Shown here: one piece after another, positions 1 to 64,000 of the stretch
Position numbering within the stretch: position 1 is the stretch's first letter
Layout of the letters: each line of letters begins with the position of its first letter
DNA from: an uncultured Acidobacteriota bacterium
GTDB lineage: Bacteria > Acidobacteriota > Vicinamibacteria > Fen-336
DNA length: 64,000 nt
Direction: 5' to 3'
NCBI GenBank assembly: GCA_963818355.1
Contig: CAWFSB010000059.1
Coordinates: forward strand, 137,238 to 201,237
Translations under genes and position numbers: made by a program
Notes under the pieces: model-generated
What the model saw: only the letters and a program-made list of their open reading frames with translations
What the model was told of the DNA's origin: nothing
Databases searched by the model: none

Positions 1-1
1 T

Positions 2-64
2 ATCGGGATCATCTCGGACAAGATGATCGAAGAGGCGGGAGGCGTCGTCGGCGGCCAGCCGTAG
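2..64 (+). CDS. 3' end of an unidentified CDS entering from upstream of the window (partial)
   Basis: Frame 2 reads IGIISDKMIEEAGGVVGGQP then TAG at 62-64. A hairpin plus T-tract follows. Too short to name. Confidence 0.3.
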   Translation: MGIISDKMIEEAGGVVGGQP

Positions 65-93
65 CCCGCAGGCGCCGCCGGAAGACGTCCTCG

Positions 94-124
94 AAGGGGC
101 CCCGCGAGGGGCCCTTTCCTTTTG
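94..124 (+). terminator. Rho-independent terminator candidate
   Basis: aaggg(g)cccc-gcga-ggggccctt stem-loop (GCGA tetraloop, one bulge) followed by tccttttg, directly after the partial CDS. Confidence 0.5.
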
Positions 125-165
125 CCCTAGAGCCTCGACCGCTCACGGGCGGAGCGCGGAGGGGG

Positions 166-366
166 CTACTCGGCTTGGGCCTGGGGCATCACGAGCCAGA
201 GCACCAGGTAGACCAGGATGCCCGGGAAGGCCGCTGAGCAGACCGACACGACCACGTAGAGGACCCGGACGACGGTGGGGTCCCAGCCCAGCCAGTCCGC
301 GAAGCCCCCGCACACTCCGGCCAGCATCCGGTGGCGGCGAGAGCGGTGCAGCGGCTTGCCGGTCAT
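166..366 (-). CDS. PspC-domain small membrane protein (66 aa)
   Basis: Tail of track ORF 166..1539(-): MTGKPLHRSRRHRMLAGVCGGFADWLGWDPTVVRVLYVVVSV... This is the typical PspC motif (R..MLaGVCgGlA.yfg.dp..vR) plus one TM helix. ATG at 364-366. Confidence 0.75.
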   Translation of the reverse strand: MTGKPLHRSRRHRMLAGVCGGFADWLGWDPTVVRVLYVVVSVCSAAFPGILVYLVLWLVMPQAQAE

Positions 367-480
367 GGCCAAGAACCTCCTCACCCGGACTTTACGACGG
401 GCGAGCGTCTGGGGATCCCCGATTCCCGGCCCCCCGGCCGAAAGACCGGCGGATCCCGACAACCCAGCGCCGCCGTCAAC

Positions 481-516
481 GAAAAAGGGCGCTCCCCCGG
501 GGGGAAGCGCCCTTCG
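481..516 (-). terminator. Rho-independent terminator after the TPR gene
   Basis: On the minus strand: AAGGGCGCTTCCCCCCGGGGGAGCGCCCTT hairpin followed by TTTTC. Lies 27 nt downstream of the stop at 543. Confidence 0.65.
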
Positions 517-542
517 CGGGCCGATCCGGCCCGGGACGCCTA

Positions 543-1604
543 CTAGGGCTTCGAGGCCTCGGCCGCCGCCGCCGCCTCGGGCGGGATGTCGGCGCCCGCG
601 CCCGCGGCGGTCGCGGCCTGGGACTCCTTGCGCAGCTCCATCGCCTGCTTCTGCAGCAGCACCGCCTGCTCGAGGTACTGCTTGCGGGCCGCCGGGTTGG
701 GGGCCACCTGGGCCTTCACGCGGTAGAGCAGGCCCTTCGTGATGATCGCCTCCCAGTAGTCGGGCTTGGCCTCGAGCGAGATGTTCACCGTCTCGATGCC
801 CTTGTCGGCGAACTCGTTCTTCTCCTTGTCGCTGAGATTCGGGTCGCGGTAGGCCTTGTCCCAGTAGAACATCGCGAGCTTGTAGTGGCCGCTCGGGTCG
901 GCCGTGTCGATGTCCGCGCAACGGTCGAGGGTCGCGATGGCCGCGTCGAACTTCGCGCGGCGGGCGCTCTTGCTCGACTCCACCCAGACCTGGCCCTTGT
1001 CGTCCCACAGGGGCTTGTTGTAGAAGGCGGCGAGCGCCCCGCAGGCCTTGGCGTCCTTCGGGTTCTGCTCGCTGACCTTCACGTAGGTCTGCTCCGCCTC
1101 CGCCACGCGGCCGAACTTCTCGTAGAGGTTCGCCATCGCGTAGAGGTTCTTGACGTCGTTGGGGTTGTCCTTGACGAGGAGCTCCGCGTAGGCGAGGGCC
1201 TTCTCGTAGTTCGACAGCGGCGGCTCCGAGTAGATCGCGGTGAGCGCGCCGAGCGTGTTCAGGCGGAGCTGCTGGAGGTTGGGCGTGCCGCCCTTGTTCA
1301 GCTCGAGCGCGCGCTCGAAGTGCTCGATGGCCTTGTCCAGCCGCATCCGGTTCTCTTCCCCCTCCTTGCCCGGCCGGTAGAGGGACTGCTGGGAGCTGGC
1401 CAGGTAGAAGTGGGCCTCCGCGAAGTCGGGCTTGAGCTGCACCGCCCTCTCGTACTCGTCGATGGCCTTGCGGTAGTTCTCTTCCTTGTAGAGCCTGTTG
1501 CCGTCCTTGAAGGCCGCCTTCGCCCGCACCAGGTCGCAACCGACGCTGAGCAGGACGAGGGGCAGAAGGGCGGCGAGCACAGGTGCGCGATATCGGGTTC
1601 TCAT
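543..1604 (-). CDS. TPR-repeat protein with signal peptide and a possible lipobox (LLSVGC)
   Basis: ORF 543..1685(-), start trimmed to MRTRYRAPVLAALLPLVLLSVGC. Repeated TPR-like segments (YRKAIDEYERAVQLKPDFAEAHFYLA, YEKALAYAELLVKDNPNDVKNLYAMANLY). Confidence 0.8.
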   Translation of the reverse strand: MRTRYRAPVLAALLPLVLLSVGCDLVRAKAAFKDGNRLYKEENYRKAIDEYERAVQLKPDFAEAHFYLASSQQSLYRPGKEGEENRMRLDKAIEHFERALELNKGGTPNLQQLRLNTLGALTAIYSEPPLSNYEKALAYAELLVKDNPNDVKNLYAMANLYEKFGRVAEAEQTYVKVSEQNPKDAKACGALAAFYNKPLWDDKGQVWVESSKSARRAKFDAAIATLDRCADIDTADPSGHYKLAMFYWDKAYRDPNLSDKEKNEFADKGIETVNISLEAKPDYWEAIITKGLLYRVKAQVAPNPAARKQYLEQAVLLQKQAMELRKESQAATAAGAGADIPPEAAAAAEASKP

Positions 1605-1655
1605 CGGCCGTCTCCCGGGAAAGTCATTGAATACAATAGGGCTCCGAGGCAGCGG

Positions 1656-1685
1656 ATTATAGTCGCGTGCGGAAACAGGAGTCAA
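1656..1685 (-). promoter_or_regulatory. Sigma70-type promoter candidate for the TPR gene
   Basis: Minus strand: TTGACT (1685-1680), 18-nt spacer, TATAAT (1661-1656), then CCGC. About 45-nt leader to the ATG at 1604. Confidence 0.55.
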
Positions 1686-1744
1686 GGAAGCGGACGGCTC
1701 ATTTGACCCCTCCCCCCGTGGTCCCTAGACTCGTTCCACAGGCC

Positions 1745-3910
1745 ATGATCCGCTTCGAGGACATCCAGGAGACGGTCCAGCGCCACCACCCCGACACCGA
1801 CCTCGAGATCCTCCGCAAGGCGTACATCTTCTCGGCGGTCGAGCACAAGGGCCAGGTCCGCGCTTCGGGCGAGCCCTACCTCGTGCACCCCCTCGAGGTG
1901 GCCGCGATCCTGGCCGAGATGCGGATGGACCCGGTCTGCGTGGCGGTGGGCCTGCTGCACGACGTCCTCGAGGACACCCTCACCACCCCCGAGCGCCTCC
2001 TGGAGTACTTCGGCCCCGACGTCCTCCACATCGTGGAGGGCGTCACCAAGATCTCGAAGATCCCCTTCGCCACCACCGAGGAGCGCCAGGCCGAGACGTA
2101 CCGGAAGATGCTCCTCGCCATGGTCGACGACATCCGGGTGATCCTGGTCAAGCTCGCCGACCGGCTCCACAACATGCGGACGCTGCAGCACCTGCCCGAA
2201 GACCGGCAGCAGCGCATCTCGCGCGAGACGCTCGACATCTACGCCCCGATCGCGGGGCGGCTCGGGATGGCCAAGGTCAAGAACGAGCTCGAGGACCTCG
2301 CCTTCCGCCACCACGACCCCCCCGGCTACGAAGCCCTCGCCGCGAGGGTCGCGGAAAGGCGCGAGCGCGCCGCCGCCTTCGTGGAGAAGATCCGGACCAC
2401 GGTGGCGGAGAAGCTGCGCTCGGCCGGGGTCGAGGCCCGGATCGAGGGGCGCATCAAGCGTCTCCACTCGATCCAGCAGAAGCTCAAGCGCCAGAAGATC
2501 GACCTCGAGCAGGTCTACGACTTCGTGGCCCTGCGGGTCCTGGTCAACGGCGTGCCCGACTGCTACGCGGCGCTCGGCGTCCTGCACAACACCTGGCGCC
2601 CGGTCCCGGGGCGGATCAAGGACTTCATCGCCATGCCCCGCCCGAACGGCTACCAGTCCCTGCACACCTCCGTCTTCTCGGAGGACGGCCACCCTTTCGA
2701 AGTGCAGATCCGCACCCACGACATGCACCGCATCGCCGAGGAGGGAATCGCCGCCCACTGGAAGTACAAGGAGGGCCGCACCGGGGTCGACAAGGACGAC
2801 CACGCGTTCTCCTGGCTGCGGCAGCTGCTCGAGTGGCAGCAGGAGGTCAAGGACCCCCACGAGTTCCTGAACTCGCTCAAGCTCGACCTCTACCCCGAGG
2901 AGGTGTACTGCTTCACCCCCAAGGGCGAGGTGAAGATGCTGCCGCGGGGCGCCTCGCCCATCGACTTCGCCTACGCCATCCACACCGAGGTCGGCCACCA
3001 GTGCGTGGGAGCGCGCGTCAACGGCAAGATGGTGCCGCTGCGCTACAAGCTCAAGAACGGCGACATCGTGGAGATCCTCACCTCCTCCGGCCACAAGCCG
3101 AGCCGCGACTGGCTCGGCTTCACCGTCACCAACAAGGCCAAGGCCAGGGTCCGCCACTACCTCAACACCACCGAGAAGCAGCAGGCGCTCGAGATCGGCC
3201 GCAAGCACCTCGAGCGCGAGCTGCGCCGCTACGACCTCTCGCTGAAGAAGGTCGTCTCCGAGCCCTCGCCCCTCGAGTCGCTGGCGCAGGAGCTCGGCGT
3301 CGGCTCCCGCCTCGACGACCTCTTCGCCGCCCTCGGCTACGGCAAGGTCTCGGTCCGCCAGGTGCTCGCCCGGCTCCTCCCGCCGGAGAAGCTCCAGGCG
3401 CCTCCGGAGAAGCCGCGCCCCGTCGTCGACGCGGTCAAGCGCTTCCTGCGGCGAAACGACGAGCGGATCACGGTGAAGGGCACGGACGACCTCCTCGTCT
3501 ACCGGGCCAAGTGCTGCAACCCCATCATGGGCGAGCCCATCGTCGGCTACATCACGCGGGGCAAGGGCGTCTCCGTGCACTCGGTGAAGTGCCCCAACGT
3601 CACGAACCTCGCCTACGACCCCGACCGGCGCATCGCGGTGGAGTGGGAGGCGGGGGCCGAGGGAGGCTACGAGGTGCGCCTCGCGGTGGGCCTCCAGGAC
3701 CGCCCGGGAGCGCTCGCCGCGGTGACCGCGGCCCTGGCCGCGCTGCAGACCGACGTTCGCGACGCGCAGGTCCGCACCTTCGACGACCGGACGGCCTCGA
3801 TCGAGATCACCGTTCGCATCAACGACCTCAAGCACCTCGACAAGGTGCTCAAGTCCGTGCGCGGCGTCACCGGGGTGACCGACGTGGCCCGCCAGGCCGT
3901 GCCCCGCTGA
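1745..3910 (+). CDS. rel: Bifunctional (p)ppGpp synthetase/hydrolase, RelA/SpoT family
   Basis: ORF 1667..3910(+), start at MIRFEDIQ. HD hydrolase motifs (HPLEVA, LLHDVLEDT), synthetase region (RIKDFIAMPRPNGYQSLHT), TGS and C-terminal ACT-like region. Intact frame. Confidence 0.95.
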   Translation: MIRFEDIQETVQRHHPDTDLEILRKAYIFSAVEHKGQVRASGEPYLVHPLEVAAILAEMRMDPVCVAVGLLHDVLEDTLTTPERLLEYFGPDVLHIVEGVTKISKIPFATTEERQAETYRKMLLAMVDDIRVILVKLADRLHNMRTLQHLPEDRQQRISRETLDIYAPIAGRLGMAKVKNELEDLAFRHHDPPGYEALAARVAERRERAAAFVEKIRTTVAEKLRSAGVEARIEGRIKRLHSIQQKLKRQKIDLEQVYDFVALRVLVNGVPDCYAALGVLHNTWRPVPGRIKDFIAMPRPNGYQSLHTSVFSEDGHPFEVQIRTHDMHRIAEEGIAAHWKYKEGRTGVDKDDHAFSWLRQLLEWQQEVKDPHEFLNSLKLDLYPEEVYCFTPKGEVKMLPRGASPIDFAYAIHTEVGHQCVGARVNGKMVPLRYKLKNGDIVEILTSSGHKPSRDWLGFTVTNKAKARVRHYLNTTEKQQALEIGRKHLERELRRYDLSLKKVVSEPSPLESLAQELGVGSRLDDLFAALGYGKVSVRQVLARLLPPEKLQAPPEKPRPVVDAVKRFLRRNDERITVKGTDDLLVYRAKCCNPIMGEPIVGYITRGKGVSVHSVKCPNVTNLAYDPDRRIAVEWEAGAEGGYEVRLAVGLQDRPGALAAVTAALAALQTDVRDAQVRTFDDRTASIEITVRINDLKHLDKVLKSVRGVTGVTDVARQAVPR

Positions 3911-3989
3911 GCCAGCGAAACGGCGAAACGGTTTGCGCCCGCCGCGCACACCGGGTAGGCTCCCGTCACTCCCTCCAGGAGGTCCGACC

Positions 3990-4370
3990 GTGCCCACCAA
4001 GTATGTTTCGACACCCCAGGCGCCCCTGCCGATCGGCCCCTACTCGCAGGGCGTCATCTCGGGAGGATTCCTCTTCTGCTCCGGGCAGATCGCCATCGAC
4101 CCGGAGACCGGGGAGATCGTCGAGGGGGACGTGGCCGCCCAGACCGAGCGCGTGCTGCAGAACCTGATCGCCGTCCTGCGGGAGGCCAAGATGGGACCGG
4201 AGAACGTGGTGAAGGCCACGGTCTACCTGGCCGACATGGCCGACTTCCCGAAGATGAACGAGGTCTACGGGCGCTACCTGGGAGCGAAGCCCCCGGCGCG
4301 CACCACGATCGCCGCGGCAGGCCTGCCCCGCGCGGTCAAGGTGGAGATCGACGTGATCGCGGGGTACTGA
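3990..4370 (+). CDS. ridA: RidA/YjgF/UK114-family reactive-intermediate deaminase
   Basis: GTG at 3990 preceded by AGGAGG (3977-3982). Sequence PIGPYSQGV...LFCSGQIAIDPETGEIV...KATVYLADMADFPKMNEVY...PARTTI is typical of the family. Confidence 0.85.
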   Translation: MPTKYVSTPQAPLPIGPYSQGVISGGFLFCSGQIAIDPETGEIVEGDVAAQTERVLQNLIAVLREAKMGPENVVKATVYLADMADFPKMNEVYGRYLGAKPPARTTIAAAGLPRAVKVEIDVIAGY

Positions 4371-4595
4371 CTAGGCCGTTGCGGTCTTGGCCTTCGGCTG
4401 GGGGGCCGGCTTGGCCACCTTGCCGGACCGCAGGCAGCGGGTGCAGACCCGCACCGTCTTGTGGGTGCCCTTGCCGACCACCGCCCGCACCGACTGGAGG
4501 TTGGGGTTGAAGCGCCGATGGGTCACGTTGTGGGCGTGGCTGACCCGATTCCCAAACTGCGGGCCCTTGCCGCAGATGTCGCACCGCTGAGCCAT
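4371..4595 (-). CDS. rpmB: 50S ribosomal protein L28
   Basis: [34 protein letters not shown]... Its stop codon abuts the ridA stop (convergent). Confidence 0.9.
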
Positions 4596-4646
4596 GACGA
4601 ACGTCCTCCCGTAAGGGCCCGATACCGGCCCGAAACGCAAAAGCCA

Positions 4647-4675
4647 AGTATATTGAGGGGCTTCGGCTCCGTCAA
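4647..4675 (-). promoter_or_regulatory. Sigma70-type promoter candidate for rpmB
   Basis: Minus strand: TTGACG (4675-4670), 17-nt spacer, TATACT (4652-4647). About 45-nt leader ending in GGGAGGA before the ATG. Confidence 0.6.
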
Positions 4676-4734
4676 GCGCGGTGGCCGGGCTGTCGGGCGG
4701 CGGGGCCGCGTGCTATAGTCCCCGCGCCCGAGTC

Positions 4735-6427
4735 ATGGTCCAGTTCAACTTCAGCGAGAGGACCATCAAAGCCAAGGTGGTCTATTACGGACCGCCGCAG
4801 TCCGGCAAGACCACCAACCTCGAGCAGATCCACCGCATCAGCGACCCCGAGGGGTCGAACCGGCTGATCTCGCTCAACACGGCGCAGGACCGGACGCTCT
4901 TCTTCGACCTGCTGCCCTTCAGCCTCGGCACCGTCTCCGGCTACGACTTCAAGATCCAGCTCTACACCGTGCCGGGCCAGGTCCAGTACAACGCCACCCG
5001 GCGGGTGGTGCTGGCCGGTGCGGACGCGGTCGTCTTCGTCGCGGACGGCCAGAAGTCGATGGCGCGCGAGAACCTGACCGCCTTCGAGAACATGAAGGTC
5101 AACCTCCTGGCCAACCGCCTGGTGCCGGAGAAGGTCCCGCTCGTCCTGCAGTACAACAAGCAGGACCTCGACGGCCTCCTCCCGCGGGCCGAGCTCGACC
5201 AGACGCTGAACTTCTGGGGCCGGAAGGCCTTCCCCGCGGTGGCCGCGCGCGGCGAGGGTGTCATGGAGACGTTCATGGCGGTGGTGCAGGACATGCTCGG
5301 CGCCATCGCGCTCAAGTACAACCTGAAGGAGAAGGGGCTCGACCCGGAGGCCGTCCCGGAGATCGTCGCCCAGGCCTTCGCCGCGATCGTCCGGAGATCG
5401 CCCTCGTCCGCTCCGCCCTCGCCCCCACCCCCGCGCGTCGTGATCGCCCAGCCCGAGGGGACGGAGCCGGCCTACCCGGGCCAGGTCGGTGCGGAGGTCA
5501 GCCCCGTCTCCGAGGAGCTGCTCCATCGGGCGATCCGCTCGAACGTCGAGCTCGCGGAGGCGCTCAGCCAGGTCGTCCGGGACCTCAGCCAGGGCGTCGC
5601 CACCATCCATGCGCAGGCCGACCAGCTGACGCTCGCCCGCGAGGACGGCTCGCGCGGCACGGCGATCGCCGCCATCCAGCGCGAGGTCCGCCGCCTTCAG
5701 CTCGTGCTGCGCGAGGTCGGCCAGGCCGCGTCCGCCGGCCGCGCCGCCCTTCCCGGTCGCGCCCCCGCGCCTCCGCAGGTTCCGCCGACGCCGCCCCGCG
5801 GCACCACCGCGGCCCCCGCACCGCTCCCTCGACCCGCCGCCGCCTTCCCGCCGCCGGCCGCGTCCGCCCTGCCCGCCCCGCCCCGGCTCACGCCCCCGCC
5901 CCTCCCGGTTCCGGTCCGCCCCCCGGCGGCGCCGAGTGCGCCCCCGGCCCCGAGTGCGCCCCGGCGGCGCCCCGGCGGCTGCGGCGAGCCTCGACCGCCT
6001 GGTGGCCGAGGTGCTGGCGGGGGTCAGCGTCGCGCTGGCCGCCCGCCGGGTCAGCGTGGAGAACCGCATCGTCAGCGGGGCCCCCCTGCCGCGCTGCTCG
6101 CCCGCCGGCCTTCGCCGTGCGGTCGGCTCGCTGGTGCAGGGGCTGGCGGGGGCGGTGACGCCGGCCACCGCCATCCTCGTCCGCGCGGAGAAGAAGCCCG
6201 TCCTCCTGCGCGGCCGCGACGGCAGCGAGGTGAAGCGGGACTTCCTGATGATCGCGCTCACCCACGCGTCCGGGCTCGCCGAGGCGGACCAGCAGCGCGT
6301 CCTCAAGGGAGGCGACACCGGGGCACTCGGCGAGTCGCACCGCCTCGTCCGCGAGATGGGCGGCTTCATGCGCTTCGCGCCCCTGCCAGGCGGCGCGCTC
6401 GAGACCCGCGTCTTCCTGCCCGCCTGA
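4735..6427 (+). CDS. MglA-family small GTPase fused to helical segment, Pro/Ala-rich linker and degenerate HATPase_c-like domain (frame change near 5930-5975)
   Basis: The N-terminal ~195 aa align motif-for-motif with MglA as I recall it: GPPQSGKTT, DRTLFFD, YTVPGQ, NKQD. No stop follows the GTPase domain. The C-terminal part is read from ORF 5936..6427 (…FLMIALTHASGL…GALGESHRLVREMGGFMRFAPLPGGALETRVFLPA). Confidence 0.7.
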
Positions 6428-6428
6428 G

Positions 6429-6465
6429 CCCCGCGCGCGCGCCAGCCCGGACGCGCGCGCGAGGG
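6429..6465. terminator. GC-rich (CG)n hairpin between convergent genes, possible bidirectional terminator
   Basis: cccgcgcgcgcg-ccagcccgga-cgcgcgcgcgaggg inverted repeat. There is no U-tract, so function is uncertain. Confidence 0.3.
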
Positions 6466-6505
6466 ACCTCGAAGGCCCCGGTGAAGGCCGTCCCGGCCGC
6501 CTCTC

Positions 6506-7287
6506 CTACACTCCCGCTCCAGCAGCTCCCGCAGCGCGAAGGCGTCCGCGACGACGTGGTCGGGCCGGTGAGCGAACCGCTCGAGGTCCCTCTCGCGCGA
6601 GACGCCGGTCAGGACCAGGACCGTCGTCATCCCGCTCTGCACCCCGGCGATGATGTCCGTCTCCATGTTGTCCCCGACCATGCAGGCCTCCGCCGAGTGG
6701 GCCGCCATGTGCCGCAGCCCCGCCCGCATCATGAAGGCCGAGGGCTTGCCCACGTAGAAGGGCGACTTGCCGGTGATCCGCTCGATCGGGGCGGCGAAAG
6801 CGCCGCAGCTCGGCCGCCCGAACGGGCCGGCCACGTCGGGGTTGGTGGCGACGAAGCGCGCGCCCTTCTGGATGAGCGCGGAGGCGCGCTGGATCATCTC
6901 GAAGTTGTAGTGGCGCGTCTCCCCGAGCACCACGAAGTCGGCCTCCGTCTCCGAGATCGTGAAGCCGATCTTGTAGAGCTCGTGCACGAGCGCGCCCTCG
7001 CCGACCACGAAGGCCCGCCGGCGCGTACCCGCCTGCTTGTCGAGGAACTCCGCGGTGGCCATGGCCGAGGTGAAGAAGTGACTCGGCGGCACCGTGATCC
7101 CCGACCCCGCCATGCGGCCCGCGAGGTCGGCCGGAGTCTGGGAGGGGTAGTTCGTGAGGAACAGGAAGCGCTGCCCCGACGAGAGGAGCCACGACACGAG
7201 CTCCGCCGCCCCCGGCAGCGGCTCGTCGTCCTTCAGGATGACTCCGTCGATGTCGATCAGGAAGGCGCTGGGCGCCACCTCGCTCAC
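6506..7287 (-). CDS. HAD-superfamily subfamily IIA hydrolase (NagD-like sugar phosphatase); 3' end uncertain
   Basis: GTG at 7287. FLIDIDGVI…, …VGDNMETDIIAGVQSGMTTVLVLTGV… The domain ends near 6510, but the frame has no stop until 4672. A TAG at 6506 sits in the adjacent frame. Confidence 0.7.
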
Positions 7288-8705
7288 AGGACCTCCGGGC
7301 CCGCCCCGCCCGTCTCTCCCGCCGCGAGCTCGAACGACTCGCCGTGCGCGGGGACCCGCGCCTCGAACCCGCGCTCCCGCGTGATGCGCGAGGCCAGAGC
7401 CTCCGCCGACTCCGGCTCGCCGTGGGTCACGAAGACGGTCCGGGGCGCGCGCCGCACGCCGGAGAGCCAGCGCATCATCTCTCCCGCGTCAGCATGCCCG
7501 GAGAGGCCCTTGAGGTCCCGGATCTCGGCCAGGACCGGCACCTCGCCCTTGTGGATCCGGACCGTGCTCGCGCCGTCGAGGAGGGCCCGGCCGAGCGTCC
7601 CCACCGCCTGGTAGCCGGTGATCAACAGCGTGTTCTCGGGGTGGGGGAGCCGCTGCCGGCAGTGGTGCAGGATGCGGCCCCCGGACAGCATGCCGCTCGA
7701 GGAGAGGATGACGGCCGGGCCCCTCATCTTGTTGAGGGCCTCCGACTCCGCGCGCGTGCGGTGGAACTGCACCCACTTGCCGTGGAGGAGGCTGCGGCCC
7801 CCGATGCTGTTGAGGCCCACCTTCGATCCCTCGGGGTGAGCGGCGTAGATGCGGGTGGCGTCGATCGCCATCGGGCTGTCCACGTGGATCGGGAAGGGTC
7901 GCATCCGGCCCGCGGTCACGAGCTCGTCCATCAGGAAGATCATCTGCTGGGCGCGGCCCACGGCGAAGGCGGGGATGAGGAGAACCCCTCCCCGGGCGAA
8001 GGTCTTCTTGAGAACACCCTCCAGCTGGTCGAGCACGGACAGCGCGGGGTGCGTCCGGTTGCCGTAGGTGCTCTCGACGACCAGGTAATCGGCGTCGGGC
8101 GCCGGCTCGGGGTCCTTCGTCAGCACGGCGTCGAAGCGGCCCACGTCGCCGCTGAAGAGGACACGCGTCTCGCGGCCGTCCTCGCGCACCGTGACTTCCG
8201 CGGAGGCGGCGCCGAGGAGGTGCCCGGCGTCCCGGTAGGTGAACGAGAACGCGTGGTTCACCTCCTGGGGCCGGCCGAGGGGCAGGGGCCGGAGAAGCGC
8301 GAGCGCCTCCCGCACGTCCGTCTCGTCGAAGAGCGGCAGCGCGGGGCTGTGCTTCGTGAGGCCCTTGCGGTTGAGGTACTCGGCGTCTTCCTGCTGCAGG
8401 TGGGCCGCGTCGAGCAGCAGGATCTCCGCCAGCTCCTGCGTGGGAGGCGTGCAGTAGATCGGCCCCCGGAAGCCCTGCTTGACCAGGCGCGGCACGCGGC
8501 CGATGTGGTCGAGGTGGGTGTGGGTGAGGACCATCGCGTCCACCCGGGCCGGGTCGAACTCCGGGTCCGCCCAGTTCCGGAGCCGCAGGGCCTTCTCGCC
8601 CTGGAACATCCCGGAGTCCAGGAGGATCCGCCGGCCGCCGCCCTCGAGGAGGTACTGCGACCCGGTCACCGTCTGCGCCGCGCCGAGGAAGGTCAGTCTT
8701 GCCAT
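7284..8705 (-). CDS. MBL-fold metallo-hydrolase with beta-CASP / RNA-specificity domain
   Basis: Intact 473-aa ORF with THTHLDHIG metal motif and beta-CASP region. Its stop overlaps the HAD GTG start (GTGA at 7284-7287). Confidence 0.85.
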
Positions 8706-8784
8706 GGCGGAAGCATACCAGCCGCGGCCGCGCCGACCCCGGGGGGGGCGAGCCGGGCGCGAAGGCGGGCGGCAACGCCGGCGG

Positions 8785-11481
<2,697 letters not shown>

Positions 11482-11485
<4 letters not shown>

Positions 11486-12096
11486 GGCTTTCCTCTCTGC
11501 TGGGCGACTCCAGAGCTTATACCAGCGCGCCTTTCGCCCGAGACGGCGGGGCTGTCGGGATCGTAGAAGCGGAGCCGACGCTCCGCGGCGTGGCGGATGC
11601 CGACCCGGCGCGACACCGCGACGCGGCGCGGCGGGCGACCCTCTCGCAGCGTGAGCGGGGCGCTCCGCTCGAAGAGGTGCCGACCCGAGAGCCGCGTGTC
11701 GATCCCGAGCGCGCGGCAGAGCCTTCCGGGGCCGCGGCAGGCGTCCTCGGGCAGGCCGCTGCCCGGGAGGGGCTCCGCGGCGCGGACGAGGACGCAGCCG
11801 GCGACCCCGGGGCCGTCCACCGCCAGGTTCAGGCAGTGGTGCATCCCGTAGACGAAGTAGACGTAGAGGGTGCCCGGCGGCCCGAAGAGCGGCGCCGTGC
11901 GCGGCGTCGGGCCGCGGAAGACGTGGGCCGCGGGATCGGCCGCCCCGAGGTAGGCCTCAACCTCGACGATGCGCACCGCCCGCGTGCGCCCACGCACGCG
12001 GCGCACGAGAACGCAGCCGATCAGGCCGCGTGCGGCTTGTGCGGCCGGCCGTGAGAGCAGGGCCCGGAGCCGGGCCCTCGGGCGCGGGGAGGGCAC
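11482..12096 (-). CDS. mpg: DNA-3-methyladenine glycosylase (Mpg/AAG family)
   Basis: [17 protein letters not shown]…[17 protein letters not shown]. The stop overlaps the acnA ATG (ATGA at 11482-11485). Confidence 0.8.
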
Positions 12097-12136
12097 GCGG
12101 CGCAGTATAGACGGCGCCGCGTGCCGCGCGGCCGTC

Positions 12137-12277
12137 TCAGGCCGGCTCGTCGTCGAGCCGGCGCACGCCCGACTCGCGCCACACCACGCGCACGGAGATC
12201 GCGCGGACCACGTACCACGCGAAGGCCAGCACCGCCACCGTGGGCACCAGGGACGTCACCAGGTAAACGAATCGCAT
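12137..12277 (-). CDS. Small single-TM hypothetical protein (46 aa)
   Basis: MRFVYLVTSLVPTVAVLAFAWYVVRAI… ATG preceded by GGAGGAG 7 nt upstream. No recognisable family. Confidence 0.4.
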   Translation of the reverse strand: MRFVYLVTSLVPTVAVLAFAWYVVRAISVRVVWRESGVRRLDDEPA

Positions 12278-12513
12278 CCGTCTGCTCCTCCGCTTCGTCT
12301 CGGCGCACCCGAGCGCCCCACGCGAAGCCGTACCCGCCCCTCGCGGTCGAAACGCCGCCCGCGAGTGCGGACGCCACCGGTTGGCCTGGAGGAGGGACAG
12401 CACCGGGGCGAACGGCCCCGAGCTCAGCGACTGGGCTTCAAGGTGCTAGACGAGACAGACCATATCATGGGCCAAGGCTCCGTCCAAGCCCATGCTGTTG
12501 TGGTTCTGGGGGG

Positions 12514-12587
12514 TTGGCTGGGAGACAGGGATTCGAACCCCGATTCCATGGTCCAGAGCCATGTGTCCTACCGTTGGACGATCTCCC
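12514..12587 (-). tRNA. tRNA-Gln (anticodon CUG), CCA encoded
   Basis: Hand-folded cloverleaf: acceptor TGGGAGA/TCTCCCA, D arm GTCC-AACGGTA-GGAC, anticodon arm CATGG-CTCTGGA-CCATG, T arm CGGGG-TTCGAAT-CCCTG, then G-CCA. 74 nt. Confidence 0.85.
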
Positions 12588-12604
12588 AACGACGACGACC
12601 CTTC

Positions 12605-12634
12605 ATCCTAGCCAAAGCACCGCGGGATTTCAAA
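12605..12634 (-). promoter_or_regulatory. Promoter candidate for tRNA-Gln
   Basis: Minus strand: TTTGAA (12634-12629), 18-nt spacer, TAGGAT (12610-12605). About 17 nt upstream of the mature tRNA 5' end. Confidence 0.4.
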
Positions 12635-12660
12635 CCGCCCGTGGCGCGGCCGACGCACCC

Positions 12661-12666
12661 TATAAT
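12661..12666 (+). promoter_or_regulatory. Perfect -10 box (TATAAT+CCGCC) 5 nt upstream of the glpF ATG; probable leaderless transcript
   Basis: cccTATAATccgccATG. No SD sequence is possible in the gap. No convincing -35 element. Confidence 0.45.
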
Positions 12667-12671
12667 CCGCC

Positions 12672-13449
12672 ATGCTCCGCGGGACACTTCGTGAGGCGGC
12701 GGCCGAGTTCCTCGGCACTTTCCTCATTCTCGTCTTCGGCACCGCATCGGTCGCGCAGAAGATCCTGAGCGACGGCGACGCCGGCTCCGCCCTCGCGATC
12801 CACCTCTCGTGGGGGCTCGGCCGTGACCCTGGGCATCTACGCCTCGGCGGGCGTCTCCGGGGCCCACCTCAACCCCGCGGTCACGCTGGCCTTCGCCGCG
12901 TTCCGCGGATTCCCCTGGCGCAAGGTGCCGGCGTACTTCCTCGCGCAGCTCGCCGGCGCCTTTTCCGGGGCCGCGGTCACGTTCGTGACCTACCGCGAGG
13001 CCTTCGACCACTTCGACGGCGGCGTGCGACAGGTCGTGGGCGAGAAGGCCACCGCCGGGATCTTCGCCACCTACCCCCAGCCGTTCGTGAGCGCCGTGCC
13101 CGGCGGCTTCGTCGATCAGGTCGTCGGCACCGCCCTCCTGCTGCTCGTCATCTTCGCCATCGGCGACCGTCGGAACGCGGGACCGACGAGCGGCGGCCCC
13201 GTCCTGGTGGGCGCGCTCGTCGTTCTCATCGGCATGACCTTCGGCTTCAACGCGGGCTACGCGATCAACCCCGCCCGCGACCTCGGGCCACGGGTCTTCA
13301 CCGCGATGGCGGGCTGGGGGAGCGAGGTCTTTCGGGCCGGCGGCGGCTGGTGGTGGGTGCCGCTCGTGGCCCCGTGCCTCGGCGCGCTCCTGGGCGGCTT
13401 CGTCTACGACCGGCTGATCACCCGGCACCACCCGCCCGAGAGAGCCTGA
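12672..13449 (+). CDS. glpF: MIP-family aquaglyceroporin (one frame break near 12820)
   Basis: ORF 12672.. supplies MLRGTLREAAAEFLGTFLILVFG…SWGLG. ORF 12823..13449 supplies …GAHLNPAVTLA… and …INPARDLGPR (both NPA motifs). The break looks like an extra c in ggccgtg. Confidence 0.85.
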
Positions 13450-13453
13450 TTCC

Positions 13454-16005
13454 TCAAGGCTCGGCGGCGGAGAGGTAGAGCGCGTTGAGGAGGGCGGCGT
13501 AGGTCACGCGGCTCTGCGCGCGGTACTGCGGCCGGAAGCCGAAGAGCACGACGCGCCCCTTCCCGAGCGGCACCTCGACCAGGGCGGCCTTGCCCCGCAG
13601 GCGCTCGCCGCCGAGGAGCCAGCCGGAGAGGAGCGGGTCCTCGGCCTCGTAGCGCAGGACGACCGAGCCCTGTTCCACCTCGAAGGCGGGCGAGCCCTCG
13701 AACCAGACGGGCGTCGTCTCCGGCAGACCGTGAGCCAGGGGGTGAGCCGCGTCCGCCCTCGTGGCCAGGATCGAGCCGGGACAGAAGAACGACGGTCGGC
13801 TCCACGCCGGTGAGCGCGTTTCTCACCGGCAGCCCCAGCTGGTCGATCGCGAAGCCGACGGCCGAGTCGAGGGCCACCAGCGTCCCGCCGGCCTCGACGA
13901 AGGCGCGCAGCGCCGCCACCCCCTCGGTCCCGAGGCCGCCCGTGTACTCCTCCGGCATCGACCCGGCCGCGTGCCCGTTCAGCAGCGAGGCGGGCGCCTG
14001 GTCGGGAAGGACGATCGGCGTCGAAGCGCTCCCGCAGGCGTCCCCCCCGCACCTCGCGGTCGTGCAGCTCCTGGTACGCCACCCCCATCTCCTTCTCGAA
14101 GACGAAGCGCGTCCAACCTTCGTCCATCGAGGGGACCCACGAGCGGTAGAGGCCCACGCGCGGCCGGCGGAGGCGCAGCGCGCGGGGCTCGGCGCGGACC
14201 GCCCGTGCCGTGAACCCCAGCTCGCTCGCGAGCGGCTCGACCAGGCGCCGCGCGGAGGCGGGGACGAGCAGCGTCCCGGCGGCGAAGGACCTCTCCGCGT
14301 CGACGAACGGCTCGAGCGCCCAGCGCACCTTCACGCCCTCGTCGAGCAGGCGGCCGAGGGCCACCAGCTCGCCGCTCGCGTGGCCGAGGGCCAGGCGGGG
14401 AGCGTCGCCCTCGACGCGGCCGGGAGCGACGCCCGGGGCCTCCACCGGCTCGAGGTCGACCACGAAGGGCGCGGCCACCGCCACGACCTCCACGCCGAGG
14501 AGCAGCGGCAACGTGTGGGCCGTGACGTCGTACGGCCGCTTCGGGGGGCCGCCTTCGTGCTCGCGCAGGTCCGGGTAGCGCTGCCGCTCGAGGAGCGTCT
14601 TCGCGAAGCCGCTCGCCGGCTGCTGCATCCGGACGACGAGAGCGCCCGCTTCGTACGGGCGACCTCCGGCCTCGAAGGGCGCCGCGGCCCGCTCGATCTC
14701 CACCTCGCCCAGGCGGAGCACCTCGACGAGCCGGGCGACCGCCGAGGCGTCGCGCTGGGCGGAGGGCACGACGAACGCGAACGGAGCGCGCCGGTCACAG
14801 GCCCGGCGGTTCGCCGCGAGCGCCGTCCGCAGCCAGTGCTCACGGTTGGCCGCGGCGTGGTCCAGGATGGCGAGCGAGGCCTGGAGCTGGGTGTCGACGA
14901 TGTCGGCGAGGCGCCACGCCCCGCCCGGCCACGGCGCCGGGTAGCGGGCGGAGGCGACGCGCGGGTCGTAGCCGGAACCGCGCCGCTCGAGCTCCTCCGG
15001 CTTCACCTCGACCGGCGTCGCGAGGCGCGCGGAGGCCGTCTCGGAGAGCAGACGCACCCCGCCGTGGGTGTGGGGATAGGCGCGGCCCGGCGTCCACGCG
15101 TCGAAGATCGCGCCGGAGACGACGCCCGTGTGGCCCGCGGTGGTGAGGCGCGAGGCCACGTGCGACCCGAGCGCGCCCGCGGCGGCGACGAGCGCGCCGT
15201 CCACGTTCGGCTCCCACGGGTCGGCGTAAGGCGGGACGAAGAGGCGCGCCCCCCGCGGGCCCATCTGGTGCACGTCGTGGACGATCTGCGGGTGCCACCG
15301 GTGGTACAGGTGCCGGACGGTGAGGCGCGTCTCCGGCTGCGTGAACATGTACCAGTCGCGGTTGTTGTCGTGGCCGGTGTAGGGGTGATAGAGCACCGGC
15401 GGGGACGTTCCCTCGAAGGGCGTCCCGAGCTGCCGGCGGTACCACTCGGCCACGAGATCGGTCCCGTCGGGGTTGTGCGACGGCAGCACCAGCAGCACCG
15501 TCGCGTCGAGCATCGCCCGCACCCGATCCTCGTCGCTCGAGGCGAGGTGGTGCAGGAGGCGCAGCGAGGCGAGCGTGCCCCCCACCTCCGTCGAGTGGAT
15601 CGAGAACGCCATGGCCACGACGGCCCTGCCGTCCCGGACGATCCGCTCCGCCTCCGCCTCGCCGAGACCCCGGGGGTCGGCGAGGCGCGCGTTGGCGCCC
15701 CGGATCTCCTCGAGGCGGGCGTGGTTCGCCGCGGAGGTGACGGTCACGATCACGAAGGGGCGCCCCTGTGTCGTCTTCCCGACTTCCTCGACGGACACCC
15801 GGTCGGACGCTTCGTCGAGCGCCTTCAGGTAGGCGACGACCTGTCCCCAGTCGGCGAGCTTGCGGTCCTCGCCGGGCACGAAGCCGAGGACGGACTCGGG
15901 AGCGGGAACGACCGTGGCGGCCGGGGCCGAGGGCGCGAGAAGGACCGCGATCGAGAGGACGAGCGAGGCCGAGACGACCAGGAGGAGGCGCGGAGCCGCC
16001 GCCAC
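13454..16005 (-). CDS. Secreted M14-family zinc carboxypeptidase with C-terminal GATase1-like domain (frame breaks near 14018 and 13790)
   Basis: Signal peptide MAAAPRLLLVVSASLVLSIAVLLAP. IHSTEVGG, SHNPDG and HDVHQMG motifs. The C-terminus continues in ORFs 13404..13958(-) and 13454..13678(-). Confidence 0.75.
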
Positions 16006-16119
16006 GACCGCTCGCTGTGCGTCTCACGCCCGGTCCTCCTCCCCCGTGCCGCGAGGCGCGAGGGTAGCACGAAGCCCGCGGGGCTTGATGGGGACGGCCT
16101 TCTCCCCTATCGTCGCGCG

Positions 16120-17247
16120 GTGAGCCCGAGTGCCGGAGAGACGGCCGCGCGCACGCCACGCATCACGGTGGCCTTTCTCCTCTACAACGCGAGGGGCGAG
16201 GTGGACGCTCTCCTCCGGGGCCTCGTGAGCCAGGCCCATCCCGCGTTCCCGCGGCAGTCCGACTGGCTCGAGGCGGTCTTCGTCGACGACGCCTCCGGCG
16301 ACGGCACGGCCGAGGTCGTCGCGCGCGCGCTGGCCGCAATCGGCTCCCCGTCCCACTACCGGCTGGTGGTGCACCCGCGCAACCTCGGGTTGGCGGAGAC
16401 GCTCAACGAGACCTTCCGCCAGGCGCCGACCCCCTTCGTCCTCACGTGCCACCTCGACTGCCGGTTCGGGAGCGAGCGCTACGTGGCCGCGATGCTCGAC
16501 CTCATCGAGGCCCATCCCCGTGCCGCCGCCATCACCGGGCAGCCGGGGCTCCCGCCCGGCGCCCGCCTGCCGTTCGCCGAGAAGCTCAACGTCGTCGCGA
16601 ACCTGATGGACATCTTTCCCGCCGACACCGCGAAAGACCTCGTCCCGGTGGGGTTTGCCGAGGGGCGCTGCGACGTGTTCCGGGTCGAGGCGCTGCGCGA
16701 GGCGGGACTCTACGACACGCGCCTGCGCGTCTCGGGAGAGGACCAGGTTCTGGCGGCGAAGCTCCGGGCGAAGGGCTACGAGGTCTACCAGGCGCCCGGC
16801 CTGACGTACCACCTCTCGGTCTCCGCCGAGCAGGACAGCGCCCTGAAGATCCTGCGCCACCAGCGGCTCTTCGGCCGGACGACGCCGTACATCGTCCTGG
16901 CGGTTCCCGGCAGCCGCGATGGGCTGGTCGGCCCAAACGCCGGCGCCAACCGCCGCCGGCGAGCCGTCCTGCGGGCAACGCAGCTCGCGGCGAGCGCCGT
17001 TCTGGCCTTCGCCGCACTCTCGCTCCTGGCCGGATGGTCGGGCTGGGCCTGGGGAAGCGCTCTCGTCGTCCTCGCGGTGGCCCGGGGCGCGCTCTTCGCC
17101 CGACACGCCCGCGCCGTGCGCTTCACGGCCGCTGAGTGGCTGGCCTTCGCGCTCCTCCAGCCCCTCCTCGACCTCGCCTACACGGCCGGCATCCTGGAAG
17201 GGCTCGTGCTCTTGGCGCGGCGCGGCCGCTCCGCCCCGATCGACTGA
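16120..17247 (+). CDS. Family 2 glycosyltransferase with C-terminal TM region
   Basis: GTG at 16120 in the frame of ORF 13810..17247. ITVAFLLYNA…VFVDDASGDGT…, then C-terminal helices. Confidence 0.75.
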   Translation: MSPSAGETAARTPRITVAFLLYNARGEVDALLRGLVSQAHPAFPRQSDWLEAVFVDDASGDGTAEVVARALAAIGSPSHYRLVVHPRNLGLAETLNETFRQAPTPFVLTCHLDCRFGSERYVAAMLDLIEAHPRAAAITGQPGLPPGARLPFAEKLNVVANLMDIFPADTAKDLVPVGFAEGRCDVFRVEALREAGLYDTRLRVSGEDQVLAAKLRAKGYEVYQAPGLTYHLSVSAEQDSALKILRHQRLFGRTTPYIVLAVPGSRDGLVGPNAGANRRRRAVLRATQLAASAVLAFAALSLLAGWSGWAWGSALVVLAVARGALFARHARAVRFTAAEWLAFALLQPLLDLAYTAGILEGLVLLARRGRSAPID

Positions 17248-17265
17248 GAAGCCCCGGGCCCGGCG

Positions 17266-18228
17266 TCAGCTTTCCGTGGGCCCGGCGGGGAAGCGGCCGA
17301 CCTTCTTGCGGACGAAGTAGAGCGGTCGCTTCTTGGTCTCCTCGAAGATGCGGCCGACGTACTGGCCGATCAGGCCGAGCGAGACGAGCTGGACGCCCCC
17401 GAGGAAGAGCATGATCGCGACCACGGAGGCCCAGCCCCGCTCCATCGACTCCGGGTAGAGCAGCCGGTCGACGATCACGCGGACCGCCTGGAGGAGGCCC
17501 GCCAGGGACACCACGAGGCCGAACACGGTCATCCAGCGCAGGGGGGTGCTCGAGAACGACGTGATCGCGTCCCACGCGAGCCGCGTCGACTTCCAGACCG
17601 GGTACTTGGTGGCTCCGGCGTGGCGCGGCGCGCGCTCGTAGTGGATCGCCGACTGCGAGAAGCCCACCCAGCAGGTCAGACCGCGCACGAAGCGGTGAAG
17701 CTCGCGCACCTGCTTCAACGCGTCGATCACCTGGCGGTCCACGAGGCGGAAGTCGCCGGCGTCGAGCGGCACGTCGACGCTCGCCATCCGGCGGAACGTC
17801 TTGTAGAACGTGGCGGCGAGGAGGCGCTTCGCCCAGGACTCGCCGCGGCGGCCGGTGCGGACCGCGTAGACGACCTCGTGGCCCTCCCGCCAGCGCCGGA
17901 GAAGCTCGGGGACGACCTCGGGCGGGTCCTGCAGGTCGGCGTCCATGATCACGACCGCGTCCCCGTCCGCGTGGTCCATGCCCGCGGTGATCGCCAGCTG
18001 GTGGCCGAAGTTGCGCGAGAGCGAGAGCAGCTTGACCCGCGGGTCCCGCTCGGCGCAGGCGGCCGCCCACGCCGCCGAGCCGTCCCGGCTGCCGTCGTCG
18101 ACGAGGAGGAGCTCGAAATCCTCGGGCTCCGTCTCGAGCACGCCGCGCAGGCGATCGCAGAGGACGGGGAGGCTCTCCTCCTCGTCCAGGAACGGCACGA
18201 CGACGACGACCTTGCGTGGCGCGCTCAT
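17266..18228 (-). CDS. GT2 polyprenyl-phosphate glycosyltransferase (ArnC/GtrB/DPM1-like)
   Basis: Intact 320 aa: VVVVVPFLDEEES…LLLVDDGSRDGS…SRNFGHQLAITAGMDHADGDAVVIMDADLQDPPE…, with two C-terminal TM helices. Confidence 0.85.
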   Translation of the reverse strand: MSAPRKVVVVVPFLDEEESLPVLCDRLRGVLETEPEDFELLLVDDGSRDGSAAWAAACAERDPRVKLLSLSRNFGHQLAITAGMDHADGDAVVIMDADLQDPPEVVPELLRRWREGHEVVYAVRTGRRGESWAKRLLAATFYKTFRRMASVDVPLDAGDFRLVDRQVIDALKQVRELHRFVRGLTCWVGFSQSAIHYERAPRHAGATKYPVWKSTRLAWDAITSFSSTPLRWMTVFGLVVSLAGLLQAVRVIVDRLLYPESMERGWASVVAIMLFLGGVQLVSLGLIGQYVGRIFEETKKRPLYFVRKKVGRFPAGPTES

Positions 18229-18258
18229 GGCTTTACCACTCCCTGCGGAGATGATGAC

Positions 18259-19377
18259 TCACCACGCGGCCGTCGGACACTGGTCACGGGCGAGGGGGGG
18301 CGGCGGCGACGGCAAAGCGAGGAGATTGCATCCCGCGCCCTGTCGCAGACGCTTCGCCTGCTGGACGGGGTCGTACCAAGGAGAGCCGCCCTCGTCCGAG
18401 ATGGTATAGCCCAGCTCGATAAGCGCGCCGAAGAGCTCCTCGATCGACTCCCCGCCGGCCTCGACCGCCGTGGGTGTCGAGCTCGAACAGGACGGGTGGA
18501 CGGAAGCGTCGGAGGGTCCCGCGCGCCCCGCGCAGCACCCTAGCTTCCTGGCCGTCCACGTCGATCTTGATGAAGTCCACCCGTTCCAGCTGGCGTTCGA
18601 GGACCAGCGAATCGAGCCGGGCGACACGCGTGAGGACCCTCTCCGGGCCCCCACGGCCCGAGAGCGGATAGCTCGACTGCACCTGAAGCTCGACGCTCTG
18701 GACGTCGTGGTCGCCCAGAGCGGCGACGACGATCGCGACGTTCGTCAGGTCGTTCAGGGCGAGGTTCCGCCGGAGTCGGGCCACGGCGCCGGGCGCCGGT
18801 TCGATGGCGACGACCCGACCCGAAAGCCCGACCTGGCGCGCCATGCGCAGGGCGTGGTAGCCGACGTTGGCCCCGACGTCGATCGACGTCATGCCCGGGC
18901 CGAGGTGCCGGGCCATCACGCTCTCGGCCCGGGGCTCGAAGGAGCCCGAGAAGAAGAGCGAGGCGTCGATGACCTCGCGCAGGTCGAGCTCCCAGCGGAT
19001 GCCGTCGACGAGCCGGATCTGCGGGCTGGGGAGCTGCGCCGTGACCAACCCCAGAAGGCGAGCCAGGTGTGCCCCCAGGGCCGGATGGAGGGGAGAGCTC
19101 CGGTACAGGCGCATCAGGAGTCCGACCACACCGGCAATGTATGCGTTCCGGCCCCGGGCGGCCAATGGCCTCTCGGTCAGCCCCGCCGGAGCCAGAGCTT
19201 GTCCGCCTCGACGATTCCCGCCGCCGTCTCGAGACGGGCGTGCCGGAGCCAGATCTTGGAGAGCCGGGTCAGAGCCGACGGCAGGCCCGGCAGGCGCAGG
19301 AGCAGGAGCACCGAGCGAGAGGACAGCTCGTAGATCCACAGGTGGGCCGCGGTGCGCCGCTCGTCCGTTCTCGTCAC
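18259..19377 (-). CDS. FkbM-family SAM methyltransferase (frame breaks near 18470 and possibly 19180; N-terminus uncertain)
   Basis: IDVGANVGYHALRMARQV…VVAIEPAP…DFIKIDVDGQE. The C-terminus continues in ORF 18259..18654(-). A GTG at 19377 lies 10 nt after the upstream stop; the alternative start is ATG 19114. Confidence 0.65.
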
Positions 19378-19387
19378 GCGGCTCCGG

Positions 19388-20324
19388 TCAAGCCCTGTAG
19401 TTCCGAAGTGCGACCTGGTAGGACTCGCGGCGGTGTCGCAGCCCCGACTCCAGCATCACGCCGGTCAGCAGGGTGAACAGTGACAGGTTCATGAGGGAGG
19501 CGGCCAGGATGGCCAGCGGGAAGCGGCCCACCAGGCGAGTCCGGTAGTACTCGTAGACCGGCAGGGACCCGGCGGCGAGGCCGGCGACAAAGAAGACGCA
19601 CGCGACCGCGCCGAAGAAGAGGAGCGGGCGGTAGTCCCGGACCAGCACGAACAGCAGGCGCAGGATCCGAACGCCGTCGCGCACGGTCCGCAGCTTGGAG
19701 CTCGATCCCTCGGCGCGCTCGCGGAAGGGGACGGCCACCTCCGCGAGTCGGAACCCCTTCTCCACGGCCTGGACCGTGAGCTCCGTCTCGAGCTCGAAGC
19801 CGCGAAAGAGAAGGGGAACGTTCTTGTAGAAGCGCTTCGAGAAGAGGCGCAGGCCCGAGAACAGATCTCTCGGCTCGTAGCGGAACACCAACCGGAAGAC
19901 CCAGGCGAAGGCGTTGCTTCCCAGCCGATGAAACGGTCGAAAGGCGGCGTTCGGGGCTTCCGCCGTCCGGACCCCGGTGATCATGTCCGCGGGGTCCTTC
20001 TCGTGTGCTTCCAGGAGCCGGCGTGCGCCCTCGACGGGGTAGCTGCCGTCTCCGTCCACCATCAAGACCAGGTCTTCCTGCAGGCGAGCGAACGCCGTGG
20101 CGATCGCGCGACCCTTACCCCGCCGCGGCTCCGACAGGACCTCCGCCCCAGCCTCCCGGGCCTTCTCCGCGGTGCGCGTCGGACGAGCCGTTGTCGATGA
20201 CCAGGATGCGCGCACCCGGAAACTCGCGCCGGAAATCGGCAACGACTCCCGCGATGCCCCGCTCCTCGTCGAGGCAGGGAATGAGGATCGCAAGACTCGA
20301 CGGGGCGACGCGTCCATCGTCCAT
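19388..20324 (-). CDS. Family 2 glycosyltransferase with C-terminal TM helices (frame break near 20180)
   Basis: N-terminus MDDGRVAPSSLAILIPCLDEERGIAGVV…VIDNGSSD in one frame. The rest (…GKGRAIATAF…LVLMVDGDGSYP…) is in ORF 19388..22213(-). Confidence 0.7.
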
Positions 20325-20358
20325 GGAGGGCCGATATGTTGCCACAAAGGCACCGCCG

Positions 20359-21988
20359 CTAGTGGCGACCGGCCGGCGAGACCTGGGGTTGCGTCCCGGT
20401 CGACCGGACGACGCGGCAGAGGACCTTCTTGCCCGGTGCCCGTGCGGATGACCCCGCAGTCGTCGGTCACCGTGAGTGCGTAGCGTTCCAGGCTCGCGGC
20501 CGTCAGGCGCTCGTCGACGGACGCGAGCACCATCAGGGTCCCCTTGTGAGAGCCAAGGGTGGCGGTCACCAGGTCGGCGAAACGCGAGGAACCCACCCAT
20601 TCGAGGCCCACGAAACGCGTCTTCTCGGGGAAGAACGGGATCAGGAAGCTGTTGAGTTGACTCGTCAGGAGAACGAGGCTGTCTGTCTCGTAGGCCTGGG
20701 CGGGGAGCGTGATGCGCCACCACCGATCCGACCAGTCCCAACGCTGCCAGGAGCCGACGCTCGAGAACAGCAACAGGTACGCGCCTGCGGCGAAGAGCAG
20801 GGGCCGGCCGACTCTCGGAAGCAGGGCCTGGACCAGGATGACGAGAACCAGCGGGGCGAGGAACTCCAGGATCGCCGCGTAGCGGTAGTAGTAGAAGACG
20901 GCCAGCCAGGCCGCGTAGGCCATCAGGACGAAGGCCAACAGGTTGCGCTGGCCAGGCGGCAGCGGCGTCCTCTTGCCCAGCCCTCGCAGTGAAAGCCAGC
21001 CGAGTGCGGCGACGAGGACGAGCAGGAAGCGCGCGTCGCGGAAGGGGATCTCCTGCAGACGGCTGGTCTCGCCGAGGGCCATCGCCCACGGCGTCGCGAG
21101 CAGGTCCAGGGGACCCCGGGCCACCCAGCGTGGGTCCCGAATGGCCTCAGCGGGCAGGTAGGGCGACCGGAAGATCTGGTTGACGAACGGAAAGAGCGGG
21201 TTGCCGAAGCGCTCCCACATCCGCCAGCACCAGATGCCCCCGAAGGCCACGAAGCCGAGGACGGTGCCGGCGAGGAACGCGAGCACCGCTCCCACGCGTG
21301 CCTGTCGCCCCAGAACCATGAGGACGACGAGGGCCCCCAGGGCGACGACGTGGGGGCCCATGGTGAGCTTGAGGCCCATCGAAGCGCCCGCGAGGAACCC
21401 GGCTCCCAGCCAAGCCGGCGTGCCGGCTTCCGCTCGTCGGGGGTTCCCCGGGCTCCCAGGACCACGAGAAGAGAAGCCAGGAGCGGGATGGACACGGTCG
21501 TGTCGCCCATGGTGGTTCCCAGCGACGAGTGGGCCGTCGGGCCTGTGGCGGCGAGGATTCCGACCAACACGGCCAACGCGCCCGAGCCCGGACCTGTCGA
21601 GGAGGCGGCGTGCCAGGAGGAAGACCAGGGCCGGGTTCAGGCCCTGGAGCGCGCCCAGCAGAAAGCCGAACAGCCGAGGCGGGAGGTGTGTGATGCCGAG
21701 ATAGTGGAGGGAGTCGAGGGTGGGGTTCAGGAACGTCCCCAGCCCAGCCGGCACCAGATCGGTGTCGAACCGTCCGTGGACGAACGCGTAGCCATTGTAG
21801 AAATGGTATCGGCACAGGTCGGTGTTGATGTCCTGACCCAGCACCAGTGACCCGACGCCGGATCCGACGATGAGCAAGGCGATCACGACGGCTTCCGGAA
21901 AGAGCCGGGGCAGGCTCCGAGACACGACGGGCGCCTTCACCTCGCGGAGCGCTCCGACGAGGGGGAGAAGAGAGGAGACGAAGCTCAC
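20359..21988 (-). CDS. Polytopic membrane protein, GT-C/DUF2029(GT87)-like candidate glycosyltransferase (2-3 frame breaks)
   Basis: GTG at 21988 in a GTGA overlap. After TM1: GQDINTDLCRYHFYNGYAFVHGRFDTDL. At least 10 predicted helices. The middle segment is read from ORF 20923..21576(-). The 3' end is inferred from a TAG at 20359 in the third frame. Confidence 0.5.
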
Positions 21989-22953
21989 CCACTGGCCAAC
22001 GTGTGACCGTGCCTCGGCCGCGAGCCTGCTCGAGCTCGACGAGCATGGGAGGGGAGAATCCCGAGGCGAGGACCGGGCGACCAGCCGCGAGCGCGTTCCA
22101 CACCTTCGAAGGGAAGACGGCATCCGGCAGCTCCGGGTGCCCCGCCACCAGGTGGACCTCCGCCTCCCAGTACGAGCGGACGAGCGCGTCGGGGTCCGTG
22201 AGCGGCGGCTCACTCCGCACCCACTCGGGGAGGCTCTTCATGCCCGGCCCGTCGCCCCGCACCGTCACCTCGTAACCCTCGTCCACCAGTCGCCGGCACA
22301 GCGCCAGGAAGCTCGGGAGGTGATGGCCCCATCCCAGGTTGCCCGAGTACAGGGCCGTGCGAGGCCGTGCGGGCCGCGGCGGGCCGAGCTCCATGGTGTT
22401 CCAGTTGCGGATGAGGATCGCGTCCGCCCTCGGGACACCGCACGTTCGCGGCGACCTTCACGACATGGTCCCACGCCCGCAAGTGGCGATCCCAGAGTCG
22501 CCTCATCGCCAAGCGCAGTGGGGCGGGCGGGTTCCACACTGCGCGTATGAGCTGTGGGTAGTAGTCCTGAAGCCAGTAGACACCGATCGCGCCGCGTTTG
22601 TCGACCGCGCGGTGCAGGAAGAGCGTCGTCGGGGGAGCGCTGGTGAGGACGACCACGTCCTTCGCTCCCACCTGCGTCCTCACGTAGCGGGCAAAGGCCC
22701 GCCGGACGCTCTCGTACTCGAGTGCGACCGAGGCCAGGCGCTCCCGGCGTCCCTTCCGATGCGCAAGCCTCTCGATGGGCGTCCCTGGAGGTGGGCGGCA
22801 GCCGGGGCGATAGCTCCCCGTGCCGGCCACGAGCCGGACCTCAATGCCCTCCTTCGCCAGCGCGTCGGCGACGTGCTCCGCGTAGATGCCGGTGGGCGCG
22901 TCGTCCGGCCAGAGGTACTGGGTGAGGATGTGCACCACGGGAGCTCCCGTCAC
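21985..22953 (-). CDS. GT4 (WbuB-like) glycosyltransferase (1-2 frame breaks; boundary with upstream DegT unclear)
   Basis: VVHILTQYLWPDDAPTGIYAEHVADALAKEGIEVRLV… The C-terminal half comes from ORF 21147..22394(-) (LYSGNLGWGHH…FPSKVWNALAAGRPVLA). The TGA at 21985-21987 is reachable only via a frame change. Confidence 0.6.
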
Positions 22954-24093
22954 GCGTGGAGCCTTCGCGTCGGGGGTGGCCGGTCTCAGGGCGCAGAAGG
23001 CCCGGATCTCCCGCGCGATCCCCTCGAGGCTGTCGATGGGCAGCTCGGGATAGAGGGGAACCTGGATCACCTCCAGCGACAGGCGCTCGGAGACGGGCAG
23101 GTCGCCGGGCCGGCCGCCGGCCGTGGCCATCGCCGGCTGCAGGTGGATCGGCCGCGGATAGTGGACGGCGGTCGCGATCCCGCGCGCGGTGAGGTGGGCC
23201 TGGAGAGAGTCGCGGTTCGCGACGCGCAGCGTGTACAGGTGCCAGGCCGAGCGCCCCCAGGCCTGCTCCCGCGGCAGGACGACGCCCGGCACGCCCTCGA
23301 GGAGCCGCGCGTACGCCGCCGCCCGCTCGCGCCGCTCCGCCGTCCAGCCCTCGAGGTGGGGCAGCTTGGCGCGGAGCACGGCGGCCTGCAGCGTGTCGAG
23401 GCGGCTGTTCGTCCCCGGCACCACGTTGTCGTACCGGGCCTTCCCCGCGCCGTGATTGGCGACCTGCCGCACGCGGGCGGCGAAGTCGGCGTCGTCGGTG
23501 ACCACCATGCCGGCGTCCCCGTAGGCGCCGAGGTTCTTGCCCGGGTAGAAGCTGAAGCACGCGGCGTGCCCGAGGCTGCCCGCCCGCTTTCCCGCGATCT
23601 CGGCGCCGTGGGCCTGCGCCGCGTCCTCGAGGACCGGCAGCCCGTGGCGCTCGGCGACCGCCCGGATCTCGTTCATCGGGGCCGGGTGGCCGTAGAGGTG
23701 GACGGGCAGGATCACCTTCGTGCGGGACGTGATGGCCGCTTCGAGCCCCCCGGGGTCCATCGTGAACGAGGCCTCGTCCACGTCCACGAACACGGGTCGG
23801 GCGCCGTTCATCAGGATCGCCTCGCCGGTCGCGATGAAGGTGTTGGCGACCGTCACCACCTCGTCGCCCGGCCCCACCCCGTACGCGCGCAGGGCGAGGG
23901 CCAGGGCGTCCGTGCCGTTGGCGACGCCGACGGCGTGCCGGGCTCCGCAGTACGCCGCGAACTCCTGCTCGAACAGCCGGCAGTCCTCCCCCCCGATGAA
24001 CTGGGTGCTGGCCACGACCCGGGCGATCGCCGCGTCGACGGCCTCCTGGATGCGCAGGTACTGCGCGCGAAGGTCGACCATGGGAACCGTCAT
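22954..24093 (-). CDS. DegT/DnrJ/EryC1/StrS-family sugar aminotransferase (no in-frame stop before the GT4 domain)
   Basis: MVDLRAQY…FIGGEDCRLFEQEFA…GTDALALAL…SFYPGKNLGAYGDAG… It is the intact first ~380 aa of ORF 22210..24093(-). Confidence 0.85.
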
Positions 24094-24103
24094 ACGGAGA
24101 AGT

Positions 24104-26452
24104 CTACCTTCCGGGTCCGGAAGCGGCCAAACCTCGACCCCCGTCGGCAGGTCTCGCGACGGCCTCCCCGGGCGAGAGGGCGAGTCCGACGACCGTCACG
24201 GGGGTGCGGGCGTCGAGGACGCCCCGCCCTTCGTCCACCACCAGGACCACGGTGCTCAGGCCGGCGGGGAGGTTCAGCGGGAGGCGCAGCGCCGTCTCCC
24301 CCGCCAGCGGAACCGTCGCCACGGGCGTGCCCTCCGCGGCGAGACGCACGCCGCGATGGCTGTAGTCCTCCGCGGCCAGGAACGCGACGAGGCGCGTGCC
24401 CGGCCGGCCGGGGTAGGGCCGGAGAGAGAGGCTCAATTCCACCGTGAGGGCCGCAGGCGAGAAGACGACGATCTTCGTCCGCCCTCGCCCCACCGTGAAG
24501 ACCGGTCGCCCCGAGGTTTCGTCCCGGTCGAGCCCCGACGGGTTCACGACGTGCACCGGCAGCGGGCGAACGGACGGCAGCAGGCGTCCGTAGCCGCCTC
24601 CCAGCTCCTCGACCCCTCCGGCCTGGAACGGGACGTAGCCGGCCACGATGGGGACCACGAGCGGGTCGTCCCACCGAGCCAGGGTCCGCGCGTAGAGCGC
24701 CTCGCCGTCCGGGGAGTTCGAGAGGGACGCGCTGTCCGCCCAGTCGCCCACGATCGCCCGCGGGTACGCGAGAAGGCCCGTGTAGGCGGAGAGCCAGCGG
24801 TTCACGTTCGCCGGCCGTCCCACGACGAGGAGCGTCCCGGACGGCAGGCCCTGGAACCGCTGCTTCAGGCCGGGGAGCTCCTCGAGGGGGCTCTCGAAGG
24901 GGAGCACCTCCCGCATCGTGAGTCCCAGCTTCTCGCTCCAGACCCAGTGGGCGGGAGCGAGGCTGAGGGGAGCCAGGAGTGCCAGGATCGACACGACCCA
25001 CTGCACCCGCGGGTGTGTCCTTCGGACGAGCGCCCGCAGGCCCAGGGCGGCCAGCAGCAGGACGACGGGGTAGGACCACTGGCACAGCTTGAACACGTTC
25101 CACGTGTGGCCGAGCCGGTGCTTCCAGGGGTCCTCCACGGCGAGGGCGTAGTAGAGGATCGCGCTGCCGAACAGGGCGGCGAGCGCGCCGAGCCCCCGGC
25201 TGCGCTCCCGGCGCAGGGCCAGGCCGAGGCCGCACAGGGCGAGGCCGAGGGTGAGCGGCGCCAGCCCGCGGTTGAGCGCCGTCCACGGCCACGACTCGAC
25301 GCTCGTCGAGCCCGGGGCGAAGACACGCGCGCCCAGAGCGAACTGGAAGAACTCGACGGCCGAGAGCGGGACGTGTCCCCCCGCGACGTCGGTCATGAAC
25401 CCGCGCATGCGCAGGACCACCCCGACGAGGTCCCGCAGGCCGAGGAGGACGAAGAGCGCGGCCAGGCCGCCCGCCCACGCGGCGAAGCGGCGCTCGGCCC
25501 CGCGACGGCGCGCCCGGCGGAAGCCCTGGAGCAGTGCCAGCGCGCCGACGAGGCCGAGAGCGGGGAGGAGCGGCACGTACACCGCCAGCAGGAACGCGAA
25601 GAGGATGGCGCCGAGCGCGGCGTTGCCGAGGGAGAATCGCGGCGGCCGGGCGGAACGGGCGAGAAGCACCACGCCCAGCAGCAACACGGCGAGCGCGTAG
25701 GTCTGCTGGAGGAAGCCGTTGTGGTGCCCCCAGTAGAGGGCGTGCGGCACGACCGCGAAGACGAGCGCCGTGCCCCCGGCCCACCCCGAGCCGAAGCGCA
25801 GGACCTGTCGGGCGGCCAGGAACAGGCCGGCGGTGACCGCCACCATCCCGAAGGCGGCGGTCGCCGGGTAGACGAGGAGCGAGACCGGCGCGCCCGCGGC
25901 CGCCTGGACGAGCGCCAGCAGGTGGGCGATCCCGAGGTCGTAGTGGAGCCGCTGCCACAGCCACGGGATGCCGGTCACCGGCGAGTACGGGTCGAGGCGG
26001 CAGGTCTCCGAGAAGCCGTGATGCTGCAGCCACTCGCTGAACGCGCAGTAGGTGTAGGTGTCGTTGCCGATCGCGAAGCCGTTCGTCCGCAGAACCGGCA
26101 GGAGAGCCACCACCGCGGTGGCCGTGGCCGGGACCACGAGTGCCAGCCAGGCCCGCGCGGGCCCGCGGGGCCGCAGGACGTCGAGGCGACGCCTCTTCCA
26201 CGCGAGGGCGAGCGGGACGAGGAGGACCGCCGGCACGAGCGCGACGAGGGGCGGGGTCGGAAACCCCGCGGCGGAGAGCCCGATGCTCAGGAGCGTGAGG
26301 ACCGAAGCCCCCAGGACCATCGAGCCCGCGGCGGCCGCGGCGTCCAGGCGCCGCAGCAGGTCCGCGCCGAAGCCGCCCACGACGAGGCGGCCGGCGAGGA
26401 GCGACGCGAGGGCGAGCCCGGCGACCAGGAGCAGGGAGCCGGCGAACGTCAC
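24104..26452 (-). CDS. Large polytopic membrane protein (783 aa) with C-terminal extracytoplasmic beta-rich domain; function unknown
   Basis: GTG at 26452 in a GTGA overlap. At least 12 hydrophobic helices. GNDTYTYCAFSEWLQHHGF follows an early helix. Intact frame. Confidence 0.6.
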   Translation of the reverse strand: MTFAGSLLLVAGLALASLLAGRLVVGGFGADLLRRLDAAAAAGSMVLGASVLTLLSIGLSAAGFPTPPLVALVPAVLLVPLALAWKRRRLDVLRPRGPARAWLALVVPATATAVVALLPVLRTNGFAIGNDTYTYCAFSEWLQHHGFSETCRLDPYSPVTGIPWLWQRLHYDLGIAHLLALVQAAAGAPVSLLVYPATAAFGMVAVTAGLFLAARQVLRFGSGWAGGTALVFAVVPHALYWGHHNGFLQQTYALAVLLLGVVLLARSARPPRFSLGNAALGAILFAFLLAVYVPLLPALGLVGALALLQGFRRARRRGAERRFAAWAGGLAALFVLLGLRDLVGVVLRMRGFMTDVAGGHVPLSAVEFFQFALGARVFAPGSTSVESWPWTALNRGLAPLTLGLALCGLGLALRRERSRGLGALAALFGSAILYYALAVEDPWKHRLGHTWNVFKLCQWSYPVVLLLAALGLRALVRRTHPRVQWVVSILALLAPLSLAPAHWVWSEKLGLTMREVLPFESPLEELPGLKQRFQGLPSGTLLVVGRPANVNRWLSAYTGLLAYPRAIVGDWADSASLSNSPDGEALYARTLARWDDPLVVPIVAGYVPFQAGGVEELGGGYGRLLPSVRPLPVHVVNPSGLDRDETSGRPVFTVGRGRTKIVVFSPAALTVELSLSLRPYPGRPGTRLVAFLAAEDYSHRGVRLAAEGTPVATVPLAGETALRLPLNLPAGLSTVVLVVDEGRGVLDARTPVTVVGLALSPGEAVARPADGGRGLAASGPGR

Positions 26453-28213
26453 GAGCCCTCGCTCCCGGGCGCCGCCGGCACGACGTCGTCGGGCGGCAAC
26501 GGGCTCGCGGCAGGCCGCAGGCGAACGAAGACGAAGTCGTGGTCGGGGCTTTCGAAGGCCTCGTGCCGGCCGGTGGCCGCGAGCCGGGCGCGCAGCTCCT
26601 CGGCCCCGTCCTCGTAGGCCTTCCGGATCACGAGGAGGCCCGCGAAGCCCATGCGCTCGAGCGCGTCCGCCATCGGCTCCGCCTCCAGCTCCTCCACGCG
26701 CCGCTGCCACGCCTCGCGCGGCCGGCCCTTGTCGGAGCCGTAGCTGAAGCGCAGCTGCTTCGAGTGCAGGTACAAGCGGAGGTGCTCGTAGTCGCTCGCC
26801 CCCGGATGGGCTGCCCCTCGGGGAAATCCACGACCGGGAGCTGGAAGAGCATCGCCCCCGCGGGCAGCGCGGTCTCCAGAGAGCGCGTGAAGACGGCGTC
26901 GGAGGCGAGAGCGGCGCCTCTCTCCCGGATCGCCGCGGGCGGCGTCCGCGGCGGGAGCTGATCGGCGAGCGTGAGAGCCCCGAGGAGCGCCGCGGCGAGA
27001 AGGCTCGCCCAGCGCCGGCGCGTCCAGGCGGCCCTCGAGATCGCCGTGGCTCCCCACAGCAGGACGACGGCCAGGATCCAGATGCTCGTCCGGTTCGTGG
27101 CCCGCAGCCAGACGAAGCCGGCGAGCCCGAGGAGGCCGTTCAGCCCGCCGACGACCGCGTAGGCGAAGATCCAGGCGAGCGCCAGAGCGGCGCCGGGCAC
27201 GGGGCGTCGCGGCCGGCCGAGCCCCGCCCGCGCCGCTGCCATCGCGAGGGCGAGGAGGGCGAGGACGCCGGCGAGGCCGAGATAGGCCGAGCCGAGCTCG
27301 CCGCGGTAGAGAGCGCCTTGCAGGTAGATCTTCCCGGCCGCCCGCCAGGGCACGATGCCGGCCTCGCCGAGCGGCAGCAGCAGCTCGATCGGCTTGAGCG
27401 CGTATCGCTCCAGGTTGCCGTACGGGCGCAGGAGAGTGTCGGCCGAAGCACCCTCCCGCGTGGCCTGGACGAGCAGGTTGGCGTTGTCGGCCAGCACCGT
27501 GCCGAGCAGCACGGCGAGAAGAGCGAGCGACGACAGGGCGGCCCTGGGAGCACGCCGCACGAGTCCCTGCACGAGGAGCGAGAGGCCCAGGAACTGGGCG
27601 AGGAGCGCGGCGAAGTAGATGTTGTGGAGGCCGGTCACCACGGCGATCGCCGTCGCGGCCCAGAAGCGACGCGATCCCGGCCGGATCCCGTGCTCCTCGA
27701 AGGCCCAGGCGACGACGAGGACGGCCGAGCGGGATCGGCCAGTAGAAGCTCAAAGTGAGGTGGGCAAGCGAGCGGTGGAAGAAGAACGGCGACAGCGCGA
27801 AGGCACAGGCGCCGGCGAAGGCCCACTCGGGTCTCGCTCCGAGGTGACGGCTCACGGCCTGGAAGGAGAGCGCCGCGAGCACCGCCGCGAGCAGGACGAG
27901 CAGGTTGGCGGCGGGAAAGAGCCCGACGGTGCGCGCGAGGCCACCGGCGAGGGCGTACTGCAGCTTGTGCTGCCGCAGGAAGTCGTTCCAGCTCGCGCCG
28001 AGGGGCGCGCCGAGCTCGGGGACTTCCACCCGGCCGAGTGGCGTCAGGTGCCCGTCGTGCGCGGCCTTCAGCGTGGCGAGCGTGTACCAGGCGTCGGCGC
28101 CGGTGTCGACCGGCACGCGCCAGGCCTCGAGGCTCGTGCGCCCGACGACGACGCACCACAGCCCGGCGACGAGAGCCGCGAGCGCGAGTGCGGCGAGCGG
28201 CGTCTCTTCTCAC
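26449..28213 (-). CDS. Polytopic membrane protein with soluble C-terminal domain; function unknown (about 3 frame breaks)
   Basis: GTG at 28213 in a GTGA overlap. TM1 PLAALALAALVAGLWCVVVG, then VDTGADAWYTLATLKAAHDG. The middle part is read from ORF 26628..27641(-). C-terminus …RFSYGSDKGRPREAWQRRVEELE…GFAGLLVIRKAYEDG…. Confidence 0.5.
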
Positions 28214-29040
28214 GGGCCGCTCCCCGGGCCGCCGGGGCGCCTCGCCTCGATCAGCAGGTACAGGCCGCAGCCGGAGAGGAAGCGCCTGACCGCCCAGCGC
28301 GGATAGAGCCGCCTCGCGGCGTCGAGGAGCGCCCCGCGGTGCCGCTGGCCGACGGCGCCCTGCAGCAGGTCCCCCGGACCGAGCTCGCTCGTGATCCGCA
28401 CGTCGGAGAACCCGGCGAACATCTCGTGGGCCCGGGCGGGGGAGTACGCCTTGGTGCCCGGGCTCTCCAGGTGCTGCGCGTAGATCTCGTCGAGCGAGCG
28501 CCCCGGCCGGCCGGCCAGCAGCCCGTAGCGCAGCCACAGCATGAGCCCGACGAGCGAACGGCGGTGGTAGATCATGACCCGCGCCCGGCCGCCCGGCCGG
28601 AGGACACGCGCGATCTCCCGGACCGCGGCCGGCGTGTGCGGGGAGTGGTGGACGACACCCCAGGAATAGACGAGGTCGAAGGAGGCGTCCCGGAAGGGAA
28701 GGTGCTCGGCGTCGGTCACCAGCAGACGCGAGCGCCGGCCGTAGAGCGAGAGGCGCTCACGCGTGAAGGCAATCGCCTGGCGCGTGAGGTCGACCCCGGT
28801 GAGGGACCGCGGCGCGGCTTGCGCCCACTCCAGGTGATCGGCGCCCATGCCCACGCCGATCTCGAGCACGTCCCGGTCTCGCCCGTCCTCGAACCGGGCG
28901 AAGTCGCGGATGTACGGCTCGAGCGCGTAGCGGGCCTGGGCCTGGGCCTCCAGCCGCTCGCGTGGCGCCTGGCCCTGTGCGTACACCTCTCCGCAAGGCG
29001 CCGCCTCCCAGAAGTCGCGGACTTGCCGCAGGTCCGTCAT
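28210..29040 (-). CDS. Class I SAM-dependent methyltransferase
   Basis: ATG at 29040 in an ATGA overlap. VLEIGVGMGAD…FDLVYSWGVVHHSP…LRPGGRARVMIY. Paralog of 38043..38846. Confidence 0.8.
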   Translation of the reverse strand: MTDLRQVRDFWEAAPCGEVYAQGQAPRERLEAQAQARYALEPYIRDFARFEDGRDRDVLEIGVGMGADHLEWAQAAPRSLTGVDLTRQAIAFTRERLSLYGRRSRLLVTDAEHLPFRDASFDLVYSWGVVHHSPHTPAAVREIARVLRPGGRARVMIYHRRSLVGLMLWLRYGLLAGRPGRSLDEIYAQHLESPGTKAYSPARAHEMFAGFSDVRITSELGPGDLLQGAVGQRHRGALLDAARRLYPRWAVRRFLSGCGLYLLIEARRPGGPGSGP

Positions 29041-30771
29041 GTCCGCTCCCGGACGCCTCTCGCCGGGGACTCCTGCGGGGCCTTCGCTCCGGAGCGCAGG
29101 CGGTCGAGGACCGCGGCGACGTTCCGGTCCCAGGTGAACGAATCGAGGACGAGGCGGCGGGCCTCCCGCCCGAGCGCCGCGCGCTCGGCTTCCGGCATCT
29201 CGACCACTCGCCGGATGGCGGCGACGAGGGCGTCCACGTCGCCCGGCTCGACCAGGAGCGCCGCCTCGGCCTTTGCCCGACTCGCCGGGGGCCGGAGGGG
29301 GCTCGCCCGGCCTCCAGCCCTTCAGCACCCAGCCGATCTGGTCGAGGTCGGAGGCCACGATCGGCTTGCCCATGGCCATGTACTCGAAGAGCTTCGTCGG
29401 GCTGCCGAAGAAGGGCGTGCCGTCGGGGTTCGGGACGTGCGGCGAGAGCAGGATGTCGGAGGCGGCGAGCGTGCGCGGGGTCTCGGCCTGGGGCCGGATC
29501 CCGGCCAGCGTGACGAAGGGGCGGCCCAGGCCTTCCCCCAGGATCGAGCGCACGCGGGGGGCGAGCGCGCCGTCGCCCACGTAGAGGAAATGGACCCGGC
29601 GGCGCTCGAGCCACGCCCGATCCTCGTCGATCAGCCGGCGGATGGCGGTCGCGAGGACGTCGGTGCCGTGCCAGGTGCCGAAGGTCCCGACGAAGGTGAG
29701 GAGGTCCGCGTCCGCGGGAACGCCGAGCTCCGCGCGAGCCTCGCGGCCGGTCCTCGGCCGTGAAGCGGGCCGGATCGAAGACGTGCGGGTCGATGCCGTT
29801 GGGGTAGAAGAGGACCCGCTCGCGCGCCGCGCCCAGCTCCATCGCCTGCTCGACGAGGGCCTGCGAGACCACCACCACCAGCTCGGCGTGTCGCAGGCTG
29901 GCGCGCTCGACCCTCTCCGCCAGCGCCTCGAAGCGCAGCCTCTCGCCCCAGTGACGTTGGGCCCAGACCTCCGAGCCGTTGAACTCGAGGACGAGCGGCA
30001 CCTGCAGGCTCTCGCGCAGCAGCGCCCCGGACATGTCGTTGAGGGCGAAGCGCTGGTAGATGAAGTCGGGCGAGAGACTCCGTGCCTCCTCACGAGCGGC
30101 GCGCAGGAAGACGCGCTGGTAGCGGTGCGAGTTCACCTCGAAGGGGAAGGAGATGAGGAAGCGCGGCGGCGACGACCCTCTGGGTGCACGGAGGTGCAAT
30201 GAGCGGCTGCTCGTGGGCGCTCACGAGACGCACGGCGATGCCCGCGCGGGCGAGGGCGTTCGCGACTCCCGCCACGTGGGCGACCGAGCCGCCGACACTC
30301 GCGCCGAAGCTCAGGGTGGGCTTGAGGTAGAGGCACCGGGCCGTGGTCCCGACTCGCTGGGGGACGAAGGGCCGGGCGACGAGGCGCCCGGCGCGCCGCC
30401 AGGCGGACGCGAGGGCGACGACTCCGACCGCGAGGCCAACGGCGACCCGGAACACGGACCTCACGAGGTGCCGCACGCCCAGCGGGGAGGCCGGCTCCCC
30501 GGCCACCTGTCGTTCCCGTCGCGCGCCCGGCACGAGGAAGGCGAGCACGACCAGGTAGTCCTCGAAGAGGACGAGCTCGCCCACCGGGCCGCTGACGACG
30601 ACCGCGTGCGGCGCGCCGCCTCCGGAGGGTGCCGAGGCCCGCGCGGCGGAGGCCGGCCAGGTCGGCGAAGGCGACGTCGGGCCCGAAGCGGGAGAGGAAG
30701 AAGCCCCGCGCTTCCGGGGACGGCGGGGTGGGGGAGAGAACGAGGGCCGGAGCCGTTTCGGGGCTGGACAT
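29037..30771 (-). CDS. GT4 glycosyltransferase with long N-terminal extension (at least 3 frame breaks)
   Basis: Pieces come from ORFs 30133..30870, 30090..30797, 28757..30199, 28210..30093 and 29037..29237 (all minus). Motifs: GGSVAHVAGVANAL, LVLEFNGSEVW, GTFGTWHG, PFFGSPTKLFEYMAMGKPIVASDLDQIG. Paralog of 49758..51409. Confidence 0.65.
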
Positions 30772-30838
30772 ACGCGCTGGAGCGGCCAGACTACCACGCG
30801 GACGACCTGATAAGCTGCGCGTGGTGTCGTCCCCGGTG

Positions 30839-32858
30839 ATGCGCGTCCTCGCGCTCCTCTTCCTGCTCACGAACCTCGCCGCCCGCGCTCACGCGCTTCA
30901 CGCCGCGGGCACGCGAGGCGGGGACGTCTTCCTCCTGGGCGCCGTCCTTGCCGCCGCAATCGGCCTCTCTCGACCCTCCCGGCTCGCCCCGGTGCTCACC
31001 CTCTTCGGCGCCTCGTTCTTCCTCTACGGCTTCCACTCCTACCGGCTCCCGAACCAGGCCTTCGAGCTGCTGGTGACGCGCGCTCGCCCTCGTCCTGCTG
31101 CTCCGCCGGCCCCGGGGAGAGGCCGTCGGGGCGGGCCGGCGGGGCCTCGCCCTGCCGCTCTTCGCCGTCTACGCGATCGTGGCCACCTTCTCGCTCCTGC
31201 TCCTGCCCCCCGTGGTGCTCGAGCATCGCCTCTTCCTCGAGGGGAGCGACTTCGCGCGGGCGATCCTGGGCGCGTTCCCGAAGGACCCGCTCTACCCGAT
31301 CGCTTCCGTCAACCGGCTGTGGCTGTTCCTCCTGTTCGCCCTCTGCTGTCGTCCCGGCCGGACGCGCGAGCTCTCTACCGAAGTCTCTTCCGGGGGATCG
31401 CCTGGGCGGCCCTGATCGCCGTCGTCCTGGGGCTCCTGGACTTCCTGGGCGTCTTCTCGCTCGCGCGCTACAACCTCTCCCACCTCTTCTACGGCGCGCA
31501 GTACCGGCGGCTGCAGTCCACCTTCGGAAACCCGAGCTGGTTCGCCGCCTTCGTGAGCCTGGCGCTGCCGTTCGTCCTGCTCGAGCTGTGGGAGGCGCGG
31601 AGGCAGGCGCGCGTGGCGATCGCCTGTCTTCTCCCGCTGTGCGCGGCGAGCCTCTTTCTCTCGGGCGCCCGGGCCTCGTGGCTCGCGGGTCTCGTCGTGA
31701 TCGTCTCTCTCGCCGGCCTCGTCCTGCTGTCGCGGCGCCACGACCGCCCACTCCCGTCCCCGGGTCCCGTGGTCTGGCTGTCTCTCGGCTCCGCGGTCGC
31801 CACGTTCGCGGTGCTGCTCGCGACCGCGCTCTTCACCGCCGCCTCGCCCGGGCGCGACGAGGGATCTCCCGGGCGGCTGGAGGGACTCTCTCGGGAGGTG
31901 CGGATCCGAGGCCTGGGTCTCACGTCGCCCCGCCCCGTGGCGGCCCGGTACGCGATCGAGCTCGCGAGGCAGAAGCCGCTCCTGGGCCTCGGGTACGAGA
32001 GCTTCAACATGCACCTGCGGGCCCAGCTCGACATCCCGTCCTCGGCGGTCGCGAGTGTCGTGAACACGGCCCTCGCCCACGATGCGAGCGAGCCCCTCTT
32101 CGACGACAGCCACAACACCTACCTGCAGGTCCTGGCGGGGACGGGCGCCGTGGGCCTCGGGCTCTGGCTCGCTCTCGCCGCCGCAGGTCTCCTGGCCGTG
32201 GCCCGGGCGCTCCGGCGCGACGTCGAGCCCGAGGCCTTCGCGGTCCTCCTCGGTCTCGTCCTCTTCCACTTCTATGGCCTCTTCCAGGGCATGGCCTACA
32301 TCCCGGTGGTCTTCTTTCTCTTCGTGGCGCTGACCGGCTACGCGACGACGCTCGACCCGCAGCCGTCGCCCGCCGGGTCTCGAAAGCGGCGCCTGGTGTC
32401 CCTCCTGGCCCTGGGCGCGCTCGTCCTCGTCTCGGCCGTCGGCTACGCCGGGGACCGTGGCTACGCGAGCCTCAAGCATCGCTTCTCTCTCACCGCCTAT
32501 CTTCCCGACGAGGCGGCGGAGTTCGAGGGGTTCTATCGACCCGAGACCGGGCCCTCGGGGGAGTTCCGCTGGATGTCCCGGCGGGGAATCGTCAACGTCT
32601 CGCGCGCCAGCGCCGTTCCGCCTGTCGTTCACCTGCGACCATCCCGACGCCGCGAGCGACCCCGTGGTGCTCTCCCTGAGCTTCGAGGGGCGGGATGCGG
32701 GAACGATCGTCTTCCGCCGGCCGGGGACGGTCGAGAGGCGGTTCGACTTCGGCACGCCCGGCGCCCTGCGGCTCAGCGTGTCCCGCACCTTCCGGCCCGG
32801 CGGCGAAACCGACCGGCGCGAGCTCGGCGTGTCGGTCAGCGCGATTCGCTGGGAGTGA
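30839..32858 (+). CDS. Wzy_C-domain membrane protein (O-antigen ligase / polymerase / PglL-like) with C-terminal beta-rich domain (about 3-4 frame breaks)
   Basis: …GLGYESFNMHL…DDSHNTYLQVLAGTGAVGLGLWLAL…, with more than 10 helices. The C-terminus comes from ORF 32457..32858 (…TDRRELGVSVSAIRWE). Confidence 0.65.
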
Positions 32859-34734
32859 CGCCCTTCGCCCCCCGCGCCGGCGTGTAGCCCGGGACGATCT
32901 CGACGAGGGCGTCCAGCAGGGCCGCGCGGTCTCCACCGCGGGCCAGGGTCTCGAGCCGGACGACGCTCTCGAGGAGGTCCGCGGGTGGAGGCGGGCCCTG
33001 GACCGCGCGGACCTTGGGCCGGATCTCGCGGCTCGCCGCGGCCTCCTCCACGCTCATCAGCTCCTCGTCGAGCTTCTCCCCCGGGCGAAGGCCCGAGATG
33101 ACGATCGAGATGTCCTTGTCGGGGACGTGGCCCGAGAGCGAGATCATCATGCGGGCGAGGTCGAGGATCCGGATCGGCTCGCCCATCTCCAGGATCAGCA
33201 GCTCGCCGTGGCCGCCGAGGCCGGCCAGCAGCACCAGGCCCACCGCCTCGGGGATCGTCATCAGGTAGCGCCGGCACTCGGCGTGGGTCACGGTCACGGG
33301 CCCGCCGCGCGCGATCTGCTCCTTGAAGAGCGGCACGACGCTGCCGGCGCTGCCCAGCACGTTGCCGAAGCGGACCGTGCTGAAGCAGGTGCGCGAGCGC
33401 GCCGCGTGGTGCTGGAGGAGGAGCTCGGCCACCCTCTTGGTGGCGCCCATCACGCTCGTGGGGTTGACGGCCTTGTCCGTCGAGACGAGCACGAAGCGCT
33501 CCACCCCCAGCCGGTCGGCGGCCCTCACCAGGTTCAGGCAGCCGAGCACGTTGTTCTTGACGGCCTCCTCGGGGGCGTACTCCATGAGCGGCACGTGCTT
33601 GTGGGCGGCGGCGTGGACGACGTCGTGCGGACGGTACTCCCCGAGGAGCTGCTCGACGCGCAGGGCGTCGCGGATGTCCACCACCTGGGCGTGGACGGCG
33701 AGGTCGGGGTGCTTCCGCCGCAGGTCCCGGAACAGGAAGTACAGGTTGTTCTCGTCGATGTCGGCGAGCACGAGCGCGGCCGGGGCGTGGGCGGCGATCT
33801 GCCGGCACGCCTCGCTGCCGATCGAGCCGGCGGCCCCCGTGACCAGGATGCGCCGGCCGCGGACGAGCCGGTCGAGCTCGTCCGCGTCGAAGAGCACCTG
33901 GTTGCGGGGCAGCAGGTGGTCGGGCGAGAGATCGGAGAGGGCGGAGACGTCCACCCGGTCGTTCAGGTAGGCGAAGGAGACCGGCAGGATCTTGTAGCTG
34001 AGCTTGAGGTCGGCGCAGGCGGCCAGGATCTCCCGCACGCGCGCGGCCGGCAGCCGCGGGATGGCGAAGAGGAGCTGCTCCACCTCGCGGCTCTTCGCGA
34101 TCGCGGGCAGCCTCTCGATGGGCCCGAGGACCGGGCAGCCCCCGATCCACTGGCCCCACTTCCCCGGGTCGTCGTCCACGAAGCCGACCACGTCGTACGA
34201 GTGCTCGTCGGAGCGCCGCAGGTCCCGGAGGAGGAGGTCGCCGGCCGAGCCCGCTCCCACGATCAGCGTCCGCACGCGCGTCGCCGAGCGGGAGCGGCTC
34301 TGGGCCAGCAGCCAGTGGTTCGCGAGGCGGGGCGAGAAGCGGAAGGCACCCACGAGGCTCGCGGTCAGGAAGAACTCCATCACGAGCACCGAGCGGGGCG
34401 GGCCGGGGGTCTGGAGAAAGTAGAAGGCGGCCACGAAGCCGACGGTGCCGACCGCCGTCGCCGTCACGACCCGCATGGCCTCGTAGAAGCCCGAGAGCCG
34501 GAAGGACCAGCGGTGCAGGCCGAAGGCGAGGTGCAGGGAGAGCCGGATCGCGAGGAAGAGCGGCAGGAAGCGCCGGAAGATCTCCCAGTTCTCGAGCGGG
34601 ATCTGGCCCTCGAAGCGCAGGACGTGGGCCGCGTAGAAGGAGGCCCAGATGAGCAGCGCGTCCAGGCCCAGGGTGAAGACGAGGCGGCGCCCGCTCGCGA
34701 ACCACTGGGGCGCGGGCCAGCGCCAGGCCGTCAT
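32836..34734 (-). CDS. Membrane-anchored nucleotide-sugar 4,6-dehydratase/epimerase (CapD/PglF/WbpM family)
   Basis: Intact frame. N-terminal TM helices. ILVTGAAGSIGSE, STDKAVNPTSVMGATKR. The ATG at 34734 sits in GTGATGA, where the third frame has a double stop. Confidence 0.85.
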   Translation of the reverse strand: MTAWRWPAPQWFASGRRLVFTLGLDALLIWASFYAAHVLRFEGQIPLENWEIFRRFLPLFLAIRLSLHLAFGLHRWSFRLSGFYEAMRVVTATAVGTVGFVAAFYFLQTPGPPRSVLVMEFFLTASLVGAFRFSPRLANHWLLAQSRSRSATRVRTLIVGAGSAGDLLLRDLRRSDEHSYDVVGFVDDDPGKWGQWIGGCPVLGPIERLPAIAKSREVEQLLFAIPRLPAARVREILAACADLKLSYKILPVSFAYLNDRVDVSALSDLSPDHLLPRNQVLFDADELDRLVRGRRILVTGAAGSIGSEACRQIAAHAPAALVLADIDENNLYFLFRDLRRKHPDLAVHAQVVDIRDALRVEQLLGEYRPHDVVHAAAHKHVPLMEYAPEEAVKNNVLGCLNLVRAADRLGVERFVLVSTDKAVNPTSVMGATKRVAELLLQHHAARSRTCFSTVRFGNVLGSAGSVVPLFKEQIARGGPVTVTHAECRRYLMTIPEAVGLVLLAGLGGHGELLILEMGEPIRILDLARMMISLSGHVPDKDISIVISGLRPGEKLDEELMSVEEAAASREIRPKVRAVQGPPPPADLLESVVRLETLARGGDRAALLDALVEIVPGYTPARGAKGVTPSESR

Positions 34735-35757
34735 CACGCGAGGCCCGGCGGACCGCGCCATCCGCCATTCGACTCCGAAGAGGAGCAGACCGAGGCCGAA
34801 CGCCACCCACGCCCACGCGCGGCGCCTGGGTGCGCCACCAGAGGACCGCCGCCGCGGTCAGGGCGACAGAGCCCAACCCGATCGCCGCCGTGACCTTCGC
34901 GTGGCCCCAGCGCTGGGCCAGCTTCTGGTAGAGGTGCTCGCGGTGCGCCTCGTAGAGGCGCTCACCGCGCAGGGCGCGGCCGACGAGCGTCCACGTCGGC
35001 GTCGGCCAGGAACAGCCACAGGCTCACGGCCACGAAGACCGCGGCCTGCGACCGCAGCTGCGGCGGAGCCAGGAGCGGGAGCGCCGCGAGCGTGTATCCC
35101 AGGAAGTAGCTGCCGATGTCGCCCAGGAAGACGCTCGCCGGCGACCAGTTGAACGGCAGGAAACCGGCTGCGGCTCCGACGAGCGCCGCCGCCAACAGGG
35201 CGGCGAACGGGTCCCAGCCCGCGAGGAGGACACCCGCCCCGGTCACGACGGCCTGCAGCGGCCGCCAGCCCGTCGATCCCGTCGAGGAAGTTGTAGAAGT
35301 TCATCACCGCCACGATCCAGAGGATCGTGGCGGCGGCGGCCAGCGGGCCCAGGTGGTGCTCCAGCAGCGCCGGCACCGGCACGCGCTCGAATCCTCCCAC
35401 TCGCAGCACGACCAGGCCCACCACACCGAGCTGAGCGACGAGGCGGGTGAAGGCCGACAGGCTGGCACGATCGTCGGCGAGCCCGATGAGCGCCAGGACG
35501 ACGCCCCCCAGCAGGATCGGGACTGCGCCCCGGTGGTCGGCCCAGACCGACCCCGAGAGCCAGAGCGCGACGAGCACCGCCAGCGCGATCGCCGTCCCCC
35601 CGCCTCGGGGGACGACCGTCCCGTGCGAGGAGCGCAGGTTGGGGCGATCCAGCAGGCCGACCTTCCGGGCGAGGTCGCGAAACACCGGCGTGAGCACGAG
35701 TGCCAGGACGAAGGCCAGGGCCGCCGCGAGAGCCGTGGGAAACCAGGAGGCGTTCAT
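34731..35757 (-). CDS. Polyprenyl-phosphate HexNAc-1-phosphate transferase (MraY/WecA/WbpL family) (about 3 frame breaks; 3' end inferred)
   Basis: [10 protein letters not shown]…[20 protein letters not shown]…IGLADD…[15 protein letters not shown]. It continues in ORF 34962..35246(-) (…[12 protein letters not shown]…). Confidence 0.7.
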
Positions 35758-35782
35758 CGACGGTGGCCGACAAGCCGAGGCA

Positions 35783-37884
35783 TCAGGCAATGATACCGGA
35801 GGAGCGTTTTCGGGGGTCTCTGGAGCGCAGGTACCAGGCAAAAGGCGCCGGGTCGAGAAACGGCGTGCAGTATCGCCACCGGTCGGACGCGAGTAGCGCC
35901 CGATCGGCCCCATGGGCGAGGAACCAGACGACCACGAAGCCCGAAGCGATGCCGATGCTCAACCGGCGCCGACGCCAGAACTCCCGGTAGAACCCGGACT
36001 CGAGCAGGGGAGGCACGGCGGAGACGAGAAGAGACGCAGAGCACGGCGCGACGTGGCGCATGTCGTCGGAGAAGAAGAACAGGAACAACGGCAAGTTGAA
36101 GAGAAGCGGCCAGCCCAGGAAGAGCGTCCGCCGCGCCTCGTGGGGTAGGGTGAGGCAAAGCACCACGGTCGCCAGGAGGGACCAGACCGTCGGGCCGCGC
36201 AGGGCTTCGTACGCGACATGCGGGTGTCGCAGGACGCCATTGAACACGTCGACGTCCACGAACTTGAGGCCCCGGTAGAGGGCGAGGTGCGCCATGTAGA
36301 CCGGGTAGGTTGCCCCGAAGCGAACGACCTCACGGAGGGCAACGTCAGAGGCATGCTTCGACGTCGGGGGAACACCCACCGTGGCGGCCCATTCGAAATA
36401 GCTCGCATCGACCGTCTGCCACCTGAACTTGTTCGGTACCTGCCACAATCCGACCCAGGCGTTGTCCCCGACCGTGTTCGTGGTCATGGAGAACTCCCCG
36501 GTGTACTGGTACTTGTAGGCCCCCCACGAAAGCCCGATCGACAGGTACAGAGCCGCCGGCAAGACCAGGTAGCGCAAGGCGCGCCGGTAGAGAATCAGCG
36601 AGAGTGCCGCCCATCCCACGACGCCCTCGGGCCGAGTCAGGAACCAGAGCGCAAAGGACAGATGGACGAGCACGTGGTAACGGAATGAGGGCCAGACTCC
36701 CCCTCGCTCTCGATCCAGGTAGAGGCAGAGAGCGGCGGCCGTCAGCAGGTAGACCGGGACCATGATCGAGTCGGCTTGCGTATTGGCGAGCTGGTTCGGC
36801 ATGTAGCAGACGAGCGCGGCCACGGCGACCGCGACGCCCGGTCGCATCGCCCTGGCCGCGGCCGCCACGAAGGCCGCATTCGCAGCCGCGAAGAAGAGCA
36901 GGTGGAGCTTGATCGAGGTGAGGCCGATGCCGAGGAGGTCGGTCGTGAAACCAGCCGCCAGGCCTGCAAGCGCGCCAAAGAAGCCGTATCCGGGCATGCG
37001 CTCCCAAGGCACCCAACCCGGCCCGAAGGTGAGCCCTTCACCCCCAGCAGCCGGGACCCCAGGTACATCCCGTAGTTGAGATTGCCGCCGATCCCGTCCT
37101 GGAGTGGGCCCGACGCCAGCATCACGCGCAGGTCGCGGGCCTGGTTCCAGTAGGGGTTGTGGACGACCCACAACTGCACGCTGGTCGCTGCGAGGGTCAG
37201 CAGGAACGTGAAGGCCGCAGCGAGCCAGATCCTGGCCCGCGGGATCCAGAAGGCGGCGATCGCACCGAGCCACGCCAGGCCGAGGCACGCGCGGGCGAGG
37301 ACACCGTAGTAGACCCGCCGATCCGGAAGCTGGCGGAGAAACCCGCGGGCATCCCGGGCGAGGCCGGCCTCGGAGGCGAAGAGACCGACCTCCTCGACAC
37401 GCAGCCGCGTCGCCGATTCTCCGGACACGGATGTGCGCTCGAGGACCACCCGGGCGCGGTCGCCGACCCGGAGGCCGACCATCTGCAGCACCCGGCGCCT
37501 GGGCCCGCCCCCCTCCTCCTTGGTCTCGACCTCCCGCCAGCCCGATTGGCGATCGGCCCGCAGGACGGTCGCCGTGAGGCCCGCCGCACTGGCTCCGAGC
37601 AGCAAGGCTCTCGGCGGGGCCTCCGTTGGCGAGAGCTCAAAATCGAGGACGACCCGATCGGCCCCGACGGCGCTCGCCTCGAGCCACAGCCTCCCCGGAC
37701 CGATCGCGAGGACCCGGACCGCGCACTCCACTTCGGGAGCCGTCTCGCATCGAGCGCCCGCGAGCCTGCCGACTCCGGCCGGGGTCGAATCGAACAGGCG
37801 CGGCCAGACAATGAGCGCGATGCCGGCCGCGCCCAGGGCGGCCAGAGCCAGGACGATCCACGCGGCGCGCTGCACGCCCCTCAT
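35783..37884 (-). CDS. Membrane protein: N-terminal TM, ~200-aa extracytoplasmic beta-rich domain, then a polytopic domain; function unknown (frame break near 37040)
   Basis: ORF 36742..37884(-) joins ORF 35783..37288(-) at …NLNYGMYLGSRLLG / GEGLTFGPGWVPWERMPGYGFFGAL…. SD GAGGAG lies before the ATG at 37884. Confidence 0.5.
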
Positions 37885-37982
37885 TCGGTCTCCTCGGGTG
37901 CGCGATCTTCGTCGCCTCGGCGAGTGAGCGTCGTCCCACGACGGCGGAATCGTGGCGCGGTGGTGATCGCTCTCTCCGGCGG

Positions 37983-37988
37983 ATTATA
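37983..37988 (-). promoter_or_regulatory. Perfect -10 box (TATAAT+CCGCC) upstream of the 37884 operon
   Basis: Minus strand: caTATAATCCGCCggagag. About 92-nt leader. No convincing -35 element. Confidence 0.4.
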
Positions 37989-38042
37989 TGACCGCTGGTC
38001 GAGCCGGTGAGGATAGACTAGGTTGCGGTTCAGCGAGGCAGG

Positions 38043-38846
38043 ATGCAGGAAGTCGTCGCGCGGGAAGAGGCCGTGAAGCAGTGGAGCGCGAACCCCTGTG
38101 GCGGGGTCGGCGGTGACGAGACCTCGCTCGTCTACTTCCTGGAAGTCGAGCGGAGCCGCTACGAGCAGCAGCCCTGGCAGCGCGCACGGCTCCGGTTCGA
38201 GCAGTACGCCGGCCGCCGTGTTCTCGAGATCGGCGTGGGCCTCGGCACGGACCTGGTCCAGTTTGCGAAGGCGGGGGCGGTCTGTCACGGGATCGACATC
38301 ACCGACCGCCATCTCGAGTTGGCGGCTCGCAACTTCGCGCTGCGCGGCCTGCCGGTCACGTTGAAGAAGTGCGACGCCTCCCGGATCGATTTCCCGGACG
38401 GGTACTTCGACGTGGTCTACTCCTTCGGTGTGATTCACCACATTCCCGACGCCGTGGCCGTCCTTCGGGAGATTCACCGGGTGCTGAAGCCAGGCGGCAA
38501 GTGCCTCATCGCCCTGTATCACACGTACTCGCTGTTCCATCTCTACATGGTGCTCGTCAGGGGGGTCTTCCTCGGAGGGTTGCTGCGCCTGGGCTACGAA
38601 GGCCTGATGGCCACCATCGAGGGCGGGGCCGACGGGGTCTCGATCAAGCCCTACGTCAAGGTCTACAGTCGCCGCGAAGCGAAGGCTCTCCTCGCGGACT
38701 TCCGCCCGGTGGGCGTCTCCGTTCACCAGATCGAGCTCGGGCGCTTCCGTGCCTCACGCGCGGGACGGGTCTTGGCCCCCATCCTCCGACGGCTCGAGCC
38801 CCTGTTCGGCTGGTACGTGGTCGGCGAGGGCGTCAAGCCGGCGTGA
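38043..38846 (+). CDS. Class I SAM-dependent methyltransferase
   Basis: Intact 267 aa: VLEIGVGLGTD…FDVVYSFGVIHHIPD…LKPGGKCLIALY. Confidence 0.85.
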   Translation: MQEVVAREEAVKQWSANPCGGVGGDETSLVYFLEVERSRYEQQPWQRARLRFEQYAGRRVLEIGVGLGTDLVQFAKAGAVCHGIDITDRHLELAARNFALRGLPVTLKKCDASRIDFPDGYFDVVYSFGVIHHIPDAVAVLREIHRVLKPGGKCLIALYHTYSLFHLYMVLVRGVFLGGLLRLGYEGLMATIEGGADGVSIKPYVKVYSRREAKALLADFRPVGVSVHQIELGRFRASRAGRVLAPILRRLEPLFGWYVVGEGVKPA

Positions 38847-40863
38847 GGCAGACACGCAGCGGCGGGTCGAGGGTCCCCTCGCGAGCGAAGAGCAGTCGGA
38901 CGACGGGCACGGCCACCCCGTAGCTCGGCGACACGCGTCCCTCACCGATCTCCAGCGCCCAGAAGTCGATCGGACCCCACTCGAGGAAGAAGCGTCGGCC
39001 ATGGGCTTCGAGGACCACACGTCCGGCCGAGCGTTCCCCGGTTCCGACCCCGGGGGCGAGGTGGAGCGGGATCTCGATCCGGTGACGACCGGAGCCCTCG
39101 AAAGCGTCCGTGATCGTCAGCGCATGCTTCCGGTGGTCGAGCACCATCGTACGGACCGGGGTGACGGGCGCCGGGAGACGCTGGTAGCCCGCGTGCGCCC
39201 CGCAGAAGACGTCGGCCTCCTCGCCGGCCTCGAAGCGGCGCAGGTCCGGCCGGGCGTCGTACTCGAGGTCCCAGAGCAGGCCGGGCCTGAACCGGTTGAT
39301 CTCCTCGCCGTCGACCTGCGGAGTGTTGTGGTAGGCCGTCGAGCGAAATCGATTGCGCTCCTCGAACGAGCGCGTGTACACGAACGCGCCGCAGTCCGAG
39401 ACGAGCCGAACGCCGTCGAGAGCGGCTTCGAACGAGAGGCAGTCGTTGTGGCCGTGGCCGCCGCGGTCGGCGAGCCCGATCCGGCCGCAGTCGATGAACA
39501 CGTGGTCGAGGGCGTTTCGCATGACGAAGAAGCCCCCGTCGGGGAAGGCCTGGGACGGGACCGGCATCACCGGAGGGCGGGCATGAGCCAGCGACTCGAC
39601 CGCGGCGGGGCCGAGGGTCCAGAACACCTCGCTCGGGTCCCCTCCGAAGGTCTCCTTCAGATCCGTGACGTTCCAGGCGGCGCCGACGAGCCCAGTGAGG
39701 TAGCGGTGGTCGTTCAGGTCCTGGCCGCCGAGCGGCAGAGCGCGTGCGTCGTCGGCGTCGCCCCAGAGCGGGACCGACCCGTCCGGCCGGGAGTAGGCCA
39801 TCGTGAAGCGCGCCATCGCCTTCACGCGCTCGCGGTAAGGCTCCGGGACGTCGAGGCCGAGCGCCTCGCGGTAGAGGGCGGGGAGCAGGAACAACTCGGC
39901 GACCAGGCGGTGGTAGGGGATCGAGGCTTCGAAGTCGACGCCGTCCGGGTAGACCTGACGCGGGATCTCATCGCACAGGATCGACCAGGCCTTCGCCTGC
40001 CAGCGCGGCGCGTCCCTTCCTTGCCCGAAGAACAGGCCGGCGAAGGCGAGACCCGCCCCGTCCGCCGTGCAGTGGTTGCCGTTCACGTCCGAGATCTCGA
40101 AGTGCCGGTCGGTGAAGTCGCCGTGCAGGTAGAGCGCGCACAGGAAGCGCTCGCGAAAGCCGGCATCCGACCAGGCGCGGCTGGCGTGGAACACTCGGAA
40201 GAACCACGTCCAGCTCAGGATCCGCAGCGCCGCCTCCATGGTGGAGGACCAGTTCACGGACCCGGCATAGGGGTTGGCGTCGATCCAGTCGACCAGGACG
40301 TCCCGGACGGCTTCCGCGTAGCGCTCGTCGCCGGTCAGCAGGTACGCCTGGCCCGCCGGTATCAGCCACTGCAGCCGGGACAGATCCCACGGCACCTTGA
40401 CGTCGCTCGTGTCGTGCGGGTTCACGTACACGATGTCTCGCATGTACCCGCGCGGCCACGCGACGCCCGTCTTGTAGTCCCGCAACCAGTCGATGCGCGG
40501 TCCCAGGTCCACCGTCTCGGGTCCGAGCAGCCGGACGCGGTGGGCGAGGGCGTCCTCCGCGGCCGCCAGGATGCGCTCCTCGTCGCCCGGGCACAGGCGC
40601 CGCAGCACGGGCGGGGCGACCGCGATCGTGTGCGCGGGGAAGGGCCGCATGGCCAGCCGACTCCAGAGCGACGCGAGGTCGGTGTCGCCGCATGCCGCAA
40701 GGAGCCGACGGCGGTCGAAGCGCCGCGCGCGCCAGGGGGCGAGGAAGCGCTCGGCCTCGACCTCCGCCGTGTAGGCGATGCGGCGCGCGATCACCCGTGG
40801 TGGCTTGCGCAGGCCGCGGCGGACGAGCTGAATGAGCCCGTGGAGGCCCGTTGGGGGCGACAT
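38833..40863 (-). CDS. Heparinase II/III-family (alginate-lyase-like N-domain) protein
   Basis: Intact 676 aa: DWIDANPYAGSVNWSSTMEAALRILSWTWFF, NHCTADGAGL, HGHNDCLSFE. Confidence 0.8.
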   Translation of the reverse strand: MSPPTGLHGLIQLVRRGLRKPPRVIARRIAYTAEVEAERFLAPWRARRFDRRRLLAACGDTDLASLWSRLAMRPFPAHTIAVAPPVLRRLCPGDEERILAAAEDALAHRVRLLGPETVDLGPRIDWLRDYKTGVAWPRGYMRDIVYVNPHDTSDVKVPWDLSRLQWLIPAGQAYLLTGDERYAEAVRDVLVDWIDANPYAGSVNWSSTMEAALRILSWTWFFRVFHASRAWSDAGFRERFLCALYLHGDFTDRHFEISDVNGNHCTADGAGLAFAGLFFGQGRDAPRWQAKAWSILCDEIPRQVYPDGVDFEASIPYHRLVAELFLLPALYREALGLDVPEPYRERVKAMARFTMAYSRPDGSVPLWGDADDARALPLGGQDLNDHRYLTGLVGAAWNVTDLKETFGGDPSEVFWTLGPAAVESLAHARPPVMPVPSQAFPDGGFFVMRNALDHVFIDCGRIGLADRGGHGHNDCLSFEAALDGVRLVSDCGAFVYTRSFEERNRFRSTAYHNTPQVDGEEINRFRPGLLWDLEYDARPDLRRFEAGEEADVFCGAHAGYQRLPAPVTPVRTMVLDHRKHALTITDAFEGSGRHRIEIPLHLAPGVGTGERSAGRVVLEAHGRRFFLEWGPIDFWALEIGEGRVSPSYGVAVPVVRLLFAREGTLDPPLRVCLTPA

Positions 40864-40913
40864 CGGCGCATGATAGCGTAGCCGTGGGCCGCCTCCCCGG
40901 CGGCCGCGTGACC

Positions 40914-42308
40914 ATGGGTCGAAAACTCCTCGCTCTCGCCGTGCTCCTCGTCGCCGTTCGCGTCGCGACGGTCTTCGCGTACCGCGACACGCTGTACTAC
41001 TACGGCATGATCTCGCACCAGTTCGGCATCGCGGAAGCGGCCTACCGCGGCCACTGGTTCGCCCACGACGCCACCCTCTCAGGAGAGGCCTTGAACGAGG
41101 CGAAGAGGCAGGGACGCTTCATCCCCCTCGAGGAGTGGGGGCGCCTGCCGGCGTCCGGTCGTTACTCGACCTTCCCGGCTGCCGACCTTCCCGGCCTGGG
41201 CTACCTGATCGCGTTCACGAGCCGCTGGATCGACGACCACCTGACCACGCGCTGGGCGATGGGAATCCAGGTCGTGGTCGAGATGGCGAGCGTCCTCCTG
41301 TTCGTGGCCGGCGCCGCGCTCGTCTTCGGGCGCCGCGCCGGCCTTCTCGCCGGGCTCGTCTACGTTCTGGCCTATCCCTTCATCTGGCCCATCGCGAGCC
41401 TCCCGATGCGCGACGTGTTCGTCCTCGGCACGTACGCGTCGTTCATTGCAGCCACCCTGGGCTTCGCGCGGGCCCGCGGAGGCCGGGTCTGGCTGTTCTC
41501 GGCGCTGCTGCTCGCGGGCGGCTCGGCGCTTCTGTGGGTGAGGCCCCACGGCTACTACTTCTTCCTGGTCATCGTGCCCCTCGTGGCGCTCGTGCGGCGC
41601 CGGTCGCCGCGGCAGCGGGCGGCGTTCGCCCTCCTGGTCGTCGCCGTCCCCTGGTTGGTCTTCGGCCACCCCCTGCGCCTCTTCAACCTCCGCTACTACG
41701 GGGTCGGCGGGACCGATGCCATCGGCCGGACGCTCTGGGAGCACATGGGGATCGTGAAGGACAACCCGTACGGCTTCGTGCTCGCGGACGAAGCGATGCT
41801 CCCCTGGGTGAGGGCGTACTACGGAAGGGACGTCGAGTACGCCTCACCCGAGATGAACCGGCTGCTCGGCGACTACGCCCGGCGCGTCATCCGGGAGGAC
41901 CCCGTCTTCTACCTGAAGACCGTGGCCCTGAGCTGTCTCGAGATGGCGAAGACCCCCGTCGACTTCGTCCCCCCGTTCCCGCTGGTGGAGTACGCGGGCT
42001 CGGGCCTGCCGCTCGGGGCCTACGCGCGGGCCCACCCGCTGTCCTTCGGCTTCAAGATCTTCAATCGGATCGTGCTGACGATCTTCTTCTATGGCGGACT
42101 GTTCCTGACGGTCCGCCTGGCCCGGCGACGACCGGCCGACCGGCTGGAGCTCGCCGTGCTCCTGAGCCCTCTCGTCTACAACGTGATCGTCCAGGCCGCG
42201 ACGCACTTCGAGTCGCGCTACATGGCGACGGGCGCCTGGGTCCTCGTGCTGCCCTGGGCCTGCGGCCTCGAGGAATGGCTCGCCCGGCGCGAAAAGATGG
42301 CAAGATGA
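40914..42308 (+). CDS. Polytopic membrane protein, candidate GT-C glycosyltransferase
   Basis: Intact frame. MGRKLLALAVLLVAVRVATVFAY…; about 10 helices. Immediately upstream of a polyprenyl-P GT2 gene, with a 4-nt gap. Confidence 0.5.
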   Translation: MGRKLLALAVLLVAVRVATVFAYRDTLYYYGMISHQFGIAEAAYRGHWFAHDATLSGEALNEAKRQGRFIPLEEWGRLPASGRYSTFPAADLPGLGYLIAFTSRWIDDHLTTRWAMGIQVVVEMASVLLFVAGAALVFGRRAGLLAGLVYVLAYPFIWPIASLPMRDVFVLGTYASFIAATLGFARARGGRVWLFSALLLAGGSALLWVRPHGYYFFLVIVPLVALVRRRSPRQRAAFALLVVAVPWLVFGHPLRLFNLRYYGVGGTDAIGRTLWEHMGIVKDNPYGFVLADEAMLPWVRAYYGRDVEYASPEMNRLLGDYARRVIREDPVFYLKTVALSCLEMAKTPVDFVPPFPLVEYAGSGLPLGAYARAHPLSFGFKIFNRIVLTIFFYGGLFLTVRLARRRPADRLELAVLLSPLVYNVIVQAATHFESRYMATGAWVLVLPWACGLEEWLARREKMAR

Positions 42309-42312
42309 GCCC

Positions 42313-43297
42313 GTGTCGACCTTCGAGCGCGGCCTCCTGAGCGTCGTCATCCCCTGCTACAACGAGATCTCGGTGCTGCCCCTGCTCGAGGAGCGCCTGC
42401 GGTCTTCCCTGGCGGGCATGGGAATGCCCTGGGAGGTCGTGTTCGTCGACGACGGCTCCCGGGACGGCTCCTACGAGCAGCTCGCGGCCCTGAGCGCCGC
42501 CGACTCCGCGCTTCAAGGTCGTGCGCTTCTCCCGCAACTTCGGGCACCAGGCCGCGATCGCCGCCGGGCTCTCGTGGGCGCGCGGCGAAGCGGTCGCGAT
42601 CCTCGACGCCGACCTCCAGGACCCGCCCGAGCTGATCGCCACCTGCCTGCAGCACTGGCGAGAGGGCGACCAGGTCGTGTACTGCCAGCGGGAGGAGCGC
42701 AAGGAAGGCGCCCTCATGCGGCTGCTCTACGCCTCCTTCTACCGGCTCCTTCGCGCGTCGTCCGAGGTCGCCATGCCGCTCGACGCGGGTGACTTCTGCC
42801 TCATGGACCGGCGTGTCGTCGACGTGATCACCGCCATGCCCGAGCACCGCGTGTTCGTCCGGGGCCTGCGGGCATGGGCGGGATTCCGCCAGCGGGCGCT
42901 CCCGTACGAGCGCCCCGCCCGGGCGGCGGGGGCCACGAAGTACCCCCTCGGCAAGCTGCTGGCCCTGGCCGGCGACGGGCTGTTCTCGTTCACGCTCATC
43001 CCGCTTCGGGTGGCGACCTGGCTCGGGGCTCCTGCTCAGCCTGGTCTCCGGCGCCTGGGGTGCGTTCGTGCTGGCGTGGCGGCTCTTCGGGTTCAGGATC
43101 TTCGGTCTCACGGCGGCGGACCTGCCGGGCTGGACCGGCTTCGTGCTGCTGCTCATTCTCTTCGGTAGCGTCCAGCTCCTCCTGCTCGGCGTGCTGGGAG
43201 AGTACGTCGGGCCGGATCTACGAAGAGACGAAGGGCCGTCCACGCTGGGTGGTCGAGGCCGCGCACGGGTTCGAGCGCGCACGCCGAACGCCTGTAG
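42313..43297 (+). CDS. GT2 polyprenyl-phosphate glycosyltransferase (ArnC/GtrB-like), paralog of 17266..18228 (3-4 frame breaks)
   Basis: LLSVVIPCYNE…VFVDDGSRDGS | …SRNFGHQAAIAAGLSWARGEAVAILDADLQDPPE… | TM helices | …GEYVGRIYEETKGRP. The TAG at 43295-43297 is in the third frame. Confidence 0.7.
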
Positions 43298-43306
43298 CTC
43301 CCCGGA

Positions 43307-44134
43307 CTACCCGGCCACCCTCTGGGCGGCCGCCATCACCGAGGTTCCGATCGGCGGGCGGCTCGACGAGCCTCAGCTCGACCCGCATCAACGCCTTGAG
43401 CGCCTGGTTGACGATCGGATGCGGAGGCTCGAAACCCCGTCGAATCGTCCTCGGATCGGGTACCTGGCCCACCACCAGCCGCCTCAGGCCAACGAGCGGC
43501 ACGAGGCCGAAGCCCCAGTACCGGACGGCACTCAGCCGACACGGGAGGCCGTCGAGCTCGGCCGCGAGCGAGCGTGTCGAGTACCGGCGGACGTGCCCGG
43601 CCGCGACGTCGTAGGCGCTGTAGAGGGACTGGAGGGCCGGCACGTTGAGGAACAGGTGGCCCCCGGGGCGGAGGTGCTCGACGGCGGCGCGAAGGAGCGA
43701 TCCCGGGCGCTCGACGTGCTCGATCACGTCGAACAGGAACGCGGCGTCGTACGAGCCGAGGAGTGGCCGGTCGGCCTGCGTGACGTCGTAGTAGAGGGTC
43801 CGGCCGCGCGCGGGCTTCGCCATTCCCAGGGCGGGGAGGTTGAGGTCGGTCATGTCGACGCGCCACTGCGTGGCCCGCTCGACCTGCTCACGGAAGCGGC
43901 CCGCTCCTCCGCCGATGTCCAGCGCGCGGAGCGGACGGCCGAGGGCCAGCCCGCTCTCCTCGACGAGACGCAGTGCCACCGCGAGCCGCCACTGCATCCA
44001 GAAGTGGTGGTCGTCGCCGTTACTCGTACCAGTCGTCGGGAAAGGGTGTCTCGAGGACGGGCGAGAGGTACTCGATCGTCGGCTCACCCGGAGCCCTCGC
44101 GTACCGGTCGCCGGCTTGCTCGGCTGTCGGTCAC
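43307..44134 (-). CDS. Class I SAM-dependent methyltransferase (about 3 frame breaks)
   Basis: GTG at 44134 after GGAGGAGG. …PFPDDWYE / DDHHFWMQWRL…ALDIGGGAGRF…FLFDVIEHVE…LRPGGHLFLNVP…. After a shift the C-terminus reads PPIGTSVMAAAQRVAG, then TAG at 43307. Confidence 0.65.
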
Positions 44135-44187
44135 CCTTCTGGTCCTCCTCCTGCGCGCCCCCTACTCTAACCTCCTCGAGGGCGCCG

Positions 44188-45519
44188 ATGGACGGGGGCG
44201 AACGCGGCGACGACAATACACCGATGATCCGCAAGGACGACCCGACCGCGAGCGCCGCCGCACCACGTCCACGGCGCCGGGTCGTCCTCGCGTTCCTCCT
44301 CGTCAACGCCGCCATTCTGGGGATCGTCGCCGAGGGCGGGGCGCGCGTCTGGTCTTGGTACCGTCAGCACCGTGACCGAGCCGTAGCCGCGACTGCCCCG
44401 CACGGGCCGCCGCTGACGCCCGCCGAGGCCGAAGCGGCGGGCCGCGCGCTGGGCCTCGACGTCTACGAGATGGCCGACCCCGTCCGACGGGGGGCCTGGC
44501 GGCTCCGGCCGGGCTATCGCGGGACCCTTCGCGAGGTGCTCGAGGCGAAGCGCGCGGCCGGGCGTGTCCTGGCCGTGCGGCACATGGAGAGCGCGCCGCG
44601 CAAGCTCGGTATCGGGCCCGATGAGGTCGCGGTGGAGGTGAACGCCGAGGGGTTCAGGGGACCGGCCCTCGATCCCCCGCCGGGCGCACCGCATCCTCGC
44701 CCTGGGCGACTCCTGCACCTTCGGCAGCCCCGTGTCGGAGCGCTTTCCCTACGCGCGGGCGATGGAGCGCGAGCTGCGCCGCGACGGCGTCGACGTCGAG
44801 GTCGTGAACGCCGGGGTCGAGGGCTACTCGCCGGTCGACGTCGTCGCCCGCCTGGACGAGCTTCGCGCGCTGCGACCCGATGTCACGACCGTCTACATCG
44901 GCTGGAACGCGCTCTACCGGGAGCGTACCTGAACGATGCCACCGGGATCCGGCGGCACCTTCACAGCGCGCGGCTCCTCGCACGGGCCCTCGAGACGGTC
45001 GAGGCGCGGCTTGGCGATCGCCGTCAGGCGCGCTCGACGCCTACGCTCGGAAGAAGCGGCCCGATCCCACGGCGCCCGAGCTCGATCTCCTCGCGGACTA
45101 CGTTCCTTCCTTCCTCCCGGACGTCGTGCGTATCGTCGACTCGATGGAGGCGGCGGGGAGCCGCGTCGTGATCCTGACGCTCCCGGGCCTCTACACGACG
45201 GACCGGACCCCTTCACCCCGCGCCCTCGACATCGGCCACCTCCCGACGTTCACGGACAACCCGTTCGTCCTGGCGCGCATGGCCGAGCGCTACAACGATG
45301 CCCTCCGGGCCTTCGCCCGTGAGCCGAGGGCTCCCGATCGTCGACCTCGACCGGTGGTCTCGCGAGACGCTCGTGCCCCCCGAGGGGCACTTCATCGATT
45401 CGGTCCACCTCGACGAGCGGACCCAGGAACAGGCTGGTGCGTACCTCGCGAACGCGCTCGCGCCGCTGCTCCCGCCTAGATCCAGCCCGCCTCACGCAAG
45501 CGCCGCACCTCCCCGGTGA
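44188..45519 (+). CDS. SGNH/GDSL-family hydrolase with N-terminal TM anchor (about 3 frame breaks; 3' end 45479 or 45519)
   Basis: VVLAFLLVNAAILGIV (TM); HRILALGDSCTFG (block I, read after a shift); VVNAGVEGYS; …FIDSVHLDERT (block V). Pieces are ORFs 43840, 44732, 44880 and 45298 (+). Confidence 0.6.
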
Positions 45520-46351
45520 CGCCCTCGAGGACTCCCCGAGGCGCATACCCCCAGTCGCGTCGCGCCTCGTCGTAGGCAAAGGCCTTGTCCTCGCCGAGCC
45601 TGAGAACCTGCTCGGCCGAGACCCGGGGGGGGAGACCGAGGCGGTGCCACAGCCCGGCGAGCGCGGCCACGGGACGAAGTGGCAGAGGCAGGAGAAGAGG
45701 CCGACGGCCGAGCAGGACGCCAATGTGGGCGACGAGGTCGCGGAGAGGAACGGCCTGGGCGCCGGGCAGGTTGTACGACCGCCCGATGGCGGCCTCGCAG
45801 AGCAGGGCATCCGCGGCGGCCGAACCCAGGTCGTCGACGTGCACCGGCTGAACGAGCGCCCGCCCTCCGCCGGGCAACGGCACCACGGGACTGCGGGCCA
45901 CGAACCGGACGAGACGGGAGAGGTTCCGGTCTCCGGCATCGCCGTAGATCATCGTCGGGCGCAGGATCGTGAAGCCTCCCCTCATCGACCGGACGCGGTC
46001 CTCGGCCGCCCGGCGAATGGCTCTCGTGGCGGCCGGCAGCCGCGTGAACAGCGCGGTGGACGAGAAGTAGACCGATCGTGGGACGCCGGCTGCCTCCACG
46101 GCGCCCACGACCCGGTCGGCGTGTCCAAAGCCGAGCGAGGCGACGTGCACGAAGGCGTCGGCCCCATCGAGCAGCCGGGCGAGCGCCCCGGCGTCGGCCA
46201 TGTCGCCCTCCACCGTCGTCGCCTCCGGGGGCAGGTCCCGCCCGGCCGCGGGGGGGCGAACAAGCAGGGTGACGGCGCAACCCCGGCCGAGCAATTCGCG
46301 GACGACGCGCCGCCCGGTGAACCCGGTACCGCCGGTCACGGCGACCCTCAC
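45476..46351 (-). CDS. NAD-dependent epimerase/dehydratase (SDR family)
   Basis: GTG at 46351: VRVAVTGGTGFTGRRVVRELL…ILRPTMIYG…. Intact. Confidence 0.75.
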   Translation of the reverse strand: MRVAVTGGTGFTGRRVVRELLGRGCAVTLLVRPPAAGRDLPPEATTVEGDMADAGALARLLDGADAFVHVASLGFGHADRVVGAVEAAGVPRSVYFSSTALFTRLPAATRAIRRAAEDRVRSMRGGFTILRPTMIYGDAGDRNLSRLVRFVARSPVVPLPGGGRALVQPVHVDDLGSAAADALLCEAAIGRSYNLPGAQAVPLRDLVAHIGVLLGRRPLLLPLPLRPVAALAGLWHRLGLPPRVSAEQVLRLGEDKAFAYDEARRDWGYAPRGVLEGVTGEVRRLREAGWI

Positions 46352-46475
46352 GGGAGTTGTCTTCCCAAGGCGGGTGATGGTGACACGACAGCGCACCCGT
46401 GGCCACCGTCCGCGGCTGTTCGCCCGACGGCTCGCGATGAAGGGAGTGTAAGATGGTGCACTTGGCGGCCACGAG

Positions 46476-47441
46476 ATGACGCCCCGCGCCTCGCCCCCCG
46501 ATGCCGTCCGGGCCCTCCGCCGGCGCAGCACGAGCCCCTATCCACCGGAGCCCCCCAGGGCGCATTCGTTGGTCACCTGGATCGCCCGGCGCGCCAGCCG
46601 GAACGCCTCCTCCCGACAGACACCCCATCTATGCGGGGGCGGCAACGTCGAGAAGACCCGTTACGAGTACGCTGAAGGTCCGGCGTTCGTCGAGACGGTC
46701 TCGCCGTGGCTCCCGGCGGTTCCCCTGACGGGCCGCGCCGTTCTCGACGTGGGCTGCGGCTGGGGCGGCAAGGCGATCTACTGCGCGGTCCACCTGGGGT
46801 CGGAACGCACGGAGGGCTTCGACCTGCCCGGTGTGTTCGAGCCCGAAGTGCCCCTCGCCTTCGCCGCCGAGCTCGGCGTGAACGGCTGCGGCTTTCGCAC
46901 GGGGCATGCCGAGCGGATCCCCTATGCCGCCGGCGAGTTCGACGTGCTCTTCTGCGAGGATGTCCTGGAGCACGTCGCGGATCCCGCCGCCGTCCTCCAG
47001 GAGTGTCGGCGGGTCCTGCGGAGCGGGGGCCTGCTGATCGCGCTCTTTCCTTCGTTCCGGATGCTGGACGCCCACCATCTCGATCGCGCGGCCGCCTGGC
47101 CGGGACTCCACTACCTGCTGTCGATGAAGGCCTGGGCCGGCGGGCTGAATCACTACTTGCTCGAGAACCGGGATGTCACGTTCGAGCCCTTCAGCGAGGT
47201 GGTTGCCACACGATTCCACCCCTGCGTAACCCGCAACCTGAACGGCATGAGCTTTCGCCAGTTCGAGGGGGTCGCGGGAGGCTGCGGGTTGCTCACCCGT
47301 GAGCTGCGACTGTTGCCTCGCCCGACACCCGACACCGGCCGCAGCATCTGGCTGAAGCGCCTGTATCGTCGTCTTTGGCGGGTCGCGAGCCTCCAGGAGA
47401 TCCTGAGCCAGCGGACCCTCTACGTCGCGCTGAAGCCCTAG
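46476..47441 (+). CDS. Class I SAM-dependent methyltransferase (start uncertain)
   Basis: VLDVGCGWGGKAIY…FDVLFCEDVLEHVADP…LRSGGLLIALFP. The first ~50 aa are P/R/S-rich and may not be coding. Confidence 0.7.
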   Translation: MTPRASPPDAVRALRRRSTSPYPPEPPRAHSLVTWIARRASRNASSRQTPHLCGGGNVEKTRYEYAEGPAFVETVSPWLPAVPLTGRAVLDVGCGWGGKAIYCAVHLGSERTEGFDLPGVFEPEVPLAFAAELGVNGCGFRTGHAERIPYAAGEFDVLFCEDVLEHVADPAAVLQECRRVLRSGGLLIALFPSFRMLDAHHLDRAAAWPGLHYLLSMKAWAGGLNHYLLENRDVTFEPFSEVVATRFHPCVTRNLNGMSFRQFEGVAGGCGLLTRELRLLPRPTPDTGRSIWLKRLYRRLWRVASLQEILSQRTLYVALKP

Positions 47442-47444
47442 CTG

Positions 47445-48751
47445 CTAGAGGCCGACTGCGACTTCCCGCGGCGCGACTCGCTGCCATTCGCAGGGGTCGC
47501 GGTCCGGCTCGGAGCGCGGGCAGAAGCGGACCACGCGTTCGTACCAGAAGCGGGTGTCGTAGAGCTCGTAGCCGCGTTGGGCGTAGCGCGCGTCCGGATC
47601 TGGCCTTGGTGCGGCCAGCTCCGGCCGCATGAGCAGTTCCAGGAGCGCGTGCGGATGGCAGCGGTTGGTCATCGAGTCGAGAACACACGGTCTGCCGTCC
47701 AGGACGACCTCCAGGACTTCGTGCGTGTCGGTCGACTGCGGTCCTCGGCCTCGGGGATGGCCCTCTGCTTCCATCGTCACCCACTTGAGGGCGATGCCTT
47801 CTTTCTGGAGCATCCGCGCGAGGACGGCGTTGTAGCCCCCGCACCATGCGAAGCCTCCGCGCACGATGTCCCCGACATCGTTGCTCGCTTGCGACTTCTC
47901 CGGGCTCAGCCGCCGATAGACCCAACCCATGATCTCACTTGCGCGCTGGAGCTCGCTCGCCGGAGCCTTGCGCTTCCAGGCGCGAACGAAAGCGACACGA
48001 TCGAGGGCCCGGGGATAGGGGGGTAGCCCCAGCTCGCGATAGCCGTCGAGCTCCTCGATCTCGATGTTCTGGAATCCGGCGGCGGCGAGCCGGATCTCGA
48101 TCTCATGAGGGGCGGTCACCCACCCGTGCCGAGGCATCGCGGCCCCGTGGCCGCGGGCATCGCACGGGATCGCCGCTACGAGCGCACCGCCATGGCGTAG
48201 CACGCGATGCAGCTCGCGAATCGCGTCGTCGACCGCAGGCTGATGCTCGAGCGTTCCCGCCGCGAGTAGCAGATCGAAAGCGCCGTCGCGCCATGGGAGC
48301 GCCGCGGGAACCGCCACAACCGGCCAGCGTCCGGGCGCCCTGTGGTCCGCGCCAGCCAGAACGTGCGTCGCCTTGCGGCACCAGTCCAACTCGCGATCCA
48401 GGGACGCGCTCCTCCAAACGTCGCCCGACAGCTGAAGAAGCCGGTCGCGATCCCACGGCGCCCGTCGCCACAGCTCCTCGGTGAGGGCTCGACCGGTGGC
48501 CCTCGAGTACGGGACATGGATCACCGCTCGGCTAGGAGCGGCCCTTGGCTCGGCTTCGCGAGCAATGAGATCGGCACGGGCGTGGCTCGCCATCTTCGCG
48601 AGGGTGACAAAGCGCACGCCCTCGTCGCGAAGCCGTAGAAAGCTTGCCGGATTCCCGCCAGACGCAGGTCTCCCTTCGAGTGGCCGATCATGACGAAGTA
48701 GTCACGCCCTAACGCCGCAGCCATCGGGGGCTCCACCAAGCGGTGCGCCAC
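47445..48751 (-). CDS. Fusion: unknown N-terminal region + methyltransferase-like domain + transglutaminase-like Cys-His-Asp core (frame break near 48600)
   Basis: …FDLLLAAGTLEHQP…LRHGGALVAAIP…; then GGFAWCGGYNAVLARMLQKEGIALKWV…THEVLEVVLDGRPCVLDSM. The N-terminus comes from ORF 48521..48751(-). Confidence 0.55.
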
Positions 48752-48762
48752 GGCTCGGGGGA

Positions 48763-49767
48763 TCAGCCGGTTGAGGCGACGAAAGCGTGCGGAGCCCGGC
48801 CCCGACCGACCCCACAGAGCCCGCCGATCCGGCGGGCCAAGCCGGTCGCGCCGGCCGGTTGCAGCGGGCGCGGCGCTCGAGTGTGTCGGCTCTGCAAGAA
48901 GCGCTGTGCGCTTCGCGGCCCCTCATCGCCGTCGAGCAGCCAGCGCTGCCCGCGAACGTGGGTAAACACAGGAATCTCGACGATCCGGGCCTCGTCGCCT
49001 GGCGCGACGAGCTGCGGATCGTACGGGCTCGCGAGGTACGGCTGGTGCTCGGAGAAGGCGAGACGGAAGTCGTAGCCGCGCTCGGAAGACAGCCCCCCGG
49101 CGAAGACGGATGTATCGCAGAGGATGTCGTTCGCGACAAGCGCGTCGTGCAGCCGCTTGAACGGCTGCACCTGGTAGGCGCCGGCCCGGAAGCACGTCAC
49201 TCGATAGCCAGGGTCGACCGGCTCGAGGGCCTGCTCGAGGGCGCGCTTGCACCGGCCGATCAACGCCACGAGGTCGCCCTCGTAGTCGGCGGCGCGAAGG
49301 TAGTCCTGCGGCCCGCTCCAAATCCCAGCCTCGATGCGTGCGCCGAGCTCGGGCAGCCACGATACGTGCAGGTGAAGCTGGACGTCGTGGCCGCGGCGCA
49401 GGGCGTCTCGCCACTGCTCCTCCATCGCCGTCGCTACCGGCGCGTCGTGCTCGCGAAGCCATAGGTACTCGCCCACCTCGGCCATGATCGTGAGCCGCGC
49501 GCCCGACTCGTCGCATACGTCCAACAGGCGTCGGGTGGGGTCGAGCACGTCGTCGTTCCACGAGATGCGCCTACCCGGGGGGACGGGCTGCCAAGTCTCG
49601 TAGTCGAGCGTGATCGCCACAAGCCTCTCTCGACCAGTCGTGCTGTTGCCTGCGACCGCCACGGCAGCATCGTACCCGACTGCTTCGGCGGTCGCCGCCG
49701 TGGCGCCCTGCCTACGCGTCCGCGCCGGGAGCGGCCGGGCTCGTGTGCAGGCGCGTTCTAGACGCAT
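48763..49767 (-). CDS. Polysaccharide-deacetylase-like (NodB/CE4-like) protein, tentative
   Basis: VAITLDYETWQP… (the TFDD-like position) and DVQLHLHVSW (H-x-H). The alternative start is GTG 49620. The family assignment is weak. Confidence 0.45.
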   Translation of the reverse strand: MRLERACTRARPLPARTRRQGATAATAEAVGYDAAVAVAGNSTTGRERLVAITLDYETWQPVPPGRRISWNDDVLDPTRRLLDVCDESGARLTIMAEVGEYLWLREHDAPVATAMEEQWRDALRRGHDVQLHLHVSWLPELGARIEAGIWSGPQDYLRAADYEGDLVALIGRCKRALEQALEPVDPGYRVTCFRAGAYQVQPFKRLHDALVANDILCDTSVFAGGLSSERGYDFRLAFSEHQPYLASPYDPQLVAPGDEARIVEIPVFTHVRGQRWLLDGDEGPRSAQRFLQSRHTRAPRPLQPAGATGLARRIGGLCGVGRGRAPHAFVASTG

Positions 49768-51409
49768 CGTGCGCTGGACCCGGCCGCGCCTCTCGGCGCC
49801 AGGCGATGGGCGAGCGCTTCGACGATGCCGCGCGTGTGCTCTCTCCACGAGTGGCGCTCGACGGCGGCTTTGCGGGCCGCCTCGCCCAGCCGGCGAGCCA
49901 GTGACGCGTCGCCGAGTAGGCGTTCCATCGCCGCGACGAGCGCGTCGACATCGCCCGGCGCGACCAGCAGCGCCGTCCTGTCGTGCTCGAGCACTTCGCC
50001 GATCTGGTCGAGGTCGGAGGCGACGATCGCTTTGCCCATTGCCATGTATTCGAACAGCTTGGTCGGCGACCCGAAGAACGGAGACCCATCCGTGTTCCTC
50101 ACGTGCGGAGAGATCAGGAGGTCGCATGCGGCGAGATGGGCGGGACCCTCTTCCTGCGAAACCACTCCGGTCAGTACGGCGAGGTCCTCCACGCGGTGCT
50201 GCTTTAGCCGCGCTCTCACCTCGGGCATTGTCGCGCCGTCGCCGATCATGAGGAGGCGAACACCGGCGGTCGGGCCACCGCGAAGCGCCACTAGCCGCCC
50301 GAACGCCTCAGCGAGGACCTCTGCCCCGTGCCAACGGCCGAAGGTGCCAATAAAGCCGATCACTCGTGCGTCCGCGAGCCCGTACCGGTCACGGACTGGC
50401 CGCCCGTCGACAGCCGGCGAGTAGCGGTCGATGTCGGCTCCGTTCGGGTTCACGAGTACCCGGTCATCGGCGACGCCGCGACGACGCAGTTCATCCCCCA
50501 GAGCTCGACTCACGACGACCACCAGGTCGGCCGCCGAGAGCAGGGTCTCCTCGACAAGCCGGGCGAGGCCGCGGTAGCGCGGAGGACGTCCCCAGTTCTC
50601 GCCGATCCAGACCTCCGAGCCGTTGTACTCCAAGACCAGCGGCACGCCCAGTCGTCGCGCGAGCTTCAGCCCGGCCGTGCTGCCAAAGCAGTACCGTTGG
50701 TAGACGAACGAAGCCGCTCGCCCGGCGAGCCGTTCGGCGGCGCGCTCGGCAAGGATGCTGCCGAAGTAGAAGTTAGGGAGCTCCTCGAACCCGCAGAAGT
50801 CACTGCCTGGCTTCACGACGTGGGTCTCAAGGTCGCGGCGGACGGTCGGGATCGGGCCGGTCGTCACGAAGACGGGTGGGGCCGTGAAACGGTCGAGGTT
50901 GTTCAGGACGCCGGCCACGTGCCCCACGGAGCCACCCGCCGTGAGGCCGAAGATCAGGTCGCCCCGCAGGTAGACGGGTGGCCGCGCCAGCTCGAGGGCC
51001 GGTGTCGGGCCCCGGGGGCTGCGTGCGAGGGTTCGGAGTTCGAGTCGCAGCCGCACCAGGAGCAGTGGGATGCGAGCCAGCGTCCGCGCGAAGCGGAAGA
51101 ACTCCAGGGCGAGCATGCGTGAACCAATCTCGACGTGTCCCCCTTCGTCGTCGCTGAAAGAGCAGCGGTCATGCGAGAGCAGCCGTAGCAGGAGCGCGGT
51201 CGGGAACGGTTTGGACAGGTGCGCGATGCGGTGCGTGTGCAGCACGACCTCGCGGCGGCTGCACAGCGGCCGCGCAGGATCGTTCCGTCCAGCACCCAGC
51301 CCTTGACCTCCTGGAAGTCCAGCTCGAGCGTGTCGGGCCTGATGTCGGGAGTCGACGCCGGCGGTACCCCGAAGCAGGAGGGCCGTCGGATCACCAGTCG
51401 TTGCTTCAT
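49758..51409 (-). CDS. GT4 glycosyltransferase with N-terminal extension (possible frame break near 51250)
   Basis: The intact 495-aa core is ORF 49758..51245(-): GGSVGHVAGVLNNL, LVLEYNGSEVW, GTFGRWHG, PFFGSPTKLFEYMAMGKAIVASDLDQIG. An upstream ATG at 51409 lies 17 nt after the preceding stop. Confidence 0.8.
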
Positions 51410-51425
51410 CGGACGCAAACGGCGC

Positions 51426-52378
51426 TCAGGGCCATCGGTAAACGCCTCCGAACTCGGTGATCAGGCGGCCGCCGAACCGCTCTTTGAACGTCGCGATCGA
51501 TCGCGACTTCTCGTCGGCGTCGAGGCGGGCGCCACCGAAATCGTAGTCCTCGACGCCGCGATTGCGGAGCCAGCGCATGTTCTCGAAGTGGAGATAGGTC
51601 GTCGCCCCGCGTGGCTTGCCGGGGCTCGAGGCGCCATGCAAGTAGAAGGCGTTGCGGCCATGGTAGAGGACGATCGAGGCAGCGGCGAGCTGGCCCTCGA
51701 CGAACACCGCCGAAAACAGGGCCCGGCCTTGCCTCGCCAGCGTTCGCTCGACCGCGTCGATCAGCTCGGGTGTCGGGCCGGCCTGGCCGTAGGGCTCGTA
51801 GGTCTGGCGGGACAGATCGAGATAGTCGGGAACCGGCAGGCTCGCCGCGTAGCGAAACCCTTCGCGCATCGCCTTGCGCGTGTTCCGCCGGTGCGAATCG
51901 TGAAAGGCTGAGAGCAGAGCGTCGTCGCTGCCCAGTACGGTCACGTAGGAGCTGTACGTCTCGAGCTGGCGGAAGCCGCTCCGCCGCATTGCGCTCTGCG
52001 TGACGCCTCGAACCAGAGAGTACTTGAGCAGGCAGAGTTCCCGCAGCCAGAACCGGCGCCTGAGGAAGCGCATGTACGCTTCGAACAGCTCGTCGCGCTC
52101 GGCCAGCGCACCGTCGGCCACCTGGGGCCCGCAGTCCGCCGAGAGCCACGCGAGCGGCCGCGGGCGACGAGGCTGCCGGCACAGGAGCCACTGGGAGACC
52201 TTCGCCCCCCTGCGCCGGGCCTCCAGGAACAGAGGCAGGCGCCCGAGCGTGCGGTAGAAGTCCGCGTATTCGACCGTGTTGGCGGGGTTCGACCGGTGAG
52301 GCGCGAAACTGTTCCAGCCGGCTGGCGAGCCGCCGAACTCACCCGCGCGCCCGCAAACTCGATCTCGAACGTAGCCAC
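51426..52378 (-). CDS. FemAB-like / GNAT-fold (Acetyltransf_6) acyl- or aminoacyl-transferase (frame break near 52343)
   Basis: GTG at 52378 (TAGTG junction): VATFEIEFAGA / EFGGSPAGWNSFAPH…; C-terminal half …IVLYHGRNAFYLHGASS…YLHFENMRWLRNRGVEDYDFGG…. Confidence 0.6.
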
Positions 52379-53094
52379 TACCTCGCGATCACCACGTCGA
52401 AGCGGAACTTCCGGAACAGGTAGGGCTTCACCCCGTCGACCTCGAGCAGGGCGCGGCAGCTCCGACAGCCGAGATCGATGGCCCAGGAGTGCAGCTCGTG
52501 GGGGAAGAGGAACAGGATGCCGTAGCCGCCGGTCGGCTGACCCAGCGCCTTCCGGGCGAGACCCACCGCCCGCTCGCGCAGCGGCGGCGGCAGGCGCGCC
52601 TCGCGGAGGTACTCCTTCTCGAGGTAGGCGTTGAAGATGTCGCCGATGTAGACGAAGCCGCCCGGACTGCAGACGCGCACCATCTCGGCGAGGCAGCGCC
52701 TCGCGTAGGCCTTGTCGGGGAAGAGCTGGATCACGGCGTTCAGCACCACCTTGTCGAAGGACGCGTCCGGGAAGCGCAGCGCGTCGGAGTCCATCTGCTG
52801 CAGCTCGACGTTCGGCGCCCGGGCACGAGCTCCAGCACCCCGGCCGAGAGGTCCGTGCCGAAGGCACGCGCACGCGGCGCGCGATCCGCTCGAGCAGCAG
52901 GCCCGAGCCGGCGCCGACTTCGAGCACGACGTCGTCCGGGGGGAACCGGACTAGGCGTCGATGCGCCCGTAGATCGCGTCGTAGACGCCCTCCATGGGCT
53001 TCCCGCCCTCCGTGAAATGAATGGCGAGCATCCGATCGCCGCTCCTGGCGGAGACGTCGAAGCTCTCACGGACGTTCTCCAGCTGCGAAGTCAC
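52378..53094 (-). CDS. Class I SAM-dependent methyltransferase (3 frame breaks between 52800 and 52955)
   Basis: GTG at 53094 with AGGAGG 7 nt upstream. …VLEVGAGSGLLLERIA | FGTDLSAGVLE | …FDKVVLNAVIQLFPD…SPGGFVYIGD…. Confidence 0.65.
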
Positions 53095-54377
53095 GAGCGA
53101 GCCTCCTGGCGTAGAGTGTGAAGCTGACGAAGCACGTCACGTAGGTTATCGACGAGGAGACGGATGCGCCAACGAAGCCGAGCCGTCCGATCAAGACCCA
53201 GTTAAGCACGACGTTGAGCAGCACTAGCCCGGCCCAGATCATGAGCACTGGCCGCGGCAGTCCGACGCTCATCAGGTACGGGAGCGCGAACGTCGCGCCG
53301 TAGGCGACGATGCCTGGCATCAGCCACCGGAAGGCCGGCACGGCGGGGAGGAACTCGGGCCCGAAGAGGAGCCGGACCGCCCAGGGCGCGAGAGCCGCCG
53401 CGACGATCGCGATCGGGGCGAGCAGGGCCAACATCGTGGAGCGTCACCCTCACGGAGCGCCGCCACTGCTGCGGGGGTCGGCGATCGCCGAAAGCTGGGG
53501 GAACAGGATCAAGCTGACAGTGGCGGGGATCATGTAGATCAGGTCCGCGATGTTGACGGCGACCGAGTAGTACCCGATGTGCTCCGCGCCGCGCATGTAC
53601 TGGACCATCAGCAGGTCTACCCGCAGCATAAGGTAGGCGCACAACGACGTGAAGTATGACTTGAGCCCGTAGCGCAGGTGCTCCCGCAGCAGGTCCATCG
53701 ACGGCCGCAGGCGGCCCTCGATGTGCTCGCCGAGACGGTAAAGGCTCCAGAGCAGGGCGACCACGAGAGCGAGCAGACTCGCGGCGTAAGCTCGCGCCGG
53801 TGTGGCCAGACCGAGCCCGATCAGGCCCAGAAGCAAGAGTATTCCGAGGAGCTGCTGGCCGATCTCCACACGGTTGCGCACGCGCACCTGCTGGATGCCG
53901 ATCAGCAGGTTCTGGACCAGCATGCTGGCGAGTCCGAGCGGCACCCACACGAGGCTCAGCCCCAGCAGAGCCCCGTGCACCGGGGCCAGGCCCGGGAAGG
54001 CGGCCAGCACGGCGCCGATGCCCAGCGCGACGAGGCTCCCGAGCCCAAGGCTGAGCGCAAGCGTGTTCGCGGTCAGGGTAGGCAGAAGGTCCCGCTGCCG
54101 GGCGACGAAGTAGGTGTTCGAGGTGTGCAGCCCGAGGTTGCCGAGCTGCATGCAGACTGTCGCGAAAGCGGTAGCGACGGCGAGTTCGCCGCGGCCGGCC
54201 GGGCCCAGCGCGCGGGCCAGCAGCGCCGACACGATTACGCCGAGCGGGGAGCAGGGCTACGCGAGAGACGATTGTGTGGCCCACCTGCCGCGTGAACTCG
54301 GACGGACACCGCGGGCGCCAGAATCGTCCGGGGCTCGAGTCGACCGTGGCCGGGTTGATGGGGCGTTCCTGCGACAA
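53066..54377 (-). CDS. wzx: MOP-superfamily polysaccharide flippase (Wzx-like) (2 frame breaks)
   Basis: …LLARALGPAGRGELAVATAF…; at least 12 helices. Pieces are ORFs 53202..54377, 53450..54232 and 53066..53434 (all minus). Locally lower GC (about 58-60% by hand count on two 60-nt lines). Confidence 0.65.
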
Positions 54378-54384
54378 CTGGCCC

Positions 54385-56505
54385 CTATCCGGCAGCGGCC
54401 ATCTCGGCGCACCACGTGGCCAGGAGCCCGTCCTCGGCCGTTACCCCGAGGCTCGCCTCGCCGCGGAGCGCGCGGTGGAAGTTCTCGAGCTGCTCTCGCT
54501 GTCCCTTCTCGACGGTGCGAGTCTTGAGCCCCTCCTTGCCGAGGCCGTGGACCTCGAGGCTGCGGTAGTCGTCGAGGACGAAGCTCGCCCCGCCGGCGAA
54601 GACCTCGATCCGCTCCTTGCCGAGCCCGGATGCGCCGCCGCCCGCGTAGATCACGGTGCCGATCGAGCCGTTCCCGAACTCGATGGCGACGATGGCCTCG
54701 TCCCGCTCCTTGCCCGCCGGGGAGACCGAGCGCACGCGCACGGGATCCGCGCCGGCGAGGAAGCGGAGCATGTCGAAGAAGTGCACGCCCTCGCCGAGGA
54801 GTCGGCCGCCGCCCTCCACGGGGTCGAGGAGCCAGTGCTCGGGCGGGAGCGCGCCGGCGTTGACCCGGTAGACGAGCGATCGGGTCGAGGCGATCGGGTC
54901 GAGCAGCTCCTTGAGCCGCGCGGCGTGCGGCGAGAAGCGGCGGTTGAAGCCCACGGTCAGGAGTGTCCCGCGGCGCTCGACGGCCCCGGCGAGCTCCCGC
55001 GCGTCGGCCACCGTCATGGTCATGGGCTTCTCGACGAACACCGCCTTGCCCGCCTCGACCGCCGCGCGGGCGACCGCGTAGTGGAGGTCGTGGCGAGTGG
55101 CCACGTAGACGACCGCCACCGCGGGGTCGTCGAGGACCTCGCGGTAGTCCGTCGTGCCCTTGGCGAAGCCGTCGTTCTCGACGGCGGCGCGGACGGTGAG
55201 CCCGCTGCGGGCGCAGGCCGAGGCCAGCGAGAAGCCGGGGTGCGCCTTCAGCAGCGGCAGCAGCATCGAGCGGAAGTACCCGCCGTAGCCGACCACACCG
55301 ACGCCGAACGTGCCGGCCAGGGGCGGCGACGCGGCGCGGCGGATCGGGCGGTACGAGACCGCGCGCGGAGCCGCGACCGCCGCATCCAGGTGGTAGTCGA
55401 GCAGGATGCCGATCGGCCGGTTCTCCGAGGCGAGCGAGGCGTAGGCCTCACCCGCGCTCTCGACCGGGTGCGTCGCGTCGACGAGCGGCTTGACGCGGAG
55501 AGACCCCGCCGCGACCTGGCGCAGCACCTCCTCCAGGTTGCGGCCCTCCGTCCAGCGCACGTAGCCGAACGGGTAGTCGTGGCCCTTCTCCTCGTAGGCG
55601 GCGTCGTAGCGGCCGGGCCCGTACGAGGTCGAGATCAGGAAGTCGATCTCCTTCTTGTAGATCTTGTCGCGCTGGATGCGGATGGGGACGTCGCCGACCA
55701 GCACGACCCGGCCTTTCCTCCGGCACGCCTCGAAGGCCTTGTTGAGGAGCCCCGCGTCGCCTCCGGCCGCGGTCACGATGACCGCGTCCGCCCCGCGGCC
55801 CTCCGTTCGCTCGAGGACGCCCGCCACGAAGTCGCGCTCGGCGACGGTGAAGCCCTGATCGAGGCCCAGGGCCTGGGCGCGCGCCACGCGATCGGGACGC
55901 ACGTCGACGCCGATGACGACGGCGCCCGCCGCGTGCAGCATCTGCGCCGTGATCTGTCCCAGAAGGCCGAGGCCGAGCACGGCCACCCGGTCGCCCATCC
56001 CCGGCTCGGCCCGGCGCACGCCCTGCAGCGCGATGGCCCCGAGGGTCGCGAAGGCCGCCTCCTCGAACGAGACGGCGTCCGGGATCCGGGCCACGAGGTT
56101 TCTCGGCACGACGTTCACGGAGGCGTGGTTGGCGTAGCCGGCCCCCGCGCAGGCCACGCGGTCGCCCACGTGGATGTCGGTCACGCCCTGCCCCACCTCC
56201 ACCACCACGCCGGCGCACGAGTAGCCGCTCGGCACCTCGGTCGAGACCCGCGTCTTCACCAGCTCGGCGGTGCTCTTGAGCCCGTGGCTCGCGACGCGGT
56301 CGACGACCTTCATCACCAGGGCCGGGTTGCGGATCGCCTTCAGGACCAGGTTCTCACGGCGGCCCCCGCTGCCGATCGAGGCCGACTCGGTCCCCGCGCT
56401 GATGAGGGAGTGGCTGGTGCGCACGAGCACCGTGCCGGGCCTCACCACCGGCTCCGGCACCTCGACCACTCGGACCTCGCCGCCGCTCATGGCTACCTGC
56501 AGCAC
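54385..56505 (-). CDS. Bi-domain oxidoreductase: N-terminal Zn-ADH/MDR-like domain + C-terminal Gfo/Idh/MocA domain
   Basis: Intact frame. GTG at 56505 with AAGGAG 6 nt upstream (or ATG 56490). …VAVLGLGLLGQ…; …FGVGVVGYGGYF…VYVATRHDLHY…EKPM…. Confidence 0.8.
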   Translation of the reverse strand: MLQVAMSGGEVRVVEVPEPVVRPGTVLVRTSHSLISAGTESASIGSGGRRENLVLKAIRNPALVMKVVDRVASHGLKSTAELVKTRVSTEVPSGYSCAGVVVEVGQGVTDIHVGDRVACAGAGYANHASVNVVPRNLVARIPDAVSFEEAAFATLGAIALQGVRRAEPGMGDRVAVLGLGLLGQITAQMLHAAGAVVIGVDVRPDRVARAQALGLDQGFTVAERDFVAGVLERTEGRGADAVIVTAAGGDAGLLNKAFEACRRKGRVVLVGDVPIRIQRDKIYKKEIDFLISTSYGPGRYDAAYEEKGHDYPFGYVRWTEGRNLEEVLRQVAAGSLRVKPLVDATHPVESAGEAYASLASENRPIGILLDYHLDAAVAAPRAVSYRPIRRAASPPLAGTFGVGVVGYGGYFRSMLLPLLKAHPGFSLASACARSGLTVRAAVENDGFAKGTTDYREVLDDPAVAVVYVATRHDLHYAVARAAVEAGKAVFVEKPMTMTVADARELAGAVERRGTLLTVGFNRRFSPHAARLKELLDPIASTRSLVYRVNAGALPPEHWLLDPVEGGGRLLGEGVHFFDMLRFLAGADPVRVRSVSPAGKERDEAIVAIEFGNGSIGTVIYAGGGASGLGKERIEVFAGGASFVLDDYRSLEVHGLGKEGLKTRTVEKGQREQLENFHRALRGEASLGVTAEDGLLATWCAEMAAAG

Positions 56506-56612
56506 GCCGATCTCCTTTGACTGGACCGTCGCTGGACAGGGCCTCTTTTCGGCCCTGCGGGATCGGTATTCTGACACACCGCCGACGACCCGAAACCGCC
56601 AGCCGGCGGGCG

Positions 56613-57897
56613 TCAGCCGCTCCGCGCCGCCTTCCGGAACGCGAGGATGACCTCCGCGCCGAGGATGGACCGCGCCGTCTCGAGCGCAAGGCCACGGCCG
56701 GCGAGCTCGCCGACGAGCTCGCGCCTCGCGTATCGCGCGAGGTGCCGGCTCGCTCCGGCGCCCGGGACGAGCCGCTCGTACAGGGCGCCCACCAGGATCC
56801 ACAGCCATCGCCCGTAGTCGGGTGTCGCGAGGACGAGGCGGCCTCCCGGTGCGAGGACCCGCACGAGCTCGTCGAGCGCCCGTCCGTCGCGGGGCACGAG
56901 CTCCACGAGGTTGGAGCTGAGGACGCGCTCGAAAGCAGCGTCGCCGAACGGGAGGCGCAGCGCCGAGGCCTGTACCAGGCGTCGATCGAAGCGGCGTGCG
57001 TGGCGGAGCTTCCGGATCGAGAGGTCGAGCCCCACGCTGCCGCGGGGCAGCCCGGCCAGGATCCGGCTCGAGCCGCAGCCGACGTCGAGCGTCCGCCGTT
57101 CCCCCTCGAGCGAGACCGGTCACGTGGCGGTACCGCCGTCGCTGCCAGAACCGCTGAAGCGGGACGACGCTGTCGAAGGCGCGGTCCTCGTAGTCGGCGG
57201 AGTCGACGGAGTTGCGCAGCGACCAGAGGGTGCGGAACGTCCGGGCGTAGGCCAGCCCGAACGGAATGATCCGGGCGTTGGAAGACCCGTGCACCCGGGG
57301 CTCGTAGCGAAAGGGGATCTCCTGGACGCGCCAGCCCTCCGTGTACGCCCGCACCAGGATCTCCGGGAGGACGTCGAAGTCCCTGGCCGTGACCGCCCGC
57401 ATGTCGAGGGCGCTCGTCCGGTAGAGTCGAAAGCCGCTCGAGAGATCGCGCAGCGGCACCCCGAGGCCGAGCGCGAAGAAGCGGTTGAGAACCCGGCTGA
57501 GCAGGGCGCGGACGAGCGGCATCCTCGCGCCGCCTCCCTCGACGTACCGCGACGCGATCAGGACCTCGGCCTCGGCCCGCCGGCGCCAGAGGTCGGCGAC
57601 GAAGGTGGGCGGGTGCGAGAGGTCCGCGTCCATGGTGAGCACATACCGGCCGGCGGCCCGCGAGAACCCGGTCCGCAGCGCGCCGCCGTAGCCGGGCTCG
57701 CGCTGCTGCACGATCGTGCCCAGCCCGTCTCCAATGGCCTCCCGGGTTTCTTCCTCGACGTCCCGGACCACCACCAGGACTTCCGCATCGATTCCGAGGC
57801 CGTCCAGGATGATTCGAAGCTGGGGCAGCAGGATCCGGAGGTTGGGGCCCTCGTTGTGGGCCGGGATGATCACGCTCAGGTCGAGGCTCGCCGACAC
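56613..57897 (-). CDS. Fusion: GT2 (DPM1/polyprenyl-phosphate glycosyltransferase-like) + class I SAM methyltransferase (frame break near 57120)
   Basis: LSVIIPAHNEGPN…TMDADLSHPP…FRYEPRVHGSS…, then …LQRFWQRRRYRHV / SLEGERRTLDVGCGSSRIL…LAPGGRLVLATP. There is no separate start codon for the MT part. Confidence 0.7.
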
Positions 57898-57951
57898 AAC
57901 GCGAAGCCTATGCGCAGTGACGAGGCGGGTAAAGGCAGGCCAGGGCGACGA

Positions 57952-59471
57952 TCAGTCCGGTCGACGCGGCGGAGTGAGGCGATACACCTGGTCGCAGAGG
58001 TCGCCGTTCGGCTTGCGCGTCTCGAGGGCGAGAGTGGCGCCGAGCGGCGCCCAGGGGACGGGCGACGGCCGTTCTCGCCCCTCCGGCACCGGCGAGACCA
58101 CGACCAGAGTCGGGCGCTCCCGGGCCCACCTCTCGAGGAGCGGCAGGACGTCGGTGCGTTCGAGGGGGAGGTCCTCGAGCCGGAGCGCGGGGGTCTTTCG
58201 AAACGCGACTCCCAGGGCCACGCGCGTCGTGAGGTGAGCTCGGCTGTTGACGACGACCGTCAGGCCCTCGGGGTGTCGGAGAAGCTCGTCCCTGACGAAC
58301 TGCACCGTCTCGCCGACGCCGTAGCCGGACGGCCAGCCGTCCACGAACTGCAGGCGCTCCAGGCCGGGCATCGGCATGCGGCTCGGGTCCGTCCACAGCC
58401 AGAGGTCCGCCTTCACGGCTGGAACCAGGGCGAGGGCGGTGGCCGCGCCCAGGAGCGCGTGACGCGGGCCGCCCGACGGAACGCCGAGACGGGAGGCGGC
58501 CCAGCCCACGAGCTGGGCCAGCGCCCGCGCCGCGAGGATCACTCCCGGTACGGCCGCGTACAGGATGTAGCGGGGATACCAGAAAGTGGCCGTGACCACG
58601 AGAAAGGCGAGGGGAAGGAGCCCCGCGGCCGCCAGGTAGAGGCCCGGTCGATCCCGCCACACGATCGCGCCCAGCGCCCCGCCCAACGCGAGGAGGACGA
58701 GGGGGAGCGTCCACCATCCGGGGAACCACTCCGCGACGAGACCGAGGTTGCGCACGATGCGATCGAGCGACCCCGCGGCCCCGCCGCCGACGTTGCGCTC
58801 CGCCATGGACCGGCTCGCCTCCAGGAAGCGCCAGAGCGGCCACGCGACCAGCCCGGCCGTCGCCGCGAGGGCCGCCCCGAGGGCGGGCAGCCCGCGGCGG
58901 CGCGGCCGTGACAGCGCGAGCCACGCCGCGACGGGGACGAAGAGCAGGAGGACGCCGCTCGCCTTGCTGAGGACCGCCAGGGCGGCCGGCGGTCCCGCGA
59001 GGAGACCGTCCCGAACGCGACCGCTCTGGGCGGCGCGCGCCGAGGCGAGCAGGGAAAGGCGAAGAAGGTGGACACCACGGGGTCGGCCATGACCAGGCGG
59101 TCGTAGAAGAGCGTCATCGGGCACAAGACGTACAGCGCCCCGGCGACGAGCGCCGTCGGCTCGTCGTACAGGCGGCGGGCGAGCGCGTGAATCGCGAGCA
59201 GGGTCACGGCGCCGAACGCCACGGTCAGGCAACGGCTCGCCCACAGAGCGTTCTCGCCGACCCACGGAACGAGGAGCGCGTTCGCGAACACCTGGACGGC
59301 GCGCCCGTGGGACCACGGCTGGCCGAGCCGCTCTCCCTGCGCGATGTACATCGCCCAGGACATGTGCAGGTTCTCGTCGACGAACGCGGGCAGGCGAGCG
59401 AGGCCCACCAGGCGGCTCGCCGCGAAGGCGGCCAGGAGCGAGGCTCTCCACGCCCAGGTCGAGGCGTTCAC
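57952..59471 (-). CDS. GT-C glycosyltransferase, ArnT/PMT_2 (GT39/83)-like (frame break near 59050)
   Basis: GTG at 59471 in a GTGA overlap. TM1, then LPAFVDENLHMSWAMYIAQGE (acidic loop motif). About 11 helices plus a soluble C-terminal domain. Confidence 0.65.
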
Positions 59472-61142
59472 GGCGTGACCGGCGGCAAGTCCACAGGATC
59501 GGCCAACAGCTCCGGGGCCGAGAGTGGCGTCGCGACGGGAGGCGGGCCCACGGTCACATCGATGACCACACCCAGCAGCAGCCCGGCCATCACCGCCGCC
59601 GCGAAGCTCGAGAACGCCCGGTCGATCCGCGGGCGGACCTGCGCCAGCCGGTCGAGAGCGAGCAGCAGACAGACCGCCACGATCCAGACGAGCGCAAGGA
59701 GGGCATCCCTCGCCGACGCGTGGGTCAGGGTCGGCAGGTAGTCACCGATCGGCACGGCGTCCGAGAGGACCGCCCACAGACGCGTGGGACGGTTGCCCCG
59801 GTTCAGCAGGACTCGAGCGGTCGGCTCGGCCACGGCCACGATCGAGAACACGGCGCCGGTCAGGAGGAGGCCCGGGCACCAGCGGGCGAGGCCCGCCCGG
59901 GAGTGCGCGAGCCGAAGCGCCAGCGCGACGACGAGGAACGGCAGCATCGGCACCAGGAACCTCGCCGGCGGGCACTGGCCTCCCCACCACATGCGCCACG
60001 ACAGGAGGGGCGCGAGCACGGCCAGCCCGACGAGCGCATGGGGCCAGGCCTCGCGCCGGCGCAGGACCATCGGCAGCCCGGCGAGCGCGAGCAGGAAGAC
60101 GGGCGCGATCGGCAGCAGGCCGAAGGAACGGTCGAGGAAGAGCCCCGGGAGCGAGCGCCACGACAGGATCTGCGCGTCGGCCGGGACGCCGCCGTAGAGC
60201 GCGAGGGGCGAGGCCAGGCCGAAAACGGAGGCGTAGTAGAGAAGAAACGCGGCCGCGGCCGCGCCCGCCACGGCCAGGAACGCGGCCAGGGCGCGCCCGC
60301 GCAGGCGGACGACCGCGATCAGGCCGAGGGCGGCCGCCGCCGGGATCATCTTGACGTGCAGCCACGGCAGCGCGGCGGCACAAACCGCGGCGAGCGCGGC
60401 TCCCGCGGCGCCCGGCGCCCCGAGGAGCAGGGCCAGCGAGCCGCCCGCCGCGAGGGCCGACGGCGCCTCCGTGTAGAGGTGGAACGAGTAGAAGAAGAGC
60501 GGTGGCCCGACCGCGGCGGTCCACGCGACCAGGGAGACGGCCTCGTTCCCCGTGAGCTGGAGCGCCAGGCGCCGGCAGACGAGCGCCGCCGCCGCGGCCA
60601 CCAGGGCCATGACCAGCACACAGCCCTCCCTCCCCAGGGCCGCGTAGGCGGGGGCGAGAAGCAGGGGCAGGCCCGGGCTGTGGGCCGGAAAGGGCCGCCC
60701 GTCGGCCCGCGGCGCGCCCCAGTGCGGCCGGAGCGGGCCGGGCACGAACTCGGCCCACTCCTCCCCGTCGTACTCGTCGCGCAGGTCCAGGTCGTGATCG
60801 CGCCAGAGGCTCTGGGCCATCACGAGATAGTGCGGCTCGTCGCCCGAGACCTGGAGCCCGGCGGCGTGTCGCAAGCCCACGCCGGCGTAGAGTGTCCAGG
60901 CCACGACCAGCAGCAGCCACGTCGGCGCCCGCACGTGTGTCCATCCCGGCCGGCGCTTCTCGACGACGCGCAGCAGAGCGAGAAGGGCGGCGACCGCGAC
61001 GAGCACCCACGCCGCCCGGCCGCGGAGAACCCCCAGGCTCGGCAGGCGCTCGACCAGTGGAGTAGATCCGGGCCACGCCGATCGGCAGCACGAGGCCCAG
61101 CGCGATCTCCAGCGCCCAGCGTCGCCAGCCCGACGATTGCAT
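59468..61142 (-). CDS. Polytopic membrane protein, GT-C-like (frame break near 61060)
   Basis: ATG at 61142. LQVSGDEPHYLVMAQSLWRDHDLDLRDEY follows the early helices. More than 12 helices. Confidence 0.55.
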
Positions 61143-61267
61143 GCGACCGAGATGCTATCCGAGAAGGGCGCACGGACGCGCGGCCGGGCGCTGGACACCG
61201 GTCGATCCGCCGCCGATACTGAGCCGTTTCCTCGGCGTTTCTACGGTCTTCCAGGGGGCGACACGGA

Positions 61268-63289
61268 ATGTGCGGAATCGTCGGCTGGCTGTCGTCCTCG
61301 ACCGCGCACCCGGTTGCGGGAGAGGTCCTCGCGCGGATGCGGGACACCATGGTCCACCGCGGCCCGGACGGGGACGGCCTCTGGGTCGCCCCCGGGCGCG
61401 AGGTGGGCCTCGGCTTCCGCCGCCTCGCGATCATCGACCTCTCGACCGACGCCAACCAGCCCATGACCAACGAGGACGGCAGCGTCCAGGTGGTCTTCAA
61501 CGGCGAGATCTACAACCACCTCGCGCTGCGCCGTGAGCTCCTCGAGAAGGGCCACCGCTTCAAGACCGACCACTCCGACACCGAGGTGATCGTCCACGGC
61601 TTCGAAGAGTGGGGCGAGGCGGTCGTCGAGCGGCTCCACGGGATGTTCGCGATCGCCGTCTGGGACGCGAAGAGGAAGCGGCTCTTCCTGGCGCGCGACC
61701 GGATCGGCGTCAAGCCCCTCTACTTCTCCTGGACCCCGCACGGCTTCCTGTTCGCGTCGGAGATCAAGGCGCTCCTCGCGCACCCGGCGGTGGAGAGGGA
61801 CGTCGAGCCGCGGTCGGTCTACCACTACCTCTCGTTCCTGACGACACCGGCGCCGCTCACGATGTTCCGCGGCGTCTTCAAGATGCCGGCCGGCTGCCGC
61901 GCGTTCGTCCAGCCCGACGGCACGATGAAGGCCGAGGTCTACTGGGACGCGCTGCCGGGGCGCGGCGACGATCTCCCCGAGCTGCGGCGGCTCAGCGGGA
62001 AGGCGCTGCGCGAGTACGCCGTCCGGCGCACGAAGGAGCTCTTCGAGGCGGCGGTCGAGAAGCGATTGATGTCGGACGTGCCCTTCGGCGTGCTGCTCTC
62101 GGGAGGGATCGACTCCTCGGCGAACGTCGCCGTGATGTCGAAGCTGATGAACCAGCCGGTCCGCACCTTCACCGTCGGCTTCTCCGAGCACGAGCACCTC
62201 AACGAGCTCGACTGGGCGCGCAAGGTGGCCCGTCGCTTCGGGACCGATCACCACGAGGTGATGGTGTCCGAGGCGGCGATGCGCGAGTACCTGCCCTCAC
62301 TCGTCTTCTCGCAGGACGAGCCGATCGCGGACTGGGTCTGTATCCCCCTCTACTTCGTCTCGAAGCTCGTGCGCGACAGCGGCACCGTCGTCGTGCAGGT
62401 GGGGGAGGGCAGCGACGAGCAGTTCTCCGGCTACCGTTCCTACATGATGTACCTCGACATGTACCGCCGCTTCTGGCGGCCCTTCTCGCGGCTGCCCGGC
62501 CTGGTGCGGCGGCCCGCGGCCGCCCTGGCGCGCGGCCTCGCGGGGCTTACCGATACTCAGGACCTCTACCTCGACCTCGTCGATCGCGCAGGACGCGGGC
62601 GCGAGCCCTTCTGGAGCGGGGCCATGGTGTACTCCGAGGCGCGCAAGGCGCGGCTCGTGGACCGCGCCCGGCTCGAGCCTCTCGCCGTCCCCGCGGCGAT
62701 GGCCGGCTCGGGGCTGCTGCCCGAGGCCTACGGCCAGGCCGACAGCTACGAGATCGTGCGGTCCTTCTTCGACACGATCGACCGCGCGGCTCCCGGCACC
62801 GACGTCCTCAACCGGATGATCTACTCCGAGTTCAAGCTGCGGCTGCCGGAGCTGCTCCTCATGCGGGTCGACAAGATCGGAATGTCGGTCTCGATCGAGC
62901 CGCGCGTCCCGTTCCTCGACCACCTGCTCGTCGAGCTCACGATGAACCTCCCCATGGAGCTGAAGGTCGAGGGGGGCGTCGCCAAGTCGCTCTTCAAGGA
63001 GGCCGTCCGGGGCGTGCTGCCCGACGACGTCATCGACCGGCCGAAGATGGGCTTCGGGGCGCCGATGGTGCAGTGGCTGCGGGGCCCGTTCGGCGAAGCG
63101 ATGCGGGCCGAGCTCCTGTCGACCCGCTTCTTCGACCGCTTCCCGGCGAGCCGCAAGGCGGTCGTCGGCATGCTCGACCGGCACCGGGCGGGCCGCGCCG
63201 ATTTCGCTCTCTACGTCTGGACGATCTACAACGCGGTCGCCTGGTTCGACTACTGGGTCGACAACTCCCGCGAAGTTCGGGTGGCCTGA
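61268..63289 (+). CDS. asnB: Asparagine synthase (glutamine-hydrolysing) family amidotransferase
   Basis: Intact 673 aa: MCGIVG (Ntn Cys2), RGPDG, SGGIDSS. Its location in a glycan locus suggests a sugar-carboxylate amidotransferase role. Confidence 0.85.
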   Translation: MCGIVGWLSSSTAHPVAGEVLARMRDTMVHRGPDGDGLWVAPGREVGLGFRRLAIIDLSTDANQPMTNEDGSVQVVFNGEIYNHLALRRELLEKGHRFKTDHSDTEVIVHGFEEWGEAVVERLHGMFAIAVWDAKRKRLFLARDRIGVKPLYFSWTPHGFLFASEIKALLAHPAVERDVEPRSVYHYLSFLTTPAPLTMFRGVFKMPAGCRAFVQPDGTMKAEVYWDALPGRGDDLPELRRLSGKALREYAVRRTKELFEAAVEKRLMSDVPFGVLLSGGIDSSANVAVMSKLMNQPVRTFTVGFSEHEHLNELDWARKVARRFGTDHHEVMVSEAAMREYLPSLVFSQDEPIADWVCIPLYFVSKLVRDSGTVVVQVGEGSDEQFSGYRSYMMYLDMYRRFWRPFSRLPGLVRRPAAALARGLAGLTDTQDLYLDLVDRAGRGREPFWSGAMVYSEARKARLVDRARLEPLAVPAAMAGSGLLPEAYGQADSYEIVRSFFDTIDRAAPGTDVLNRMIYSEFKLRLPELLLMRVDKIGMSVSIEPRVPFLDHLLVELTMNLPMELKVEGGVAKSLFKEAVRGVLPDDVIDRPKMGFGAPMVQWLRGPFGEAMRAELLSTRFFDRFPASRKAVVGMLDRHRAGRADFALYVWTIYNAVAWFDYWVDNSREVRVA

Positions 63290-63302
63290 GCCGGGCGCGC
63301 CC

Positions 63303-64000
63303 ATGCAGGATGGCGGCGTGGAGCCGAGAGCCGTGAGGCCGGGTCGGCCCTGGCCGTTCGTGGTCGCGCTCGTGCTCTTCGTCGTGGTTCTGGGACTCCT
63401 GCCCCACGTCCGCTTCAGCCTGCTGGTGGGCGAGCCCACGTGCTTCTTCTCGGCCTACGACGAGGATCAGTACTCGCTCTGGGCGTTCGGGGGTGGGGGG
63501 CCCCGCTTTCCGCATCGGTGGCTGTCCTCGGCGGCGCTCGGGCTGCTGTCGACGCTCAGCGGCGGCTCATGGACTCTCGCGCTCGTGCTCGCCGATGTGG
63601 TCTTTCCCGCTGCCGGCGCCGTGCTCGCCTGGAGCCTCGTCGGCCATTTGACCCGCAGGCGGCTGCTGCGCCTGGTGCTCGCGCTCGGCCTGCTCTTCGC
63701 CCAGGAGCTCTTCTCGCTCGGGTGCTGGACGATCTGGCAGTCCGGAGACGTCCTGGGCGTGACGAGTCCCGAGAGCAGCGTCTACGACTTGCGTTTCCTG
63801 CGCGAGATGGGGCCACCGCTGGCTGCGCTGGCTGTGGCCTGACTACGCCGCCCCGTTCCTCACCCTGTTTCGGACGCCGGAGCCTCAGATCAGCCGGATC
63901 GTGCTGTTCGCGCTGCTCGCCGCGCTGCTGGCGGCCTGCCGGGCGTCGCCCGGCCAGCGGCCGTCGCGTGCCTTCGTGATCCTGGGACTGCTGCTCAACG
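63303..64000 (+). CDS. Polytopic membrane protein, GT-C-like, partial (runs off the window; frame break near 63830)
   Basis: TM1 PWPFVVALVLFVVVLGLL, then FFSAYDEDQYSLWAF. It continues in another frame (…PDYAAPFLTLFRTPEPQISRIVLFALLAALL…). Confidence 0.45.

Follow-up and report, generated by a model that had tools for sequence, protein, structure and literature searches.

We characterized a gene in a 64-kb stretch of Acidobacteriota DNA (the window) that encodes one protein of ~563 aa, in which an MglA-type GTPase is followed by a conserved helix, a degenerate DHp-like hairpin, a disordered tether, and a degenerate histidine kinase CA domain. The gene spans positions 4735-6427 of the plus strand, from an ATG at 4735 to a TGA at 6425-6427, and all features described below lie on that strand unless stated otherwise. 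Comparisons with relatives show that the protein is a Vicinamibacteria-specific, sensor-less pseudokinase form derived from a broad Acidobacteriota family of MglA-histidine kinase proteins.

In the window, the gene is interrupted by a single +1 frame change, which the initial annotation of this DNA had placed near 5930-5975 and which a switch in GC3 frame bias together with DNA alignments now puts at ~5945-5975. That annotation had read the GTPase and the C-terminal domain as fused, and homologs bear this out. The C-terminal tail is kept in 117 of the 120 closest database homologs, each of them an uninterrupted ORF of 465 to 596 aa with no stop codon after the GTPase or the linker, and the P-loop is also kept in 116 of these 117 (the exception is an N-terminally truncated fragment), so that 116 of 120 homologs retain both ends. 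Since these homologs are single ORFs that include the C-terminal domain, we conclude from them that the fusion is real and that the GTPase and the C-terminal domain are one covalently fused protein. An intact ortholog of 550 aa is present in locus L001, which has the same synteny as the window.

An MglA-family GTPase with no MglB nearby

The N-terminal domain (residues 1-195; 4735..5319) is, judging from its database matches, a true MglA-family GTPase. A phmmer search of the PDB matched it to MglA of M. xanthus (E value of 9.6e-48) and MglA of T. thermophilus (E value of 2e-43), in both cases without gaps over residues 4-188; the next best matches were Arl proteins, with E values of only ~2e-4, and the Pfam Arf model matched just over its cut-off. 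All of the MglA hallmarks that had been noticed earlier are present, namely, the P-loop GPPQSGKT (residues 19-26; 4789-4812), DRTLFFD (residues 52-58; 4888-4908), YTVPGQ (residues 77-82; 4963-4980), and NKQD (residues 141-144; 5155-5166). The domain is nearly invariant among 53 family members. DRTLFFD, which includes the intrinsic arginine finger Arg53 (switch I, Group 1), is identical to the M. xanthus MglA motif and invariant in the family, and YTVPGQ, with Thr78 and Gln82, is invariant in 53 of 53 members and represents the TxxGQ version of the G3 motif, where Thr takes the place of the Ras-type Asp. In MglA, Q82 is required both to hydrolyze GTP and to respond to the GAP (PMC2907295). Position 21, the equivalent of Ras G12, is Pro or Ala where MglA has Gly, and the Pro of the window protein might alter GTPase kinetics. 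The protein also departs from the single-domain size of the MglA family (~195 aa), as it reaches ~563 aa with its DHp-like and CA-like domains.

As had been observed from the sequence, no MglB gene is adjacent. None of 20 small coding segments in the window matched the Pfam Roadblock/MglB models, no such gene was found within ±10 kb at the syntenic locus L001, and when validated M. xanthus MglB was run with phmmer against six-frame ORFs from the window and from 83 related loci, nothing was recovered at E values of ≤1. A coupled MglB is found within a few genes in 390 of 449 MglA members and is thus typical but not obligatory (PMC4316618), and an MglB gene may lie beyond the 64-kb window.

Helical region and proline-rich tether

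The GTPase is followed by a conserved helical extension (NLKEKGLDPEAVPEIVAQAFAAIVRR; 5320..5397), which forms helices at residues 197-200 and 204-223 in a full-length AF2 model (P0002; pLDDT of 84 to 89) and contains conserved columns in the family alignment. A short Pro-rich spacer comes next (5398..5505), predicted to be disordered (pLDDT of <50 at residues 229-254) and carrying a motif that is nearly invariant in the family alignment (RVVIAQPEGTEPAYPGQVG; 5434-5490). The segment at 5506..5565 (VSEELLHRAIRSNVELAEAL) is a conserved signaling helix with the consensus ELLE.A[VI][KR][SA]N, and it aligns to eLLe.Av.aNme.a of longer relatives in other Acidobacteriota classes (the long forms, described below), where this helix lies upstream of GAF or PAS domains and has E or A at the position of the His. 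The string SEELLHRAIRSNVELAEAL, which the initial annotation proposed as an H-box, is this same post-GTPase helix, and its His is unconserved in the long forms.

The probable equivalent of the DHp H-box, SQVVRDLSQGV (5566-5598), lies ~20 residues downstream of SEELLHRAIRSNVELAEAL and has Arg282 at the phospho-acceptor position. It belongs to a putative degenerate DHp hairpin (5566..5724), the second helix of which is RGTAIAAIQREVRRLQLVLREVGQ (5653-5724). AF2 predicts an antiparallel helical hairpin here (residues 255-298 and 302-325; pLDDT of 74 to 91), and weak scores suggest homology: an HMM built from the DHp of the long forms gave matches of 12 to 23 bits in six Vicinamibacteria proteins, hhalign against the long-form DHp returned a probability of only 67% (E value of 5e-5) with the Arg aligned to the His, and reciprocal HMM matches were weak but fell inside the DHp of the long forms. 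Pfam HisKA had no match in the window protein. Arg occupies the H-box position (QVVRDL) in at least 90% of the clade to which the window protein belongs, and His is kept there only in a few deep-branching Vicinamibacteria members (L002 and L012).

A Pro/Ala-rich tether that is predicted to be disordered (5725..5968; pLDDT of <50 at residues 329-405) connects the hairpin to the C-terminal domain. This main linker measures ~80 aa (residues ~331-410), shorter than the ~130 aa estimated at first. It contains one conserved linear motif, GRAPAPPQVPPTPPRGT (5755-5805; pattern RAPxPPQxPPxPPRG), in which conservation is 90% or more at R340, A341, P342, P344, P345, P351, and R353, and outside this motif its length varies among homologs.

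A degenerate histidine kinase CA domain

The remainder of the gene, including the stop codon (5969..6427), encodes a domain that had been described as degenerate and HATPase_c-like, and both fold and profile comparisons detect its similarity to GHKL ATPases. Its AF2 model is a Bergerat alpha/beta sandwich with a pLDDT of 93.6, and a Foldseek search of the PDB matched it to the CA domains of RetS, ZraS, DivL, HK853, NtrB, and VanS (E values of ~3e-8; TM scores of 0.65 to 0.72). There were 280 fold matches at E values of ≤1e-3, and the 50 listed were all histidine kinases or related proteins (TM scores of 0.57 to 0.72). RetS, plant phytochrome A, and DivL, which are non-canonical or inactive kinases, are three of the best structural neighbors. 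Library models recovered none of this: Pfam HATPase_c (PF02518) had no match in the window protein or in any of 36 homologs at E values of ≤10, a profile search of PDB sequences with the domain gave no match at the same threshold, and no NCBIfam model matched it. Because sequence HMMs found no match, GHKL membership had to be established in two other ways, through the fold and through profile-profile alignment to sister proteins; in the latter, hhalign against 12 long-form CA domains gave a probability of 97.3% (E value of 2.3e-11 over 137 columns).

The residues at the nucleotide-binding positions have changed. In the N-box equivalent SLVQGLAGAV (6128-6157), an invariant Gly (Gly58 of the domain) aligns to the Asn; in the G1 equivalent THASGL (6260-6277), Asp-x-Gly aligns to Thr98-His-Ala100, and the Thr is invariant. 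The ATP lid (6278-6325) is 16 residues long, a shortening of ~10 residues, and the G2 remnant (6326-6367) is reduced to xLGE. Remnants of G1 (xGL) and G2 (LGE) are kept. The model and alignments together identify the C-terminal domain as having a degenerate HATPase_c fold without the catalytic residues, and these motif substitutions suggest that ATP binding has been lost.

Relatives, distribution, and synteny

The initial annotation regarded a small GTPase linked to a pseudokinase module as an unusual architecture; it is instead a reduced form of a large family of Acidobacteriota MglA-histidine kinase fusions. Other classes of this phylum encode long forms with the architecture MglA-PAS/GAF-HisKA-HATPase_c(-REC), in which Pfam identified HATPase_c together with PAS or GAF, and a receiver domain in some of them; HisKA scored over the Pfam cut-off in 3 of 8 long forms scanned. 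A full-length profile alignment of the window-type family to the long forms is collinear, with a probability of 100%. Searches of the literature, the coverage of which was incomplete, found no description of MglA-histidine kinase fusions and no curated family, and the Acidobacteriota family is apparently unstudied.

The distribution of the C-terminal domain is narrow. A profile search of 1.84 billion representatives found it in 55 clusters only, all of them the same fusion or its fragments, and none of these clusters was an ordinary histidine kinase with this domain. Purifying selection is evident in its alignment, where 32 of 152 columns are invariant. The gene order relA-ridA-rpmB-fusion is conserved across Vicinamibacteria, and the neighbors of the fusion gene are relA, ridA, rpmB, a HAD hydrolase gene, a beta-CASP gene, and an aconitase gene. 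A scan for promoters and terminators found nothing convincing for the fusion gene; a single sigma-70-like site was found, for rpmB, on the minus strand.

Proposed mechanism and alternative readings

We propose that the gene specifies one cytoplasmic protein of ~563 aa that works as a GTPase-gated pseudokinase with an interaction output, a reading to which we assign a probability of roughly 0.6. The MglA-type GTPase would serve as the input switch, and its nucleotide state would be passed through the signaling helix into a dimeric DHp-like bundle. The pseudokinase module may deliver the output by interacting with other proteins according to nucleotide state, much as DivL and RetS signal through protein contacts; we favor such interaction over phosphotransfer because the kinase core would lack both normal Mg-ATP binding and His phosphorylation. 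With no MglB-type GAP encoded nearby, the GTPase would hydrolyze GTP by itself, with intramolecular assistance, or with the help of a factor encoded elsewhere. The AF2 model has low confidence in the inter-domain geometry (pTM of 0.46), and it is the architecture of relatives that suggests how a signal would pass between the GTPase and the pseudokinase.

The direction of signaling might also be reversed, with the pseudo-histidine-kinase acting as the regulator of the GTPase, an intramolecular GAP, GEF, or GDI that replaces MglB or RomRX, while the GTPase signals to external effectors. We consider this unlikely. In its favor, no MglB was found near the window gene or at the 83 related loci, the surface of the GTPase hardly varies, and a long flexible tether would let the CA domain dock back onto the G domain. 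A precedent for the pairing exists in actinobacterial conservons, where a histidine-kinase-like protein together with a Roadblock protein acts upstream of an MglA-family GTPase (PMC4316618; PMC13343842). Ordinary sensor kinases, however, have an N-terminal input and use the transmitter core as output, and at a pTM of 0.46 no contact between the domains is predicted with confidence.

In the GC3 frame plot, the ATG frame carries a strong coding signal from 4735 to ~5790, the signal is ambiguous in the Pro-rich stretch after ~5790, and from ~5980 to 6427 it sits in the +1 frame; skipping one base at the break yields the 563-aa ORF. The ATG frame itself is stop-free to 7614, where it lies antisense over the HAD gene. 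An antisense ORF at 4672-7287 from GC3-based gene calling was a mis-call and was not used for gene boundaries. The indel site (5945-5975) coincides with a hypervariable GC-rich repeat, with CCGAGTGCGCCCC at 5934 and 5952. DNA alignment places there a length difference of +13 nt between the window and L082, a 96%-identical relative in which the gene is intact, and at this position L083, another close relative, shows a difference of +2 nt.

If this frameshift were real, the locus would be a pseudogene or would encode a GTPase with a nonsense tail and at best a separate C-terminal fragment starting from the GTG at 5936. The window sequence as given does carry the shift, the two closest relatives (96 to 99% identical) are frameshifted in the same linker, and the hypervariable repeat could favor true slippage. 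The breaks are inconsistent, however: three assemblies break differently (+13, +2, and one downstream of AAAASLDRLVAEVLAG), and the 96%-identical JGI contig is unbroken. Conserved housekeeping genes are broken as well; the window has a split aconitase gene, the product of which measures 900 aa in L001, and a split Glycos_transf_4 gene, and the beta-CASP and HAD genes are broken in L083. Downstream of the break, moreover, the C-terminal frame keeps its full GC3 bias and all family-invariant residues. We therefore judge a genuine frameshift to be improbable. Given the split aconitase gene and the different frameshift positions in P0042 and P0046, the nearest relatives, the break most likely arose during sequencing or assembly, in a linker that is rich in GC and variable in length, and it serves as a caution that indel-rich assemblies can split real fusion genes.

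It is very unlikely that the C-terminal domain still binds nucleotide or acts as an atypical active kinase through non-canonical residues. An intact Bergerat fold, very strong conservation of the domain, the remnants of G1 and G2, and the H-box His that persists in L002 and L012 would all fit retained activity. Set against this, the Mg2+-coordinating Asn of the N-box has become an invariant Gly and the adenine-binding Asp of G1 an invariant Thr, the lid has lost ~10 residues, Arg holds the H-box position in at least 90% of the clade, HATPase_c finds no match even at E values of ≤10, and the closest folds include RetS, phytochrome A, and DivL. A pair of independent genes or a programmed +1 ribosomal frameshift, either of which could be read from a raw sequence in two frames with a possible second start at GTG 5936, is effectively refuted by homologs, of which 117 of 120 are single in-frame ORFs, as well as by a first frame that stays stop-free for another 1.6 kb and by a shift site that is unconserved and differs among near-identical contigs.

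Comparison with known systems

To our knowledge, bacterial Ras-like GTPases and two-component systems are usually treated apart, with just one well-known connection, the multi-protein conservon of Actinomycetota. Across the Acidobacteriota, a soil phylum that is both dominant and poorly studied, these modules are joined in one polypeptide, and in the Vicinamibacteria the kinase is reduced to a conserved pseudokinase. These proteins would allow the control of a histidine kinase core by a G-domain switch, or the reverse, to be studied in a natural single chain, and cultured relatives with the long form (Holophaga foetida and Geothrix) can be used experimentally. They also expose gaps in annotation, as long forms are named "response regulator" in RefSeq and the short form is called "SRP receptor beta" by JGI.

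The nearest comparison is with the long forms themselves, such as those of Holophaga foetida (WP_005035797.1) and Geothrix oryzisoli (WP_243302545.1). The window protein shares their MglA-type N terminus and post-GTPase helix motif, and the CA domains are homologous. It differs in having neither a PAS/GAF sensor nor a receiver domain, in the long Pro-rich tether between DHp and CA, and in the loss of the N-box residue, the G1 residue, and the H-box His; it is also limited to Vicinamibacteria, where it has its own conserved synteny. Compared with MglA of M. xanthus and T. thermophilus (Group 1; PMC4316618), the G domain aligns without gaps and with the same residue numbering, and it retains Arg53, the P-loop, NKxD, and the G3 motif Thr78-x-x-Gly-Gln82. 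Unlike MglA, the window protein has a C-terminal extension of ~370 aa and Pro or Ala in place of Gly at position 21, and no coupled MglB was found.

Conservons (AGPS) comprise the histidine-kinase-like CvnA, the Roadblock protein CvnB, CvnC, and the MglA-family GTPase CvnD, and they resemble the window protein in that an MglA-family GTPase is combined with a module of the histidine kinase type and a dedicated response regulator is lacking (PMC4316618; PMC13343842). Their parts are separate proteins, including the Roadblock protein and CvnC, whereas those of the window protein are covalently fused and no Roadblock was found; CvnA is membrane bound and catalytically active, while the window protein is soluble with a degenerate kinase core; and the conservon GTPase belongs to Group 2 and lacks the intrinsic Arg finger that the window GTPase has in Arg53. 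The cvnA-D gene set is absent from the locus, where the neighbors are those listed above.

In its kinase core, the window protein resembles DivL of Caulobacter and RetS of Pseudomonas, in which a DHp-CA core has been repurposed for protein-protein signaling with loss of the phospho-acceptor or of kinase activity; the concept for DivL is set out in PMC4211667. DivL and RetS use PAS or periplasmic sensors where the window protein has a GTPase, and their CA domains are recognizable by Pfam and have no DHp-CA tether, the opposite of the window protein in both respects.

With its Ras-like G domain and kinase(-like) domain on a single chain, the window protein also recalls the ROCO proteins. These proteins, among them LRRK2, combine a Roc GTPase-COR unit with a kinase, and their G domain is an intramolecular regulator. 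The likeness is one of arrangement: Pfam Roc matched the window protein at 13.6 bits against a cut-off of 27, Pfam found no COR domain in it, its G domain is of the MglA type, and its kinase is of the GHKL/histidine kinase type and not eukaryotic-like. A broader proposal, speculative and rather unlikely in our view, is that MglA-histidine kinase fusions represent an unrecognized phylum-wide class in Acidobacteriota in which the guanine-nucleotide state gates a two-component transmitter, a counterpart of ROCO/LRRK2. The Vicinamibacteria form would then be a GTPase-driven pseudokinase scaffold that reads GTP/(p)ppGpp status, a possibility raised by the conserved position of the fusion gene immediately downstream of relA-ridA, and that operates without phosphotransfer or an MglB-type GAP.

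Reading frame and the break in the linker

The ATG at position 4735 opens a frame whose translation begins MVQFNFSERTIKAKVVYYGPPQSGKTT and whose first stop comes only at 7614, its later part running antisense to a HAD-hydrolase gene. The window has 71% G+C, and when GC is plotted by codon position the ATG frame looks strongly coding from 4735 to ~5790 (GC3 of 0.9 to 1.0), the Pro-rich zone that follows is ambiguous, and the +1 frame is just as strong from ~5980 up to the TGA at 6425-6427; with one base near 5961 skipped, these parts join into a continuous product of 563 aa. ORF, plot, and join agree with the coordinates, motifs, and frame change of the initial annotation, which had read 4735-6427 (+ strand) as an MglA-type GTPase fused to a histidine kinase-like end. 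Thousands of relatives were recovered with the joined product as query, and the best 120 were inspected; 117 of these are uninterrupted single ORFs of 465 to 596 aa with a conserved C-terminal tail (RLVREMGGFxRFAPLPGGxLETRxFLP), bearing out the covalent fusion, and in 116 of the 117 the N-terminal P-loop is retained as well, P0035, an N-terminally truncated fragment, being the one without it.

In a DNA alignment of the window with the related loci L083 and L082, the length-variable stretch lies between GCGCCGAG and GCGGCGAGCCTCGAC, where the window carries 13 nt and L083 2 nt more than the intact L082; an imperfect, GC-rich repeat makes up the break site, with CCGAGTGCGCCCC occurring at 5934 and again at 5952. 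The two closest relatives (P0042 and P0046, 96 to 99% identical) are both frameshifted, at differing positions, and P0035, from a JGI contig and 96% identical, has an uninterrupted linker. Other genes are broken as well. Aconitase is split between two frames at 8693-11497 (- strand), with a break near 9471-9482, the N-terminal portion closing with SLTDIVG and the C-terminal portion resuming in the other frame; it is unbroken at the syntenic loci (900 aa in L001 and 899 aa in L083), which suggests that the assembly of the window contains indel errors. Two adjacent Glycos_transf_4 segments in different frames (34989-35258 and 35266-35730, - strand; Pfam profile positions 111-157 and 4-90) are probably another frameshifted gene. 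In L083 the beta-CASP gene is shortened to 195 aa (the window copy has 470 aa) and the HAD gene call is somewhat shorter (230 aa, against 264 aa in L001), while in L017, a Vicinamibacteria MAG with a 5.1-Mb contig, the fusion-gene copy is reduced to a 175-aa ORF; the broken copies and neighbors in these two loci, both from close relatives, indicate that indel errors are systematic in long-contig assemblies of high GC. Given the intact homologs, the differing break positions, and the other split genes in the window and L083, the sequence comparisons argue for a real fusion of GTPase and C-terminal domain and make an assembly indel the most probable cause of the frame break.

Domain architecture

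Against PDB sequences, residues 4-188 align ungapped to MglA of M. xanthus (E of 9.6e-48) and T. thermophilus (2e-43), the next best matches being Arl proteins at ~2e-4, and MglA numbering is preserved at the P-loop (19-26), Arg53 in DRTLFFD, Thr78 and Gln82 in YTVPGQ, and NKQD (141-144), so that the MglA hallmarks first read by eye stand. Mutation of Q82 in MglA abolishes GTP hydrolysis and leaves the protein GAP insensitive (PMC2907295). Position 21, the equivalent of Ras G12, is Gly in MglA, Ala in many relatives, and Pro in the window. Since the G21V substitution locks MglA in the GTP form, this Pro may give the GTPase kinetics different from those of MglA.

The C-terminal domain was unmatched by Pfam in the window sequence and in all 36 homologs, even at E<=10, as well as by NCBIfam and by a profile search of PDB sequences at E<=10. 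An AlphaFold2 model made with a 36-sequence alignment as input (pLDDT 93.6; pTM 0.87) has the secondary-structure order of a histidine kinase catalytic ATP-binding (CA) domain. Foldseek recovered 280 PDB matches at E<=1e-3, and all 50 matches listed, with a best E of ~3e-8 and TM scores of 0.57 to 0.72, are to histidine kinases or proteins related to them, among these RetS, plant phytochrome A, ZraS, DivL, LvrB, NtrB, HK853, and VanS. Profile-profile alignment to the CA domains of 12 long forms (Acidobacteriota MglA-PAS/GAF-HisKA-HATPase_c proteins) gave 97.3% probability (E of 2.3e-11; 137 columns). The proposed degenerate HATPase_c-like C terminus is thus upheld by fold and by profile-profile comparison, the Pfam, NCBIfam, and PDB profile searches having failed to detect it. 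In the alignment to the long forms, the Mg-coordinating Asn of the N-box is aligned to an invariant Gly (LVQGL context) and the adenine-binding Asp-x-Gly of G1 to an invariant Thr-His-Ala (THAxGL), G2 is shrunk to xLGE, and the ATP lid, which the initial annotation had left to be checked, is short, at only 16 residues. From these changes we infer a genuine but degenerate CA domain, predicted to lack canonical Mg-ATP binding; the fold of histidine kinase CA domains is present and their motifs are absent.

The intervening region was read from a full-length AlphaFold2 model of P0002, a protein 83% identical to that of the window, in which the G domain (residues 10-194) is followed by a helix (204-223), then, after a disordered spacer, by a helical hairpin (255-298 and 302-325; pLDDT 74 to 91) and a disordered Pro-rich stretch of ~75 residues (329-405) before the CA domain. 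The string SEELLHRAIRSNVELAEAL, initially likened to an H-box, forms the start of the first hairpin helix; its long-form counterpart (eLLe.Av.aNme.a) precedes the GAF/PAS sensor and does not conserve the His, ruling it out as an H-box, and the motif reads instead as a signaling helix. An HMM built from long-form HisKA regions matches six Vicinamibacteria proteins within the hairpin (residues ~280-337; 12 to 23 bits), hhalign aligns the hairpin to long-form HisKA with 67% probability (E of 5e-5; vvRDl with lSHEl), and most best matches of the reciprocal HMM fall inside the long-form DHp, giving moderate support to its identity as a DHp. The window has Arg at the H-box position (Arg282), as does at least 90% of its clade; among Vicinamibacteria matched by the DHp HMM, L002 and L012 have His there and the others Gln, Lys, or Arg. 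Within the otherwise hypervariable disordered tether, the conserved linear motif GRAPAPPQVPPTPPRGT (RAPxPPQxPPxPPRG; 5755-5805) may be a docking site.

Related fusions and genomic setting

When one genome per GTDB species was scanned, the full-length reduced form (~500 to 600 aa) occurred almost only in MAGs labeled Vicinamibacteria or unclassified Acidobacteriota; one contig carrying it (L015) was binned as Hyphomicrobium. Long forms of 630 to 806 aa occur in other classes, namely, Holophagae (cultured Holophaga foetida and Geothrix spp.), Thermoanaerobaculia, and Polarisedimenticolia. They open with the GTPase and post-GTPase helix common to the reduced form, and full-length profile-profile alignments of the two forms are collinear (100% probability). 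Pfam found PAS or GAF in eight long forms, HATPase_c in most, HisKA above cutoff in 3 of the 8, and a receiver domain in those of Holophagae. The proteins of H. foetida DSM 6591 (WP_005035797.1) and Geothrix oryzisoli (WP_243302545.1) are MglA-PAS-HATPase_c-REC (787 to 797 aa); RefSeq labels long forms only "response regulator," the N-terminal GTPase missing from the annotation.

In a DHp alignment, 10 of 23 strongly matched long forms (among L019-L054) lack the H-box His, with SLD/SLE, TQE, SSE, SEQ, SEE, AGR, or AND in place of SHE/AHE, and at least one of these (L024) still has a strong Pfam HATPase_c match; phospho-acceptor loss appears recurrent in this family. The closest MglA-like genes outside Acidobacteriota (258 to 338 aa) are from Thermodesulfovibrionales (L042), Nitrospinota (L048), and Vecturithrix (L076); the C-terminal extensions of the first two are unmatched by Pfam, and no MglB was found within 10 kb of any of the three.

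The reduced form lies in a conserved relA-ridA-rpmB(-)-fusion context; its position adjoining relA is noted only, and not as evidence of function. The divergent intergenic region shared with rpmB holds a sigma-70-like rpmB promoter at 4647-4675 (- strand; TTGACG, 17-nt spacer, TATACT; 10 of 12 matches), and a TATAGT box at ~4714-4719 (+ strand) lies only ~15 nt ahead of the fusion-gene ATG. A large, mostly minus-strand run at ~17000-61000 has genes for glycosyltransferases, methyltransferases (FkbM, type 11/12/23), GDSL lipases, and PMT_2 proteins, and resembles a cluster for an exopolysaccharide or a glycan of the cell envelope; among its domain matches several are partial, which segment boundaries or further frameshifts may explain.

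Proposed function and comparison with known systems

The comparisons establish domain composition, homology, conservation, and distribution. In the mechanism we propose on top of these, the MglA-type switch at the N terminus would serve as input to a transmitter core, as in the long forms, and the Vicinamibacteria core would have been left without sensor, phospho-acceptor, or ATP-site residues. The core remains under strong purifying selection: 32 of 152 C-terminal alignment columns are invariant, the tether motif is conserved, and the G domain is almost invariant. Because a core so stripped is still so constrained, its output is probably a nucleotide-dependent protein-protein interaction.

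The noted absence of an adjacent MglB held up: phmmer with M. xanthus MglB (100% identical to 6H5B chain B) against ORFs from all six frames of the window and of 83 loci gave no match at E<=1, and a run to E<=20 with the filters disabled brought up nothing but noise; Pfam found no Roadblock/LC7 in 20 small coding segments of the window or among precomputed families within 10 kb on either side of L001. That the pseudokinase module instead regulates the GTPase, substituting for the missing MglB or RomRX, is a serious, though less probable, alternative to the interaction output. A genuine frameshift, making the gene a true pseudogene in the window's strain, is less probable still.

No description of MglA-histidine kinase fusions was found in the literature searched or in NCBIfam. 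Phylum-wide covalent coupling of GTPase and histidine kinase, with a pseudokinase derivative, is noteworthy for specialists; GTPase-kinase cooperation as a principle was already established by conservons. Conservons have separate CvnA-D genes with a Roadblock member, and the window protein is not one (PMC4316618, PMC13343842); nor is it a ROCO protein, as it has no COR domain. By sequence it belongs with MglA, but it is not single-domain and no MglB gene accompanies it in the window. In its proposed interaction output, its core would resemble the pseudokinases DivL and RetS.
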